From Candidatus Latescibacterota bacterium (GTDB lineage Bacteria; Latescibacterota; UBA2968), in contig OZ241986.1 of assembly GCA_965204375.1 (NCBI GenBank), positions 416,001-480,000 of the forward strand: a stretch of 64,000 nt of DNA, written 5' to 3'. A model generated the notes under the pieces. The model saw nothing but the letters and a program-made list of their open reading frames with translations. It did no database searches and was not told the origin of the DNA. Shown here piece after piece: positions 1 to 64,000 of this stretch (positions are counted from its first letter, which is position 1; each line of letters begins with the position of its first letter). Made by a program: the position numbers and the translations under genes.

Positions 1-329
1 GACACTGGTATATTTGCGGCTGAGGCGCAGAATCCAGGATATCCTTGATGTCCTGCTATGGTGGAGACCGGGGCATCGTACTCAAAGCTTCATGGCCTTG
101 CTCAACGTATCTACGCTCAAAGAACATAAAATCAGTTACCGATTACCCGACAAGCTACACGCAGACGAGGCGAAGCCGTGGTGAGGTATGACGGTCTTTA
201 TCCACCAATATATAATGAGGGAAATCAGTTAAATATCTACTTTTGGCGGTGTCGATAGTGCCAGGCATTCGCCTCGGTGAACAACTCGTCTTCGCACTTA
301 ATCCGAAATGGTCGAAGGAGTGACTACTT

Positions 330-2612
330 TTGCAATTAGAACGCTACACCGATGCAGTTTTGCGCTATCGATGGTTGGTCGTTGCGCTCGCAACGCTGGT
401 CATGTTGGCTATTACGGCAGGTGTTCGCTTCATCACCGTTACGAATGATTACCGCATTCTGTTTGGCGAAGACAATCCGCAACTCGCCGCGTTCGACGCT
501 CTGGAGAACACGTATTCGGCCTCCAAAGCGGTACTGATTGCCGTTGCGCCGCGAGATGGCTCGGTGTTCACTCGCGAGGTGCTTGGCGCGGTTGAAGAAT
601 TGACCGAAGCCGCTTGGCGTGCGCCTTATTCCAGTCGCGTCAATTCCCTTACCAATTATACCCATAGCGAAGCACTCGATGACGATTTGGTTGTTGCTCC
701 GCTCGTCGATGACGCATCTTCACTGAGCGATGCCGATGTGGCGCGTATCGAAGAGAGCGCGCTGAATGCAATCGAAATTGTTGGGCGTCTGGTATCTCAT
801 GATGGGCGTACGGCAGGGGTGGCGATTAATTTTATCTTGCCCGAAAATGCGGATCAGGCAGTGGTCGAAATTACCGATTATCTCAATTCGGTTCTCAATC
901 AAGCCCGCAAGATCTACCCGAATATCGATTATTACCTGACCGGCGATGTCGTCATGGATCGGACTTTCGCCGATGTTACGAAGAACGACATGGAGACCCT
1001 GACGCCTATTGTGTTTCTCATCATTGTAGGTGCCACTATTATTCTCCTGCGCTCGATTCTCAGCACTTTGGCCATTGTCGCCGTGCTGGTATTTGTCATC
1101 AATACCACAATGGGATTCGCCGGGTGGAATAGCGTGGTATTCAGCCCCACCAATGCCGGCGTGCCGATTATCGTCATGGTGATCGCCATTGCTGATTCAA
1201 TACACATTGTCACGAGTGTTTTACTGGGTATGAGGCGCGGTCTGGACAGAAATGCGGCGATTGTCGAATCGATCCGCATCAATGCTTATCCGATATTTAT
1301 CACCTCGGTCACGACGGCGATTGGGTTCCTCAGTCTGAATGCTTCAGATTCGCCGCCTTTTCACGTTCTGGGCAATTACGTGGCATTTGGTGTATTATGT
1401 GCGCTTGTGTACACCATGACGCTATTGCCGGCATTGCTTTCGATTCTGCCGTTGCGCACCCCCCGTGTTCAGTCCGAGGGAACTGTCTTTTTTGATCGCT
1501 TTGCCGACTTTGTCATTGCCCGGCGCAAATTTTTGCTCTGGTTTGTCAGTCTGGTAGTCATTGTCCTGATAATCGGCGTTCACCGCATCGAACTGAGCGA
1601 TAATCTGGCGCAGTATTTTGATGATCGCTATGCGTTCCGGCGCGATACGGATTATATTATTGAAAACCTGACTGGTGTGGATAAGCTGGAATATTCGCTG
1701 AGTGCAGGGCGCGAAGGCGGCATTACCGATCCGGATTATCTGCGCCGAGTTGATGCTTTTGCCGAGTGGTATCGGACGCAACCCGAAGTGACCCATGTCC
1801 AGGCATTTTCGGATATTATGAAACGCCTTAACAAAAACATGCACGGCGACGATCCTGCCTTTTATCGCTTGCCCCAAGACCCGGGTCTCGCGGCGCAGTA
1901 TCTGTTGCTCTACGAGTTTTCGCTTCCGTTCGGCAGCGATCTCAATGACCGCATAGATGTCGCCAAATCCGCTACGCGTCTGAGTGTCGTGACCAGGAAT
2001 GCGTGGTCGCGAGATCTGCGTGAACTCGATAAGCGCGCACAGGTCTGGCTTCGCGCCAATGTACCCGATTTTGCAAACGAAGCATCGGGTCTGAGCATGA
2101 TCGCTGCCCATCTGACGCTGCGGAATATCAATAGCATGTTGCGCGGTACGATTACTGCGATGGCACTTATCTCGTTCATTTTGATCTGGATCTTCAAGAG
2201 TGTTCGGGTCGGTCTCCTCAGTCTTCTGCCCAACTTTATTCCCGCGATTATGAGCTTCGGTCTGTGGGGCTATCTCGTCGGCCATGTGGGCATTGCTTCT
2301 TCGGTGGTGATTGCCGTTGTTTTCGGAATTGTCGTGGATGATACGATTCATTTTCTGAGCAAATATCTGAAGGCCCGGCGCGAGGGTCTTCCCGCTCCCG
2401 AGGCCGTGCGCTATACCTTTCACACGGTGGGCCATGCGTTATGGACGACGACCGCAGTGTTGTCCGTGGGATTTCTTGTGTTCGCCACATCGGGATTTGA
2501 GGTGAGTTGGGCACTCGGTCTTTTGGTCACGATTACGATTGTCTTCGCGCTTGTTGCCGACTTTTTACTTCTTCCAACTCTGCTGATTGCCATTGATCGG
2601 AGAAATTCATGA
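330..2612 (+). CDS. MMPL/RND-family transporter (predicted lipid exporter)
   Basis: 760 aa; two repeats of TM + periplasmic loop + TM bundle; 'IAIADSIH' and 'GIVVDDTIHF' RND motifs; TTG start with GGAG upstream. Confidence 0.9.
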   Translation: MQLERYTDAVLRYRWLVVALATLVMLAITAGVRFITVTNDYRILFGEDNPQLAAFDALENTYSASKAVLIAVAPRDGSVFTREVLGAVEELTEAAWRAPYSSRVNSLTNYTHSEALDDDLVVAPLVDDASSLSDADVARIEESALNAIEIVGRLVSHDGRTAGVAINFILPENADQAVVEITDYLNSVLNQARKIYPNIDYYLTGDVVMDRTFADVTKNDMETLTPIVFLIIVGATIILLRSILSTLAIVAVLVFVINTTMGFAGWNSVVFSPTNAGVPIIVMVIAIADSIHIVTSVLLGMRRGLDRNAAIVESIRINAYPIFITSVTTAIGFLSLNASDSPPFHVLGNYVAFGVLCALVYTMTLLPALLSILPLRTPRVQSEGTVFFDRFADFVIARRKFLLWFVSLVVIVLIIGVHRIELSDNLAQYFDDRYAFRRDTDYIIENLTGVDKLEYSLSAGREGGITDPDYLRRVDAFAEWYRTQPEVTHVQAFSDIMKRLNKNMHGDDPAFYRLPQDPGLAAQYLLLYEFSLPFGSDLNDRIDVAKSATRLSVVTRNAWSRDLRELDKRAQVWLRANVPDFANEASGLSMIAAHLTLRNINSMLRGTITAMALISFILIWIFKSVRVGLLSLLPNFIPAIMSFGLWGYLVGHVGIASSVVIAVVFGIVVDDTIHFLSKYLKARREGLPAPEAVRYTFHTVGHALWTTTAVLSVGFLVFATSGFEVSWALGLLVTITIVFALVADFLLLPTLLIAIDRRNS

Positions 2613-3415
2613 TACCAGTTCGACCAATACATCTGCTTTTCGCGCTTTTTCCAATCATTTCGTTTTGTCTCGGTGTGCTACCTGCTCGTTCCGAAACTGC
2701 AGAGGAAACCGGGCTAAAAATTGCACAGGATTCTCAGGATCGCGAGAAGGGTTTTGGCAATTTTACGGCTCAGCAAACCATGGTGTTGCGCAACAAACAC
2801 GGGCAAGAGAGCCGGCGCCAACTCCGGGTAAAGGTTCTCGAAGTTTCCGAAGATGGCGACAAGAGCCTATTTGTATTTGACCAGCCGCGCGATGTCAAGG
2901 GAACGGCGTTGCTTATTCACGCTCATCGGGAAAGCGCGGATGACCAATGGCTTTATTTGCCCGCTCTGAAACGTGTCAAACGCATTAGTTCGTCGAATCA
3001 GTCCGGCTCTTTTATGGGAAGTGAATTTGCTTATGAGGACCTGACCCCTCAGGCTGTGGAGAAATTTACCTATCGTTACCTGCGCGACGAGGCATATGGC
3101 GATTTGACATGCACGGTTACAGAACGATTTCCCGTGGATAAGAAATCGGGCTATAGTCGCCAGGTGGTCTGGCGCGATAAGGATGAGTTACGCGTCTGGA
3201 AAGTAGAGTATTACGACCGCAAGAATTCACATCTGAAGACGCTTACTCTGGAGAATTACGCGCAGTACCTGGAGCGTTACTGGCGCGCTGGACAGATGAC
3301 GATGGTCAATCATTTGACCGGGAAAAGTACCGTTCTGACCTGGACAGATTTTGAGTTTCAGACTGATCTCAATGATCGCGATTTCACGCAGACCGGACTG
3401 AGACGGGTGCGTTGA
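2609..3415 (+). CDS. Outer membrane lipoprotein-sorting (LolA-like) protein
   Basis: Signal peptide; 'DDQWLYLPALKRVKRISS..SGSFMGSEFAYED' motif typical of this family; ATGA overlap with the MMPL gene. Confidence 0.85.
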   Translation: MIPVRPIHLLFALFPIISFCLGVLPARSETAEETGLKIAQDSQDREKGFGNFTAQQTMVLRNKHGQESRRQLRVKVLEVSEDGDKSLFVFDQPRDVKGTALLIHAHRESADDQWLYLPALKRVKRISSSNQSGSFMGSEFAYEDLTPQAVEKFTYRYLRDEAYGDLTCTVTERFPVDKKSGYSRQVVWRDKDELRVWKVEYYDRKNSHLKTLTLENYAQYLERYWRAGQMTMVNHLTGKSTVLTWTDFEFQTDLNDRDFTQTGLRRVR

Positions 3416-4683
3416 TGTTACTCCGTACCTCTTTTTGTTTTTTATATCTCGGCGCGGTCTGGATTTTGGCTCTGGTCTTTGCTGTTGGCGCACATGCCGA
3501 AATTGGGATTGACCGCGATTTTTCCGGGCGTTTGAATATCGAAAGCCGATGGTTTCCCCAGGCCGGTGCCTTTCCCGGCCAGAGGTCTCATGCCATCGGT
3601 TTTTTTGTGGAACCCAAACTCTATCTTGCAGATGCCAGGGGGCGAAGTTTCACGCTATCGTCGTTCTTTCGATACGATAACGCGGACTCACGCCGCACCC
3701 ATGCCGACCTGCGCGAAGCCTATTTTCTGCTATTCGGCGAAATCGGCGATGGTGAATGGGAGTTGCGCGTGGGTATTGACCAGGTCTTCTGGGGCGTTAC
3801 GGAATCGCAACATCTGGTCGATATTATCAATCAGATCGATCTGGTTGAACATCCAAATGGAGAGACAAAGCTGGGACAACCGATGGTCAATATCACCTAT
3901 TCCAGCGATTGGGGTATAGTGGAGTTTTTTGTTTTGCCGTATCACCGGGCGCGCACGTTTCCAGGCCAATCTGGCCGTTTGCGTCTCCCGCTTGTGGTGG
4001 GAGATGAGCCGGTCGAGTATGAGAGCGAGGCAAAGGCGTGGCACTTGGATTTCGCAGCCCGGTACAGTCAAAGTTTTGGGGTTGTCGATGTTGGTCTGAG
4101 TATGTTCAACGGTACCAATCGGGAGCCTTTTTTAATGCCGGGTGCGGATCATAGCGGTGCGCCGGTATTGGTTCAGCACTACGGCCAGATCCGCCAGTTT
4201 GGGCTGGATGCGCAGCTAACTATCGGCTCATGGTTGTTCAAGTTCGAGGCTATTCAGCGCGCGGGTGCTCGAAATCTGCTGGGTATGGAAGAAGATTATG
4301 TGGCTTCTGTTTTTGGCGGCGAATACACGTTTTATTCCGTATTTGGTTCGGCTGTTGATCTCAGCTTGCTCGGCGAATGGAATTACGACGGGCGGGGGCG
4401 CAATGCGACGCCGAGTCGCTCACCTAATACGCTCGAGAACGATTTCTTTTTTGCCACGCGCCTTGCGTTCAACGATGTTCAGAGTACTGAGATTGTCGCG
4501 AGTATTCTGGGGGATGCGGGCCGTTCTACACGCGCACTATCTGTCGAATTGTATCGGCGTATCTCTGACCAGTTGTCTGTGGACATAGAGGCGATTTATC
4601 TTCTCAGTATTGACCAGGCCGATATCCACTACGATACGCGACGCGATAGTTTTATTGATCTGAGTCTGATGTATAATTTTTAG
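3412..4683 (+). CDS. Putative outer-membrane beta-barrel protein (DUF1302-like)
   Basis: Signal peptide, amphipathic beta strands, 'DLREAY', C-terminal 'YNF'; overlaps the upstream stop. Confidence 0.7.
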   Translation: MMLLRTSFCFLYLGAVWILALVFAVGAHAEIGIDRDFSGRLNIESRWFPQAGAFPGQRSHAIGFFVEPKLYLADARGRSFTLSSFFRYDNADSRRTHADLREAYFLLFGEIGDGEWELRVGIDQVFWGVTESQHLVDIINQIDLVEHPNGETKLGQPMVNITYSSDWGIVEFFVLPYHRARTFPGQSGRLRLPLVVGDEPVEYESEAKAWHLDFAARYSQSFGVVDVGLSMFNGTNREPFLMPGADHSGAPVLVQHYGQIRQFGLDAQLTIGSWLFKFEAIQRAGARNLLGMEEDYVASVFGGEYTFYSVFGSAVDLSLLGEWNYDGRGRNATPSRSPNTLENDFFFATRLAFNDVQSTEIVASILGDAGRSTRALSVELYRRISDQLSVDIEAIYLLSIDQADIHYDTRRDSFIDLSLMYNF

Positions 4684-4708
4684 TTGTGCTCACTCTGATT
4701 AGAAAGAC

Positions 4709-4740
4709 AACCCCCCGTCCGGAATGCCCAGACGGGGGTT
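4709..4740. terminator. Hairpin between convergent genes, probable intrinsic terminator
   Basis: aaccccccgtc...gacgggggtt stem. Confidence 0.6.
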
Positions 4741-4767
4741 CTTGGGTTGTCTAAAGGGATAGATTGG

Positions 4768-6087
4768 TTACGTCACGACAGGTTCCATACCGGGTTCGCC
4801 CGCGTGGTAAGACGCCAGGCACCAGGGGTCCCGGGTTTCTTTGCGGAAGGCGCGAACTTTTTGTCGCATGGCTTCGGCGATGTCTTGAACGGCGGGATCG
4901 TCAATGACGTTGGTGGATTCCATGGGATCGTTTTCAATGTCGAAGAGAGCTTCGGCATCCTGGTGCAGAAAGTTTTCCGTGCGGCGTTTGCCCATTTCCA
5001 AATTTTCTCTGCGGATGGCCTGCCAGGTGGGCGATGCCCACAGGTCACTGGGCAAAGGGGTGGTGATTTCGGGATAGAGATTGCGCACGTACTTGTATTT
5101 GCGTCCGCGTAAAACTCGGTAGGGATAGTAGTTGGTGACTTCGTGAAAGGTGTGGGAAAAGAAGGTTTCGTCAAATCCCTCGGGATGTGCCTCGTCGAGG
5201 ATGGGGACGAGAGATTTTTCGGGCAAGCCTTCGGGGGGATCAACGCCGCACCATTCAAAGACGGTGGGGGCGATGTTGTTCCAGTTGACGAGGGCGTCGC
5301 TGACAACAGCTTCGGCATCTGGGCGCGCAATAATGAGCGGACAGTGGTGGCCCGTGTCAAAAGAAGAGGCTTTGCCGCCGGGAAAGGGCATGCCGTGATC
5401 GCTCATGACGATGATCATGGTGTCATCGGCTCGGCCAGCGTCTTGAAGTGCCTGCACGGCCATGCCAATGCCGGTGTCGAGACGTGAGACGGATTGGTAG
5501 TATTCGGCAAATTCTCGCCGCACGTCTGGATGGTCGGGCAAAAAATCGGGGACGATGACTTCTTCGGGGGTATATGTGACTTCGGGGACGCCGGGATAGG
5601 TTTGTTTGTTGCCGAAGTCGCGGTGGGGGTCTGAATAACCGACGTGGAGATAGAATGGCTGATCGTTGTCAATGGTTTCAAAGAATTTTGAGATGTTGTC
5701 TGCAATACCGCGCACATTGCGTCCGCCGCCAGTTTCATAGTTCCAGGGATAGACAGATTCGGGTTGTACGTGGAGTTTGCCGACAACGCCGGTGGTGAAT
5801 CCGGCGGATTGTAGGGTTTTGGGAATTGACGGCATGTTGAGTTGCGTATGGAAATTGTGGATGCTGTGCGAGTGGCCGTATTGTCCATGCGTGTGGCTGT
5901 AGTGTCCGGTGAGCAGGTTGGCGCGGCTGGCCGCACACGATGGGGTGGTGCAAAAGGCGTGCTTAAATAAGGTGCCTCGCGCGGCAAGTGCATCTACGCT
6001 GGGCATTTTGATAACATTATTGCCATAACATCCGGCAATGGGGCTCCAATCGTCGGCAATGAGTAAGAGGACGTTGCGGTAGGACAT
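4768..6087 (-). CDS. Sulfatase, N-sulfoglucosamine sulfohydrolase-like
   Basis: 'NVLLLIADD', 'PSCAASRANLLTG', 'VGKLHV', 'SDHG'; start re-assigned to MSYRNV (AAGGAG RBS). Confidence 0.85.
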   Translation of the reverse strand: MSYRNVLLLIADDWSPIAGCYGNNVIKMPSVDALAARGTLFKHAFCTTPSCAASRANLLTGHYSHTHGQYGHSHSIHNFHTQLNMPSIPKTLQSAGFTTGVVGKLHVQPESVYPWNYETGGGRNVRGIADNISKFFETIDNDQPFYLHVGYSDPHRDFGNKQTYPGVPEVTYTPEEVIVPDFLPDHPDVRREFAEYYQSVSRLDTGIGMAVQALQDAGRADDTMIIVMSDHGMPFPGGKASSFDTGHHCPLIIARPDAEAVVSDALVNWNNIAPTVFEWCGVDPPEGLPEKSLVPILDEAHPEGFDETFFSHTFHEVTNYYPYRVLRGRKYKYVRNLYPEITTPLPSDLWASPTWQAIRRENLEMGKRRTENFLHQDAEALFDIENDPMESTNVIDDPAVQDIAEAMRQKVRAFRKETRDPWCLASYHAGEPGMEPVVT

Positions 6088-6098
6088 AAGATCTCCTT

Positions 6099-7415
6099 TT
6101 AATTTCTTATTGAACTGTTGTCGCGTTTTCGCTCGTCGGCTATGTGTTCGAGCATTTGATGTACGCGGTCGAGTTGTGTGGATGCTACATTTGTGGTTTC
6201 GTAAGGATCGGAGCCGATGTGAAAGAGTCCGGTTTCTTCGGGGGTTTGGCCTTCTTCGTAGATCAATTTCCAATTGCCCGTTCGCATGCCAAAGGACGAT
6301 CCTTTAAAGTTCCAGAAGATAGATCGTTCTTCGGGTATCGCGATGTCGCCTGTGAGCAGGGGCCAGATGTCTTGACCATCCCATTGGGGATCGCTGTTGG
6401 GCGTGTACCCGATGAGATTGGTCAGGGTTGGCATCCAATCGGTTATATGCAGGGGATGAAGGCATTTGCCGGGTTGGAGATGAAAAGGCCAATTGATCAG
6501 GGATGGGGTGCGGATACCGCCTTCGTAGAGTTGAGATTTTTGACCTCGCAGGGGCAGGTTGCTGCCCAGGCGCGGCATGTCTTCGTGGCGACCCGGGTAT
6601 TTGTCCGTGTCGTGAAGGGGACCGGCAGGGATGGCGCCGTTGTCCGATGAGAAGATGATGATGGTATTTTCGCGCTGGCACAGGCGGGCAAGGGTTTCGA
6701 CGAGTTGGCCGATGGCGTGGTCCATCTGGCTGGCGTACGCGGCATAGGTTTTGTATGAGCGGTCTTTGTTGTCGTCGGGATCGTAGCGCCGATCTGAATA
6801 GCGGTCTATCCAGTGTTGTGGAGCTTTGATGGGGGTGTGAACAGCGGTGAAAGGGACATAGCAAAACCATGGGGCTGTTTGCGCTTCAATCCATTGGGTG
6901 GCTTCACGTGCGATGAGGTCGGTGACGTGGCCGCGCTCTTCGACGAGTTCGCCATTGCGGTGCCAGGTGACGCTGTAGGGTCCTGATTTGTAGCGATGGT
7001 TATACGGGTCAACGCCGCCGGCCAGGCTCCCATAGCTGGTATTGAAACCAAATTGGTTGGGACCGTATTCGGGAGAAGATCCCAAATGCCACTTTCCAAA
7101 GAGGCCGGTTTCGTAGCCCGCATTGCGGAAGGATGAGGCGAGTGTTTCGTACCCATCTGGGAGGACGGTGGCGTTGGATGGGACGGTGGCGTGGCGTCCA
7201 AAGCGGCCGGGATGGCGTCCCGTGAGCAGGCAGGTGCGGGTGGGAGTACACATGGGACAGACATAGTGCTGGTCGAGTTCGATTCCCGTGGCTGCGAGGC
7301 GGTCGATGTTGGGCGTGCGAATATGTGAGCCGTGATAGCTGACGTCGCCCCAACCCATGTCGTCGGCGAGGATAAAGAGGATATTGGGTTTTTCGATTTT
7401 TCCAGATTTTGTCAT
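6099..7415 (-). CDS. Arylsulfatase
   Basis: 'KPNILFILADDMGW', CTPTR (CxPxR formylglycine motif), 'GKWHLG', 'LYEGGIRTP'. Confidence 0.9.
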   Translation of the reverse strand: MTKSGKIEKPNILFILADDMGWGDVSYHGSHIRTPNIDRLAATGIELDQHYVCPMCTPTRTCLLTGRHPGRFGRHATVPSNATVLPDGYETLASSFRNAGYETGLFGKWHLGSSPEYGPNQFGFNTSYGSLAGGVDPYNHRYKSGPYSVTWHRNGELVEERGHVTDLIAREATQWIEAQTAPWFCYVPFTAVHTPIKAPQHWIDRYSDRRYDPDDNKDRSYKTYAAYASQMDHAIGQLVETLARLCQRENTIIIFSSDNGAIPAGPLHDTDKYPGRHEDMPRLGSNLPLRGQKSQLYEGGIRTPSLINWPFHLQPGKCLHPLHITDWMPTLTNLIGYTPNSDPQWDGQDIWPLLTGDIAIPEERSIFWNFKGSSFGMRTGNWKLIYEEGQTPEETGLFHIGSDPYETTNVASTQLDRVHQMLEHIADERKRDNSSIRN

Positions 7416-7437
7416 GTCGAGTATCCTGTTGAATAGT

Positions 7438-7845
7438 CTATAAAATCCACTGTCTGATTTTGCCGTTTTCCCTGTGTTTCGCATACCACAATAATAGGAT
7501 TATGATTGCGACACCTGTGCCATCCCATACCACATCAGTCCAGACGCCAGTGCGACTGGGTACAAAGGATTGATGGTATTCGTCCAATATTGCATAGAGA
7601 ATGGATATCAGGACGCTCCACAAGACACAGGAGGTAAATCGGTTCTTTGTCCATAGAGACCGAAAACACAAATAGGTCAGAATAGCATACTCTGCTATGT
7701 GTGCGAATTTGCGCGCCGCATGGTGTATTCGTTCATTGAAAAAGAAAATTTTTTCTGTATTTTCGAACGATAGCAGGCCACTTGAACCAAAAAAAATTAA
7801 GAGTAGCCAGACAAATAGGGCGATGCGCCAATGCGTTGTTGTCAT
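7438..7845 (-). CDS. VanZ family membrane protein
   Basis: 'RKFAHIAEYAIL' and 'DEYHQSFVPSRTG..DV..D' motifs. Confidence 0.85.
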   Translation of the reverse strand: MTTTHWRIALFVWLLLIFFGSSGLLSFENTEKIFFFNERIHHAARKFAHIAEYAILTYLCFRSLWTKNRFTSCVLWSVLISILYAILDEYHQSFVPSRTGVWTDVVWDGTGVAIIILLLWYAKHRENGKIRQWIL

Positions 7846-7858
7846 GATTTTTTCCACC

Positions 7859-8599
7859 CTACTGTGCTGTTTTGAGAGCTTGTATCGCGTCGTCGGTGGC
7901 GTCAATGACATGGGCGCCCGCGGGTACGATAAATTCAAACCATTTGTCTTTCAAATCTGGATTGATGGTCAAATTGTGAAAGGTCTGCGTGATGATCACA
8001 TTGTCTTCGGCATCAAAAAAGCCAATCCGGCGCAACAGGCCATCTTCGGGATTGATGAGTAATTGTGCTTTGACAGGGGGATTAGGCAGTTGTGCATGTA
8101 AGAGATTGACTTTGGTTTTGGCTTCAAAAACGCGGTGGGAGCGTTCCTCAAATATTTCGTCTGCGGTGTAGCGAATACTCGTCCATTCCAAACCTCTAAA
8201 GGGACGCAAGGGATCGGCCTGGTCTGCATCGGCTTCGAGGCTGGTTATGCGATAGACGCGCCCCAGGTTCACTTTGGAGACGATTTTTTCTTCGCGGTCA
8301 TAGGTCCACATCAATCCGCCATCAGACAAACGTTGTGAAATAATCACCTGATCTTGCACGGTGTCGAGACGCATCAGGTTGGGGCGCTTAAAGGTTGCGC
8401 TGGCATTGAGCGTCAGTTCTTGATCCATAACGCGAATGACGGTCGTTTGTTCGGTCTTGCAGGTGGCGATTTCTCTGGCATTTTTTTGAATTTCTACCAT
8501 TATTTCATCGGTTTTTCCATCTCCTGTTGACATTTTGTTTTCGTTTTCCGCGCTGACCTGAGTTGTGAGGATCAGCATTGCGATCACCCAGCGTTTCAT
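7859..8599 (-). CDS. LolA-like outer membrane lipoprotein carrier family protein
   Basis: Signal peptide MKRWVIAML; 'FKRPNLMR', 'SDGGLMWTYD', 'FEFIVPAGAHVID'; AAGGAG RBS. Confidence 0.7.
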   Translation of the reverse strand: MKRWVIAMLILTTQVSAENENKMSTGDGKTDEIMVEIQKNAREIATCKTEQTTVIRVMDQELTLNASATFKRPNLMRLDTVQDQVIISQRLSDGGLMWTYDREEKIVSKVNLGRVYRITSLEADADQADPLRPFRGLEWTSIRYTADEIFEERSHRVFEAKTKVNLLHAQLPNPPVKAQLLINPEDGLLRRIGFFDAEDNVIITQTFHNLTINPDLKDKWFEFIVPAGAHVIDATDDAIQALKTAQ

Positions 8600-8611
8600 A
8601 ACTTGCTCCTT

Positions 8612-9208
8612 ATGAGAAATTTTATTCTTCGCGCTCGCAAAGGTCCCACCACACCCGATTTTTCTCTGGACTATCTGAGCCGGGTTGGACGATTGGAGAT
8701 TGTGGCGCATTGTTTGGCCAATGCGCTTTTTTATTCTCAAAATATACGAACGAATACTGTTGTACATCTCGTCTTTGATGGGCCTTCGGATCCGCCAAAA
8801 ACCGTGCGGTTTGAGAGCGATCATTTAACCTATTTGGGTGGGTTTGATGAACGCACGCTGGCAGGGGCTGTACAAAAAGCACTATCTGCTGGCAAGGGTT
8901 TGTCACTGGGCGAAGAGCGGCAGGTTGATGACGGCCTGTTTGTGGCAAAAAAGGGATTTGAACGCGTTGTGCAAGATCGTACGGAATCGCTCTATGTACT
9001 CGAGCGCCGAGGTGTTGACATTCGCACGGTGACATTTCCTCAGGATGTAACTTTTGTTTTTTCAGATCATCTCACAATGCCAAAAAAAACGGCTAAGTAT
9101 TTGCGCCGCCTCGGTGCCAAGCCGATTTGCGTAGGTCCCAGGTTGTTGTTTGCCTCTCAGTGTATTGTGTTGCTACACAATGAGTTGGACCGGCAGGGTA
9201 TTTGGTAA
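8612..9208 (+). CDS. trmY: tRNA (pseudouridine(54)-N1)-methyltransferase (SPOUT)
   Basis: 'MRNFILRAR', 'GRLEIVAHC', 'FVFSDH', 'GPRLLFASQCIVLLHNELDR' typical of TrmY. Confidence 0.85.
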   Translation: MRNFILRARKGPTTPDFSLDYLSRVGRLEIVAHCLANALFYSQNIRTNTVVHLVFDGPSDPPKTVRFESDHLTYLGGFDERTLAGAVQKALSAGKGLSLGEERQVDDGLFVAKKGFERVVQDRTESLYVLERRGVDIRTVTFPQDVTFVFSDHLTMPKKTAKYLRRLGAKPICVGPRLLFASQCIVLLHNELDRQGIW

Positions 9209-9214
9209 AACGAT

Positions 9215-9712
9215 TTACTGGAAGAGTTTGAATGTCGCGCCGATGTGTCCGGAAAATCCGCTGACAACATCGTTTTGATCTTCGACAAATTTGATCCTGA
9301 CAAATAATCCGAGTTTTTCACCTATTGGAAATTTGTATCCCAATTCCCCACCTATAAAACGTCCAGAAGTTCCATCCGATATTACACGTCCAATACTCGG
9401 TCCAAAAAATAGCTTGTGGGATTCAAAGTCGCGCATGCCAATTGCATAATTGAGACTCGTGCCCAGGGTCTGCATCATCGGGCTGGCAAAACTTATGTCG
9501 TAAAACGGCGCAAATATGAATGGACCAGGCAGGTTGAGATGGACAGAGGCGTGCAGGGCGATCCCGCCGGCTGATTCAAAACGCTGGCGAATACTGTCGT
9601 TCCACATAAAGCCCCCACCCAGGTTTACGCCGTCGATAAATGCCGCATCGGCAGTGCTTATACCAGAAGACAACATACATAGCGCGAGACAAAAACTTTT
9701 TAGAATCTTCAT
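9215..9712 (-). CDS. Small outer-membrane beta-barrel hypothetical protein
   Basis: Signal peptide, alternating beta pattern, aromatic residue near the C-terminus; AAGGAG RBS. Confidence 0.6.
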   Translation of the reverse strand: MKILKSFCLALCMLSSGISTADAAFIDGVNLGGGFMWNDSIRQRFESAGGIALHASVHLNLPGPFIFAPFYDISFASPMMQTLGTSLNYAIGMRDFESHKLFFGPSIGRVISDGTSGRFIGGELGYKFPIGEKLGLFVRIKFVEDQNDVVSGFSGHIGATFKLFQ

Positions 9713-9723
9713 AAACTCTCCTT

Positions 9724-10803
9724 TTAAAGATACCGTTCACTATCTGATCGCTCGTCCAATGCAGCGACCACATCTTTTACGCGCTGAGAGCTATCGCGGG
9801 GCAAAATAAGCAGGGCATCGCCCGTATCAACTACGATTAAATTCTCGACATCGACCAGTGCGATTACTTTGTCTTTGCTGCCATAAACTGTTGTGTTTTT
9901 TGCATTGAGCGACAGCACATTGCCACGCAGCACATTGCCATTTTCATCTGTGGGCAAGACATCTGGCAAAGCACCCCACGCGCCAATATCGCTCCACTCG
10001 ATATCTGCTTGCAGGGTCGCAATATCCGACGCGCGTTCGATAATCGCATGATCAATGGCGATGTTTTTCATCTGCGGATAGACCCCGGTAATGACGTCTG
10101 CTTCTCGTCCCTCTTTGGCAGCGGTGCCAATTTGTTCGAGCAGGGCATACATCTCGGGTTCAAATTTTGCAAAAAGATCCAGCATTGTTCTGGCTTTCCA
10201 CACAAACATATTGCTATTCCACAGATATTGACCGCTCTCCAGATATGTTTTTGCGGCTTCTGCATCGGGTTTTTCTCTGAATGACTCTACGGCATAAATC
10301 GGCTCATTGTTTATCTTTGCAATCACATCGCCTTTTTGTATATATCCAAAGCCCGTGTCTGCGCGCGTTGGTTTTACTCCGAGTACAAACAGGGTCTCGG
10401 CGCGACCTTTCAGCGCGTCTTCCGCTACTTTGAGCAACCGACAAAATTCCTCTGGTTTGCCAATGTGATGATCAGAACCCAAACTCGCAATTGTACATCC
10501 GGGAAAACGAGCTTCCAATAAGGCGCACTCAAGCCCGACCGCAGGCCCTGTGTTGCGGAGTGCTGGTTCTACAATCGCGTTTTCAGCAGACAATTCGGGC
10601 AATTGTTCTCGAATGCTATGCAATAGTTTAACGCCGGTAGATACATAAAGGTCATCTATTTTGGCCAGTGAATTGAGGCGATCTACCGCCTCCTGCAACA
10701 TTGTGCGTTCACCCGTCAAAGCGTGAAATTGTTTGGGTCTGCTCTTGCGACTCAAGGGCCATAGCCGCGTACCAACACCACCCGCGCGAATTACAAATTT
10801 CAT
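9724..10803 (-). CDS. manC: Mannose-1-phosphate guanylyltransferase
   Basis: 'AGGVGTRLWPLSR..PKQF', 'EPALRNTGPA', 'FREKPD', 'WSDIGAW'. Confidence 0.9.
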   Translation of the reverse strand: MKFVIRAGGVGTRLWPLSRKSRPKQFHALTGERTMLQEAVDRLNSLAKIDDLYVSTGVKLLHSIREQLPELSAENAIVEPALRNTGPAVGLECALLEARFPGCTIASLGSDHHIGKPEEFCRLLKVAEDALKGRAETLFVLGVKPTRADTGFGYIQKGDVIAKINNEPIYAVESFREKPDAEAAKTYLESGQYLWNSNMFVWKARTMLDLFAKFEPEMYALLEQIGTAAKEGREADVITGVYPQMKNIAIDHAIIERASDIATLQADIEWSDIGAWGALPDVLPTDENGNVLRGNVLSLNAKNTTVYGSKDKVIALVDVENLIVVDTGDALLILPRDSSQRVKDVVAALDERSDSERYL

Positions 10804-10867
10804 GTTCCGTATCCAGATATCATAAAGCCAAAAGTAATATTTCTTGCAAGGGGGTACAACCGAAACC

Positions 10868-10896
10868 TTGCAGCAAAGGCCGTCTTTTTTTATCTT
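10868..10896 (+). promoter_or_regulatory. Putative sigma70 promoter of nadA
   Basis: TTGCAG-17nt-TATCTT. Confidence 0.45.
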
Positions 10897-10952
10897 TATT
10901 CAAATTCACACGCATCATCGGGGGTGCTACCCCACAACAGGAGCTGACTGTT

Positions 10953-12002
10953 ATGGCACTGACTGCCACTACTTTGGAAGAGACCTATCAACAGATGGCC
11001 GAGCGATTAGAGGGCATTGTGCCCGATATCGAATTGCGCTACAAAGCCGAATTGGCTTACGAAATCAATAAGCTAAAAAAAGAGCGCGGGGCCATTATCC
11101 TCGGGCATAACTACATGGAGCCGGCACTTTATCACTCTGTGCCAGATGTCGTGGGCGATTCGCTCGAGTTATCGCGTAAAGCCGCAGAAACCGACGCTGA
11201 TCCCATTGTCTTTTGCGGCGTGCGCTTTATGGCCGAGACCGCAAAAATTCTCAATCCCGACAAAACCGTGCTCTTGCCCGCGCGCGTTGCGGGCTGTTCA
11301 CTCGCCGCGAGCATTACCGCGGAAGATGTTCGCAATCTGCGCGAACAATATCCGGGCGTTCCCATTGTCACGTATATCAACACTTATGCCGATGTCAAAG
11401 CCGAATGCGATATTTGCTGTACATCGGGCAATGCCCACAAAGTTGTCGAATCGCTCAATTCGGATACCATTATCTTTTTGCCCGATGAATATTTAGCCGC
11501 CAATGTGGCGCAAGAGACCAATAAGCGCATTATTTTTCCCACAATAACGGGATTTTCCGATCCCAAACCCGGTCTTGAATACGAAATGATCGGCTGGCAT
11601 GGTAGGTGTGAGGTCCACGAGCAATTTTCCGTTCAGGATATTGAAAATGTGCGCGTGCAGTTTCCCGATGTCGTTGTTCTCTCCCACCCGGAATGCAGTC
11701 CTGAAGTGGTCGCTGCGTCCGATTTTTCGGGCAGTACCTCTCGCATGGTCGATTATGTGCGCGAAATGGATGCCGAGCGGTATTTGCTGCTCACAGAATG
11801 CAGCATGGGCGACAATATCGCAGCGGAAAATCCGGATAAAGAAATGGTTGGCCTGTGCAGCATTCGCTGTCCACATATGAACGAAATTACACTTGAAGAT
11901 ACGCTCAATGCACTTGAATATAACGAGCAAATCATCGAGGTCCCCGAAGAGATCCGCGTGCGCGCATTAAAAGCTGTGGAACGCATGCTGGAGATTGTAT
12001 GA
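10953..12002 (+). CDS. nadA: Quinolinate synthase
   Basis: 'ILGHNY', 'GDSLELS', 'FCGVRFMAETAKILNP', three Fe-S Cys (GCSLA, RCEVH, RCPHM); AGGAG RBS. Confidence 0.97.
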   Translation: MALTATTLEETYQQMAERLEGIVPDIELRYKAELAYEINKLKKERGAIILGHNYMEPALYHSVPDVVGDSLELSRKAAETDADPIVFCGVRFMAETAKILNPDKTVLLPARVAGCSLAASITAEDVRNLREQYPGVPIVTYINTYADVKAECDICCTSGNAHKVVESLNSDTIIFLPDEYLAANVAQETNKRIIFPTITGFSDPKPGLEYEMIGWHGRCEVHEQFSVQDIENVRVQFPDVVVLSHPECSPEVVAASDFSGSTSRMVDYVREMDAERYLLLTECSMGDNIAAENPDKEMVGLCSIRCPHMNEITLEDTLNALEYNEQIIEVPEEIRVRALKAVERMLEIV

Positions 12003-12031
12003 TCGCTTTAAAAACACAGTTACACGATACC

Positions 12032-12059
12032 AAAGGCCCGGTGGATTCCGGGCCTTTTT
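12032..12059. terminator. Bidirectional intrinsic terminator
   Basis: aaaggcccgg-tggatt-ccgggccttttt between convergent genes. Confidence 0.8.
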
Positions 12060-12104
12060 CGATGTTGAACATCAGACCTGTGTGTTTTTGGTCAATGCCC
12101 AATC

Positions 12105-13436
12105 TCACTCACCATCGTAAACTTCTGTTTGGAACAAATTGTTTTGAAAATCGAGGTACTGATCTTTTGTCATCTCTGGTTTGTAATTTGCAAGCACGGC
12201 TTTTGCCTCTGCCGCGCGGTCGTAAAGCAGATCCACTGCCATAAGTGCCAGTGATTTTGCTGGTTCTACATATCCCATCTCTTTATCGGAAATATGCCAC
12301 TCTACGCTGTGTCCTGGTCCCGCGGCTCCCGACATATAGGGATGAATCGCGGGCATAATGCAGGATATATCGCCCATATCTGTTGAACCGGTTCTGTGGC
12401 CGACTGCACAAAATTCATCTTCTCCGAAACGCGCTCTGGCATTTTTTTCATAGAGTGCTTGCAAATCCGCATTGTTTTTTAATGGCATATATCCCGGTAG
12501 TGTTTCTATTTCTACTGTTGCGCCAAGTGCCATTGCACCGGCTCGAAGTGCGCGATCTACTTTCATACTGGCATCGAGAATTGCTTCTGCTGTGCGGCCT
12601 CGAACATAAGTTTCCATGCAAACTTCGTCGGGTATGACATTGACCAAATCTCCGCCTTTGGTGATGATGGGATGCACACGCACTGCATCGTGATCCTGGA
12701 ACGTTTCGCGCTGTGCATTGATGGCATTCAGAGCAATTTGAGCGGCATTCAGAGCATTGATACCCCGGTGAGGTGCGCCTCCCGCATGCGCGGCTTTGCC
12801 CACAAACCGAATCATCTTTGCTACAAATCCATTAGATGAGGCGGAAACCGCGGCTTTTGTCAATGATTCATCGCTATGTGTATGAATCATAATCGCCATA
12901 TCGATATCGTCAAAATGTCCGTGCTTGATCAATTCGGGTTTGCCCCCCAAAAAATTCAACTTGCCCGTTTTCACCAGATTCAAGCGGTATTCAACCTCTA
13001 CAAATTCCTCTGCGGGCACGGCGAAAAAGACGACTCTTCCCGCCAAATCGTCAACTACGCGCGCATCCACTATGCCCATCATTGCACCCATCAATCCCGC
13101 GATCTGTGCATTGTGACCACAAGCATGCGCAGCACCCGTATTGGGATTGGCATTGGGATGGCCGGAAACCAAGAGCGAGTCGAGTTCGCCAATTAGTGCA
13201 ATAGTTGGCCCCGGCTTACTTCCCTGTAACACGCCTTTTACACCTGTAATTGCCAGCTCGGTTTCACACGGTACGCCAAATTCGTCCATTGTTTGCGATA
13301 CCAACTTTGCTGTCTCAAATTCTTTAAATCCCAATTCGGGATTTAACATAATGTGATCGCCAATGCGACAAATCTGATCTCGCCGTCGATCAATGGCTTC
13401 ACAAACGCGCTTCTTGAGTTCGGCTTTTGTGGGCAT
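12105..13436 (-). CDS. M20 family amidohydrolase
   Basis: 'NPELGFKE', 'HACGHN', 'PAEE', 'GKAAHAGGAPHRGINAL', 'GSTDMGD'. Confidence 0.9.
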   Translation of the reverse strand: MPTKAELKKRVCEAIDRRRDQICRIGDHIMLNPELGFKEFETAKLVSQTMDEFGVPCETELAITGVKGVLQGSKPGPTIALIGELDSLLVSGHPNANPNTGAAHACGHNAQIAGLMGAMMGIVDARVVDDLAGRVVFFAVPAEEFVEVEYRLNLVKTGKLNFLGGKPELIKHGHFDDIDMAIMIHTHSDESLTKAAVSASSNGFVAKMIRFVGKAAHAGGAPHRGINALNAAQIALNAINAQRETFQDHDAVRVHPIITKGGDLVNVIPDEVCMETYVRGRTAEAILDASMKVDRALRAGAMALGATVEIETLPGYMPLKNNADLQALYEKNARARFGEDEFCAVGHRTGSTDMGDISCIMPAIHPYMSGAAGPGHSVEWHISDKEMGYVEPAKSLALMAVDLLYDRAAEAKAVLANYKPEMTKDQYLDFQNNLFQTEVYDGE

Positions 13437-13462
13437 AAATTCCTCCGAGTATCTTTATTTTT

Positions 13463-14506
13463 TTACCTGATTTTTAATAATAATATCAGCAAAAGAGGTG
13501 TTACAATGGCCTGTAAAAGTGTAAATCTGACCAGTACCTGTGTATTGGACCAGCCCCATTTCTGGCGGACGTGATCGTGCAGGGGATAACGCACCTGTTT
13601 GAAAATGCCGATTTTAAAAAAGCGCAATAAAGCGACTTTTAGAAGACCTGTTGCGCCATTGACCAGCACCACTCCGGCTACTACAATAATCAAAAACGGA
13701 TTCCCACACGCCAGGACCAGCATGCCGAGTAATAAGCCCAGAGGGCGAGATCCGGCATCGCCCATCAACACGGCACTTGGATTGGCATTGTGCCATAAAT
13801 AGCCCACCAGACACCCCGTCATGACAAAAGCCATTACTGCCCAATTAGCCGCCTCTTTGTAGTGCGGCACAAGCAGATATTGGGCAATATCTCGGTGTCC
13901 CACAATGACGTACAATGCGCCACCCAAAAAAATGAATGCCAGCATGCACAAACTGCCCGATAGGCCATCCACGCCGTCTGTGCAATTTGTAGCATTAATG
14001 GCCATCCACAACAAGCACGTAGCAATGGGGATATAAATCCAGGGTGGCACAATAACCGATGTCTTAATTAGTGGTAGCCACACTTCGACTGCTGCCATCT
14101 GGCACACTACCATAGCTCCTAAAATGGAGATGATCAGATCGAACAACCCCATGCGGTATTCACTCCATTCATAGCGGTCATCGAAAAATCCCACCAGCAT
14201 TGCCAAAAACAGGCATCCCAAAGCGGCCAGATATCGCGTTCCAAGAGGGACAAATAAGAACCCGACAACTATAAAAATAGAAATGAAAATAACGCCTGCC
14301 CCTACGGGCTTGCCTTTATTTAGTGCGGCGCCAACAGCATGCTCACGTCCCTGGTCCTGTGGTAATCTGTGCCACAATTTGGGTAAAATCCTCCAGGTGA
14401 AGACGCAGGCGAGCGCGGTACCTGCACCAACCAAAAAGAGATAAGAAGTGAAGAGGCGAAAAGGCCCATAGATGTCCAACAATTGCTCTCCCAACCAGTA
14501 GAGCAC
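13463..14506 (-). CDS. mraY: Phospho-N-acetylmuramoyl-pentapeptide transferase
   Basis: About 10 TM; 'GFFDD', 'NATNCTDGVDGL', 'MGDAGS', 'PLHDH..GWS'; GTG start. Confidence 0.85.
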   Translation of the reverse strand: MLYWLGEQLLDIYGPFRLFTSYLFLVGAGTALACVFTWRILPKLWHRLPQDQGREHAVGAALNKGKPVGAGVIFISIFIVVGFLFVPLGTRYLAALGCLFLAMLVGFFDDRYEWSEYRMGLFDLIISILGAMVVCQMAAVEVWLPLIKTSVIVPPWIYIPIATCLLWMAINATNCTDGVDGLSGSLCMLAFIFLGGALYVIVGHRDIAQYLLVPHYKEAANWAVMAFVMTGCLVGYLWHNANPSAVLMGDAGSRPLGLLLGMLVLACGNPFLIIVVAGVVLVNGATGLLKVALLRFFKIGIFKQVRYPLHDHVRQKWGWSNTQVLVRFTLLQAIVTPLLLILLLKIR

Positions 14507-14622
14507 AGCGCAAACTCCCGTGTGATATGATTTGAAAAACGAAACAAATCACCCCAATGTAAGGTCTCTATGATTAAAGGGCAAGTCTGAACTCATATCC
14601 GATTCTTTGTAAAAGAAAAACC

Positions 14623-14651
14623 TTGACGCGAAAACAGAGACTTTCTATTTT
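14623..14651 (+). promoter_or_regulatory. sigma70 promoter of the His leader transcript
   Basis: TTGACG-17nt-TATTTT, ending 9 nt before the leader ATG. Confidence 0.65.
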
Positions 14652-14660
14652 GTGGTCATT

Positions 14661-14810
14661 ATGAACGCATTGATCAAAAAACCGGTTATTTTTTTAAATC
14701 CAAACACAGTTTTGGCCGGGGATGCGTTTGTCCGTACCGCTCAGCATCATACTCATCATGCTACGTCTGCGACTTTTTGCATGACGCGCTCGGCGGTGGA
14801 TATGTCATAA
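14661..14810 (+). CDS. Putative histidine attenuator leader peptide (49 aa, HHTHH)
   Basis: MNALIKKPVIFLNPNTVLAGDAFVRTAQHHTHHATSATFCMTRSAVDMS*; four CAT codons within 14745-14759; upstream of a terminator and hisI. Confidence 0.75.
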   Translation: MNALIKKPVIFLNPNTVLAGDAFVRTAQHHTHHATSATFCMTRSAVDMS

Positions 14811-14846
14811 TAGTTGTCCAATGAAATGAACAAGCCCGCTGTCGAG
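14789..14846 (+). promoter_or_regulatory. Antiterminator helix of the His attenuator
   Basis: ctcggcggtgg (14789-14799) pairs 11/11 (3 G-U) with ccgctgtcgag (14836-14846), the terminator 5' arm and loop. Confidence 0.7.
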
Positions 14847-14866
14847 AGACAGTGGGCTTTTTTTTT
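14832..14866 (+). terminator. Attenuator terminator
   Basis: aagcccgctgtc-GAGA-gacagtgggc followed by T9, directly before the AGGAGA RBS. Confidence 0.85.
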
Positions 14867-14878
14867 AGGAGAATGACC

Positions 14879-15601
14879 ATGGCACACAATGACGATGCTT
14901 ATGGACGCATGATGTGGGACTTTCATTGCGGCATGCCCGCAGAGGAAATTGTAGAACGCGAAGATGGATACATAACTGCAGGTGTTTCCAGCGCTTATTT
15001 TAATCCCCATAGCGACTGGCCTCTGCATCAGCGAGAATCGATGAACTATGTTCGTGGATGCGTTCTCGACATCGGTTGTGGACCCGGACGTCATGCTCTC
15101 TACCTTCAGGAAGAAGGTTTTGATGTTTTGGGCATTGACGCTTCTCCTCTTGCGATCAAGGTGGCGAAAGAACGCGGTCTCAAAAAAGCCAGAGTTTTGA
15201 GTGTAACACAAATTTCCTCTCGGCTCGGTCAGTTTGATACCATGCTCATGATGGGCAGTAATTTCGGTCTCTTTGGCAATTTGAAGCGCGCCCGGTGGCT
15301 TTTGAGAAAGATGCGCAATATGACATCTTCCGATGCGAGAATTATTGCCGAATCCGCAGATCCTTACAGCACGACGAGAAAAGCGCATCTGGATTATCAC
15401 AAATTGAATCGCGAGCGGGGCAAGTTCTCGTGTCAGCTCAAAATTCGCATTCGATACGAACATTATATCGGCGCCTGGTTTGAATACCTCAAAGTATCTC
15501 GAAAAGAGATGGCATTTATTCTGGAAGGTACTGGCTGGCAAATTTCGCGATTTATTCCGGAAACGGAGAGTGTTTATGTCGCGATTATTGAGAAAATTTG
15601 A
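14879..15601 (+). CDS. Class I SAM-dependent methyltransferase
   Basis: '[11 protein letters not shown]' motif I, 'GIDASP'; N-terminal 'EIVEREDG'. Confidence 0.85.
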
Positions 15602-15627
15602 GGACAACACAAAAAAAGGAAATCGCT

Positions 15628-16056
15628 ATGGCTATTGATCACACACTCGAAGAAGGCACAGAGATCCATCTCGATTTTGAAAAGGTCCGCAAGGTTGCAC
15701 AGACCGATCACCCCATCATACCCGTTGCGGTACAGGATGTGGATAGCAAAGCCGTTCTCCTGATTGGCTATGTCAATGAACAGGCGCTTGATTACGCGCT
15801 TGAACACCGCGTGGCAACTTTTTGGAGTACTTCGCGCAATGAACTCTGGATTAAAGGGGCCACGTCTGGTGATATGCTCGAATTGGTCGATGTGCGCATC
15901 AACTGCGAGCAAAATTCACTGCTCTATCTCGTGCGCCTCAAAGGCGATGGATCGTGTCATACGAAAGAAAATGGGCAAGCGCGTTACGGCTGTTATTACC
16001 GCAGTATCGATAATGGAAAATTGATATTTGTAAATCCCAAAACCATACCGGAGTAA
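15628..16056 (+). CDS. hisI: Phosphoribosyl-AMP cyclohydrolase
   Basis: 'FWSTSRNELWIKGATSG', 'NCEQNSLL', 'SCHT', 'GCYYR' metal-binding Cys. Confidence 0.9.
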   Translation: MAIDHTLEEGTEIHLDFEKVRKVAQTDHPIIPVAVQDVDSKAVLLIGYVNEQALDYALEHRVATFWSTSRNELWIKGATSGDMLELVDVRINCEQNSLLYLVRLKGDGSCHTKENGQARYGCYYRSIDNGKLIFVNPKTIPE

Positions 16057-16062
16057 TGAGTC

Positions 16063-16563
16063 ATGCCATCAGAGGTCGTTACCCGAATCCGCGCAGATCA
16101 ATGGCAAATTTTCAGGGATGTGCGTCTCCGCGCACTTGAAGATGCGCCTTATGCTTTTGGTACAACGCTGGCAGAAGGGAAAAAAAGAACCGATAGAGAC
16201 TGGCAGGATATGGCGAGAGGCCATGCTACTCTGTCGGATCGCGCTTATTTCATGGCTTATGTGGGGGATAATCCCTGTGGTATGGCGGGTTGTTATCGCA
16301 GGGCATCAGACGTAGTAGTGCTCACCGCGATGTGGGTCGCACCCGAATTTCGAGGACAAAATATCGGTGAGCAGATTGTGTGCGCCGTCATAGAATGGGC
16401 ACGAGAGGGTGGGGCCACTATGCTCGAAGCCTGGGTCAGTGAAAATAATCCAGCGCGTTTTTTTTATCAAAAAATCGGATTTGAAGAGACTGATTTAACC
16501 GAACCGCTTCGCTCAGATTCCAAAATTCAGATGGTTTTGATCAGGCGCGATATTGCGTCCTGA
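16063..16563 (+). CDS. GNAT family N-acetyltransferase
   Basis: 'RLRALEDAPYAF', 'MWVAPEFRGQNIG', 'ARFFYQKIGF'. Confidence 0.85.
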   Translation: MPSEVVTRIRADQWQIFRDVRLRALEDAPYAFGTTLAEGKKRTDRDWQDMARGHATLSDRAYFMAYVGDNPCGMAGCYRRASDVVVLTAMWVAPEFRGQNIGEQIVCAVIEWAREGGATMLEAWVSENNPARFFYQKIGFEETDLTEPLRSDSKIQMVLIRRDIAS

Positions 16564-16571
16564 AATCGGGG

Positions 16572-16600
16572 TTGATTCACTATCTTCTCAACAGTATATT
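16572..16600 (+). promoter_or_regulatory. Putative sigma70 promoter of prs
   Basis: TTGATT-17nt-TATATT. Confidence 0.55.
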
Positions 16601-16675
16601 GCTCACATGGGAAATGGTGTAAAAATGCGGTTGATTCAGACAAATCAGAGCACTCGACGACAGGAGGGAGAAAAC

Positions 16676-17650
16676 GTGGGTTACGATCTCAAAGTTTTTT
16701 CAGGTAATACCAATCGACCATTGGCAGAAGATATTTGCAATATTCTCGATACTCGGCTTGCCGAGGCCACTGTGAGTCAGTTTTCAGGTGGCGAAACACA
16801 TGTGCAAATCGATGAAAACGTGCGCGGCTGCGATGTTTTTATTGTTCAACCTCTTTGTGCAAATGAAGAAGAAGGAATCTCGCCCAATGACGCTTTGATG
16901 GAACTTCTCATCTTGATCGATGCTGCGCGACGCGCCTCTGCCCGACGCATCACAGCGGTTGTACCCTATTATGGCTATGCGCGGCAGGACCGCAAAGACC
17001 GCCCCCGCGTGCCTATCACAGCCAAACTGGTCGCCAATATGATTTATACCGCTGGGGCGAGGCGGGTTTTAACCCTGGACCTGCACGCCAATCAGATCCA
17101 GGGCTTCTTTGACATACCTGTTGACCACCTCTATTCCATTAACATTTTAGGCGAATACTTCAGGCTAAAAAACCTCAAAAACCTCGTTGTTATGGCACCC
17201 GATGTAGGTGGTATAAAAATGGCACGCGCTTATGCCGAACTACTCGGTGCGCCATTGGCTATTGTAGATAAACGCCGCTGGAGTGGTCAAAAAACCGAAG
17301 TTCTGAACGTTATTGGCGAAGTAAAAGACAAAAATATCGTCATTGTTGACGATATTATCTCTACGGGTAGTTCTCTCATCGAAGCCGCTTCTGCATTAAA
17401 AGACAAAGGCGCACGCGATATATGCGCTACTATTGTTCACCCGGTGTTGGCAGATCCCGCCGTTGAGCGCGTGGAAAATTCCATTCTTACAGAGCTTGTC
17501 GTTTCCAATTCCATTCCCGTGCCCAAACGCGCCCAAAATGGCAAAATCAAAATTCTATCAGTTGCTCCTATTCTCGCCGAATCCATCCGTCGCATCAACA
17601 ACGATGAATCCGTCAGTAATCTCTTTGCCAATGCGAAGGTGGAGGGATAA
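16676..17650 (+). CDS. prs: Ribose-phosphate pyrophosphokinase
   Basis: 'VPYYGYARQDRK', 'DLHANQIQGFFDIPVD', 'IVDDIISTG'; GTG start after AGGAGG. Confidence 0.97.
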   Translation: MGYDLKVFSGNTNRPLAEDICNILDTRLAEATVSQFSGGETHVQIDENVRGCDVFIVQPLCANEEEGISPNDALMELLILIDAARRASARRITAVVPYYGYARQDRKDRPRVPITAKLVANMIYTAGARRVLTLDLHANQIQGFFDIPVDHLYSINILGEYFRLKNLKNLVVMAPDVGGIKMARAYAELLGAPLAIVDKRRWSGQKTEVLNVIGEVKDKNIVIVDDIISTGSSLIEAASALKDKGARDICATIVHPVLADPAVERVENSILTELVVSNSIPVPKRAQNGKIKILSVAPILAESIRRINNDESVSNLFANAKVEG

Positions 17651-17684
17651 GTTGCGCGAGCGTAAAAGGGTTTGGTTAAAAAAT

Positions 17685-17715
17685 AAAAACCGACCTGATG
17701 ATGAGGTCGGTTTTT
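17685..17715. terminator. Bidirectional intrinsic terminator
   Basis: aaaaaccgacct-gatgatg-aggtcggttttt. Confidence 0.8.
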
Positions 17716-17754
17716 GATTTTGTAAAGCGTTACAGTTTTGTACTGAAAACGGCG

Positions 17755-18291
17755 TTATGGTTTGCCGATGTTAAAGCCAATCCCTACGGCTGTGCGCAGG
17801 GCGCTTGCATCTTCTTGCTCGCCAATAACCCAGCGTACCTCAAACAAAAGTTCCATTCTGCGGTTCAATAATTGTTTTTCCATGCCTACGAGAATAAAGT
17901 GAAGCGCAGCCTGATATTCGTTTTGAAATTCGTTGATGATCAGCCTTTCGCGCCGCACCCGGTTCACTCCCAATCCACCGCCCATATACGCATACGCAGT
18001 CCCCGATTTATGCGGCCACAAGTACTTTAGAAAAGCCCCACCACCTCTCGCTTGAATTTCGGTACCGTCGAGATCGGATCCGCTTCCTGTCTCAGCACCT
18101 ATTTCGAGGCGAAGGTTGGGCGAAAATACGGTTGCAATATCTGCTTGAAGTACAAAGAAATGCCGTGTGTCGTTTGCCTGTACAACGTCTAAACCAACCT
18201 TGGTTGCCAGATTGTAGAGCTTAAAACCGGCCTGGGCACTCGTTGTAAAAAAAATTAAGACCAAAAATCCGACACCAGCAAAAACCCTCAT
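17755..18291 (-). CDS. Outer-membrane beta-barrel hypothetical protein
   Basis: Signal peptide; 'AYMGGGLGVN' and terminal 'GIGFN' strand pattern. Confidence 0.6.
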   Translation of the reverse strand: MRVFAGVGFLVLIFFTTSAQAGFKLYNLATKVGLDVVQANDTRHFFVLQADIATVFSPNLRLEIGAETGSGSDLDGTEIQARGGGAFLKYLWPHKSGTAYAYMGGGLGVNRVRRERLIINEFQNEYQAALHFILVGMEKQLLNRRMELLFEVRWVIGEQEDASALRTAVGIGFNIGKP

Positions 18292-18333
18292 GACACACTC
18301 CTCACAGCACTTTTTGGCAGTGCGGAATAGCTT

Positions 18334-18651
18334 CTATCTACACGACGCCAGTGCTAATTGTTTGAGATAAGAATAAGTATAAATTCCCGTATCGTGTCCA
18401 TCTATCCACCGAATTTGGATGGCATAATTTCCGACTGGAATGACATCCGACAGATCCACCGATGGCGTTTGATCCGCAGTAATCATCTGCAATTGCTCGT
18501 CTTGCTTTGTCCGCATGTCTTTACACAATGCACATGGGCAGGCTTTTCGCACGTCGGACAAGCTCACGCACAAAATCCCATCGTCTGCCCAATCCATTTC
18601 GAGCCATCCCTCTGCGCGGTCAACGCGAATACGTTTGGGTTTTTCTGCCAC
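18334..18651 (-). CDS. DUF971 (GBBH-like N-terminal) domain protein
   Basis: 'RKACPCALC', 'VGNYAIQIRWIDGHDTGIYTYSYL'. Confidence 0.9.
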   Translation of the reverse strand: MAEKPKRIRVDRAEGWLEMDWADDGILCVSLSDVRKACPCALCKDMRTKQDEQLQMITADQTPSVDLSDVIPVGNYAIQIRWIDGHDTGIYTYSYLKQLALASCR

Positions 18652-18661
18652 GACCAGCCTC

Positions 18662-19324
18662 CTAACGCTTCAACCGATGCCTTAATCCCAATTCCTGAAG
18701 CAAAATACCGTATTGCTCGCGCAGATTGTTTTGCAGAGCAAAGGCGCGGTTATAGGCGATTGCCGCATCTTCAAAAAATCCCTGAGCAGTCAGAATACGC
18801 CCCATTAAAATATAATTGAGCGCGTAATGGGGCATGCGTTCTGTGGTCTCACTTGCCATGTCGAGTGCCCGCTCTAAGCGTCCCGTTTTCAGGTAAATCC
18901 AGCCCAAACCCTGATAGGCTGCGATGATATCGGGATCCAGGGCAAGTCCCTGCTGATAATATTGCTCTGATAGAATTATATCGCCTATCTGCTGATATAG
19001 ATATCCGAGCGCGACCAAAGCGCTTGCGTCAGTCGAGTCCTGGACGGCCAATTGCTGGCAGGTGTCAATTGCGCGATCAAAATCTTCCATTCGCAAATAA
19101 GCCGATATGAGGAGGCGCAATGCTTGTGTGTGTGCGGGGGTTTTTCCCAAAATATCGCGCAAGACGACAGCAGCACCACCGGGATTGCCTGCTTCCAGCG
19201 AATCGACAACACTTTTCAATGCGGGGTCGAGAACCATCGATTCACTGCTTTCAAACATCTCTTGAGCACTGGAAATCTCTGCACCCAAAAGCATAACAAC
19301 GATTATTCCCAGTCGCAATATCAT
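18662..19324 (-). CDS. Secreted TPR protein
   Basis: Signal peptide and several TPR-like helical repeats. Confidence 0.8.
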   Translation of the reverse strand: MILRLGIIVVMLLGAEISSAQEMFESSESMVLDPALKSVVDSLEAGNPGGAAVVLRDILGKTPAHTQALRLLISAYLRMEDFDRAIDTCQQLAVQDSTDASALVALGYLYQQIGDIILSEQYYQQGLALDPDIIAAYQGLGWIYLKTGRLERALDMASETTERMPHYALNYILMGRILTAQGFFEDAAIAYNRAFALQNNLREQYGILLQELGLRHRLKR

Positions 19325-19345
19325 ATACTTCCCTGACCATACCCT

Positions 19346-19639
19346 CTATAGATACAAGGGGCGTCCAGTGTAGGGCCATTGGACTGATGACTTTGGCAAA
19401 TTCAGTCGAGTTGTCGTAGTTGTATCCCACACAAAGGGATCAATTATGGGATACTCAGTAGGGGCGTGTGGTAAAATTGTGCGATATAAGTGCTGGTTTT
19501 GGCGTATAGAAAGGCCCGGCTCGTAAATTTCAATGGCCGGGCGATTGCACCACATCACAAGAACAAGGTCTGGATCGATCTCTATTCGCTGACAAATCAA
19601 TTTGAGTATCAGATAAGCACCTGCCATAAATTTGGTCAT
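19346..19639 (-). CDS. Hypothetical protein
   Basis: 97-aa ORF filling the gap in a minus-strand run; AAAGGA upstream. Confidence 0.45.
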   Translation of the reverse strand: MTKFMAGAYLILKLICQRIEIDPDLVLVMWCNRPAIEIYEPGLSIRQNQHLYRTILPHAPTEYPIIDPFVWDTTTTTRLNLPKSSVQWPYTGRPLYL

Positions 19640-19669
19640 AGAGTCCTTTTCTATTTTTTGCTTTGATCA

Positions 19670-20512
19670 CTAACCGCTCTTGCTACCAAACGCGGCGACA
19701 AAGCTGAGAAAATCTTGAAAATCAATGGTCCCATTACTATCCAGATCCATACGGGCATCAAAACCGTCATCAGATGAAGACTTGCCAAATTGCGCGACAA
19801 AGAGGAGAAAGTCTGGAAATTCAACCGCGCCGTTTCCATCAAAATCACCAGGTAGCATACTCGGTGTTGGAGGTGTTGGGGGTGTTGGAGGTGTTCCCGT
19901 ATCTGTCGCTTTCGCAAAAGTAATTACGATCCTGATTGGATCATCTGGTGGAACGTGCTGAGAAAGTGCGCCCATTGCCAGGCCTCTTACAGATTCGGGT
20001 AATGAAGCCAATAATTCTTCTAAAAGTAACGGGCGTATGATCTTCAGCGAATCCGCCGTCGCTGTGTACGTATAATTGAGTGGGTCTTCATTTTCGCGGG
20101 TTATGGTGAGTGCATGGGTATCGGATGCGACTGTATAATTTCCCTCGTATTGGCTTGTATCGAGTACAGAGACCGAGAGAGGAACCAATAGCACTGCAGA
20201 GATATTGGTCGCTGTTCTGTAGTCCGCTTGGACTTTGCCATCGGCACTAAAAGCTATTGTGCCGTTGATCTCGCCTTCAACTGTAAGAGGCGATACAGCC
20301 TGCACGAGTCCGGCCGGGACATAAGCATTCAGCCCGACCTTCTCAGCTACCCAGGAGCCGGCGATCTCGCCACCTTGAGGCGTGGGGGTTTCTGGCAGAA
20401 GTCCCGCATCTGCCTGTCCAAATGCTATGAACGCCGTTATAAGTAGAACGCAGTTTCTCAGTACCTTAAACTGCCATTTTTTGACCGCGACGCCAGAATT
20501 TGACCAGTTCAT
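19670..20512 (-). CDS. Secreted protein with Pro/Thr linker and C-terminal dockerin-like double EF-hand
   Basis: 'GDFDGNGAVEFPDF...DLDSNGTIDFQDF' paired Ca-binding loops after a TPPTPPTPPTP linker. Confidence 0.75.
   Translation of the reverse strand: MNWSNSGVAVKKWQFKVLRNCVLLITAFIAFGQADAGLLPETPTPQGGEIAGSWVAEKVGLNAYVPAGLVQAVSPLTVEGEINGTIAFSADGKVQADYRTATNISAVLLVPLSVSVLDTSQYEGNYTVASDTHALTITRENEDPLNYTYTATADSLKIIRPLLLEELLASLPESVRGLAMGALSQHVPPDDPIRIVITFAKATDTGTPPTPPTPPTPSMLPGDFDGNGAVEFPDFLLFVAQFGKSSSDDGFDARMDLDSNGTIDFQDFLSFVAAFGSKSG
19863..19898. repeat. 9-nt tandem repeat x4 encoding the PPT linker
   Basis: ggtgttgga ggtgttggg ggtgttgga ggtgttccc. Confidence 0.8.
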
Positions 20513-20606
20513 ATTCCCTCCTCCAGTGTTTATTTGTTTCTTTTACAACGCACGATCACTTTTCAATTTACGCAATTCGCGTGTCCTCTGCAATACCTAA
20601 CTCGTG

Positions 20607-20635
20607 TTGTCAAATCTTTCATCGCGTGCTATCTT
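20607..20635 (+). promoter_or_regulatory. Putative sigma70 promoter
   Basis: TTGTCA-17nt-TATCTT with extended -10 TG. Confidence 0.5.
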
Positions 20636-20664
20636 GCAAAACAACACTTGAGAAAGGAGCGCGT

Positions 20665-21609
20665 ATGCAATATCGAGTTCTCGTCGATGTCGATCTTCCC
20701 GATGAAATTCCAGAGATGATGAATAACCGCTGCGAACTACACATTTTGGCGCACGGCGATGTTTCAGATGATAAATTCGCGTCTGCACAAGGGCTGCTCA
20801 CTTATGGACACCCGATTATCGGTGGTGATTTTATGGATCGCATGCCCAATTTGAAAATTATCAGCAATTTTGGTGTTGGCGTAGATCACATTGATCTATC
20901 AGCGGCCAAACAGCGCGGGATTCCAGTGGGCAATACGCCTAATATGCTCGATGGCGCGACAGCCGATATGACTTTTGCAATGCTTATGGCCGCCGCCCGC
21001 AATATCGTTATTGGCGACCGCTTTGCTCGCAGTGCGGCTTTTACGCATTACGATCCACGCATTTTGATCGGTCACGAAATCCACGGTACAACATTGGGTA
21101 TTATTGGTATGGGCAATATCGGCAAGCAGGTCGCGCGACGGTCACGGGGGTTTGACATGAATGTGCTGTATCACAATCGAAAGCCAGATACGAAAGCCGA
21201 GGTCGAGTTGGGCGCGACTTATGTTTCTCTCAACGATTTGCTCGCAGAATCGGATTTTGTCACTTTGAATGTGCCGCTGACTGAAGAAACGCGAAATATG
21301 ATTGGTCGAGATCAGCTCAGGCGAATGAAAAGAACCGCTATACTGGTCAATCTCGCGCGCGGAGGCGTTATTGATCACGATGCACTCGTAGAAGCTCTTG
21401 AGAATAATTGGATCGCAGTTGCCGCGCTCGATGTGACCGAGCCAGAACCCCTTCCACGCGATCATCCCCTCCTGTCCATGGACAATGTGGTTATAGTTCC
21501 CCATCTGGGTAGTGCCACACGCCAGACTCGTATCGCAATGGCCCAGCGTACAGTAGATAATCTTATAGCTGGACTCACAGATCAGCCTTTGATCACTCGT
21601 GTAGTGTAA
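20665..21609 (+). CDS. D-glycerate/2-hydroxyacid dehydrogenase
   Basis: 'GVGVDHID', 'GIIGMGNIG', 'VNLARG', 'LDVTEPEP', 'PHLGSAT'. Confidence 0.92.
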   Translation: MQYRVLVDVDLPDEIPEMMNNRCELHILAHGDVSDDKFASAQGLLTYGHPIIGGDFMDRMPNLKIISNFGVGVDHIDLSAAKQRGIPVGNTPNMLDGATADMTFAMLMAAARNIVIGDRFARSAAFTHYDPRILIGHEIHGTTLGIIGMGNIGKQVARRSRGFDMNVLYHNRKPDTKAEVELGATYVSLNDLLAESDFVTLNVPLTEETRNMIGRDQLRRMKRTAILVNLARGGVIDHDALVEALENNWIAVAALDVTEPEPLPRDHPLLSMDNVVIVPHLGSATRQTRIAMAQRTVDNLIAGLTDQPLITRVV

Positions 21610-21681
21610 AACAGATATATTGGAGAGGGGATGAGGAAGGTGAATCAATCAGGAGAAAGAGGATGTTTGGCGCAGGCTCTT

Positions 21682-22752
21682 TCACGTCTCACCTAATTCA
21701 ATGTGTTGACCTGTAGCATTTGACCTGTATGCCGCTTCAATGATTCTGGCGACTTTTAAGGCATCTTCTCCAGAGGTCGGAGCCGTGCCTTTGCCCGCCG
21801 TAGATCGAATAAAGTCATCCATAAAAGCGATTCCATAAGCACCGCCATAAGCATCGACTTCGGGTAGCGTATAATCAAAGGTGCGCTGAGATGCCGTGTG
21901 CCAGCCTTCTGCAACGCTTTCGAGATACAATTCTGATGGGCCACCCGAAGGCGTCCAGAATACGCGACCCTCATGACCGCGAAATCCCATATACGTATCG
22001 TAATTCGGCCCCATATAACCCGCGCCACTTATTGATAGTTGATAACCGGCCTGCATACTGCCCAGCGCGCCGTTGGAGAACCGGAAGGATAGAGATGCCA
22101 CATCCTCAACATCGATGTCTTCGCCACTGAGCGTATCGACAACCGCAGAAACAGAGACGATGTCCGCGTTCATGACATAGCACAGCAGGTCGATATAATG
22201 GCAGCCCAACCACGATAAGATGCCGCCGCCGGAAATTGACCGATCAAATAGCCAGTGTTTGGGGTTGCGAAATTTTACCTGCGATGTGACCATCCGAGAT
22301 TCACAGGATGTCACGCGACCTATGGCACCCCCCTGGACGACTCTTCGCGCTTCACAAGAGGCGGGGTGATAGCGATTCTGATACATAACGCCCAGTTGTA
22401 CGCCCGCTTTTGCCGCGCCATCCACGACCTGAGAAACAGCGGCAACCGAAGCACCGATGGGTTTTTCGCTGATGATGTGAATGCCCTGCTCGAACAAGCG
22501 CAGACAAAGGTCTGGATTCCGATCGTTGTGAGCGCAAGCCACACCAAAGACTATATTTTCCGAGCCTAAAAGTACGCTGAGATCGGAATAAGTGCCCGCG
22601 ACTTTATCTGTTGAGTTAAAGCTGTTCAGAGCCGAGGGGTCGGCATCGTACAGAATAATCTCATCTACCAGTTTAGAAGCCTGCAGGGTCTTGAAATGAG
22701 CTTCTGAATGGGGATGTGTCAGGCCAAATAGGCCGGCGCGAACAGGTTCCAT
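21682..22752 (-). CDS. Gfo/Idh/MocA oxidoreductase
   Basis: 'HIISEKP', 'GGGILSWLGCHYID'. Confidence 0.88.
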   Translation of the reverse strand: MEPVRAGLFGLTHPHSEAHFKTLQASKLVDEIILYDADPSALNSFNSTDKVAGTYSDLSVLLGSENIVFGVACAHNDRNPDLCLRLFEQGIHIISEKPIGASVAAVSQVVDGAAKAGVQLGVMYQNRYHPASCEARRVVQGGAIGRVTSCESRMVTSQVKFRNPKHWLFDRSISGGGILSWLGCHYIDLLCYVMNADIVSVSAVVDTLSGEDIDVEDVASLSFRFSNGALGSMQAGYQLSISGAGYMGPNYDTYMGFRGHEGRVFWTPSGGPSELYLESVAEGWHTASQRTFDYTLPEVDAYGGAYGIAFMDDFIRSTAGKGTAPTSGEDALKVARIIEAAYRSNATGQHIELGET

Positions 22753-22762
22753 TAGATTATCC

Positions 22763-23575
22763 TCAAGATAAATACGGCAGTACTTCGCGTTTGAGCGCGT
22801 TGAGATATGTCCATTCTTCACCGGGGTCCTGGAAGATCAATGTATAATATCCCGAGAATTTGGCTTTGCGCGTCAAGTCCAAACAGGCCAGGAATTGGTC
22901 CCGCAACATTACACCATCTTCGTAATCCGCTTTGGTGTGAATCGTATCTGCAAACGGCAAGACTTCTGTGAGATCGTCCAACTTGTGTTCTCCCTTGAAG
23001 TTACCGAGATCGGTACACAATCCGATTTTTCCCTCGCATCTGTTTAAAATATCCAATAGAGGGGTTGCGCGCTGGGTCAATCGCTTGAAATTCTCGGTCA
23101 TGACACGTACGCCACAATCGCGGGCATAGTCCGATAATTGCAGGAGATTTTGTGCGCTGAGTGCTATGGATTCCGCGTCTGGCTCTGCTTCGCCAGCTAT
23201 TACGCGCACATTCGCCGCGCCACAGGTGGATGCGATGTCGATCCATCTCTGAATTTCCGCCAGGTCCTTTTCTCTTTGGTCGGAATCGGGATGCGTAATA
23301 TCCCAGGCGTCGATCAAGATGCTGTAAAGCGATACGCCGTGTCTGTCCAGTTCTGCGCGCAGGTCCGCGATAAATGCCTCATCTGTTGTGGGGAAGTGAA
23401 AATGGCAGATTTCCAAATTTCTGATACCATGTGATGCCACTTCGCGAGGGACATTGAGTAGCTGTATGCGCCCCCCATCGCCATTTCGATTCACAAATCC
23501 ATCGGGCGTGCGATCGTACCACGCTTTGCCCAAAGCGCGGTGCAAGCTCCAGGTGGAAATAGATAGTTCTGGCAT
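22763..23575 (-). CDS. Sugar phosphate isomerase/epimerase (TIM barrel)
   Basis: 'VRVIAG', 'TEN', 'DLGN', 'HTK' xylose-isomerase-like motifs. Confidence 0.8.
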   Translation of the reverse strand: MPELSISTWSLHRALGKAWYDRTPDGFVNRNGDGGRIQLLNVPREVASHGIRNLEICHFHFPTTDEAFIADLRAELDRHGVSLYSILIDAWDITHPDSDQREKDLAEIQRWIDIASTCGAANVRVIAGEAEPDAESIALSAQNLLQLSDYARDCGVRVMTENFKRLTQRATPLLDILNRCEGKIGLCTDLGNFKGEHKLDDLTEVLPFADTIHTKADYEDGVMLRDQFLACLDLTRKAKFSGYYTLIFQDPGEEWTYLNALKREVLPYLS

Positions 23576-23590
23576 ATTACAACCTCCAGT

Positions 23591-24649
23591 TTACGTTTTG
23601 CAACTCACTTTTTTAGCCAAATGACAGATCGCCTGGGCGGCTTCGTCAACATCGAATTTGGAAATGCCGATGTGTGGGATCAATCTTATCAGATGTGCGC
23701 CGATGACGCTTACGCGTATGCCGTATTCGGCGAGCAATCGGTCACCAAAATCGCGGCCGGAAATGCCCAATTGGGCTACGTCAAAGCGCACCATATTGGT
23801 TTCTACGCCTTCGACATCAATCCCGATTCCGGGTGCTTGTGCAATGCCTTTCGCCAGGCGTTTTGCATTGGCGTGATCTTCTGCCATTCGTTCGACGTTG
23901 TGTTCTAACGCGTAAATACCGGCAGCGGCAATAATGCCGGCCTGCCGCATGGCGCCTCCGATGCGCTGCTTCCACTGCCAGGCATTTAGAATAAATTCTG
24001 AAGATCCTGCCAGCACAGCCCCCACAGGCGCACCTAAGCCCTTGCTCAGGTCGATCCACAGGGTGTCAAAAGACTCGGCATACGCTTTTGGTGTAATGCC
24101 GGATGCAACGGTTGCATTCAGGAGCCGTGCGCCGTCCATGTGCGTTAAAGCACCTTTTTCGCGCGCCATGTCGCACACTGCGCGTATATGTTCGAGAGGC
24201 CATATACGTCCCCCCGGCATATTTGTGGTTTGTTCGGCACAGACGAGGCGGAAGGGGGGTCTGTATCGCGTTGAAGGCACCATAACTTCTGCCATTTGCT
24301 CGGGTGTAAACATGCCATTTTTCCCATCGATGGGATACAGCGTTGCGCGAGCGAGCACCGCTGCGCCACCGGCTTCTGATATGAGCGGGTGTGCGGTGCG
24401 ATCCACTAAAATGAGATCGCCTGCACGGCAGTGAACCGCATAAGAAATCTGGTTGCACATCGTTCCCGATGGCAAAAAAAGGGCCGCCTCTTTGCCCAGC
24501 ATTTCGGCGACCATATCCTGTAGGGCATTCACCGATGGGTCTTCGCCCTTTTGCTCATCACCCACTTCTGCCCGACACATAAACTCGCGCATCGCTTGTG
24601 TTGGCACGGTGGATGTATCGCTGTAAAGATCAATTTTAACGTCGGTCAT
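23591..24649 (-). CDS. ltaE: Low-specificity L-threonine aldolase family
   Basis: 'DLYSDT', 'PSGTMCN', '[10 protein letters not shown]', '[10 protein letters not shown]', 'GGAMRQAG'. Confidence 0.9.
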
Positions 24650-25609
24650 TTATCTCCTTCCTTCGGGGCCAGATTTGAAAAGATTTAGAAACCGATCTTC
24701 GTAAAATGGATATAGGTTCCAACGGTCCAGTTCTGCTTTGAGTTCATTGGCTTTTTTGTGAAACTGGTCATTTTTTTTCACTTCGCGAAACATCTTTTCA
24801 ATGCGTTCCATAACGGACTGCGGCACTTTGTCCTCTTCGATCTTTCCGCCCGGAAATTCGTTTTCTGGCATATCGTCCATGTGGGAAAATGTCTTTTGAA
24901 TCTGCATCTCGATATCTTCCATTGTGCCTTCCATTTTTTCCGCAGCGTCGTCAATTTCCGACATATCGACCGAAAAATTTAACAAATGTGACAAAGTCAG
25001 CACAATCTCTTTTGAAGCTTTGGGATTTGGGATGGGTGCTGCGTATTGCGGCATAGTTCCCAAAAAACAGGCTGCATTGAGATCGCGTTTTTGAGCAAAG
25101 CCCAGCAACAGACCATTAAGCCCTGAGACCATCCCCTCTTTCAAGATCTCTACGCCATGCGATGCCAGTACATCTCGAAATTCAGTGTTGTTCGCCACTC
25201 CTAGCACCTGTGCATCTTCTTTGTGACTGGACTGTGTGAGATAGGCCGCTCCTGTGAGAACGGTATCGATGCCGACCCGTTGTCCCACATCCAGAATTTT
25301 GTCCAATAATTCATCGCCGGGTACTCCGCCTATTTGCGCTTCACTTTGAAAAATGATCAGGTCGTGTTCTTCTGCTGCATAAAATGCATGGGCAGGGGGG
25401 TCGGGAAAGGTCGCGAGCCCATCTTCTACGATCATGGCTTCGGGCGTGAAGTGAGATTGCATGTCTATTTCTGCAAATGCGACGGCATCGAGTTTGCGCC
25501 GGATATAGTCAATCGCACCAATTCCTACACTGCCCATACCGGGCCATCCGGCAAGTAATACGGATGCCTGAAAGGAACGGGGCAATTCTTTCAATACGTT
25601 TAGTTTCAT
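24650..25609 (-). CDS. PAC2 family (proteasome assembly chaperone-like) protein
   Basis: 'AGWPGMGSVG', 'VSGLNGLLLGFA', 'PNPKAS'. Confidence 0.8.
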   Translation of the reverse strand: MKLNVLKELPRSFQASVLLAGWPGMGSVGIGAIDYIRRKLDAVAFAEIDMQSHFTPEAMIVEDGLATFPDPPAHAFYAAEEHDLIIFQSEAQIGGVPGDELLDKILDVGQRVGIDTVLTGAAYLTQSSHKEDAQVLGVANNTEFRDVLASHGVEILKEGMVSGLNGLLLGFAQKRDLNAACFLGTMPQYAAPIPNPKASKEIVLTLSHLLNFSVDMSEIDDAAEKMEGTMEDIEMQIQKTFSHMDDMPENEFPGGKIEEDKVPQSVMERIEKMFREVKKNDQFHKKANELKAELDRWNLYPFYEDRFLNLFKSGPEGRR

Positions 25610-25680
25610 TTTGTGACCTTTCCACAGAGGACAGAGCGTTTTAGAAATAATATCAAATTATAGACCTGAACACAACCATA

Positions 25681-26772
25681 TCAATGATCAGAACACCATT
25701 TTTCGAGCGGATGAGAACGATCGGGGTTTGAAAAAACAACGCGTTGTCCAGAAATTTGGGATGCGTACGCCCCGTGAATCATTTCCAATGCCCAACGCGC
25801 ATCTCGATCACTGGATATGGGTGCGCGATCGCTTTCTATGGCGTCAATCAGATCGATAATGGCGCGATAATTTCCCGTCTCCTGCAAGTGATCATCCGCA
25901 AGTTCGAGCGCATGCCACGTATGACTATCTCTCCAGGGTGACCACAGTCCATCTTCGTAAATGGATATTGCTTCTGCGCCTCCGCTTATGGCTATCCGCC
26001 CAGATTCTCCGACCAGTACCAGTCCATAGCCCTGTCCTTTTCCAGCTTGATTGGCCCGCGAGACAAATGAGCCATCCACGCCATTGCCAAAAGAAAACAG
26101 GCTGACCACGCCGTCGCCCGCAATCGCGCCAATTGGCTCTGTGGCTTCCCGCACATCCTCGGGCGCGATTTCGCGATCTCCAACTGTCACGCGCGCTGTC
26201 ATCCACAGGGGATCGCCACCCAAAAAGCGCATCATGTTGAAGAGATGTGTTCCCAATACCAGCATGTCTTCGCCGCCTCCCCGATGGTCTTGTTTGCCAT
26301 ATGCATGCATGGATAGGAGTTTTCCAATTCGATTTTCTCGTATTAAATCGCGCAATTGATGTACTTGTCTGAGGTAAACAGCCTGATGCGCTACGGCAAC
26401 TTTGCGGTTGTTCTGTTCGGCGGCAGCCACGATGCGGTCTGCGGACGCGAGGTCGCCTGCAAGTGGTTTTTCCGAATAGACATGGCAGCCGGCTTCGATA
26501 CACGCCACGATCATTTCTTCGTGACAATCGACCCATCGTGGGCACACGCTGACAATGTCGAGGTCTTCTTTCGCCAGCATGTCGCGATAGTTCGCATACC
26601 CTCGCTGTGCTCCGGCATCTGCCATTGCCTTTTCTCGTCCAGCTGCGTCTGGATCGGATACGGCGATCATATCCACGCAGTCGATTTTTTGATAGGGCAC
26701 ATGCAGGCCATGTCCAAAATTGCCCTGTCCTGTCCGACCGATAGCACCAGCGCGATAGCGTTTTGCTGCCAT
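25681..26772 (-). CDS. Gfo/Idh/MocA oxidoreductase
   Basis: 'HVYSEKP', 'RGGGEDMLVLGTH'. Confidence 0.88.
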   Translation of the reverse strand: MAAKRYRAGAIGRTGQGNFGHGLHVPYQKIDCVDMIAVSDPDAAGREKAMADAGAQRGYANYRDMLAKEDLDIVSVCPRWVDCHEEMIVACIEAGCHVYSEKPLAGDLASADRIVAAAEQNNRKVAVAHQAVYLRQVHQLRDLIRENRIGKLLSMHAYGKQDHRGGGEDMLVLGTHLFNMMRFLGGDPLWMTARVTVGDREIAPEDVREATEPIGAIAGDGVVSLFSFGNGVDGSFVSRANQAGKGQGYGLVLVGESGRIAISGGAEAISIYEDGLWSPWRDSHTWHALELADDHLQETGNYRAIIDLIDAIESDRAPISSDRDARWALEMIHGAYASQISGQRVVFSNPDRSHPLEKWCSDH

Positions 26773-26784
26773 TGTGACTCCTTA

Positions 26785-27837
26785 TTAAGGTAAAAATACG
26801 ACGCCCAGTGCCGCGTTGGGATTCCGAATGAGTTCTTCACATGCTTCGGGTGCGTCATCCAGTGCAACCCGATGGGTGATGAGAGGGGATACTTTTAAGT
26901 GTCCGGTATCCATGAAGCGCAAGCATTCTTCTAAATTTCGCCTCGTTGTCCATTGCATAAAAACGGGGGGATAATCCGCACCGTGTTCCCACTCCTCATC
27001 GTGATAGCCCGGTCCTGTGCGTGCGGCACTGCGTACATCCAGATTGCCCAGCGCGGATGCAAAGCCGTGTTCAATTCGGGCACCGCCCACAATGACAATG
27101 CGCCCCATCAAGTGTGTGTCAGGTGCTTTTTTGATCATTTTGCTAAGCGTGATAAAAGCCGGCGTGCCATCGCCGCCAAAGGCAATTACACCGCCATCGA
27201 TCCCATAACCGCGCGTAAAAGTACGAGATACTTCTACCGGGTCTTCCTCTGTGATATTGACCCCGCGCAGCAAGCCACATGTCGCGGCTTTTTTTAAACG
27301 CATGGGCAATTGATCCAGGCCCATTACATAACATCCCGAAATGCGTGCCCACTGACAGGTAAATTGTCCCACAAGCCCCAGGCCCGCCACAGCAATGTGT
27401 TCGCTGAGCTGGAATGCGCCGCGCCGCACAGCATTTAAGGCGGTCGCGACCAGATGAATAGACGAGGCGTCTTCATCGCTGACGCCATCGGGAATGGGTA
27501 CTGCCATATTTCGCGGTACACAGGCATGGGTCGCATGTTGGGCATATCCGCCCCCCATACAGGCTACGCGCGTCCCAAGCGGTATGTCTTCACACCCCGC
27601 GCCTTGTGCCACGACCACGCCAGCATTGGAATATCCAAATGGGCGAGGTGCGGCATCCGACGGGTTTTCCCGCCGTCTTTTCACGCCACCCAATTCTGTA
27701 CCGGGGCTGACCATGCTCGCCGTGACTTCTATTTGAACCTGGCCTGGCTTTGGGGCTGCAACGGGTTCTTCGATGACCGAAATTCCACCTTGACCGTCAA
27801 TTGCCGCTACTTTTCGCATTGCCATTAGTGTCCTCAC
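26785..27837 (-). CDS. MDR / zinc-binding alcohol dehydrogenase family
   Basis: 'VSPGTE', 'GYSNAG', 'GLGLVG', 'LITHR'. Confidence 0.85.
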   Translation of the reverse strand: MRTLMAMRKVAAIDGQGGISVIEEPVAAPKPGQVQIEVTASMVSPGTELGGVKRRRENPSDAAPRPFGYSNAGVVVAQGAGCEDIPLGTRVACMGGGYAQHATHACVPRNMAVPIPDGVSDEDASSIHLVATALNAVRRGAFQLSEHIAVAGLGLVGQFTCQWARISGCYVMGLDQLPMRLKKAATCGLLRGVNITEEDPVEVSRTFTRGYGIDGGVIAFGGDGTPAFITLSKMIKKAPDTHLMGRIVIVGGARIEHGFASALGNLDVRSAARTGPGYHDEEWEHGADYPPVFMQWTTRRNLEECLRFMDTGHLKVSPLITHRVALDDAPEACEELIRNPNAALGVVFLP

Positions 27838-28625
27838 ATTGCCACAATTTGTTTCATGCGTTTTGCCATCTCGATTTGCACGTCTCGGTCGCCACCTACT
27901 TCGTGGATGACATATCGGTCATAGCCAATATCCCGTAGTCCTTTCATGACTTCTGCCCAATCCGTATCCCCATCCATCAGCGGTACGAAATTGCGTTGCT
28001 GACGAACAAAGTCCTTAAAATGTACCCGTTTAATCCGATGTTGAAGCCCGCGAATCCAGTGCTCTGGATAGCCGTAAAACATCATATTGGCCGTATCGAG
28101 ATAAATTCCGATCCAATCGTTGTCCACGGCATCGACAAACTCGCGCGCTTCTTTTGGGTTGAGCAAGAACTTATTCCACACATTCTCTATGCCGACTGCG
28201 ACGCCTTTGTCCTCTGCATAAGGCGCGATTTCTTTCATCGAGACCAGAAAATCATCCCAGGCGTCCTGATATGTGCCATCAACCGGAAGTTGGCCCGGAT
28301 GGAGTAAGACCGCGTCGGTTTCGACCAGACGCGCCACGTCAATGGCGCGGCGCAAGCTCTTCATGCCAGCTTCGCGTTCTGCCGGATCTCGGCTGAGAAA
28401 ATTGCCCCGGTTATCATATCTGGCAATCGCACTGCTGATTTCAATGCCCGCATCGTCACACCGCGCTTTGACGCCGCGTACCTCGTCGTCGCTCATATCT
28501 ACATTTGGATCACCATCTGGTGAAAATACCAGTTCGAGTGCTTCGTAACCCGCATCACGGCACAATTGCAATATTTCATCCAGTGTCAGCTTTCCCAGGA
28601 TAATTTGCGTTACTCCTATTTTCAT
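27834..28625 (-). CDS. Sugar phosphate isomerase/epimerase
   Basis: 'GIENVWNKFLL', 'DTAN', 'VHFKD'. Confidence 0.88.
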   Translation of the reverse strand: MKIGVTQIILGKLTLDEILQLCRDAGYEALELVFSPDGDPNVDMSDDEVRGVKARCDDAGIEISSAIARYDNRGNFLSRDPAEREAGMKSLRRAIDVARLVETDAVLLHPGQLPVDGTYQDAWDDFLVSMKEIAPYAEDKGVAVGIENVWNKFLLNPKEAREFVDAVDNDWIGIYLDTANMMFYGYPEHWIRGLQHRIKRVHFKDFVRQQRNFVPLMDGDTDWAEVMKGLRDIGYDRYVIHEVGGDRDVQIEMAKRMKQIVAM

Positions 28626-28637
28626 CGCGTGTCTCCA

Positions 28638-30317
28638 CTAGATTGGGTTGTGTGTTTCAGGGGTATTTTCGCCTCTGTTTTGCAACTCTTCGGCAATTTC
28701 ATCCATCAGGACAGCCAGTTCAAGGACATTTTCGCTCGTGACTGAGCCAAGAAATACACCTGTGTCTCCATCTGTGATTGGGATTACGGACAACGAATGA
28801 TCCGTCATGCGCTTGAGCACGTCTTCAATTGGCTCATCGGGCTGAGCCTGCGGCAAATCTGTGCGCAACACAGTGCTCAGGCTCAGGTTTGCCCGCAAAC
28901 GCGAGGACATTGCCTGTAGGCGGGGAAGCGAGACGATCCCTACAACCTCGCCGCGATCAACCACGAGATAATCCCGTTGATTTGGCACGGACCAATCATT
29001 GATAAAATCCTCTGCCGAGAGCGCAGAATTGGGATATGTGCGCGTGCTGTCCATGACGTGGTTGACGGTAATATCCCGCATTGCGCGGCGGGCATAAGAA
29101 AGCGGTATGGCGGTGGGTAGCTTGGCGCGATGCGTTTTTTTGGCTCCGGTAATTGCCAGGTCAATGGCTTGCGGCATCAGCACAATATAGCCGAACATCA
29201 TGAGCACGAATAGCGAAAAGACATCCTTGCCGATTACGCCGTTCTCAAAGAGGACGAGGAGGAGGGCGATTTCCGCCACGCCCTTTGCCATCAATCCCGT
29301 GGCCTGCGCGAAGGGATTGTCCAGACGCGCCATATAGGTACCGATAACGGCACCGGCGAATTTGCCCAGAGACGGGAACACGACCAATGCGACGATGGTC
29401 GCGATTGGCAAGGTCAAAAAAGAAAGATCCAGGTGCAAACCGGCCGAAGCGAAAAAGAGCGGGACAAACAAGCCCTCTGCTGCGCTTCGCAAACCGGGCA
29501 GGACGTCTTCGTGGACCTGACGGGGCATACTCGACAGGGCCGTGCCGAAAAGCAGCGCGCCAATAGAGCCGTGCAGGTGGAGATATTCGGCACCCACTAC
29601 CATCAGGAAAAGGCCGCCGATCAGCAGCCCAAACGACAGTTCGGGTACATTTAAGACCTTCTGCAAGAAGACAATCGCATGGGGCAGTAGTCGCGCCGAT
29701 ATGAACCAGGCCACCACTGCAAAGCCCGCCATTTGTATCAACAGAAGAAGCACACTATAAAAACTCAGGTCGTATGTCTGTGCGCCAATTTCGCTGATGG
29801 AGAACCCGACCACGAGGAGGGCGATCAATTCGGCGATGATGACTGTGGTGAATATCTCGAGGCCGATGGGTTGTTTGAAATGTCCTTTGTCGGCGAACAC
29901 CTTTGCCACAAGCCCCAGGCTGGACAGCGAGAGAATGCCAGCCAGTGCCAGTGCCTCTGTGAAATTGAGGTTGAGGGCAAAGCTGATGTTGAAAAGGTTT
30001 GATGTGAACACCAAAGCGACGATGAGTGAGATGAGCACCGACACGGTGGCTGCGACAAAGAACCGTCCGCGAATCGTTGCCACAAAGCTGGGGATGTCGA
30101 TTTCATCGAGGCCGACCAAAAAGAAGAAGACGAAGATGCCGATGCCCAAGAACGTCTGGAGTTCTGGCGTTGGCTCGACGATATTTGTGATGGGGCCGAG
30201 CAAGGTGCCCGTGATTGTATAGGCGACGATTGAGTTTAAGCCAAAACGGTTAAACAGACCCTCGAAAATTTTGCATACGACAATGAGCAGGCCAAGGGGT
30301 AGCAGGGCGTCAATCAT
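28638..30317 (-). CDS. Cation:proton antiporter with C-terminal CBS pair
   Basis: About 12 TM, 'FVPLFFASAGL', 'KGVAEI'; soluble CBS-like tail; start could instead be 30350. Confidence 0.8.
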   Translation of the reverse strand: MIDALLPLGLLIVVCKIFEGLFNRFGLNSIVAYTITGTLLGPITNIVEPTPELQTFLGIGIFVFFFLVGLDEIDIPSFVATIRGRFFVAATVSVLISLIVALVFTSNLFNISFALNLNFTEALALAGILSLSSLGLVAKVFADKGHFKQPIGLEIFTTVIIAELIALLVVGFSISEIGAQTYDLSFYSVLLLLIQMAGFAVVAWFISARLLPHAIVFLQKVLNVPELSFGLLIGGLFLMVVGAEYLHLHGSIGALLFGTALSSMPRQVHEDVLPGLRSAAEGLFVPLFFASAGLHLDLSFLTLPIATIVALVVFPSLGKFAGAVIGTYMARLDNPFAQATGLMAKGVAEIALLLVLFENGVIGKDVFSLFVLMMFGYIVLMPQAIDLAITGAKKTHRAKLPTAIPLSYARRAMRDITVNHVMDSTRTYPNSALSAEDFINDWSVPNQRDYLVVDRGEVVGIVSLPRLQAMSSRLRANLSLSTVLRTDLPQAQPDEPIEDVLKRMTDHSLSVIPITDGDTGVFLGSVTSENVLELAVLMDEIAEELQNRGENTPETHNPI

Positions 30318-30459
30318 AGGTAGGGTCTCATATTCTTGGGGGGGCAGCATCCCGGAAGGATGACGGCGAATAGGATATAGATGTTTGATATGAAAAATAA
30401 ATCGCCTATTAAAAAAAGCAAGCCTTTCTCACGCCCTTTGCCCCGCGTTTATATAATGC

Positions 30460-30488
30460 TTGACAAGGTGCATTTTTTTCGGTATCAC
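30460..30488 (+). promoter_or_regulatory. Putative sigma70 promoter
   Basis: TTGACA-17nt-TATCAC. Confidence 0.45.
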
Positions 30489-30554
30489 ATCGCCTTGTTC
30501 ATGCTATTCGCAAACCGCCATCGCATACAATACGATAACTCTGGAGATTGCGCT

Positions 30555-31865
30555 ATGAAGCATATATGTATTCTTTTTGGTCTGATATTTCTCGTTGTGG
30601 GCTGTAAACCCACTGAGTCGCCGACGCCGACGAAGCGCTCTATCACTATATGGTGGGCGCAGTGGGACCCCGCGGATGGACTTCAGGAATTGGGCAATAA
30701 ATTCGAACAGGAAACGGGTATTGCCGTTAAAGTCCACCAGATTCCCTGGCCGTCTTATCAGGATCAAGTCTTTCTCAATTTTGGAAATAATGAAACGGAT
30801 TTTGACATTGTGATTGGCGATAGTCAGTGGATTGGACGCGGCGCGACACGCGGCCTTTACGTCGATCTGACCGACTGGCTGCCCACGGCAATTGATATCG
30901 ACAAAATTCATCCCCGCGCCGCGCGCTATTTGTGCGAATATCCGCCCGGTGGTGGTAAATTCTACGCTGCGCCATGTGAAACCGATGCCGTCGGATTTGT
31001 CTATCGCAAGGACTGGTTTGAAGATCCCGCCGAGCAAGCGGCATTTAAAGAGAAATACGGGCGCGATCTGACGATTCCCGACAATTGGGATGAATTCCGC
31101 GATCTGGCTGAATTTTTCCATCGTCCCGATCAAAAACAATACGGCTGCGCTCTGCTCACCGGGCGAGGATATGATTCGATGACGATGGGCTTTCAGATGT
31201 TTATGTGGGGTTTTGGCGGCTCGTGGGGTGAGTTTGGCGAATTTGCAGTGGATGGGTATGTCAATAAACCCGAAGTGGCGGAAGCTCTTGGGTACCTGAA
31301 AGGGTTGTTACAATACGGTCCCAATGGCGCGACTAATTTCGACTACGGCAAAACCTTCGAGGCCTTTATCAATGGTTCGACGGCTATGAGCATGAACTAT
31401 TTCGCCTTTTATCCCGGCATTGTGAAACAGATGGGGGATAAGGCAGGATTTTTCATGGTGCCCAAAGCCGGCGACAAGCGCGTGGTGAGTCTGGGAGGAC
31501 AGGGGTTTAGCATTTCGACCAAAACGTCCGCAGAGCAACAAGAACTGGCCAAGCAATTCATCGCGTGGTTCTTGCAAACCGATATTCAAAAAGAATGGAT
31601 TACCAAAGACGCCGGATTTACCGCCAATACAGATATTCTCAATAGCGAAGAATTTCGAAACGCATCTCCGTACAACCGTGCTTTTGCAGAGTCGCTCGAT
31701 TATCTCCAGGACTTTTGGAATGCGCCTGTCTATAACGAGTTGCTCGCGGTTTCACAACGCTATTTGGGCGAAGCGATTGACGGGGTTACACCCGCGCAGG
31801 AAGCCCTTGACAAAATCGCTGCCGAACACGAGCAGATTTTCAAAGATGCCGGTTTGTTGAAGTAA
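30555..31865 (+). CDS. Sugar ABC transporter substrate-binding lipoprotein
   Basis: Lipobox 'LVVGC'; 'YRKDWF', 'PDNWDEF', 'LGGQGFSI'. Confidence 0.88.
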   Translation: MKHICILFGLIFLVVGCKPTESPTPTKRSITIWWAQWDPADGLQELGNKFEQETGIAVKVHQIPWPSYQDQVFLNFGNNETDFDIVIGDSQWIGRGATRGLYVDLTDWLPTAIDIDKIHPRAARYLCEYPPGGGKFYAAPCETDAVGFVYRKDWFEDPAEQAAFKEKYGRDLTIPDNWDEFRDLAEFFHRPDQKQYGCALLTGRGYDSMTMGFQMFMWGFGGSWGEFGEFAVDGYVNKPEVAEALGYLKGLLQYGPNGATNFDYGKTFEAFINGSTAMSMNYFAFYPGIVKQMGDKAGFFMVPKAGDKRVVSLGGQGFSISTKTSAEQQELAKQFIAWFLQTDIQKEWITKDAGFTANTDILNSEEFRNASPYNRAFAESLDYLQDFWNAPVYNELLAVSQRYLGEAIDGVTPAQEALDKIAAEHEQIFKDAGLLK

Positions 31866-31894
31866 TCATAACTCAAAAAGGAAAGTACAACTCT

Positions 31895-32929
31895 ATGTCC
31901 TCTTTCAAAACGCCTGAAGATATCAAGGTGGGTGTTATCGGCTACGGCGGCGCATTTAATATGGGGCGTCAGCATCTCACGTTTATGAAAAAGGCGGGTA
32001 TGGCACCTGTTGCGGTTGCAGAACTCGACGAAAAGCGCTTGAAAGTCGCGCGAGAAGAATTTCCCGGTATCGAGACTTATACATCTGTGTCTGATATGCT
32101 GGACAACTCCGATGTCAATCTCGTTGTGATCATCACCCCACACAATACGCATGCCGAACTGGCATTGCAATGCCTGCGCGCGGGGTGCCACGTTATCAGC
32201 GAAAAACCGCTGGCGATTACGACTGAGGAATGCGATGCGATGATCCGCGAAGCAGGAAAGCGAGACCTCCTTCTTTCTACTTATCACAATCGCCATTGGG
32301 ATGGGTGTATTTTGGAAGCTCTCGAACAGATTCACTCGCGCAAGGTTATTGGGGAGGTCTATCGCATTGAAGCCCATATGGGGGGATACAATCGACCGGG
32401 TGACTGGTGGCGCAGTAGTAAGAGTATTTCGGGGGGTATTCTCTACGATTGGGGTGTTCATTTGCTCGAATATTCGCTTCAGATTCTGCAATCGGATATT
32501 GTGGAGGTCACCGGGTTTGCACACACCGGTTTCTGGGCTGATGAGACCCGCTGGCAGGCCGATACCAATGAAGACGAGGCCACTGCTGTCGTGCGTTTCA
32601 AGGATGGGACCTGGATCAATCTCACGATGTCAAGTATTGCATCTGCCCCCCGCAAGGGTTGGCTCGAGATTACTGGTACGGAGGGTACTTATATTTTTGA
32701 TGGTGGGACGTACGAAATTTTGCGGATAAAAGATGGGGAAAAGGTTGTTTCCTCTGGCAAAAATCCCGGTCACCAATACGATAAATACTACGATAATATT
32801 GCCGCGCATCTCTCGACGGGTGAAGATTTGATCATCACACCCGAATGGTCCCGCCGTCCCATTCACATCCTCGACCTTGCCTGCAAAAGCGCGGCGATGG
32901 GGCAAACGCTCAAGGCGAAGTACGTTTGA
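31895..32929 (+). CDS. Gfo/Idh/MocA oxidoreductase
   Basis: 'GVIGYG', 'HVISEKP', 'HNRHWD', 'GGILYDWGVH'. Confidence 0.9.
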   Translation: MSSFKTPEDIKVGVIGYGGAFNMGRQHLTFMKKAGMAPVAVAELDEKRLKVAREEFPGIETYTSVSDMLDNSDVNLVVIITPHNTHAELALQCLRAGCHVISEKPLAITTEECDAMIREAGKRDLLLSTYHNRHWDGCILEALEQIHSRKVIGEVYRIEAHMGGYNRPGDWWRSSKSISGGILYDWGVHLLEYSLQILQSDIVEVTGFAHTGFWADETRWQADTNEDEATAVVRFKDGTWINLTMSSIASAPRKGWLEITGTEGTYIFDGGTYEILRIKDGEKVVSSGKNPGHQYDKYYDNIAAHLSTGEDLIITPEWSRRPIHILDLACKSAAMGQTLKAKYV

Positions 32930-32948
32930 TATGTGCAGCTTTAGTACC

Positions 32949-32977
32949 TTGCAATTGTCTGCTTATTGCGGTATGAT
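32949..32977 (+). promoter_or_regulatory. sigma70 promoter of the two-gene cassette
   Basis: TTGCAA-17nt-TATGAT. Confidence 0.6.
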
Positions 32978-33021
32978 TATATCCTATATCGCACATCAAA
33001 TTCTATTAAAAGGAATACATC

Positions 33022-33402
33022 ATGGCCTCAGTAACTGTTCCACCAACTATTTCCTCTGTTCAGGTTGTCGCTGAGGCAAAGGAGCGGTTACTTGTTCTGG
33101 AAGATGATTGGGATGGGGAAGGGGCACCTGCTTACTGTGAACAAACCATAGAGGCAGCTGCGGCTTTTTTTTATCAACTGGCGGAGAGATCTGAGTTAGC
33201 AACGCCGGTAAGGATTTTGCCAGCCAGCGAGGGGAGCATTGATCTCCATTGGAAGACAGCGCGGTTCGAGCTTTTGGTCAACTTCCATCCTGACGGTTCG
33301 GTATCCTACTACGGGGATGACTATTGCGAAAATGTCATTCAGGGCAAGACTCATCCCAAGCCTGAGGTTATCGCGTGCTGGATGGAGCATCCTGGTGAAT
33401 AA
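33022..33402 (+). CDS. Hypothetical acidic 'WDG-motif' protein (candidate antitoxin)
   Basis: 126 aa; 'LEDDWDGEGA', 'PASEGSIDLHW'; AAGGA RBS. Confidence 0.7.
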   Translation: MASVTVPPTISSVQVVAEAKERLLVLEDDWDGEGAPAYCEQTIEAAAAFFYQLAERSELATPVRILPASEGSIDLHWKTARFELLVNFHPDGSVSYYGDDYCENVIQGKTHPKPEVIACWMEHPGE

Positions 33403-33799
33403 GTGGCCGACAGAAGAAATACCAGATAAGGATGTACTTTACTACCGCATCCACAAGAGACGTTACCTGGAAACATCGCGTGCCTTACCGGCGGATGCGC
33501 CGAAAGACGAACTCCCGCCTAACCTGTTCAAGTTCATAAAGGGCGACCTGTCAGTTGACTGGTCAAAGTATGCGACCCCTCAAGAATCTAAAGATCGAGC
33601 CAGAGTGCCCGCTGACAATGGTATTGTGGAGTTTGAATCTGGTGATGTACGCGCTCGCGCCCATAAAGTAGTACATACCCCTGAGCAAAATAATCGCGCT
33701 CATAGCTCTGTGCGTGGTGATGAACCCGAAGTGCGGATTACATTGAGCCGCATTGCCCAATGGACTATCGGGTTTGGGCCGGAGAGTATCGGTCTATAA
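33395..33799 (+). CDS. Hypothetical protein, possible ADP-ribosyltransferase/RES-like fold
   Basis: GTG start with GGAG RBS overlapping the upstream stop; 'LYYR', 'LSVDW', 'VVHTP..NRAH' pattern. Confidence 0.6.
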   Translation: MNKWPTEEIPDKDVLYYRIHKRRYLETSRALPADAPKDELPPNLFKFIKGDLSVDWSKYATPQESKDRARVPADNGIVEFESGDVRARAHKVVHTPEQNNRAHSSVRGDEPEVRITLSRIAQWTIGFGPESIGL

Positions 33800-33900
33800 A
33801 TACAGATTCCGCTTCACTCACACGAGCACTATTGCACGAACACCCCATGGATAGTCACGCCAGCCCGTAGAGTGTCTTGTAAATCATCAAAAAAATAAAA

Positions 33901-33942
33901 AAAGTGGCCCATGTCTCTCGACACAGGTCGCTTTCTTTTTTC
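33901..33942. terminator. Hairpin terminator between convergent genes
   Basis: aaagtggcc-catgtc-tctc-gaca-caggtcgcttt with A/T-rich flanks. Confidence 0.55.
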
Positions 33943-33951
33943 ATTACTGGA

Positions 33952-34674
33952 CTAAATGCCAATCCGCTTTGGAAAGACTGTTATCCCCCAATTCACATAC
34001 TGGTCTCGCTCTTCAGGTGTCTCGGCACTCATGCCCACTCTCACTTGTGTGTCTTTTACCTGATCGAGCACGTGTTTTACGCAGTCTTCTACTGTCCGAT
34101 ATGGAAATTGGGGATGCGCCTCAATGCTAAACATCAGATCGTTTGGTCCAAAGTTCAATACATCCACCCCTGGCTTAGCTAACTGCGCGGCGTTGATTAC
34201 TGCTTCAACGGATTCAATTTGGATTGCCAGCCATCCGTAAGCATTCCACTAGGGAGCGTATTCCAATCGATCTGGTCGCTCGTCCAATCCCACCCGATGT
34301 ATGCCGCCCCAACTGCGTTTGCCCATTTGGGGATAATAAAAGGCGTTTACGGCTTCCTCTACAATTTCTTCACTTTCGACTTCAGGTACCATAATTCCCG
34401 AAGGCCCCAGATCGAGATAATTGCCGATCAGATAGGCGTGGCGAGTGTGCTTAATCCGAATCTGAACGGGTAAATTCAATTCCCGGGCCATGATGCAGAA
34501 AGCCACCAGGTGGGCTTCGTTAAAAGGCCCGTGTTGTGCATCCACATTTAGATAGTCACATTCGTGTTGTGCCAGAATATCTGTTAGTTCTCCCTTTTCA
34601 ATGTCCATTGGCACGCCAATAGAATGTATTATTTCACCATTCCGAATCCGCTGTTTTAGAGTTTGTTCCGACAT
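33952..34674 (-). pseudogene. HpcH/HpaI aldolase family gene interrupted by an in-frame TAG
   Basis: One reading frame: '...RLEYAP*WNAYGWLAIQIESVEA...FGPNDL'; stop at 34249-34251. Confidence 0.8.
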
Positions 34675-34688
34675 TATACACCTCTTGT

Positions 34689-35792
34689 TTAGTCCAGGCT
34701 GTAGAGTTCCTGGGCATTCTCGGACATAATTTGTTTTTTTACATCACGGTCCGATACATAGCGCAGTGCCTGATCGGGAGAATCAAAATCCCAGTGCGGA
34801 TAATCGGTCGCAAACATCAGTCTGTCGTCCATGTCCATCTGCGCCAGCATTTGCTCGAAATACGCCGGGTCTGAAGGTTCTTCTACCGGCTGTGTGGTCA
34901 GATAGAAATGGTCCCGGATATATTCCGAGGGCAGTCGCTTTAAATAGGGCACCTCCATCTTGAGTTTTCGGTACCAGCTATCCATCCGCCACATCAGAGG
35001 TGCCACCCATCCGAAACCGCCTTCGATCAGGACGATCTTTAAGCCGGGAAAACGCTCAAAAACGCCTTCGTACACATAGCTCGTAACCTGCGCCTGAAAT
35101 GCCATGGGCATCCCGCCGTGATCCTGAATATAATGCGCCGCCTTGCCCGCGCCCGTAATTGGGCCAATACCCGTGCCACCAAAGTGAATGCCGATGGGGA
35201 GGTTGTAGTCAACGGCTGCTTCGTAAATTTTCCAGTATTTACGGCGGCCCAATGGTTCCATTGTTCGCGCCATGAACATCAGTTGTACAAATCCCGGGTG
35301 ATCGCCCAGGCGCTCAATTTCAGCGACGGCGAGATCGGCGTCCTCATACGCGACAGTCAGCGATGCGCGCAACCGCTCATCTTTTTCGAGCCATTCGGCT
35401 ATTTGCCATTCGTTAACCGCTTGTGCAATCGCCGCTCCGTATTCCAGGTTTTGCTGCCCTCCAGCAGGCGATAACGGATTCAATATGCCGTAGTCCATTT
35501 CCCAGGTATCCAGCAATTGTTCCTGCATAAAGCCCAGATGCGATCCCGGTGGTCCCTCAGGGGGGAATGCATCGTTTCGCGCGGCAAAGGGCACGGCTCT
35601 CGGACAATTGGAACCTGCGCGTCTGCGCCCTGCAATGCTCAAATGATAATCTTTCCACGCGCTGGGCATATAATCTACCCAGACCTCAGTGGCGGGGGAT
35701 TGGTATCCATCTACATTGTGTATATCGCAATCGATTATCGATAGCTTTTCCTTTTTTTTAACTTCTGGCTCTTCTAACATAGTCATTGCCAT
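34689..35792 (-). CDS. Amidohydrolase family 2 protein
   Basis: 'IIDCDIH', 'GIHFGG', 'IEGGFGW', 'FATDYPHWD'. Confidence 0.9.
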   Translation of the reverse strand: MAMTMLEEPEVKKKEKLSIIDCDIHNVDGYQSPATEVWVDYMPSAWKDYHLSIAGRRRAGSNCPRAVPFAARNDAFPPEGPPGSHLGFMQEQLLDTWEMDYGILNPLSPAGGQQNLEYGAAIAQAVNEWQIAEWLEKDERLRASLTVAYEDADLAVAEIERLGDHPGFVQLMFMARTMEPLGRRKYWKIYEAAVDYNLPIGIHFGGTGIGPITGAGKAAHYIQDHGGMPMAFQAQVTSYVYEGVFERFPGLKIVLIEGGFGWVAPLMWRMDSWYRKLKMEVPYLKRLPSEYIRDHFYLTTQPVEEPSDPAYFEQMLAQMDMDDRLMFATDYPHWDFDSPDQALRYVSDRDVKKQIMSENAQELYSLD

Positions 35793-35804
35793 AGCGGTAT
35801 CTCC

Positions 35805-36872
35805 TCACAATTTGTAAAACGCTCGTGCATTTTCTCTCAAAATTTTTTCCAGTAGCGAATCGGATAGCCCTTTTGGAATGGCGTCATCCGGTCCGTCAAA
35901 ATGCCAGTGCGGATAATCGGTCGAAAACATCAATATTTCGTCCGAGTCCAGTTGTCCAATCATTTGCAACAGGTGTTCGGAATTTATGGGTGCGTCCATT
36001 GGTTGTAGCGTCATCCGAATGTGTTCCCGCACGTAGTCCGATGGGGGGCGCACAACCCAGGGGGTGTCTCGGCGCAGACCTTTCCACTCTTTGTCCATGC
36101 GCCACATCCAGGCGGGCATCCACACAAATCCACTTTCGATTAACACCACCCGCAATTCGGGAAACCGCGCAAATGCGCCTTCTGAGATCAGGCTCAGGAC
36201 TTGTGCCTGAAAAATCTGTGCCATATCTGCACATTCTTCAATATAGGTCGAAGGCCAGCCTACGGGTGTGGGGGGAAGCGATGAGGCACCGCCAAAATGA
36301 ATGCCAATTGCCAGATTGTGCTTTACTGCAGCCGCGTACATCGGATTGTATTCGCTTTTTCCATACAGGGAATAGGACCGGACCGGGAGTATTACCTGTA
36401 CGAAGCCAGGATGATCGCCAAAGCGTTCAATTTCTCGCTCGGCGAGGATGGGATTCTGGCTGGGTACGACCAGTGAGGCGCGGAGACGCGCGTCTTTCTC
36501 CAGCCAGTGATCAATCTGCCACTGGTTGACCGCTGTTGCAAGCGATGCTGCGAGGTCTTCGTTGTGTACGCTTTGCACCCAATAGCCGCACGTCAAGATC
36601 CCCACTTCCACATCCCAGGGATCGAGTACCTGTTTTTGTATCAGTCTCAGATCGGAACCTGGAGGACCATTTGCAGGTCGCGTGCCTTGCCGCGCAGATG
36701 TGGGCGCGCCGCCTGGATAATCATTCGCGCCAGGACCCCGAAAATGGGATTCGCGAATATACGCGACCCAGTGGTCTTCCAGATACGGGACAAGGGTTTC
36801 CAATGAGGCAAACGCATTGTGAATGTCGCAATCGATAACGGGTCGGCCAAGGCCTGTAAAATTAGCAGTCAT
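35805..36872 (-). CDS. Amidohydrolase family 2 protein (tandem paralogue)
   Basis: 'VIDCDIH', 'IESGFVW', 'FSTDYPHW'. Confidence 0.9.
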   Translation of the reverse strand: MTANFTGLGRPVIDCDIHNAFASLETLVPYLEDHWVAYIRESHFRGPGANDYPGGAPTSARQGTRPANGPPGSDLRLIQKQVLDPWDVEVGILTCGYWVQSVHNEDLAASLATAVNQWQIDHWLEKDARLRASLVVPSQNPILAEREIERFGDHPGFVQVILPVRSYSLYGKSEYNPMYAAAVKHNLAIGIHFGGASSLPPTPVGWPSTYIEECADMAQIFQAQVLSLISEGAFARFPELRVVLIESGFVWMPAWMWRMDKEWKGLRRDTPWVVRPPSDYVREHIRMTLQPMDAPINSEHLLQMIGQLDSDEILMFSTDYPHWHFDGPDDAIPKGLSDSLLEKILRENARAFYKL

Positions 36873-36895
36873 ATTCTTTTCTTTTCGGGATGAGA

Positions 36896-38536
36896 TCATT
36901 GCGAGACGCCGCCGTGTGCGTCAAAAAAATCGAAAATAGTCGGCAGTGCTGTGTACCATATCGTGTTATGTGTATCGTCGGGGGTTTCGTTATAGGTGAA
37001 ATTTTTCATATACTTTGACAACAGTTTTGCGGTGCGTCGGGCGGGTTCTGCCAGCGCGACCATGTCCTTTGCCCCTTGCGAAAATAGCACGGGGAGATCG
37101 GCATGCGGTTTGACATGTCTCGATCTTACCCATCGTCCGCTGGCCGCGATTGGCGCGATGGCGGCAAATTTTTCGGCATGTCTCAATCCCAAAATCCAGG
37201 TGCCGCCTCCGCCCATCGAATGACCGGTGAGGTACACGCGCTCTGGATCGATATTGTAGATGGATAATACGCGATCTAATACATCCATGACATCTTGCCC
37301 GCCAATCCTTCGATACCCTGTAAAAGGTCCGCGCCCACTCGGCGAAACAAATACATATCCGCGTTCTTGCGATAGACGCTTGCACAGGTTCTCTGTTTCG
37401 CCTCTTCTGCGCCGATCCAACCAGGTGTTTTCGCTGCCAGACGCACCGTGAAGGCCAATGATCAGTGGCCATGACCGATCTGGCGTATATTCCTCTGGCA
37501 CAAATATGCGGTAGGGGACGAGTTGGCTGTCAACTGCTGAGCGGTACGCGAGGTGAAAGTCGCCAGTGCTTTTCTTCAGGGGATCTTTTCCTTCCAAAAG
37601 TGCCGAAGATAGGGTTTCGGCGAGGTCGATGTCCGCTGGTATGTTAATCGCGCCGCGCCATGTCAATCCTCTGCCACCGCCGCGGTATTTCATGACCATA
37701 GGTTGCGCTATTCGCCTGAGATCTCCCACGTATTTGGCGTGCATTTCCTCGAGGTGCGCGACGATATATTCGATTGTTTCAACGGCTGCCCGATGGGTCG
37801 CACCACGGGACGCAATATTCTTGCGCTGCAAGGTTTTTAGCCGCGTTTGCAAAATTTTCAGGCGTGAAGACATTGCATCTGTGTGCCAAAAAGCCCGCGT
37901 GACTCTCAGCAGAAGTTTGCCCGCTGGATCGCGCAATTCATAGCGCACACCTGCGCGTCCTTCGGGCAAACCCGCTGTTGATAAGGCGCAATTGAAAGCG
38001 CGGACAGACGAAATTGGTAGCGTGTGTTCGTCAACCACACCCTTCGTCCCTCGCAGCGATAGCCGCGCCGTATATTCGCCTGAAAGTAGCTGTCCCAGGG
38101 TAAAGAGGGGTTTCAGTTGCACGTGAAGCGTGTCGCCCGTGTTCGTGATGGTGCGATTTAATATCAGGTTGTAGCTCGCAGCGAGTTCTGTACCTTCGCC
38201 AGAGCTACTGTCTCGCGTCATTGTCATAAAGCGTATAAACAGGCGATAGGCGCGATAGTTGTCTTTTTTTTCAAAAGCAGCAAAAGCGGAATCCGATAGT
38301 GCCTGGAGATTGGGTGGTACGCCTTCTTCTGTTTTTCTCAGGCGGTTCAACGTAGAACGCGTGACCACTGTAAATGCGCGGGCATCTTCCCAGGCGATAT
38401 CGCCGAGTTGTTCGCCTTCGAGCAGGGTGATAGGAGGCTGGGCATGGCCTCTCACACAGGTTCCTATTATTAAGAATAGGAATATGCCATATATCGAGGT
38501 GTATTTCAAAAAAAGATGTGGGAAAGAGATGGGCAT
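36896..38536 (-). CDS. Secreted alpha/beta hydrolase (esterase/peptidase)
   Basis: Signal peptide; 'WPLIIGLHG', 'RVYLTGHSMGG' nucleophile elbow. Confidence 0.8.
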   Translation of the reverse strand: MPISFPHLFLKYTSIYGIFLFLIIGTCVRGHAQPPITLLEGEQLGDIAWEDARAFTVVTRSTLNRLRKTEEGVPPNLQALSDSAFAAFEKKDNYRAYRLFIRFMTMTRDSSSGEGTELAASYNLILNRTITNTGDTLHVQLKPLFTLGQLLSGEYTARLSLRGTKGVVDEHTLPISSVRAFNCALSTAGLPEGRAGVRYELRDPAGKLLLRVTRAFWHTDAMSSRLKILQTRLKTLQRKNIASRGATHRAAVETIEYIVAHLEEMHAKYVGDLRRIAQPMVMKYRGGGRGLTWRGAINIPADIDLAETLSSALLEGKDPLKKSTGDFHLAYRSAVDSQLVPYRIFVPEEYTPDRSWPLIIGLHGASGSENTWLDRRRRGETENLCKRLSQERGYVFVSPSGRGPFTGYRRIGGQDVMDVLDRVLSIYNIDPERVYLTGHSMGGGGTWILGLRHAEKFAAIAPIAASGRWVRSRHVKPHADLPVLFSQGAKDMVALAEPARRTAKLLSKYMKNFTYNETPDDTHNTIWYTALPTIFDFFDAHGGVSQ

Positions 38537-38730
38537 AAGTGTATCCTTTTTATGGATCAACTGAGTGGTGTACAACTGGCCGCCTATCAGGCCAGTTCAT
38601 CATCTGACAAAATAAGTTGCTATTGGGAAAAACGCAAGGCTAAGGAACAATTCCGACTTGTGCGATGTGGAATCCCACTTTATCATGGCTCTGTCGCTAC
38701 TATTGCCAATTTTATGCAAAGGAAAAAATA

Positions 38731-40260
38731 ATGACTTCAATTGTTCGCAAATCCATTGTCGCCCTGCTGTTATTGCTTCCCTGTCCCATTCTCGCAGATG
38801 TTTCTCTGCCCGCGATTTTTTCAGATAATATGGTGTTGCAGCGGCAAATTGCAATATCCGTGTGGGGAAATGCCAGTGCCAATGAAGAGATTACCATTGA
38901 GTTAGATGCCCAGCGCATGATGACCACAGCAGATGCAGGGGGTACATGGCAGATTCACCTGAGTCCTATGGAAGCGGGAGGCCCGTATCAGCTCACCGTG
39001 CGCGGCAAGAATGTCATCACTTTTAACAATGTGATGGTGGGGGAGGTCTGGGTTTGCTCGGGGCAATCCAATATGGCCTGGGCTGTCAGGCGTTCTCAAA
39101 ATGCGGAGGAGGAAATCAAAGCGGCGGATTATCCCAATATCAGGCTTTTTACGGTGAAACGCAGTGCCGCTCAAAGGCCCGCGCAAGATGTTGAGGGCGC
39201 CTGGAGTGTATGCGATACGAGTAGTGTCGGCAATTTTTCTGCGGTGGCCTATTATTTTGGACGCCGTTTGCACAAGACTTTAAATGTGCCTATTGGTCTT
39301 ATCAATACATCCTGGGGAGGCACACCGGCTGAGGCCTGGACGTCATTGCCCGCGCTTCAAACCATACCGGAGTATGCGCCGCTGGGCAAACGCTGGGCAG
39401 AACACATCGCCGCTTATCCAGAAGCACAGGAGAGATTTCAGGCCAGACTCGCAGTATGGCGTGCAAATACCGATAGCTTGCGCGCTTTGGGGCAACGCCG
39501 CCCGCGAGCACCGCGCGGTCCAAATCATCCCCATCGCCCTTCTGTGCTCTATAATGGGATGATCGCGCCTATCGTTTCTTATGGTGTTCGAGGTGCGATC
39601 TGGTATCAGGGGGAATCAAATGCTGGTCGCGCGTATCAATATCGCGCGTTGTTTCCGGCGATGATTCAGAACTGGCGGTCGAGTTGGGGGCAGGGCGCAT
39701 TTCCGTTTTTCTTTGTACAGCTTGCCAATTTTAGACAGGTAGTGGAAAATCCAGAGGAAAGTGCCTGGGCTGAATTGCGCGAGGCGCAATTGATGGCACT
39801 TTCATTGCCGAATACCGGTATGGCTGTGGCGATTGATATTGGAGAGGCAGACGATATTCACCCGAAGAATAAACAGGATGTCGGATTGCGTCTGGCTCTG
39901 GGTGCAGAAGCTATGGTCTATGATATGGATCAACCGCATTCTGGTCCCATTTATCGGTCTATGGCTGTTGAAGAAGACAAAATTCGTCTGCGATTTGATC
40001 ACGCGTATGGTGGCTTAAAAGCCAAAGGTGATATGCTCAAGGGTTTTGCGATCGCCGGGCAAGATCGCAAATTCGTTTGGGCAGAAGCAAAGATTGATGG
40101 CGACGATGTGCTGGTCTGGAGCAACGATGTGCAGCAACCCGTTGCTGTCCGATACGCCTGGGCAGACAATCCGATTTGCAATTTGTACAATGGGGCAGGT
40201 TTGCCGGCATCGCCATTTCGCACGGATGACTGGCGCGGTATCACTGCCGACCGACAGTAA
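38731..40260 (+). CDS. Sialate O-acetylesterase
   Basis: 'FSDNMVLQR', 'GEVWVCSGQSNM', 'WYQGESN', 'DIHPKNK', 'LPASPFRTD'. Confidence 0.93.
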   Translation: MTSIVRKSIVALLLLLPCPILADVSLPAIFSDNMVLQRQIAISVWGNASANEEITIELDAQRMMTTADAGGTWQIHLSPMEAGGPYQLTVRGKNVITFNNVMVGEVWVCSGQSNMAWAVRRSQNAEEEIKAADYPNIRLFTVKRSAAQRPAQDVEGAWSVCDTSSVGNFSAVAYYFGRRLHKTLNVPIGLINTSWGGTPAEAWTSLPALQTIPEYAPLGKRWAEHIAAYPEAQERFQARLAVWRANTDSLRALGQRRPRAPRGPNHPHRPSVLYNGMIAPIVSYGVRGAIWYQGESNAGRAYQYRALFPAMIQNWRSSWGQGAFPFFFVQLANFRQVVENPEESAWAELREAQLMALSLPNTGMAVAIDIGEADDIHPKNKQDVGLRLALGAEAMVYDMDQPHSGPIYRSMAVEEDKIRLRFDHAYGGLKAKGDMLKGFAIAGQDRKFVWAEAKIDGDDVLVWSNDVQQPVAVRYAWADNPICNLYNGAGLPASPFRTDDWRGITADRQ

Positions 40261-40284
40261 GTCCCACCTCTACAGGAGGTAGAA

Positions 40285-41310
40285 ATGAAAGCAGCACTTT
40301 ACAAAGGTATCCGCGAAATCGAATGGCAAGATGTTGAATACGCGCCCCCGGCACCGGGTTATATTACACTGCAGACGAGAAGTTCTGGCATCTGTGGTAG
40401 TGATCTGCACAATTATTTTGGCGAGTGGAAACCCTCACTCGAACGCGCCGCGGGGCACGAGTTGTGTGGCACGGTTGCCGAAGTTGGCGAGGGCGTGACA
40501 GGTATCGAGGTAGGGGATCTGGTTACTGCCGAATGTTTTTCGCATTGCGGTACATGTCATTACTGCGTTACAGGTCGCTACAATCACTGTGCCAATCGCA
40601 AGTGGTTTTCGGGCGAATCGCACGGTGGTTTTGCCGAATACACAACCGCACACAAAAATAGTGTCTTCAAATTGCCAGATATGACTTTTGAACAGGGTGC
40701 GCTTGTAGAACCCCTCGCTGTGGCGCATCGCGCACTCGCGCAGGCAAAGGCGTCTTACCAGGATCGGGTCGCTGTGATCGGTGGGGGAACAATTGGTCAA
40801 CTTTGCCTGGCGGTTGCCAAAGCTATTGGTGTGCGCGAAACGCTTATCACCACCAAATATCCGCAGCAGGCCGATCTCGCGCGCGACCTCGGTGCGGATC
40901 ACGTCGTCGATATCACGACGACCGATGTGAAGGATGTGGTTGAAGATCTTACCGATGGCATGGGGTATGACGCCGTTATCGAAACTGTAGGTACCGCGCA
41001 GAACTTTGATGATTCCATCGCCATATCGCGCCGCCATGCCATGATCGTTCTCGTGGCCGGTTATTTCAAGCCCCTCGAGGTTGACTTGCGCTCAATTGTC
41101 TGGTCCGAAGTCAATATCACAGGCTCTAATTGCTACGGTTTCAGCGGCATGCGTACCGATTTTGATGTCGCGATTGATCTCATTACTTCTGGGCGTGTGC
41201 AAGCTACGAAACTCGTCACCCACCGCTATCCCTTTTCCGATATCGCCGAAGCTTTTCACACCGCCGCTGATAAAGAATCCGGCTGTGTCAAAGTTCATCT
41301 CGTGAAATAA
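40285..41310 (+). CDS. Zinc-dependent alcohol dehydrogenase
   Basis: 'GICGSDLH', 'GHE', structural-Zn 'CGTCHYC...C', 'GGGTIG'. Confidence 0.92.
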   Translation: MKAALYKGIREIEWQDVEYAPPAPGYITLQTRSSGICGSDLHNYFGEWKPSLERAAGHELCGTVAEVGEGVTGIEVGDLVTAECFSHCGTCHYCVTGRYNHCANRKWFSGESHGGFAEYTTAHKNSVFKLPDMTFEQGALVEPLAVAHRALAQAKASYQDRVAVIGGGTIGQLCLAVAKAIGVRETLITTKYPQQADLARDLGADHVVDITTTDVKDVVEDLTDGMGYDAVIETVGTAQNFDDSIAISRRHAMIVLVAGYFKPLEVDLRSIVWSEVNITGSNCYGFSGMRTDFDVAIDLITSGRVQATKLVTHRYPFSDIAEAFHTAADKESGCVKVHLVK

Positions 41311-41322
41311 AAGGCAGGTTCC

Positions 41323-42525
41323 ATGGGCATTCGTCTCGGCATAGTTGGTGTGGGGGCATTTGCGCAGGGTTTTATCCCTCTGTTCAATGCACATCCAGAT
41401 GTGGATCAGGTCGTTCTGTGCGATCTGGATGAGGAAAAACGCCAGAGTAATGCCGAAAAACACGGAATTATTCAGACTTCGCCGTCTCTCGATGATCTGT
41501 GTGATACCGATGTTGATGCTATCGCGCTTTTTACCCAGAATTGGTTGCACGGGCCGCAGGCAGCGCAAGCACTTCACGCGGGTAAACACGTCTATTCAGC
41601 CGTGCCACCGGGCATAGCTCTTGACGAACTTCGCGCTATTGCCGAAGCTGTCCGCGAGACGGGTAATATCTATATGCTGGGTGAAACGAGTTACTACTAT
41701 CCGGCAGTTATCTACTGTCGGCAGCGATTTCGCGAAGGCGCGTTTGGCGATGTTGTGTACGCCGAAGCTGAATATTATCACGACTGGGATCACGGTCTGT
41801 ACGCTGTTGCAAAGTGGCGTGGAGGGAAAAATTGGCGCGAAACCGCTGGCAAACCCCCTATGTTTTATCCCACCCATTCGACGAGTCAGATTCTCTCTAT
41901 CACGGGCACGCGTATGACCCACGTTTCATGCCATGGCTTTACAGATCGCCACGAGGATGGAATCTACGCATCAAATAAGTGGAATAATCCGTTCAGCAAT
42001 GAATCTGCGCTGTTCAAGCTGTCTGATGGCAGTACCGCGCGCATCAATGAATTTCGCCGTGTTGGACATCCGGGTACGGTGCGTATGACTATGTTTGGCA
42101 CACAGGGCAGCTTTGAACACAATGCCTCGGGTGCGGTCTGGCTCACAAAAGACCGATTTGAACGCGAATCTCTCGACGCGCAACTCACCTGCCGCGTAGC
42201 GGCAAGGCGCGTTGAGGGCGATATGGACAAGGTTACCGCAGACGATGGGACGCATCACTCTGTTGCTCCCGTTCATCCCGTTCACCGCTTGCCCGATGCA
42301 TTCAGAGGTTTGCCGAATGGTCACAATGGGTCACACCAGTTTCTCGTTGACGATTTTGTTCGCGCCTGTGTCTCGGACAAGACCCCGCCGAATAATATTT
42401 ACGAAGCTGCGCGCTACTTGATCCCCGGCCTCATTGCCCACGAATCAGCCCTCAAAGGCGGTGAATTGCTCGAGATTCCCGATTTGGGCGATCCGCCCAC
42501 GGATAATCGATTGGAGATTGCCTGA
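41323..42525 (+). CDS. Gfo/Idh/MocA oxidoreductase
   Basis: 'GIVGVG', 'KHVYSAVP', 'YPTHS'. Confidence 0.88.
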   Translation: MGIRLGIVGVGAFAQGFIPLFNAHPDVDQVVLCDLDEEKRQSNAEKHGIIQTSPSLDDLCDTDVDAIALFTQNWLHGPQAAQALHAGKHVYSAVPPGIALDELRAIAEAVRETGNIYMLGETSYYYPAVIYCRQRFREGAFGDVVYAEAEYYHDWDHGLYAVAKWRGGKNWRETAGKPPMFYPTHSTSQILSITGTRMTHVSCHGFTDRHEDGIYASNKWNNPFSNESALFKLSDGSTARINEFRRVGHPGTVRMTMFGTQGSFEHNASGAVWLTKDRFERESLDAQLTCRVAARRVEGDMDKVTADDGTHHSVAPVHPVHRLPDAFRGLPNGHNGSHQFLVDDFVRACVSDKTPPNNIYEAARYLIPGLIAHESALKGGELLEIPDLGDPPTDNRLEIA

Positions 42526-42574
42526 CCTGTATGTGCTCTCCCCACAAAATTGGCTTTTAACAAGGGAGTTGACT

Positions 42575-43312
42575 ATGTCTTATTTTTCCAACGAAGAAAA
42601 AGCCTTTTTTAAAAAAAATGGCTACGTTGTCAAACCCGACCTGATTGCACCAGAGCTACTCAAAAATGCGCGGGATGCCGTGTGGGAATATATCGAGGCC
42701 GATCGCGATGATCCTCAGACATGGATCAACGCGGGGCCAAAGGGCAATCTGCCGTGTAGCGACCATCCCGCAGTCGCGGCTATGAGGACAGATACACCGC
42801 TTTACGATATGGCTGAAGAACTCGCGGGCAAGGGGCGTCTTCGTACGCCAGGCAATGGGCTGTGTAAGATGATCTATCCTTGTGGTCATACAGATTGGCA
42901 GCCTCCGCGAGGGCATCTGGATGGGTATCTTATCGAAGGCGTGGCGGATACTTTTACCGTTGCCGTTACTATTAATATCAGCGATGTTTTGCCCCAGGGG
43001 GGCGGTTTTACCACATGGGCGGGGGCACACCTCAAGGTCGCCAGATATTTCCAGGCGCATGCTCTGACTAATTTGAGTGGTCTCAAAGTGCCCGGCTTTT
43101 TGCATCCCGATACGCGCTATGAACACGCCGCACCTGCGGGAACGGTTTGTTTTTGGCACCACTATATGTTGCATACAGCCAGCATGAATTGTCGGACAGA
43201 TATTCGCATGGCGCTTGTCAATCGCTTTGCTTTCAAAAACCTGAGTGATATCCTGTTTGACTTGCCCTTCGATTTGTGGAATCACTGGGAAGGCTTGCGC
43301 GATATCAACTGA
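42575..43312 (+). CDS. Phytanoyl-CoA dioxygenase (PhyH) family protein
   Basis: 'FFKKNGYVV', HxD 'GHLDG', 'GTVCFWHHYMLHTASMN...R'. Confidence 0.85.
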   Translation: MSYFSNEEKAFFKKNGYVVKPDLIAPELLKNARDAVWEYIEADRDDPQTWINAGPKGNLPCSDHPAVAAMRTDTPLYDMAEELAGKGRLRTPGNGLCKMIYPCGHTDWQPPRGHLDGYLIEGVADTFTVAVTINISDVLPQGGGFTTWAGAHLKVARYFQAHALTNLSGLKVPGFLHPDTRYEHAAPAGTVCFWHHYMLHTASMNCRTDIRMALVNRFAFKNLSDILFDLPFDLWNHWEGLRDIN

Positions 43313-43325
43313 AAGGACGCTGTTT

Positions 43326-44297
43326 ATGGCACGAATGAAACGACTTGAAAAGCTCGACGGCTTCGCCAATGTGCAGATGGTCGAAGTCGAACAGCCAGAA
43401 CCCGGTCCCGATCAGATGCTGATCGAGGTCAAGCGCAGCCTGATCAGCAGGGGGTCGGAGCTATTTTGGCGATACGTCCGGGAAGAGGCGGTAAGTCCCG
43501 AAATGATGGGGTATTCCGACGCGGGTGAGGTCGTGGGGGTGGGGGCCAATATCCAGGGCTTCGCAGTTGGAGAGCGTGTCATGGCGAACACTCCGCACGC
43601 TCAGTACGTCATCGCGGGCGAAACCGATAGAACTCGGCAGGCCTTTCCCCTTCCGGACGAACTCAGCTATGAGACCGCGACCTTTCTCCCACTCGCGACC
43701 AGTTCTGTGATGTGGATGCGCACTTCGCCAATAGAACCTGGGCAGACCGTTGTCGTGCTCGGTCAGGGGATCGTCGGTGCCCTATGCGCGCAGATCGTCT
43801 GGGAACGCGATCCCGGGTGTGTGATCGTCGTCGATGCACAGCCTCTCCGATGCGATATCGCGCGGAAACTGGGGCACGAAAATGTAATCAATGTCTCCCA
43901 GACCGACTCCGTGGTAGCGGTGAAGGAACTCACAGATGGTAAGGGTGCCGATCTCGTCGTCGAGTGCGTCGGTGGCTACGCGGGCATCCAGTCCTTCGAA
44001 CAAGCTCAGAAGATGCTCGCACCCAGGGGAACAATTCACCTCATCGCGAAGTATCAAGGTGCGCCATTGCCCCTGGAAGGGGATGCCTTCATGAACAAGC
44101 AGATCATCGCGGGTATCCGCATCGATACACCCAGAGAGGTGTGTATGCGGGATGCAGCCCAGATGCTGATCGACGGACGGATCAAAGTCGCCGAACTGAT
44201 TACCCACAGACTCCCCTGGGAACAAACTCCGGATGCGTATCACCTGCTCTATCACAAGCCGGACGAAGCACTCGGCGTCATTCTTGAGTGGGATTGA
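43326..44297 (+). CDS. MDR / zinc-binding dehydrogenase family
   Basis: 'ISRGSE', 'GYSDAG', 'GQGIVG', 'LITHR'. Confidence 0.85.
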   Translation: MARMKRLEKLDGFANVQMVEVEQPEPGPDQMLIEVKRSLISRGSELFWRYVREEAVSPEMMGYSDAGEVVGVGANIQGFAVGERVMANTPHAQYVIAGETDRTRQAFPLPDELSYETATFLPLATSSVMWMRTSPIEPGQTVVVLGQGIVGALCAQIVWERDPGCVIVVDAQPLRCDIARKLGHENVINVSQTDSVVAVKELTDGKGADLVVECVGGYAGIQSFEQAQKMLAPRGTIHLIAKYQGAPLPLEGDAFMNKQIIAGIRIDTPREVCMRDAAQMLIDGRIKVAELITHRLPWEQTPDAYHLLYHKPDEALGVILEWD

Positions 44298-44320
44298 TTG
44301 GAATCAGGAGATGAGACGCT

Positions 44321-45508
44321 ATGAAGAAACTTCGACTGGCTGTTGTGGGGTGTGGTGCTTATGAAAGTTCCCGCGCCCGCGGATATATCGCGACGATGGT
44401 CAAGCTGACCGATCTCTATGATTTGTGCGCGATCTGCGATCACAGCGAGCAGTCGCTACGGGTTGTTGGCGAGCGTTTTGGCGTTGACGCGCGATATACC
44501 GATTTTGAAGCGATGCTCGATGGGGAAAAGCCAGATGTGGTTTTTATACTCGTTCCTACCGATGGTCAGGCGGTCATGGCTTTGACGGCTGTTGAGCGCG
44601 GTTGTCATATTATCACGGAGATTCCGTATGCCCACACGCTGGCAATTGGCGATGCAATCGATCAGGCATGCAGGGATAGAGGGGTGGTCTGGGAGGTCGC
44701 TGAAAATGTCTGGCTCTGGCCCCAGGAACAATTAAAGCAAAAGATCGTTAGAGAAGGATTGCTTGGAAAACTGACACATGCGCGTTTGTGGTACACTTCT
44801 GGAAGCTATCACGGGATCAACGGGGTCAGGATGATTCTCGACAAGGCCGCGACCCGTGCTCTGGGCTATGCACAATCGGTGGAGGTGTTGCCATATAGCA
44901 ATTATGGTGGGGTGCAGGAAACGACCCGTTGGTGGGAGAGTGCTGTTGTCGAGTTCGAAGATGACATTGTTTGTTTATACGAAATGTCGCCAGCCGGTGC
45001 GCGGGGGAACTGTTGGGATATCGAAGGGGTGGAGGGGCATCTTTCGGGGAATGAGCTGGTGCTTTATGGAGGCGATTCCTACCCAATTCGGGAGACATTC
45101 GAGGAGATTGACGGAGAGCAAATTCTTTCGTCTGTTTGCGTGGATACTGATCCACCGGTTGTCTGGGAGAATCCATTCAAGTACCAGAAGGTCTCCCATG
45201 CGGACGATGTGGCAAAAGCCGCGATTCTCAATAGCCTTCACAGAGCTGTGACAGAGGGGGCAGAGCCGCAATACAGTCCAGCCAATGCCCGCAGGGATCT
45301 GGAGATCTGGATTGCGATTCGCGAGAGTGCGAATAGGGGAAGTGTCTGGGTCGATCTTCCGCTGACTGAAGAGACAGATCTCGAGCGGCACTTTGAAGCC
45401 GAATATATTCGTCAGTACGGCGGCCATCCCGTTACAGACCGCAAGCGTCTGTTAAATGCCCCTTTCCAGCGCCTCAGTCCGCTGTGGACCGTGGCTGGTT
45501 GGTTGTGA
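44321..45508 (+). CDS. Gfo/Idh/MocA oxidoreductase
   Basis: 'AVVGCG', 'HIITEIP'. Confidence 0.85.
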   Translation: MKKLRLAVVGCGAYESSRARGYIATMVKLTDLYDLCAICDHSEQSLRVVGERFGVDARYTDFEAMLDGEKPDVVFILVPTDGQAVMALTAVERGCHIITEIPYAHTLAIGDAIDQACRDRGVVWEVAENVWLWPQEQLKQKIVREGLLGKLTHARLWYTSGSYHGINGVRMILDKAATRALGYAQSVEVLPYSNYGGVQETTRWWESAVVEFEDDIVCLYEMSPAGARGNCWDIEGVEGHLSGNELVLYGGDSYPIRETFEEIDGEQILSSVCVDTDPPVVWENPFKYQKVSHADDVAKAAILNSLHRAVTEGAEPQYSPANARRDLEIWIAIRESANRGSVWVDLPLTEETDLERHFEAEYIRQYGGHPVTDRKRLLNAPFQRLSPLWTVAGWL

Positions 45509-45536
45509 TATGAATTACTCAGATTGGAGAGATAAG

Positions 45537-46202
45537 ATGCGTTTTTTAACGGTCCTTTTGTCGATGATTATTGTTTCAGCTCAAATCGTTCAGGCGCAAC
45601 CGGCAGATGTAAAAAGTCATGTTGCAGTGCTTAAAGGCAAGACGTTCTGGATCAAAATCGATTTTGTAGAGGTGAATGACGGGATTCGAGGTATTGATGC
45701 GGCAAATGTTCTGGAGAATGGCGAGGTTTCATACCGCGCTACAATAGGCGGTTTTCGCCAGTCCCAATCTCAGTCAGCAGAGGATTTTGCCGAAGAGGTC
45801 CGGAATATCATTATAAGAGATGATCTTGCAGGGTGGAGTGTGCGGGTGATCCAAAGGGGCGCGAAAGTTCAAATCCGAAAAGCTGAGGCAAGGGAGAAAG
45901 AGGTCTATATTGAACTCGATAGACTGTCAGGTGCTCGCCATGCCGTTCGCCTCAAGGTCAATAGAGATAAGTACACGATTCCCGAGGTTGAACGTCTTTT
46001 CAATATCGCCTTTGCTGCGAGCGAAGCGGAATTAGAAGGTGCAGAAGATACCGTTTTGCTCAAAATGAATATGTCCATTGAAGAAGTGATCGCCCTGAAA
46101 GGCAAACCCAAAACGCGCGTTGTGCTCGGCTCCAAAACCGTTCTCACGTACGACGACTTGAAACTGATATTCAAAGATGGGAAATTGGTTGATGCGGAGT
46201 AA
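45537..46202 (+). CDS. Secreted hypothetical protein
   Basis: Signal peptide MRFLTVLL...QAQ; C-terminal 'MSIEEVIALKGKP...FKDGKLV' small domain. Confidence 0.7.
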   Translation: MRFLTVLLSMIIVSAQIVQAQPADVKSHVAVLKGKTFWIKIDFVEVNDGIRGIDAANVLENGEVSYRATIGGFRQSQSQSAEDFAEEVRNIIIRDDLAGWSVRVIQRGAKVQIRKAEAREKEVYIELDRLSGARHAVRLKVNRDKYTIPEVERLFNIAFAASEAELEGAEDTVLLKMNMSIEEVIALKGKPKTRVVLGSKTVLTYDDLKLIFKDGKLVDAE

Positions 46203-46281
46203 AGAGTGGAGTAGCATGTGAAAGCCCGAGATGGGTTCTAAAATTTCATGGCGATAGATGTCCGATGACAACAGATTATTT

Positions 46282-46307
46282 GAAACCCCGGTCTTCCGGG
46301 GTTTTTT
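46282..46307 (+). terminator. Intrinsic terminator
   Basis: gaaaccccgg-tctt-ccggggtttttt. Confidence 0.8.
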
Positions 46308-46352
46308 CATGCCTGATAGAGGGCGTATGAAATATCTCAGACCTATTTCATC

Positions 46353-46443
46353 TGATCTCATCACCTCTGCCTTTGTGTAAGCCACCAAACTCACCACCCA
46401 TCATTATCCCTTCTCAGACATCGCCGAAGCCCTCCGTACTGCG
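46353..46443 (+). pseudogene. Degenerate copy of the 3' end of the Zn-ADH at 40285-41310
   Basis: DLITSAFV*ATKLTTHHYPFSDIAEA versus DLITSGRVQATKLVTHRYPFSDIAEA; 61/78 nt identical to 41175-41252 by manual alignment. Confidence 0.8.
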
Positions 46444-46566
46444 GAAAAAAATTTAAGGACAGAAAACCCTTGACTTAAACCTTTGAGACCTTTATTTTAA
46501 TGTAGTGCATTGGGGTATTATTTTGGATATATTTTTTCCATATAATGTATATTTTGGAAAAAATTC

Positions 46567-46595
46567 TTGTGTTTTGAACAGAAAACTGCTATATT
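46567..46595 (+). promoter_or_regulatory. Putative sigma70 promoter of the island
   Basis: TTGTGT-17nt-TATATT. Confidence 0.4.
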
Positions 46596-46662
46596 TTTTG
46601 AAAATGGAGTGGCTCAGGCAAGTTAAGGCCAAAGACGTTGAGAGACAAATTTTCTTTTTCAA

Positions 46663-46695
46663 GCCAGGACTGCTGGTAAGAGCAGCAGTCCTGGC
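46663..46695. other. Perfect 13-bp hairpin without a U-tail
   Basis: gccaggactgctg-gtaagag-cagcagtcctggc. Confidence 0.8.
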
Positions 46696-46806
46696 GATCC
46701 GAAAGGAGGCATAAACCGTCAATTATACGACAGGCGACCTGAAGCCACAGAGCGAGTACAGGCACGTATCGTATATAACCAATACCATCCTGTCGGAGGA
46801 TCGAAC

Positions 46807-46968
46807 ATGGATATATTTAAAACGGCAGAAGAGCTGTACGACGATTATCGCTATCCCTATGGCGATAGCGATACGGCGTGGGAAAAAGCAAAAGATGACG
46901 CCGCGAAGATAGTCCAACGCCAGAGAAGAGACGAGGATCGACAAAGCGATTGGAATAGTCGCAAATAA
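46807..46968 (+). CDS. Small charged hypothetical protein (53 aa; below the ORF-track cutoff)
   Basis: GGAGG RBS; MDIFKTAEELYDDYRYPYGDSDTAWEKAKDDAAKIVQRQRRDEDRQSDWNSRK*. Confidence 0.55.
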   Translation: MDIFKTAEELYDDYRYPYGDSDTAWEKAKDDAAKIVQRQRRDEDRQSDWNSRK

Positions 46969-46984
46969 TATTGCCACTCTCACA

Positions 46985-47020
46985 ATAGCGAGAGCATATA
47001 ATAACTATAAGCTCTCGCTA
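46985..47020. terminator. Hairpin downstream of the small ORF
   Basis: atagcgagagc...gctctcgctat 11-bp stem. Confidence 0.5.
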
Positions 47021-47073
47021 TATTTATACCAAAAAATTAACCGATTCGCAACCAAGATTTTAGGAATAATGTT

Positions 47074-47322
47074 ATGAATCAGCCAGATTATATCATCAAA
47101 GATACGGATGTAGAAGTTGTCACACCTGAAGATGTAGAGCCATTTATTGTTCTTTCTGTAGAATGCGAGATAAATCCTCTTTCTCTACCAATAGTTGCAA
47201 CATTGTTTCCAGAACTAGTGGCTTCAGGAGACCAGGCGAAAATGTCATTGTCCCCCATCGGCGCTCATGATCTTGCCCAGAAGCTTCTGGCTGCGGTTGA
47301 GATGTTGAGCCAGCAGAAGTAA
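47074..47322 (+). CDS. Hypothetical protein (82 aa)
   Basis: AGGA RBS; acidic ORF with a C-terminal amphipathic helix. Confidence 0.55.
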   Translation: MNQPDYIIKDTDVEVVTPEDVEPFIVLSVECEINPLSLPIVATLFPELVASGDQAKMSLSPIGAHDLAQKLLAAVEMLSQQK

Positions 47323-47577
47323 ATTCAGTATCCATTTGATACCTCCGTATTTAGCAAGAAGCGATTAGGCATTGGTATGTAAGCCTTGTAAAGCAGGCAT
47401 GTTTAAGCGAATCATCAACGCGCTCCATAGCCTGCTTTTTCTTTTTATTCAGTCTGAATGTGCAACTGTTCTGGACTTGACCCGTTTCAGTGAGTACCTT
47501 ATCAATAGTTAGAAAGGAGACCTACTATGTCGCCGTCGCTGTTTCCGTACGCATAATGAATGAAGGAAGTGCAAGAC

Positions 47578-48600
47578 ATGAAAATAGAACCTATGAAGAT
47601 GATAGATGATATAACAATTTCAGAGCGAGTAAAAAAAATTCAAGATATCCTCACACAGGAAGGCATTTCATCCAGACCAAGCCATATCGCTAAAATTCTG
47701 GACATCGCTCCATCCTCATTTTCTCGTTGGATGAACAACGAAGCAACGCCCAGGGGTAAGCAAAAAGAAAAAGTAGATTTGCTATATCGGATAGTCTGCG
47801 AAGTAGAACATGGAAATACTCAAGCAAAGGAAATTTTGCATAAACTGGCTGCTGGTGTTTCTTCCGGTACATTGGGTGCCCCCCTGCTAAGTCTTGGCAT
47901 AAATGGGGTCCTATTTGCTGCCGGCTTGGGGTGGCTTCTTACAGACAGAGATTCCATACATAGACTACTTGACAAAGCAACGCCAAAGGAACGTCGTGCT
48001 TTGGCAGAGATACTGGAGGCTGAGAGCCCCCACCCTGAACATATCGTGGAGGCGTTTCAGTGGAATTGTCAATCCATTTTCGGCTATCTTACAGGAAGTG
48101 AATCTACCTATTCTCAAATCGTTCAGCAAGTGGCAGAGAAGCTCGATATTAATCCCCTCGGTATGATGGTCGAAGAGCTCGAGGTTGAAATCGTACGCAA
48201 GGTATTAAAGACAGCTTGGGAGAAGATGTCGTCAGAAGAAAGAAAAAAAATAGAAGCCGAGTTGCGACGAACAGCCCAAAAGTTTGACAAAGGTGGGGCA
48301 CTGGCTGGCAGCGCGAGTATCTTTGCTGCCTTGACAGGCGCGCAACTATCCGGATTTGGCATCTACTTGGCCGCTTCCACTGCACTGGGCACCTTAACAG
48401 GTGTTATAGGCGTTACACTACCATTTGCAGCTTACACCACAATGTCGGGGGCGATCGCTGTAATTATTGGTCCTGTCGGCTGGATCGGCGCTGGATTGTT
48501 CGCAATTTGGAAACTCACCGGCGCGAATTACGAGCGATTGGTTCCTGCAATCCTTTATGTGTCCGCACTGCGGGCAAAGCAACAGGGCAATTTTTCTTGA
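47578..48600 (+). CDS. HTH (Xre-like) domain fused to a YaaW/UPF0174-like domain
   Basis: 'IAKILDIAPSSFSRWMNNEATP' HTH; 'TYSQIVQQVAEKL', 'AWEKMSSEERK', 'GPVGW', 'YERLVPAILYVSALR'; start could be 47560 or 47593. Confidence 0.65.
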   Translation: MKIEPMKMIDDITISERVKKIQDILTQEGISSRPSHIAKILDIAPSSFSRWMNNEATPRGKQKEKVDLLYRIVCEVEHGNTQAKEILHKLAAGVSSGTLGAPLLSLGINGVLFAAGLGWLLTDRDSIHRLLDKATPKERRALAEILEAESPHPEHIVEAFQWNCQSIFGYLTGSESTYSQIVQQVAEKLDINPLGMMVEELEVEIVRKVLKTAWEKMSSEERKKIEAELRRTAQKFDKGGALAGSASIFAALTGAQLSGFGIYLAASTALGTLTGVIGVTLPFAAYTTMSGAIAVIIGPVGWIGAGLFAIWKLTGANYERLVPAILYVSALRAKQQGNFS

Positions 48601-48683
48601 CCGAAATTCCCATAACTTCCATTTTATGGAAAGCAAACATCAGTCACGCAGAGCATAATGTCAATAATCCTGATTCTGAGAAT

Positions 48684-48734
48684 GTGTACAGCCTCACACC
48701 AGAGGAGACTGCTATTGTTGAGGGCAAAAAATGA
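48684..48734 (+). pseudogene. C-terminal remnant resembling a type IIG restriction-modification enzyme
   Basis: 'VYSLTPEETAIVEGKK*' resembles the 'VYxLYxLTxEEIxIVEG' terminus; ATGA overlap with the FRG gene. Confidence 0.5.
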
Positions 48735-49525
48735 TGAATGAGAAAGAGTCTCGCCGCGTTAAAACCCTGACTGGTTTTATGAAATGGGCAGAACAATTCA
48801 ACGATGGACAATATTTGTTTCGAGGTGTCACAAGAGACGATTATCAAATAGAAGCATCCACTTACCGTCGCTTGCAAAATGAGGAGGATAGAACTCCTGC
48901 TAACTTGCTGAAACTCAATCAAAAACTGATAGAAGATGCTCGTCTTATGGGACACGATCAGAAAGATGGACAACAACTATCCGATCTGGATTTGCTTGCA
49001 GAACTTCAGCACTTTGGGGCAGCCACCTGTCTGATTGACTTTACACGCGATGCTCGGATCGCGCTGTGGTTTGCTTGTCAACAAAGCTCCAAAAGCTCCA
49101 AAAGACCAGCAAATGGTAAAGTATTCGCTGTGCGTATCGATGACTCTACACGCTTCAGAAAAATTGATACCACATTGATAAAAAAAGATATTGATCACTT
49201 TTTAGCACAGGATACAAAAGACTTTTCTGCACAGGGTCCAGAAGACCTTTTCGCACAGGATGAATATTTGTATCAATGGCAACCCAAGCATCAGAATAAC
49301 CGCATTGTCGCACAAAAATCGGTTTTTGTATTTGGTAGTATTGAGATTGAAACAGAGGCCGCATGTGTGATTATAGAAAGTGCCAAGCCAAAAATCCTGA
49401 AATCTCTGGATAAATTATCAGGTATTATTGAAGCCAGTATGTTTCCCGACTTTGACGGCTTTGCTCGCCTTCATGCACAGAATAAGCCATACATTGGGTC
49501 TGACATTCCAGGTGAGCCACAATGA
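48731..49525 (+). CDS. FRG domain protein
   Basis: 'YLFRG', 'LQHFGAATCLIDFT', 'ALWFAC', 'NNRIVAQKSVF', 'MFPDFDGFA'. Confidence 0.88.
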   Translation: MMNEKESRRVKTLTGFMKWAEQFNDGQYLFRGVTRDDYQIEASTYRRLQNEEDRTPANLLKLNQKLIEDARLMGHDQKDGQQLSDLDLLAELQHFGAATCLIDFTRDARIALWFACQQSSKSSKRPANGKVFAVRIDDSTRFRKIDTTLIKKDIDHFLAQDTKDFSAQGPEDLFAQDEYLYQWQPKHQNNRIVAQKSVFVFGSIEIETEAACVIIESAKPKILKSLDKLSGIIEASMFPDFDGFARLHAQNKPYIGSDIPGEPQ

Positions 49526-49558
49526 GAACGAGGTACTGTATCCCAATAGGAGAAAAGA

Positions 49559-50227
49559 ATGAGCGTACTGAACGCTGATGTCATGTCGTTAGATTTGGAC
49601 ACCTCCATTGTTGACGTAGCCAGAGCACATAACTATCGCGGCTTTATTTTTCATGAACAAGGCGATTTAGATCGGGCCATTGAAGACTTCAACAGTGCGA
49701 TAGAGTTGAATCCAAATTATGCCGATGCTTATTATAATCGCGGGATTGTTTATGGCAGAAAAAATATGCTTGACGATGCTATCAAAGACTTTAGCGAGGC
49801 GATTAAATTGAAACCGGACTATGCCAAAGCCTATTACAGTCGGGGTGCTGCTTACGGATATAAAGGTGAGTATGACGATGCCATCAAAGATTTTGACAAG
49901 GCAATTGAACTGAACCGACATAATGCTGTTGCCTATAACAATCGCGGCAGTGCTTATCGCAGAAACGGCCAGATTGAGGAGGCGATAACAGACTATAATG
50001 AGGCGATACGGCTGAAGCCAGATTTTATCGATGCCTATAACAATCGTGGCCTTGTCAGGTTACAATTGGGCGAATCGGAAAAAGCCAAATTAGACCTTAG
50101 CAAAGCCAGATTCATGGGGGGAGATATCGCCGAGGCATTTCAGAAAATCCATGGAAGCGTTGCGGACTTCGAGCAGGAATATGGCATTACGTTGCCGGAA
50201 GACATCGCAACGATGCTGGCAAAATAG
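49559..50227 (+). CDS. TPR protein
   Basis: About five 34-aa repeats 'AYYNRG...AIKDF..AI.L.P'. Confidence 0.92.
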   Translation: MSVLNADVMSLDLDTSIVDVARAHNYRGFIFHEQGDLDRAIEDFNSAIELNPNYADAYYNRGIVYGRKNMLDDAIKDFSEAIKLKPDYAKAYYSRGAAYGYKGEYDDAIKDFDKAIELNRHNAVAYNNRGSAYRRNGQIEEAITDYNEAIRLKPDFIDAYNNRGLVRLQLGESEKAKLDLSKARFMGGDIAEAFQKIHGSVADFEQEYGITLPEDIATMLAK

Positions 50228-50242
50228 TAGAAATCAAGAACA

Positions 50243-50356
50243 CGCAGGGGCTACCAGATAATCAGTGAGTACAAGGATCCGATTCCCCAACTGGAGACCA
50301 CAGTAGGCATAGCTGAGGTTGAAGTTAAGCCATCACAGGCGGCAAGGGCAAGTTAA
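50243..50356 (+). pseudogene. Possible HicB-like antitoxin C-terminal remnant
   Basis: Start-less frame 'GYQIISEYKDPIPQLETTVGIAEVEVK...*'. Confidence 0.3.
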
Positions 50357-50392
50357 TCAGGAAATTCAGACACAAAATTCAAAGGACTGAGA

Positions 50393-50680
50393 ATGGTACT
50401 CAATCTCAAAGAAGCTGGCAGCAAGTTCCAGGAATTGGTTCAATCTCTTAGATCTTCTAACGAAGCGTGTGAAGTTAGAAATGAAGCTGGGCAGATGGTG
50501 GCAGTTGTGTTGCCTGTAGAACGCTATCGACTCTATCAGCAGGAGTGGGAAAAGGACTTCGTTGCGGTTGACCAAATCCGGGATAAGATGAGGGACAATG
50601 ATCCCGATTACGTCGAGACACAGATCGTGAAAGCTGTCGCTGAGGTCAAGGCCAAATCAGGAGATACCTGTGCCACCTGA
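50393..50680 (+). CDS. Phd/YefM-like antitoxin
   Basis: 'LNLKEAGSKFQELV...VAVVLPVERY' Phd-type N-terminus. Confidence 0.65.
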   Translation: MVLNLKEAGSKFQELVQSLRSSNEACEVRNEAGQMVAVVLPVERYRLYQQEWEKDFVAVDQIRDKMRDNDPDYVETQIVKAVAEVKAKSGDTCAT

Positions 50681-50684
50681 GCGT

Positions 50685-50744
50685 ATGATACGAGTCGTCC
50701 TTGATGTCAATGTAATCGTGAGTTCCATGCCAACGTCCCCTTAG
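50685..50744 (+). pseudogene. Truncated PIN-domain (VapC-like) toxin
   Basis: 'MIRVVLDVNVIVSS' PIN N-terminus, then a stop after 19 codons, directly behind the antitoxin. Confidence 0.7.
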
Positions 50745-50794
50745 AAGAATATAATATGTTGTAGTGGGCCTTTATTTTGTAGAGGGAGAATTGA

Positions 50795-51397
50795 ATGATG
50801 CTGATCTTTATTTATGGGGCGGTGTGCGTTGCATTCTTGGGAATTGCATTTTGCGTATTCGCTACCATCCGAATGCTCTACAAGGCGTGGCCGCTTCTCG
50901 ATGTCATTGCCACCAACGCTACTAACGACGACAACACTGCGACCGAGTACTTCGTCAACCTGCTGGACGAAGCAGAAAAGAAAATGACCATCTATGATGA
51001 TGGCAATAATATGGAAGGATCAATATATAATGATCCTAAAGTCATCGATAATGTGCATAATAAATTGAAACAGAATCCTGACTTCAAGATACAGTGCTTC
51101 TTTAACTTTGATCACGACCTGCTTTTTAGGAAAGCGTTTGGGAACCATACCCGAGTAGATATTCGGACAGGTGACAATGTAGAATCAAAGGATGTTCACT
51201 ACAAGATCATTGACGATGGCAGAAAAGCGTATCTGTCGCGACACGATTTTAGTGCCAATAAGCGGAACTTCAGACGGATTGATTGCACCAGAGTTCGGCG
51301 CGATCTCGAACATGTGACAAATGCTGTCCTTGGGGAATATAAAAAGGATATTGAGCAAAAGTTCGGCCCATCCAACACTGCGAAGCTGAGCCGATAG
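50795..51397 (+). CDS. Membrane-anchored hypothetical protein, possible degenerate PLD-like domain
   Basis: N-terminal TM; 'LLDEAEKKMTIYD', 'VHYKIIDDGRKAYL'. Confidence 0.6.
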   Translation: MMLIFIYGAVCVAFLGIAFCVFATIRMLYKAWPLLDVIATNATNDDNTATEYFVNLLDEAEKKMTIYDDGNNMEGSIYNDPKVIDNVHNKLKQNPDFKIQCFFNFDHDLLFRKAFGNHTRVDIRTGDNVESKDVHYKIIDDGRKAYLSRHDFSANKRNFRRIDCTRVRRDLEHVTNAVLGEYKKDIEQKFGPSNTAKLSR

Positions 51398-51406
51398 GAG
51401 TCGCCG

Positions 51407-51775
51407 ATGCCCGATTTCCCACCAATACAACTATACGCAATATTAGCCATCGCTGTTACCATAGCATCGATATTTTCCGCATTCATCCGCGAACCAACCA
51501 CGACTTTTGTCCCACCCGAGAGAAAGAAAGTACTGTTGGGGCTGTTGGGATTTTACATCGGAGCATGGGTTAATGTGGTTGGCCTGGTTTGCTACTTGCT
51601 TGGCTACGTGTCCTGGCAAATGCTGGCTTTGGACCAATCACCAGTGGTTCACATTTTTCATCTGGTGGTTCACATTTTTCATCTTGGTGTGCTGGCAGTG
51701 GGATTGTATATGAGCACGTTGATTTTTAAGGAGATGTGGAAGCACCACATAAGCGGCAGCGTCTCGGCACCTTAG
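51407..51775 (+). CDS. Small membrane protein (about 3 TM)
   Basis: AGGAG RBS; three hydrophobic segments. Confidence 0.6.
   Translation: MPDFPPIQLYAILAIAVTIASIFSAFIREPTTTFVPPERKKVLLGLLGFYIGAWVNVVGLVCYLLGYVSWQMLALDQSPVVHIFHLVVHIFHLGVLAVGLYMSTLIFKEMWKHHISGSVSAP
51644..51684 (+). repeat. 21-nt in-frame tandem duplication (VVHIFHL x2)
   Basis: gtggttcacatttttcatct(g) twice. Confidence 0.85.
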
Positions 51776-51812
51776 GCCCACTGAATCCACGAAGTATCAA
51801 TGGCAATAATTT

Positions 51813-51843
51813 AGGCCCTGCAACAAGTGGTGGGCCTTTTTTT
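51813..51843 (+). terminator. Intrinsic terminator at the island end
   Basis: aggccc...gggcc followed by a T-run. Confidence 0.6.
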
Positions 51844-51861
51844 AATACTGAAGCTTTGACC

Positions 51862-52644
51862 CTACGCATTTTCCAGCACATCTCTCATTGCTTTTCCCTC
51901 TTCGCGGAACCATTGCATTAAGATGCTCACATCGGTTCCCACGCAAAAGTGTTTCACGCCCATGTCCAAATATCGCTTCGCGCCTTTGGCGTCTCCGAGT
52001 TCCGCCCGGGGCGCGATGCCCATTTTAAGCGATGTTTCGATCACGTATTTTTCGGCTTCTTGTACTTTTTCCCTATCATAGCCCGTACTTAGAGAATAGT
52101 CTCCCGGTCCGAATTGTATCATATCTAAGCCCGGCACGGAAAGCAGGGCTTCTAAATTTTCGACCGCTTCCTTCTTTTCGATCATGATCGCAATAACGGA
52201 ATCGCGACACGATTGAATAAATTCAGATCCTCCCGTATCCATACCAAACCGCACGTACCGGCGCATATTTACTCCGTGATGCCCGCCATCCGCTGGCGTG
52301 TCAGGTCGTACGGTTTCCACACACGCCGCCACATCTTCTACTGTACGCACGTCGGCGAATAAAACATTTTGAATGCCCGCACCTATGGCGCGATTTGCAA
52401 TGTGTCCACGCGGATCTTCCTCGACTTTGATCATCGCCGACATATCGTCGAACAGATCGATAGCTCGGCCGATATTATCCATCGTGTGTAAATCGTAGGG
52501 GGCGTATTCCGATACGTATTCGATATAATCGAACTGTCCCGAATATCCCACCATTTCAAATACCGATGGCCACGGGCTGTGTACGTGGGTTCCCAGGCTG
52601 GGTTGATCGGCATTGAGCAATTCTCGTAGCTTATTGCGGCGCAT
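51862..52644 (-). CDS. HpcH/HpaI aldolase family protein
   Basis: 'IMIEKKEAVENL', 'QFGPGDYSLS', 'VGTD'. Confidence 0.88.
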   Translation of the reverse strand: MRRNKLRELLNADQPSLGTHVHSPWPSVFEMVGYSGQFDYIEYVSEYAPYDLHTMDNIGRAIDLFDDMSAMIKVEEDPRGHIANRAIGAGIQNVLFADVRTVEDVAACVETVRPDTPADGGHHGVNMRRYVRFGMDTGGSEFIQSCRDSVIAIMIEKKEAVENLEALLSVPGLDMIQFGPGDYSLSTGYDREKVQEAEKYVIETSLKMGIAPRAELGDAKGAKRYLDMGVKHFCVGTDVSILMQWFREEGKAMRDVLENA

Positions 52645-52757
52645 GCTTCCTCCTTGAAGGTGTTATGGTAGGGCGTCTTATTTCCTATGAATACGCAAAA
52701 ATAGCGAGAAAATCCAGTGAACTTCTTTGCACGCATCCAGACCTCGACAATTTTGGG

Positions 52758-52828
52758 TTGCCTCTTGAACAAGATGAAGATATACTATTAGTAAATATTA
52801 TAAAAATTTATTTTTTATAGAATATTTA
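52758..52828 (+). promoter_or_regulatory. sigma70 promoter plus AT-rich palindrome (candidate operator)
   Basis: TTGCCT-17nt-TATACT, then taaatatt-ataaaaa...tttttat-ag-aatattta. Confidence 0.5.
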
Positions 52829-52919
52829 ATCTAAAACATTTAAAAACAGCAGTTTGTTATTTCGATTACTGGGGTATAGCAAGCACAACCAACGAGGTAT
52901 TTCAGCAAAGGGGGAAACA

Positions 52920-54308
52920 ATGTCGAATACCGATATTGCGTTGATGGCCCACCTGATGCGTCGCGCCGGGTTTGGGGCCACGAGAACAGAATTGGAGGAG
53001 TATGTCGAGAAGGGCTACGAAAACGTCGTGGAAGATCTGGTCGAGCCGGAGCGCTGCGATTCCATTGATGAGGATATTTTGCACCGTTATTTTGGCAGCT
53101 TTGAAGCGGGTTACGTCGAGAAATGGATGTACCGAATGATCCGCAGCAAGCGCCCGCTCGAAGAAAAAATGGCTCTTTTCTGGCATCACGTATTCGCCAC
53201 CGGGGTGGGGAAAAATCAGCACCTTCTCGCCTCTGCTCGCCAGATCGATACCTTCCGTCGCGTGGGGCTTTCAAATATGCGGGAAATTCTGATTGAGCTA
53301 TCCAAAGATCCTGCCATGATCTTCTGGCTGGATAACAATGAAAACCGCAAGGGCGAGCCTAATGAAAACTACGGCAGGGAGTTGTTGGAACTCTTTTCGA
53401 TGGGTGTTGGCAATTACACAGAAGACGATATTAAAAACTGTGCCCGCGCCTTTACGGGATGGACATTCGCGCAGCCGCCGCCTCTGTATCCACAGGGTTT
53501 CTACGATGCGAAATTCGTTTTCCTCGAAGAAGACCACGACGATGGGGAAAAGACTTTTTTGGGACATACGGGCAATTTCAATGGCGACGATATCGTCGAT
53601 ATCATCGTCGAGCAACCTGCCTGCGCCAAGTTCATATCCAGGCATCTCTACAACTTTTTTGTCGCGGACGAGCCGCAGGTCCCATCCTGGCATGTGACCC
53701 CGCCTCAGGATCCCGAAGCGATTGAAACTCTGTCAAACGCTTTTATGGAGTCGAAAGGCGATATGCGCCATGTTCTTAGAACACTTTTCAACTCTGACTT
53801 CTTCAAGGAAGCGCGAGGGAAAAAGGTGAAAAGTCCTACCGAACTCGTTACAGGTATTCTGAAGCTGATCGGTACCTATGAACGTCCCGATCCGGGTATG
53901 GGAAGATATTCGGGTGCCACCACGTTAATGGGGCAGAAATTGCTGGATCCTCCGACTGTGGAAGGCTGGCACACCGGCAGGGAATGGATTGATGGCGGCA
54001 CGCTGACTGAGCGCGTGAATTTCGCTGTTCGCGAGGTAAGCGATGCGTCCAAGCCTGGCATACGTGGAATCATCGATCGGCTCAAAGCCGAGGGGCGGGC
54101 GCTCGCTCCTGATGAGTTCGTAGAGAAATGTCTGGATCTCGCAGGTCCTATGACCGTGAGTGATACGACCCGCGAATCTTTGAACAAATTTGCGGAATCA
54201 GGTGGCGATCTCGATCTATCCGCGGACAACGGATCTGAAGAGAGTACTGATCGCGTGATACAGATGTTGCAACTCATTGTCGCTTCGAGAGAATATCAAT
54301 TTGCGTAG
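52920..54308 (+). CDS. DUF1800 domain protein
   Basis: 'HLMRRAGFG', 'EKMALFWHHVFAT', 'NENYGRELLELFSMG', 'ARAFTGW', 'PPTVEGW'. Confidence 0.9.
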   Translation: MSNTDIALMAHLMRRAGFGATRTELEEYVEKGYENVVEDLVEPERCDSIDEDILHRYFGSFEAGYVEKWMYRMIRSKRPLEEKMALFWHHVFATGVGKNQHLLASARQIDTFRRVGLSNMREILIELSKDPAMIFWLDNNENRKGEPNENYGRELLELFSMGVGNYTEDDIKNCARAFTGWTFAQPPPLYPQGFYDAKFVFLEEDHDDGEKTFLGHTGNFNGDDIVDIIVEQPACAKFISRHLYNFFVADEPQVPSWHVTPPQDPEAIETLSNAFMESKGDMRHVLRTLFNSDFFKEARGKKVKSPTELVTGILKLIGTYERPDPGMGRYSGATTLMGQKLLDPPTVEGWHTGREWIDGGTLTERVNFAVREVSDASKPGIRGIIDRLKAEGRALAPDEFVEKCLDLAGPMTVSDTTRESLNKFAESGGDLDLSADNGSEESTDRVIQMLQLIVASREYQFA

Positions 54309-54329
54309 CGTTCTGAAAGGAGGAATAAA

Positions 54330-55466
54330 ATGGCTTATAGAGACCCAATCCTCGTCATTGTTGAATTGAAGGGCGGCAATGACTTCATGAATACAATTAT
54401 CCCTTATACCAACGGCATATACCACGATTGTCGGCCCATTGTGGGGCTTCGTCAGGATGAGGTTTTGCCGATGAACGACACTCTGGCCTGGCATCCCAAT
54501 ACGGTGCCCCTGAAGGAGATGTTTGAGCAGGGTGATGTGGCGATTGTGCAGGGTATCGGGTATCCCGACTCGAGCCGATCGCATTTCAGGGCTATGGATG
54601 TCTGGCATACCTGCGAACCCATAGATATTGGCACTGAGGGCTGGTTGGGCAGAGTAGTTCGGGATCTGGATCCGAAGGGAGAAAATGTCCTGACGGGCAT
54701 TAACTTCGGAAAAGGACTTTCCCGAGCACTGGCCGTTTCTGGCGTTCCCGTGACATCTGTTGACGATCTCGACAATTACGGCTTGATGACCAGCATCAAA
54801 GAAGACCCAAAGCGAATGCAGGCGATTGAAATATTCAAGACTATGTACGAACCCGCGATTGGTACGGGTGTGGTGATGGATTATCTTTCACAAACGGGCC
54901 TGGATGTCATCAGAGGTTCCGATGAGTTGAAGAAGGCTCCGGCAATGTATCAGTCCGATGTGGAGTACGGAAGCAATTCGATTGCGAAGGCACTGAGAGA
55001 TGTCGCGCGCGTTCACCTTGCCGGTCTCGGTACAAGGATTTTTTACACGCAGCACGGGGGCTATGACCACCATGCAAATGAAATGCCGTCACATCCCAAG
55101 TTGCTGACGGAGCTGTCGGAAGCAATCCGCGATTTCTTTCAGGATCTGCGGAATCACAATGCCTCGCAAGAGATTGTCATGCTTGTTTTCTCAGAGTTTG
55201 GGCGGCGTATGAGGGACAACGCCAGTGGCACTGACCACGGTACAGGTGGCGGTGCATTTATCATCGGTGATGGTGTAAATGGCGGGTTATATGCAGAATA
55301 TCCCTCTCTTGATCCCTCCCGATGGGCCAATGGAGAAGATCTGGAACACACGATTGACTTCCGCGGCATATACGCAACGCTCCTGGAACAATGGATGGGA
55401 ATGGATGCCACCCCGATTGTGGATGGGACATTTGAACAGATCCAGCCTTTTAAAGAGGCCGTGTGA
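54330..55466 (+). CDS. DUF1501 domain protein
   Basis: 'LKGGND', 'SRSHF', 'GGYDHH', 'SEFGRR...GTDHG', 'DFRGIYATLL'. Confidence 0.9.
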   Translation: MAYRDPILVIVELKGGNDFMNTIIPYTNGIYHDCRPIVGLRQDEVLPMNDTLAWHPNTVPLKEMFEQGDVAIVQGIGYPDSSRSHFRAMDVWHTCEPIDIGTEGWLGRVVRDLDPKGENVLTGINFGKGLSRALAVSGVPVTSVDDLDNYGLMTSIKEDPKRMQAIEIFKTMYEPAIGTGVVMDYLSQTGLDVIRGSDELKKAPAMYQSDVEYGSNSIAKALRDVARVHLAGLGTRIFYTQHGGYDHHANEMPSHPKLLTELSEAIRDFFQDLRNHNASQEIVMLVFSEFGRRMRDNASGTDHGTGGGAFIIGDGVNGGLYAEYPSLDPSRWANGEDLEHTIDFRGIYATLLEQWMGMDATPIVDGTFEQIQPFKEAV

Positions 55467-55487
55467 TATTGAAAAGGGAGGTGAATT

Positions 55488-56483
55488 ATGGGCAGACCTT
55501 ATGGCCTGTTGCGGGCAGGGTTTCCATTTTACAAGACGCTGGGTATGAGGCGGCTGACGAATTTTCCGATCGATATTGCCCTGGGCAAGGAAGGCTGTCT
55601 CTACATATTGTGTCGGAACAGAGATGCATCGACGATTAGAAAATACCACATTGATGACAAAGATCTGGGTACCGTCGGTCGTGGGCTTACGTGGGCGGTT
55701 GCAATTATTGCCGATAGCGAGGAGAATCTCTATGTCTCCGACGAGGCCAAGCATTGTATTTTGTCCTTTGACAAAGATGGCAAAGAGTTGGGGAAATGGG
55801 GTGAGCACGGCGATGGCGATGGACAACTGAACGGTCCGGCGGGTATCGCCTTCGATGCAGAAGAGAATATCTATGTTGCTGACAGCCTGAATCACAGAGT
55901 CCAGAAGTTTACCAAAGATGGTGAATTTATCTCAAAGTGGGGGAGGTTTGGCGATGGGGAGGGCGAGTTTAACATGCCCTGGGGGCTCACAGTGGATGAA
56001 CTGGGCGATGTTTATGTCGCAGATTGGCGAAATGACAGGGTTCAGAAGTTCACCGGTGACGGGGAGTTTATCTTCGCGTTCGGCAAGTCGGGTAGCGGAA
56101 ATGGCGAGCTAAATAGACCGACGGGTGTGGCCGTAGATGAGCATGGCGATGTTTATGTTTCGGACTCGGGAAATGACCGGGTACAATTGTTCAATTCCGA
56201 GTCGAGGTACGTGCAGAAATTCCTGGGGGATGCAACCCTGTCAACGGTCGCAGTTGAATACATGATGACCAATGCCGGCCCAAATCGCCTGAGGGATATG
56301 GCAGACCTCGAGCCACAAAAGTACTTTCGGCGTCCGGGAGGGGTGGCTGTGAATGGAGATGGGCTGATGTTTGTGGCGGACAATGGCTCCTATCGAGTGC
56401 AGGTCTATCAGAAGCAGGCCATCCCGCTCACAGAAGAGCAGTTTTCCGCGCCGAGACGTTCGCCTACGCTTCACCAGGAATAG
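55488..56483 (+). CDS. NHL-repeat beta-propeller protein
   Basis: Repeats 'G.GDG.LN.P.GIA.D...NIYVAD..N.RVQKF'. Confidence 0.9.
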   Translation: MGRPYGLLRAGFPFYKTLGMRRLTNFPIDIALGKEGCLYILCRNRDASTIRKYHIDDKDLGTVGRGLTWAVAIIADSEENLYVSDEAKHCILSFDKDGKELGKWGEHGDGDGQLNGPAGIAFDAEENIYVADSLNHRVQKFTKDGEFISKWGRFGDGEGEFNMPWGLTVDELGDVYVADWRNDRVQKFTGDGEFIFAFGKSGSGNGELNRPTGVAVDEHGDVYVSDSGNDRVQLFNSESRYVQKFLGDATLSTVAVEYMMTNAGPNRLRDMADLEPQKYFRRPGGVAVNGDGLMFVADNGSYRVQVYQKQAIPLTEEQFSAPRRSPTLHQE

Positions 56484-56502
56484 GCTGAACGCGTCGAATA
56501 CG

Positions 56503-56534
56503 AAGGCCCTCAGTTTTCGCTGGGGGCTTTTTTT
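56503..56534 (+). terminator. Intrinsic terminator
   Basis: aggccctcag-ttttcg-ctgggggc followed by T7. Confidence 0.75.
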
Positions 56535-56569
56535 ATAATTCCTTACCCTGTGTGCAAAGAACGCATCCG

Positions 56570-58537
56570 ATGAGCAATCCTTTACAAGCACACCAGTTGT
56601 CGGCGGGAGAGCGAGAGCCATCGGTGCGCCCGGGCGCTATTGTCCTGGGGGTAGTGCTCACATTTTGCATCAACGGCTTCGATCCTATCTCCCGCTACTT
56701 GATCCACTCTTCCTCGTTCACACACAGCCAGATGCCCTTTGCACTGCTGGTGGGGCTTCTGCTCCTGGGCTATCTCTACAATCCCCTCGTGCGGAGGCGG
56801 TTTCCCCGTTTCGCTTTGACGCGGCGGGATATGGCTGCGGTGCTCGCCATTGGATTTCTCGGCACAACAGTACCCACTCTCGCCCAGCGATTTGTAGCTG
56901 TAATCTCGGCTCCGGATTACTACGCTTCTCCGGAAAATGAATGGCCCACCTACACCCTGCCCAATTTGCAGCGCTGGTTGTTCCCCAGCAATGCCGGAGA
57001 TGGCGTTGGGATGTTCTATCGCGGGCTGGTTCCCGGTGCGCCTTTGCCCTGGGAGATATGGGTCGGTCCGCTCTTCTGGTGGTTCAGTCTGCTTGTAGCT
57101 ATCATGCTGGCCTGTTTCTGTCTTGCAGTCATTTTGAGAAAACAGTGGTCGGAAAGCGAGCGTCTGGCATTCCCCTTTGTCGAGCTTTCGCTAATGCTGG
57201 TAGAGAATCCCGGTCCCGGACGGAATCTACCCCAATTTTTCGGCCTGCCCCTTTTCTGGATTGGGTTTGCGATTCCGGCAATCATGCTCTTCTGGAACAC
57301 GACGGGCCACTTCTTTCCGGGGCTTCCCACATTCGCATTTCTCAATATTAGAACACTGCTTCCCATCGGACGTGGATTTATGCCTTTCTTTCTCCAGTTC
57401 GATTTTTACGTCATTTGTTTTGCTTATTTCACTACCCTGGAAATTCTCCTGTCGATGTGGCTTTTTCACATTTTGGGCATGTTGCAGGCTGGCATTTCCA
57501 ACCGCATCGGATTTGGCCCAAGAGGCTATGGTTCGGGGGTAATCTCTCAGAATAATTATGGCCTGATGGTATTTGTGCTGTGGAGCCTCTGGATCGCACG
57601 CGGGCACATCCGCGATGTCTGGCGCAAAGCAATTGGAAAAGGTCCCGAGGTTGATGATTCGACCGAATTGCTCTCCTATCGCATAGCGACCTTCGGTTTC
57701 ATCCTTGCCAGCCTTTTCATTTTTTTTTGGCTCTGCAAAACCCGGATGAATCCGGGTGTGGCTGTGGCATTTATGTTTTTTAGCTTGATTCTCTATTTAG
57801 GAATGGCCAAGATCGTGGCACTCAGCGGATTGGTGTCTTTACGGGGTTCGGGACCTACCGGACCCGTCAAAGGACTGATCGGCATCTGGAATATGGATGA
57901 TACGACTATTGCGGCTCTGAACCAGATGGGTACGCTTTACGGCAACGCAAAGGGATTTGCCATGCCAGGCGCGGCCAATGCCGCCAGGGCAGGCGACCAC
58001 ACCGATCTCCAAAGGCGCCGCCTGGGTTGCGCAATTCTCATTGGCGGAATCCTCTCAATCCTCGCTTTTGTGATCACCACCCTTATTCTGGGTTATTACG
58101 GGCCAGGTGCTGAGAATTTTGGAGACTATAGTTATACGCGGGGCAACCGGGCCTTTTTCAATTATACCGTCTCGGATATCAAAGGGCGCCCAGATGCAGA
58201 ACGGCAATGGTGGGATTTGGGTTTCGGAACCTTTGGGGCAGCGATAACCCTGCTGTTGATTTTTCTCAACCAGCGGTTTCCCTGGTGGCCCCTTCACCCG
58301 GTGGGATTCACCGTTTCCCTCCAGTATCCCACCCGCGCGTCCTTTTTTTCGGTATTTATCGCCTGGCTGATGAAAATAATTGTGCTCAAAGTTGGCGGTA
58401 TTGAGCTTTTTAATCGATCCCGTGTCTTTATCTTTGGCGTCCTCATGGGCTATACGCTGGGTGTTCTGGTTTCTTTTGTTCTGGATATTTTCTTTTTTAT
58501 GGGTCAAGGCCATCGCATGCACACACCGCCGCTGTAA
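56570..58537 (+). CDS. Large polytopic membrane protein (DUF6785/DUF6784-like, putative transporter)
   Basis: 'YYASPENEW', 'LRKQWSESERLAFP', 'WWPLHPVG', 'K.GG..LF' motifs. Confidence 0.7.
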   Translation: MSNPLQAHQLSAGEREPSVRPGAIVLGVVLTFCINGFDPISRYLIHSSSFTHSQMPFALLVGLLLLGYLYNPLVRRRFPRFALTRRDMAAVLAIGFLGTTVPTLAQRFVAVISAPDYYASPENEWPTYTLPNLQRWLFPSNAGDGVGMFYRGLVPGAPLPWEIWVGPLFWWFSLLVAIMLACFCLAVILRKQWSESERLAFPFVELSLMLVENPGPGRNLPQFFGLPLFWIGFAIPAIMLFWNTTGHFFPGLPTFAFLNIRTLLPIGRGFMPFFLQFDFYVICFAYFTTLEILLSMWLFHILGMLQAGISNRIGFGPRGYGSGVISQNNYGLMVFVLWSLWIARGHIRDVWRKAIGKGPEVDDSTELLSYRIATFGFILASLFIFFWLCKTRMNPGVAVAFMFFSLILYLGMAKIVALSGLVSLRGSGPTGPVKGLIGIWNMDDTTIAALNQMGTLYGNAKGFAMPGAANAARAGDHTDLQRRRLGCAILIGGILSILAFVITTLILGYYGPGAENFGDYSYTRGNRAFFNYTVSDIKGRPDAERQWWDLGFGTFGAAITLLLIFLNQRFPWWPLHPVGFTVSLQYPTRASFFSVFIAWLMKIIVLKVGGIELFNRSRVFIFGVLMGYTLGVLVSFVLDIFFFMGQGHRMHTPPL

Positions 58538-58554
58538 TAAGGGGTGAACCACCC

Positions 58555-58592
58555 AAAAAGCGGAGAAATCCAGTCGTTTTCTCCGCTCTCTT
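58555..58592. terminator. Terminator hairpin, copy 1
   Basis: aaaaagcggagaaatccagtcgttttctccgctctctt. Confidence 0.7.
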
Positions 58593-58640
58593 CTTCCCTC
58601 TGTACACAGTTTGAATGTAGCTGGGGCCATTTTTATTGGG

Positions 58641-59399
58641 TTATGTCGATCTTTGCCCCAGTTTGACGCGATCGTACGAATCGGGATCATTTCGGACAAT
58701 ATCGAGCAAGTGGTCAACATACGCGCGAATTTGGAACAGACGGCACGAGGCGTCCCCAACCTTGCCTGTCTCCAAAATGCCCAAACGATCCCAGACTTCA
58801 CCCAGTCGAACCCGGTCGAGCCAGATAAATTCGGTATCGGGGTTCTCTTTTAGTCGCTCATTCCAGAACATCACTTCTACGACGTGGATATATGTGGATG
58901 AGTGGTAGTCAACGCCGAGCATCAGGATTTTGCCGTTCTGTTCGTAGGCACGGATCATGGGGGAATTTGTACCATACGTCTTTCCCCAGGGGGAACGGTC
59001 CCAGGGAGATGTCAGACCTTCCCCTGATAGATGACCAGCAACAAAATTTTTGGCACCTTGTCCGCGTGCTGCCACAGAGTGGGAATAGTGGTCGGATCTG
59101 TGTGTCCCCGGCATCAACCTGAAATACTCGGTCAACCAACCGACTGAGGATTCTGTTTTTTTCAGGTCCCAGGAACTCGCCCGCTGCTCTCGATCACCGA
59201 TCAGATTGAATGATGGCATCAGGAGTAAACCATTGGTACCCAGTGCGTTCTCGAGCGCGGCGACGACTGTTTCCGATCCACCATGGACCATACCCAGGCT
59301 CTTGAATGAGGAATGGACGAAGAGTGTATCGCCGATTTCGACGCCAAGGGTCTTTAGGTCGTCACTAAGCTGCGCTGCGGTGTATCCCAAATTGGGCAT
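58641..59399 (-). CDS. AAC(3) family N-acetyltransferase
   Basis: 'FVHSSFKSLG.V.GG', 'LLMPSF', 'VGWLTEYFR', 'KILMLGV...STYIHVVE'. Confidence 0.88.
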   Translation of the reverse strand: MPNLGYTAAQLSDDLKTLGVEIGDTLFVHSSFKSLGMVHGGSETVVAALENALGTNGLLLMPSFNLIGDREQRASSWDLKKTESSVGWLTEYFRLMPGTHRSDHYSHSVAARGQGAKNFVAGHLSGEGLTSPWDRSPWGKTYGTNSPMIRAYEQNGKILMLGVDYHSSTYIHVVEVMFWNERLKENPDTEFIWLDRVRLGEVWDRLGILETGKVGDASCRLFQIRAYVDHLLDIVRNDPDSYDRVKLGQRST

Positions 59400-59426
59400 G
59401 TTATCGGTCTTTCCTTCTTTCTATAA

Positions 59427-59469
59427 AAAAAGCGGAGAAATCTACTGGATTTCTCCGCTCTCTTTTTTT
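59427..59469. terminator. Terminator hairpin, copy 2 (ends the oxidase operon)
   Basis: aaaaagcggagaaatctactggatttctccgctctcttttttt. Confidence 0.75.
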
Positions 59470-59479
59470 GTTCATCTTG

Positions 59480-59797
59480 TTACTGCAAATAGTGGCTCGC
59501 TGGCATGCCCAACCAGCCGCGACTGACGTAATCTGCCATTGCAAAGGCAAATAGGATCAGCAAAAACAAAATACCTGCACCTGCGAGCAACCAGGTCAAT
59601 CGGCTGGCGTATTTGACGTGCATAAAAAACAGAATCACAATCGTGGCTTTTGTGCAGGCGATACCGAGTGCTACCACATCATTAAACATGCCCAATTCTT
59701 GATAAGCCACCCAAACCGTTAGCGCGGTTAAAAACATCAAGGAGGCAAATACCGCCAGATAAATGCGTACAGTCGGGCCGTGGTGATCATCAGCCAT
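59480..59797 (-). CDS. ctaF: Cytochrome c oxidase subunit IV
   Basis: 'KATIVILFFMHVKY'; start overlaps the subunit III stop. Confidence 0.88.
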   Translation of the reverse strand: MADDHHGPTVRIYLAVFASLMFLTALTVWVAYQELGMFNDVVALGIACTKATIVILFFMHVKYASRLTWLLAGAGILFLLILFAFAMADYVSRGWLGMPASHYLQ

Positions 59798-60468
59798 CAG
59801 TGTCCTCCCTGTAAGCCGAGAAGATAGAGCAGTGGAAATAGGAAAATCCAGACAATATCGACAAAGTGCCAATACAGACCAAATATTTCAATAGGGGCGT
59901 TGTATTCAGCCGTGTACGTCCCCTGTGCAGTTTTAACAAATACCCAGATCAACAGGCCAATGCCAATAATCATATGCAGGGCATGCATCCCGGTCATTCC
60001 GAAATAGAGAGAATAGAAGAGAGCCAGTTGGGGCGAGTTTTCACCGTGCGGATGCCATGCCAGACCAGGGACCAAACCGTACTCGATTTTTGCGGAGTAT
60101 TCAAAATATTTGACCACCAAAAAGGTAAGACCTAAGATTCCGGTCAGAGTCAGATAGACCAGTATCCCTCTTTTACTCCCTTCGTGGGACTTGTGTACGG
60201 CCATCGCCATTGTCAGGCTGCTGACAATCAACACTATGGTATTAAATGCTCCCAGAGGAATATCCAGGTGGCTACTGCCTTCAAAAAATGCCTCGGGATA
60301 ATAGGAACGGTAGATCAGATACGTCGCAAAGAAGCCTCCAAAAAACAGAATTTCCGTAATCAGAAAGCTCCACATGCCGATGACGGCAGATTCCTTCTGC
60401 TGCGGCATATCCTCGAACTGGTGAGCCAGTCCGTGCGGGTGATCGTGATGTAATGCGTGATCGGCCAT
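59797..60468 (-). CDS. ctaE: Cytochrome c oxidase subunit III
   Basis: 'GMWSFLITEILFFGG', 'GLYWHFVDIVWIFLFPLLY'. Confidence 0.95.
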   Translation of the reverse strand: MADHALHHDHPHGLAHQFEDMPQQKESAVIGMWSFLITEILFFGGFFATYLIYRSYYPEAFFEGSSHLDIPLGAFNTIVLIVSSLTMAMAVHKSHEGSKRGILVYLTLTGILGLTFLVVKYFEYSAKIEYGLVPGLAWHPHGENSPQLALFYSLYFGMTGMHALHMIIGIGLLIWVFVKTAQGTYTAEYNAPIEIFGLYWHFVDIVWIFLFPLLYLLGLQGGH

Positions 60469-62099
60469 TAGTGCTCCTCAATTGGTCCGTACTCATAAGC
60501 TTCTTCTGTCACGAGAGGCGTTTCTTCAAAATTAAATGTGGGCGGTGGGGAGGTCGTTTCCCACTCCAGACCTTTGGCTCCCCAGGGGTTATCAGGTGCT
60601 TTTGGTCCCTTAAAGATCGACCAGGTCAAATACGCGCCGGGAACCAGATATCCAAGGGCGAGAATTGACGCACCCATAGACGATGCCACATTCAAGACCT
60701 GAAATTCGTCGGGATAGACGTGATAACGCCTCGGCATGCCCATATACCCCAGAATGAACTGCGGGAAAAATGTCAGATTAAAACCGAGAAATACCAGCAG
60801 GGCTGAAACGCGTCCCCAGATATCGGGGAACATCTTACCCGTAATTTTCGGCCACCAGAAGTGCATGCCCCCCAGATATCCCATCACCTGACCGCCAACC
60901 ATAATATAGTGGAAGTGCGCCACCACAAAATATGTGTCGTGCAGGTGAATATCCAGGCCCATACTCGACAAAAATAGTCCGGTTAAACCACCAACTAAAA
61001 ATAAGCCCAGATACCCGTACACGTAAAACATCGCGGTGTCATATACAATAGACCCTTTGTATAAGGTCGCTGTCCAGTTAAATGTTTTGATTGCAGAGGG
61101 TACGGCTACCAAAAATGTGATGATGGAGAACACCATGCCGGCATAAGTCGATTGGCTGCTCACAAACATGTGGTGGCCCCATACCAGGAATCCCAAAATT
61201 GCGATGGCTACACTTGAAAACGCGACAAATTCATATCCAAAGACGCGCTTGCGCGCCACAGAGGCTACCATTTCGCTCATCACGCCCATTGAAGGCAAGA
61301 TCATGATATAAACGGCTGGATGAGAATAGAACCAGAACAAATGCTGGAATAAGACGGGGTCGCCACCGAGATTCGGGTCGAAAAACCCAAATCCAAATCC
61401 GCGCTCGAGCATGAGCAGCACCAGCGTAATTGCGATAACGGGTGTGCCCAATAGCATAATCAAGCTGGTGGCATAATGCGACCAGACAAATAGCGGTAGG
61501 CGGAACCAGGTCATCCCAGGCGCGCGCATGGTGTGGATTGTCACCACAAAGTTGAGTCCCGTCAGAATGGACGAGAAACCCGCCATAAAAGCGGCCATAG
61601 CGGCCAGAATCACATTTGAGTTTGAATAGGTGCTACTATACGGCGTATAAAAAGTCCAACCCGTATCAACGCCGCCACCGACCACGGCAATTGTTCCCAA
61701 AATGCCTGCAACGACATAAACATACCAGCTCAAAAGATTGACGCGCGGAAAAGCCAGATCTTTTGCGCCAACCATTATGGGGACTAAAAAGTTGCCGATG
61801 GTTGCGGGAATGGATGGCACCAAAAAGAAAAAGACCATAATGATGCCGTGCATTGAGAAAACTTTGTTATAAGTATCCGAAGACATCAAATCGCCTTCGG
61901 GGGTCATCAGTTCAAAGCGAACCAGACTGGCAAATAACCCACCCAGGGCGAAAAAGATGGAAATCGAAATAATGTACAAAACGGCAATGCGCTTGTGGTC
62001 TCTGGTCAACAACCAGGACTTCAGTCCATAACCGTTATTCAGATAATTGACGCTCGGCGCATCTTCAGACGCTTGAACATCTTGCTCGGTGATTGCCAT
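60468..62099 (-). CDS. ctaD: Cytochrome c oxidase subunit I, A2 type
   Basis: 'WFYSHPAVY' (YS motif of type A2), 'VWGHHMF', '[12 protein letters not shown]', 'GMPRRY'. Confidence 0.97.
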
Positions 62100-62105
62100 G
62101 ACGCA

Positions 62106-63056
62106 TCACTCCATACTCGTGAGTTCGGGGGCTTTCAGCGATTTGATATAGGCGATTAACTGAATGATCCCTTCTTCGCTGATCTGACCTTTGAAAGTTG
62201 GCATAATGGGTTTGTATCCGGCCATGATCTTGGCGGAAGGGTTCAGAATTGATTCTCGAATATAGGCTTCGTCAACCAATGCAGTACCGCCGCCTTCCAA
62301 AGCCACTGTTTTGCCAAAGAGACCCGCCAGAGATGGCCCGCGTCCCGTCCCGTCCATCTTGTGGCAGGTGTGACAGGCGTATTGTTCAAACAATCTTTCT
62401 CCGGCCACTTCCATTGGTTCATTCGCAGTCCCGCCAGTCAACCAGGCTTCGTAATCTTGAGGTTCCAGGACATGTACTGTTCCAATCATACGCGAATGCT
62501 CAGTGCCGCAAAATTCGGCGCAAAACAGATGATATGAACCGACCTGCGTTGCTTTAAACCACAAATTGGTATATCGCCCGGGCACCACATCCTTTTTGAC
62601 GCGAAAGGCGGGGATATAAAAACTGTGCAACACATCTTCCGCTGTCATGGTCAGGCGTACCGATTCACCCAGAGGCACGTGTAATTCGTTGATCTCTTTT
62701 TTGCCTTCTGGATGTTGCAATTTCCACATCCACTGTTTGCCCACCACATATATTTCCATGGCGTTTGGCGGAGGTGTAATTAGATGGAAATACAATACGG
62801 TTGCCCACACAAATACACCCAGTGCGAGTACCGCAGGAATGGCAGTCCAAAATATCTCGAGGCCGAGATGTCCCGCAATTTGTCGCGGCACTTCGTCGTC
62901 CGATTTGCGCTGATACTTAATCGCAAAAATAACCACCAAAATAACAACTACGAGCGCGAAAAACACGCACAGTGCCAAGATGCCAAAATAAAGTGCGTCA
63001 ACGTGAAAGGCAAAACTCGAAGCTTGATCAGGAAAAAGAGGAAAATCAGTCTGCAT
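62106..63056 (-). CDS. ctaC: Cytochrome c oxidase subunit II with fused cytochrome c (caa3)
   Basis: CuA 'DVLHSF...CAEFCGTEHSRM'; C-terminal CHTCH heme motif. Confidence 0.95.
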   Translation of the reverse strand: MQTDFPLFPDQASSFAFHVDALYFGILALCVFFALVVVILVVIFAIKYQRKSDDEVPRQIAGHLGLEIFWTAIPAVLALGVFVWATVLYFHLITPPPNAMEIYVVGKQWMWKLQHPEGKKEINELHVPLGESVRLTMTAEDVLHSFYIPAFRVKKDVVPGRYTNLWFKATQVGSYHLFCAEFCGTEHSRMIGTVHVLEPQDYEAWLTGGTANEPMEVAGERLFEQYACHTCHKMDGTGRGPSLAGLFGKTVALEGGGTALVDEAYIRESILNPSAKIMAGYKPIMPTFKGQISEEGIIQLIAYIKSLKAPELTSME

Positions 63057-63104
63057 GTGCCAACTCAGAAGTTAGAGGTCCGATGGACTTTTCTTGTTGA
63101 GGTG

Positions 63105-63908
63105 TTAATTCGCCTGCAATGGCGACCGCTCTCGGCGCACCATAAGAAAAATAAATGTCAAAATACAAATTACAGTAATCACGCCAGCAATGCGAACCAG
63201 GCGATAAATTGCCAGCGTATATTTGCCAGTCAATGGATTGTACTGAAAACAATATAGCAAAATCGCATCAATCGGAGAACTGATCTGATCTTGTGCGGCT
63301 TCTAAAAGCCCCAGTTGCAAATCCCGCGGCGCAAATTCGACCCCAAATAAATACCGCGCGATTTTTCCATTGGGTGTCAAAATTACAATCCCGCTGGCGT
63401 GAACGTATTCGTCTGTTTCGGGATCGTATATGTAGCGATATCCAATAGCCTCGGTCAATGCGTCTATTGATGCCTGGTCTCCCGTGAGAAAATGCCATCC
63501 ATTTTCTCCACCTTCTCGACCATATCCATCGACGTAATTCACCTTTTTTGCCGCTGCCAATTCCGAATATTCGTCGGGATCAATGCTAAATGTCACCACT
63601 ACAAAATCTCGTCCGGCATTGGGTGATACGGGACGCAATCCCGACAATAAACCATTCAAAATCTGCGTACACAACATGGGGCATTCATAATATGCGGGCA
63701 CTAAAATAACGGGATGCTCATCCAAATATCGCGCCAGCATAACATCTGTGCCCGTTTCATCGCGGAACTTCAAATTTACCGGCACTGATGCGCCCAATTT
63801 CTGGTCAATCCCAACGGAATCCAACACTGTGGGATTCGGCGTGAGGTCTTGTGCCCACGCGACCCTGGTGAAGCACATCAGCGTGATACAGGCGAATAAG
63901 ACGCGCAT
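63105..63908 (-). CDS. SCO family protein
   Basis: 'YYECPMLC' CxxxC, 'WHFLTG', 'YVHASG'. Confidence 0.92.
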   Translation of the reverse strand: MRVLFACITLMCFTRVAWAQDLTPNPTVLDSVGIDQKLGASVPVNLKFRDETGTDVMLARYLDEHPVILVPAYYECPMLCTQILNGLLSGLRPVSPNAGRDFVVVTFSIDPDEYSELAAAKKVNYVDGYGREGGENGWHFLTGDQASIDALTEAIGYRYIYDPETDEYVHASGIVILTPNGKIARYLFGVEFAPRDLQLGLLEAAQDQISSPIDAILLYCFQYNPLTGKYTLAIYRLVRIAGVITVICILTFIFLMVRRERSPLQAN

Positions 63909-63911
63909 GTT

Positions 63912-64000
63912 TTACTCTCGCACCGGGAACCCTCGTTCGAGAACCAGGTCTATTGCTCGCTCAATTGGAAGATGCACAATCTCGGCATCCCTATCTACCC
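63912..64000 (-). CDS. 3' end of an ActG-like protein (alternative complex III-associated), partial
   Basis: 'VDRDAEIVHLPIERAIDLVLERGFPVRE*' directly upstream of SCO and caa3. Confidence 0.55.
   Translation of the reverse strand, partial: VDRDAEIVHLPIERAIDLVLERGFPVRE

Follow-up and report, generated by a model that had tools for sequence, protein, structure and literature searches.

In the trp-type attenuator (trpL), four RNA segments form three stems: segments 1 and 2 pair as the protector, 2 and 3 as the antiterminator, and 3 and 4 as the terminator. The enterobacterial his leader is described as encoding a short peptide in which seven His residues stand in a row (PMC3896937). Candidate His attenuators have also been proposed in the Firmicutes (Bacillus cereus group, Peptostreptococcaceae and Erysipelotrichales), and are presented as lineage-specific and undetected by the Rfam His_leader model RF00514 (PMC9413887, PMC2965389). 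Sensor ORFs at the 5' extremity of the transcript are documented for Actinobacteria: the Corynebacterium ilvB leader (ilvL) is described as a leaderless sensor ORF (PMC5784534, PMC11857589), and mycobacterial poly-Cys short ORFs as leaderless attenuators which act by sequestering the ribosome-binding site rather than through a terminator (10.1101/834739). We found no published description of attenuation or leader peptides in Latescibacterota, in a literature search that was thin on subscription papers, older comparative attenuation surveys included.

The window analysed here is a 64,000-nt stretch of DNA, the closest named relatives of which are Ca. Latescibacterota, in keeping with the candidate-phylum host presumed in the original prediction. 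We read the region from 14623 to 14866 of this window as a histidine-sensing, ribosome-read transcription attenuator of the 1:2 / 2:3 / 3:4 type, placed before a methyltransferase-hisI unit; this putative function, judged from anatomy, conservation and computed folds, would have a probability of roughly 0.88. The same leader is found upstream of hisI in 39 genomes (21/21 of the same genus, g1; 15/15 of genus g7; 3/3 of genus g6), which are kin and are not to be counted as independent trials. Its features are as follows:

14623..14651, + strand: sigma-70-type promoter, -35 TTGACG, 17 nt, -10 TATTTT; TTGAC and the -10 pattern are invariant in 39/39 aligned relatives
14658..14660, + strand: predicted transcription start (A14658) and 3-nt 5' leader, with no Shine-Dalgarno
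14661..14810, + strand: leader ORF of 49 codons, of which codons 2-24 are spacer-like; frame conserved in 39/39
14735..14745, + strand: segment 1, protector strand, pairing with 14788-14798 (1:2 stem) in the RNAalifold consensus and the naked full-length fold; it would lie under a His-stalled ribosome
14745..14759, + strand: sensor, four His codons (29, 30, 32 and 33), all CAT, from the sequence and the relatives
14768..14781, + strand: small inner hairpin, placed after the His codons and before segment 2, seen in the alignment; putative pause hairpin
14789..14799, + strand: segment 2, antiterminator strand within the ORF, pairing with 14836-14846 (duplex, alignment and folding)
14832..14866, + strand: intrinsic terminator (segments 3:4), 12-bp stem at 14832-14859 and T-run to 14866 (sequence and alignment)

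The original prediction had named most of this anatomy. Its promoter TTGACG-17-TATTTT at 14623-14651, its ATG located 9 nt 3' of the -10 box without a Shine-Dalgarno, its 49-aa ORF at 14661-14810 with CAT CAT ACT CAT CAT as the sole His residues, and its terminator at 14832-14866 are all present in the sequence. It had called the attenuator complete, which holds for promoter, ORF, antiterminator and terminator, but the conserved protector (1:2) stem had been overlooked.

The hisL-like logic that had been proposed is likewise supported: the locus shares with enterobacterial hisL a His-codon leader peptide and mutually exclusive antiterminator and terminator stems before a his gene (PMC9413887, PMC3896937), yet it does not belong to the Rfam His_leader family. 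RF00514 has no match in the window at the gathering threshold, nor is it among the 8 Rfam matches obtained within 14500-15000 at E up to 10, and the trpL model RF00513 yields a chance-level match only (17 bits, the cut-off being 41). The three-stem arrangement is that of trpL, with His codons in place of the Trp codons. Unlike hisL, the leaders found here have 46-50 codons with 2-6 interrupted His (49 aa in this genome, with four His in five codons), segment 2 lies wholly within the ORF, the 5' leader is probably 3 nt long and lacks a Shine-Dalgarno, and the gene set controlled would be hisI with passengers instead of a complete his operon. The Firmicutes His leaders, by their published descriptions, share with this one the attenuator/antiterminator/terminator layout and the escape from RF00514; they belong to another phylum and carry three to five His in a row. 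With the leaderless leaders of Actinobacteria, the common element is a sensor ORF with its start at the 5' extremity of the RNA, whereas the amino acids differ and transcription there begins at the start codon itself, against a predicted 3-nt leader here. Of the undescribed variant that had been suggested, the near-leaderless start is supported by the conserved spacing, but His attenuators beyond Proteobacteria (PMC9413887, PMC2965389) and leaderless attenuator peptides (PMC5784534, 10.1101/834739) are both published already.

The promoter match taken alone is not above chance (2 sites, compared with 2.4 in shuffles). The distance from the -10 box to the start codon is 9 nt in 30 of the 39 relatives, 7 nt in 5 and 6 nt in 1, while the start codon of the three g6 genomes lies 30-32 nt past the -10 box and is accompanied by a Shine-Dalgarno-like motif; a further leader, in genome G024 of genus g5, has its start codon 29 nt past the -10 box, also with a Shine-Dalgarno. 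The 6 relatives spaced at 6-7 nt all lack a Shine-Dalgarno, and none is visible in the 9-nt group. Across this genome, 343 promoter-like sites (TTGAC-17-TANNNT) were examined for the position at which long ORFs begin: 11 such ORFs (7 distinct genes) start 6 nt past the site, compared with 0-2 at each of the offsets 0-5 and 7-18, so that offset 6 appears to be the usual start site. Five of the probably leaderless genes in this 6-nt peak are copies of one transposon-like gene. Because a pyrimidine-purine step occurs 6 nt past the -10 box in 27 of the 30 relatives of the 9-nt group, transcription is predicted to begin at 14658, leaving a 3-nt leader, and on these sequence patterns we regard that start as fairly probable. 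In-frame upstream starts were considered and rejected: GTG 14652 adjoins the -10 box, and longer open frames exist in some relatives only.

The same His attenuator could instead be translated from a longer transcript, issued from an upstream promoter, in which case it would not be near-leaderless. Such an arrangement would agree with the absence of any long ORF 9 nt past the -10 box among the 343 promoter-like sites, the leaderless peak being at 6 nt. It is nevertheless unlikely, given the promoter invariant in 39/39, the pyrimidine-purine step at offset 6, the lack of a Shine-Dalgarno at both short spacings, and an upstream gene, mraY, that lies on the opposite strand. In the contigs of four RNA runs, two overlap the leader. 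The first spans 14573-14866 and ends at the last T; the second spans 14668-14819. They were counted neither for nor against, because the first begins upstream of the promoter, a single study stops at that T, T-runs break contigs, and contigs show neither ends nor strand.

The near-leaderless reading places the initiation codon of a sensor ORF close to the RNA end, and the ORF itself bears the marks of such a sensor. Its frame is open in all 39 relatives, beginning with ATG in 38 and GTG in 1, and the indels in its alignment are multiples of three. His makes up 176 of the 1876 leader codons of these relatives, compared with 2.6% genome-wide, and all of them fall within codons 25-35; at the latter frequency, four His in a five-codon window of an ORF like this one has p of about 1e-4. 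CAT is used in 147 of the 176 His codons, against a genome-wide CAT share of 44%. The genome carries one tRNA-His, with anticodon GTG, and CAT read by wobble might sharpen the sensing of histidine. Rough counts of the ratio of non-synonymous to synonymous changes give 2.1 (g1) and 1.5 (g7) for codons 2-24, which show no sign of purifying selection, and 0.36 (g1) and 0.64 (g7) around the His cluster. From these patterns, the leader ORF is a sensor that would be translated, and not a protein gene; the peptide has no Pfam or NCBIfam match, and none of the 4 versions searched was found in the protein collection. A scan of the genome for a His cluster followed by a terminator returned two matches, namely this leader and what we take to be the C-terminus of a chaperonin-like protein.

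Could the frame and the CAT repeats be incidental, within a structured RNA controlled by a riboswitch or a protein and not read by ribosomes at all? Segments 1-4 are conserved as nucleotides and the peptide sequence is free of purifying selection, as would be expected for such an RNA. However, only frame-keeping indels occur, a start codon is kept in 39/39, CAT and CAC are exchanged synonymously at the His positions, the leadered relatives have a Shine-Dalgarno before the same ORF, and no Rfam riboswitch or T-box matches the region. We thus consider this alternative extremely improbable, and retain a leader read by the ribosome.

The predicted pairing of 14789-14799 with 14836-14846 is complete (11/11, including three G-U pairs, -20.3 kcal/mol). 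A duplex as good arises in 18 of 1000 dinucleotide shuffles of the ORF, and an upstream partner as good exists at 4 of the 413 hairpin-plus-T6 sites of the genome, where the median is -10.0. RNAalifold, left unprompted, returned as consensus the protector stem 14735-14741/14792-14798 together with the terminator. Over the 39 relatives, the cells of the alignment are paired at 98% in the terminator, where 2 pairs show two-sided changes, at 88% in the protector stem, where changes are one-sided only, and at 90% in the inner hairpin 14768-14781, two pairs of which have changed on both sides (in 13 and 2 sequences). The antiterminator is paired at 96%, has no two-sided change when the register is fixed and scores no better than its shuffles; this is expected if each of its strands has also a second partner. 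Among terminator-loop variants, the bases located 5' of segment 2 vary to match, and for 3 of 4 loop types the segment of the same group binds best; in the reverse cross test, the own loop is best for 2 of 4 segment types. The altered segment 2 of G024 still gives 13 bp and -24.6 kcal/mol.

An additional helix across the His codons had also been proposed (14756-14761/14779-14784). It exists in this genome, but only 66% of its cells are paired over the 39 relatives and 57 of 500 shuffles equal it; being not conserved, it was rejected as a part of the switch. Stems within the first 70 nt, seen in the fold of this genome and absent from the consensus, were set aside too.

Constrained folding of both states, suggested with the original prediction, bears out its ribosome-position logic, in which a stalled ribosome frees the antiterminator and a ribosome at the stop covers it. 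With the RNA cut just past the terminator loop and the upstream part held unpaired, a ribosome on any His codon leaves the antiterminator formed in 39/39 relatives; with a ribosome on the stop codon and the upstream part held unpaired, the antiterminator forms in 0/39 and the terminator in 39/39. When the ribosome is given a local footprint, the antiterminator is present in 37/39 on the last His and in 0/39 at the stop. In the full-length RNA at equilibrium the terminator wins at every ribosome position, so that switching would have to be kinetic. The minimum-energy fold of the naked nascent RNA is often the antiterminator, not the protector.

The following course of events would account for these features. 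RNA polymerase would start about 3 nt 5' of the AUG, and a ribosome would load without a Shine-Dalgarno. When charged tRNA-His is scarce, the ribosome is expected to stall at codons 29-33, where it would sit over segment 1 and leave segment 2 free; the latter may then capture the emerging 5' arm and loop of the terminator, allowing transcription to read into methyltransferase-hisI and perhaps GNAT-prs. With ample histidine, the ribosome would reach the stop codon and mask segment 2, the terminator would form and the RNA would end near 14866. If the leader is not translated at all, the 1:2 stem can presumably sequester segment 2, again letting the terminator form. The leader peptide would be a by-product. 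Such a mechanism is in itself the unchanged textbook one, probably carried by a new sequence family with a long spacer peptide and a probable 3-nt leader.

The 39 genomes with the leader represent three Latescibacterota genera in two families, g7 belonging to another family than g1. HisI was found in 59 of the 61 genomes searched. A covariance model built from 27 of the 39 leaders was run on 151 genomes of the phylum and matched 65 of them at E up to 0.001, including 38 at E below 1e-19, which are all g1, g6 or g7 and largely the training set. G024 was matched at E 2e-11 and has a 51-codon leader with five His; when this locus and 8 weaker matches were inspected, a His leader was recognized in G024 only. 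The weak match in L168 was rejected as a His leader, its His run being off-frame within an Asn/Asp-rich leader. Upstream of hisI, His-rich leaders with terminators of different sequence occur in 3/3 genomes of genus g3, and another 56 loci from the class include 4 with such a leader (G101, G106, G112 and G128, the last with a tandem pair); among the remaining 52, one flagged locus was spurious and 51 were without a His leader, a few of these having little upstream DNA. The leader was found before hisI neither in the 2/2 genomes of genus g2 nor in most other class members examined. The His leader is, in other words, patchy within the class and fixed in three genera. Five of another 49 hisI loci (L096-L144, mostly from other phyla) were flagged, comprising 2 repeats of Latescibacterota-type leaders, 2 unclassified records and 1 spurious case; none of those flagged came from the Verrucomicrobiota, Chloroflexota or SAR324 records of this set. 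On a possible horizontal transfer between families the signals point both ways: the HisI tree unites g1, g6 and g7 (86/88, without a star), but the mraY genes of g1 and g7 show a slight closeness as well, and those of prs are only a little more distant.

The genes presumed to lie under this control are:

14879..15601, + strand: class I SAM-dependent methyltransferase (profile families), a passenger; its Shine-Dalgarno, 14867-14872, is outside the terminator stem
15628..16056, + strand: hisI, phosphoribosyl-AMP cyclohydrolase of a divergent type (PF01502), the only such gene found in the genome
16063..16563, + strand: GNAT acetyltransferase, probably co-transcribed (6 nt past hisI); a second hisG occupies its place in other genera
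16676..17650, + strand: prs, PRPP synthetase (profile families), which may have its own promoter and is possibly the end of the methyltransferase-hisI unit

The leader had been described as lying upstream of hisI; hisI does belong to the controlled unit, but as its second gene, the first being the methyltransferase. A search from 14861 to 17700 revealed no TTGAC-type promoter; past prs, at about 17685-17715, lies a hairpin accompanied by A- and T-runs. The interval between leader and hisI in the 21 g1 genomes is empty in 10, contains methyltransferase fragments or a short remnant in 3, a full methyltransferase in 7 (one of them with an extra prs) and an extra prs alone in 1. A full-length methyltransferase thus follows the leader in 7/21 g1 genomes, and in 14/15 of g7. 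Other inserts between leader and hisI are a PhzF-like gene in g6 and synthetase remnants in g3 and g5, and a second hisG is found past hisI in g7 and in one g6 genome. Since the genes between leader and hisI are so variable, the methyltransferase can be regarded as a dispensable passenger. A histidine-related role for it found no support, the family being generic and having relatives in other genera that lie away from hisI. The g7 locus L080:4433-5290 holds a divergent hisG under the attenuator, about 29% identical to the hisG of the present genome, with a canonical copy elsewhere.

Such turnover could also mean that the attenuator, real ancestrally, has decayed or become near-constitutive, and is now mostly a fixed terminator that dampens hisI in a lineage living in association with hosts. 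Loss, truncation or exchange is frequent for genes behind the leader (methyltransferase, PhzF-like gene, second hisG, synthetase remnants), two of the 39 relatives are down to two His codons, and the leader was not found in the g2 genomes and most other class members examined. Against decay, promoter, frame, His codons and the three stems are intact here and in the 37 relatives that retain at least three His, in contrast to the freely drifting spacer codons. We judge decay quite improbable, and a working attenuator remains our reading.

The HisI protein scores above the Pfam cut-off for PF01502, and reaches 92 bits against an NCBIfam cut-off of 126. Aligned with PDB 1zps, its three Cys and its CH motif correspond, and the Asp-rich motif is replaced. 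No other PF01502 copy was found in this genome, where members of the hisG, D, B and A/F families are present, and the position after hisH-hisF-proB, home of the canonical hisI in some other genera, is without hisI here. In most of the class, the divergent type has apparently taken the place of the canonical hisI; its close relatives occur in Verrucomicrobiota, Chloroflexota and SAR324 records. The genes hisG, hisD, hisB, hisFH and hisA are located elsewhere in the genome, and a scan for a His leader with terminator before them returned nothing. Tandem repeats, with repetitive ORFs in several frames, lie between hisD and a hisC-like gene (G000:C1 4267386-4268213). In L189 (G128; about 880-1220), and with the same sequence in L108, tandem His-leader attenuators stand ahead of a metG-like gene, after which come hisI and a prs of the second type. 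The His leaders of L042, L049 and L165 (g3 and g5) precede thrS-like and metG-like genes that are broken or incomplete, thrS being named by sequence appearance. The broken synthetase genes suggest an older cassette in which synthetase paralogs accompanied hisI.

Taken with the spacing of promoter and ORF, this gene content invites another framing, toward which we lean slightly. Here the sensor ORF of a His attenuator would be initiated 3 nt from the RNA 5' end without a Shine-Dalgarno, being neither canonically leadered nor strictly leaderless, while sister genera would keep a 29-32-nt leader with a Shine-Dalgarno. Instead of a whole operon, the attenuator would gate the pathway through one divergent HisI standing by itself, whether or not joined by an additional hisG or prs, and would offer a site at which passenger genes can land and be exchanged. 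If true, the leadered and near-leaderless orthologs would form a natural before/after pair for leader loss, and could readily show whether a ribosome initiating only a few bases from the RNA end is fast enough to drive an attenuator. Ribosome-read His attenuation would be extended to Latescibacterota, and an alignment and a covariance model are now available for an RNA family absent from Rfam.

Analogous leaders precede trpE and ilvB in the same genome. With His, trpE and ilvB leaders together in one genome, amino-acid control in this uncultured phylum would seem to depend on the coupling of transcription to translation. The first of the two additional leaders (G000:C1, about 2955980-2956250, minus strand) is a 34-codon Phe/Tyr/Trp-rich leader with a terminator, placed before trpE-trpG-trpD, trpC, trpF and a tyrS-like gene, all named by sequence appearance. 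The second (G000:C1, about 5458220-5458430, plus strand) has 26 codons, is Thr/Ile/Val-rich and precedes an ilvB-like gene, with a promoter and a terminator. An Asn/Asp-rich leader is found at G000:C1 5467969-5468113 (plus strand) and at L168:1400-1560, its terminator being similar enough to the His terminator for a weak model score; the leader of L168 precedes an aspS-like gene.
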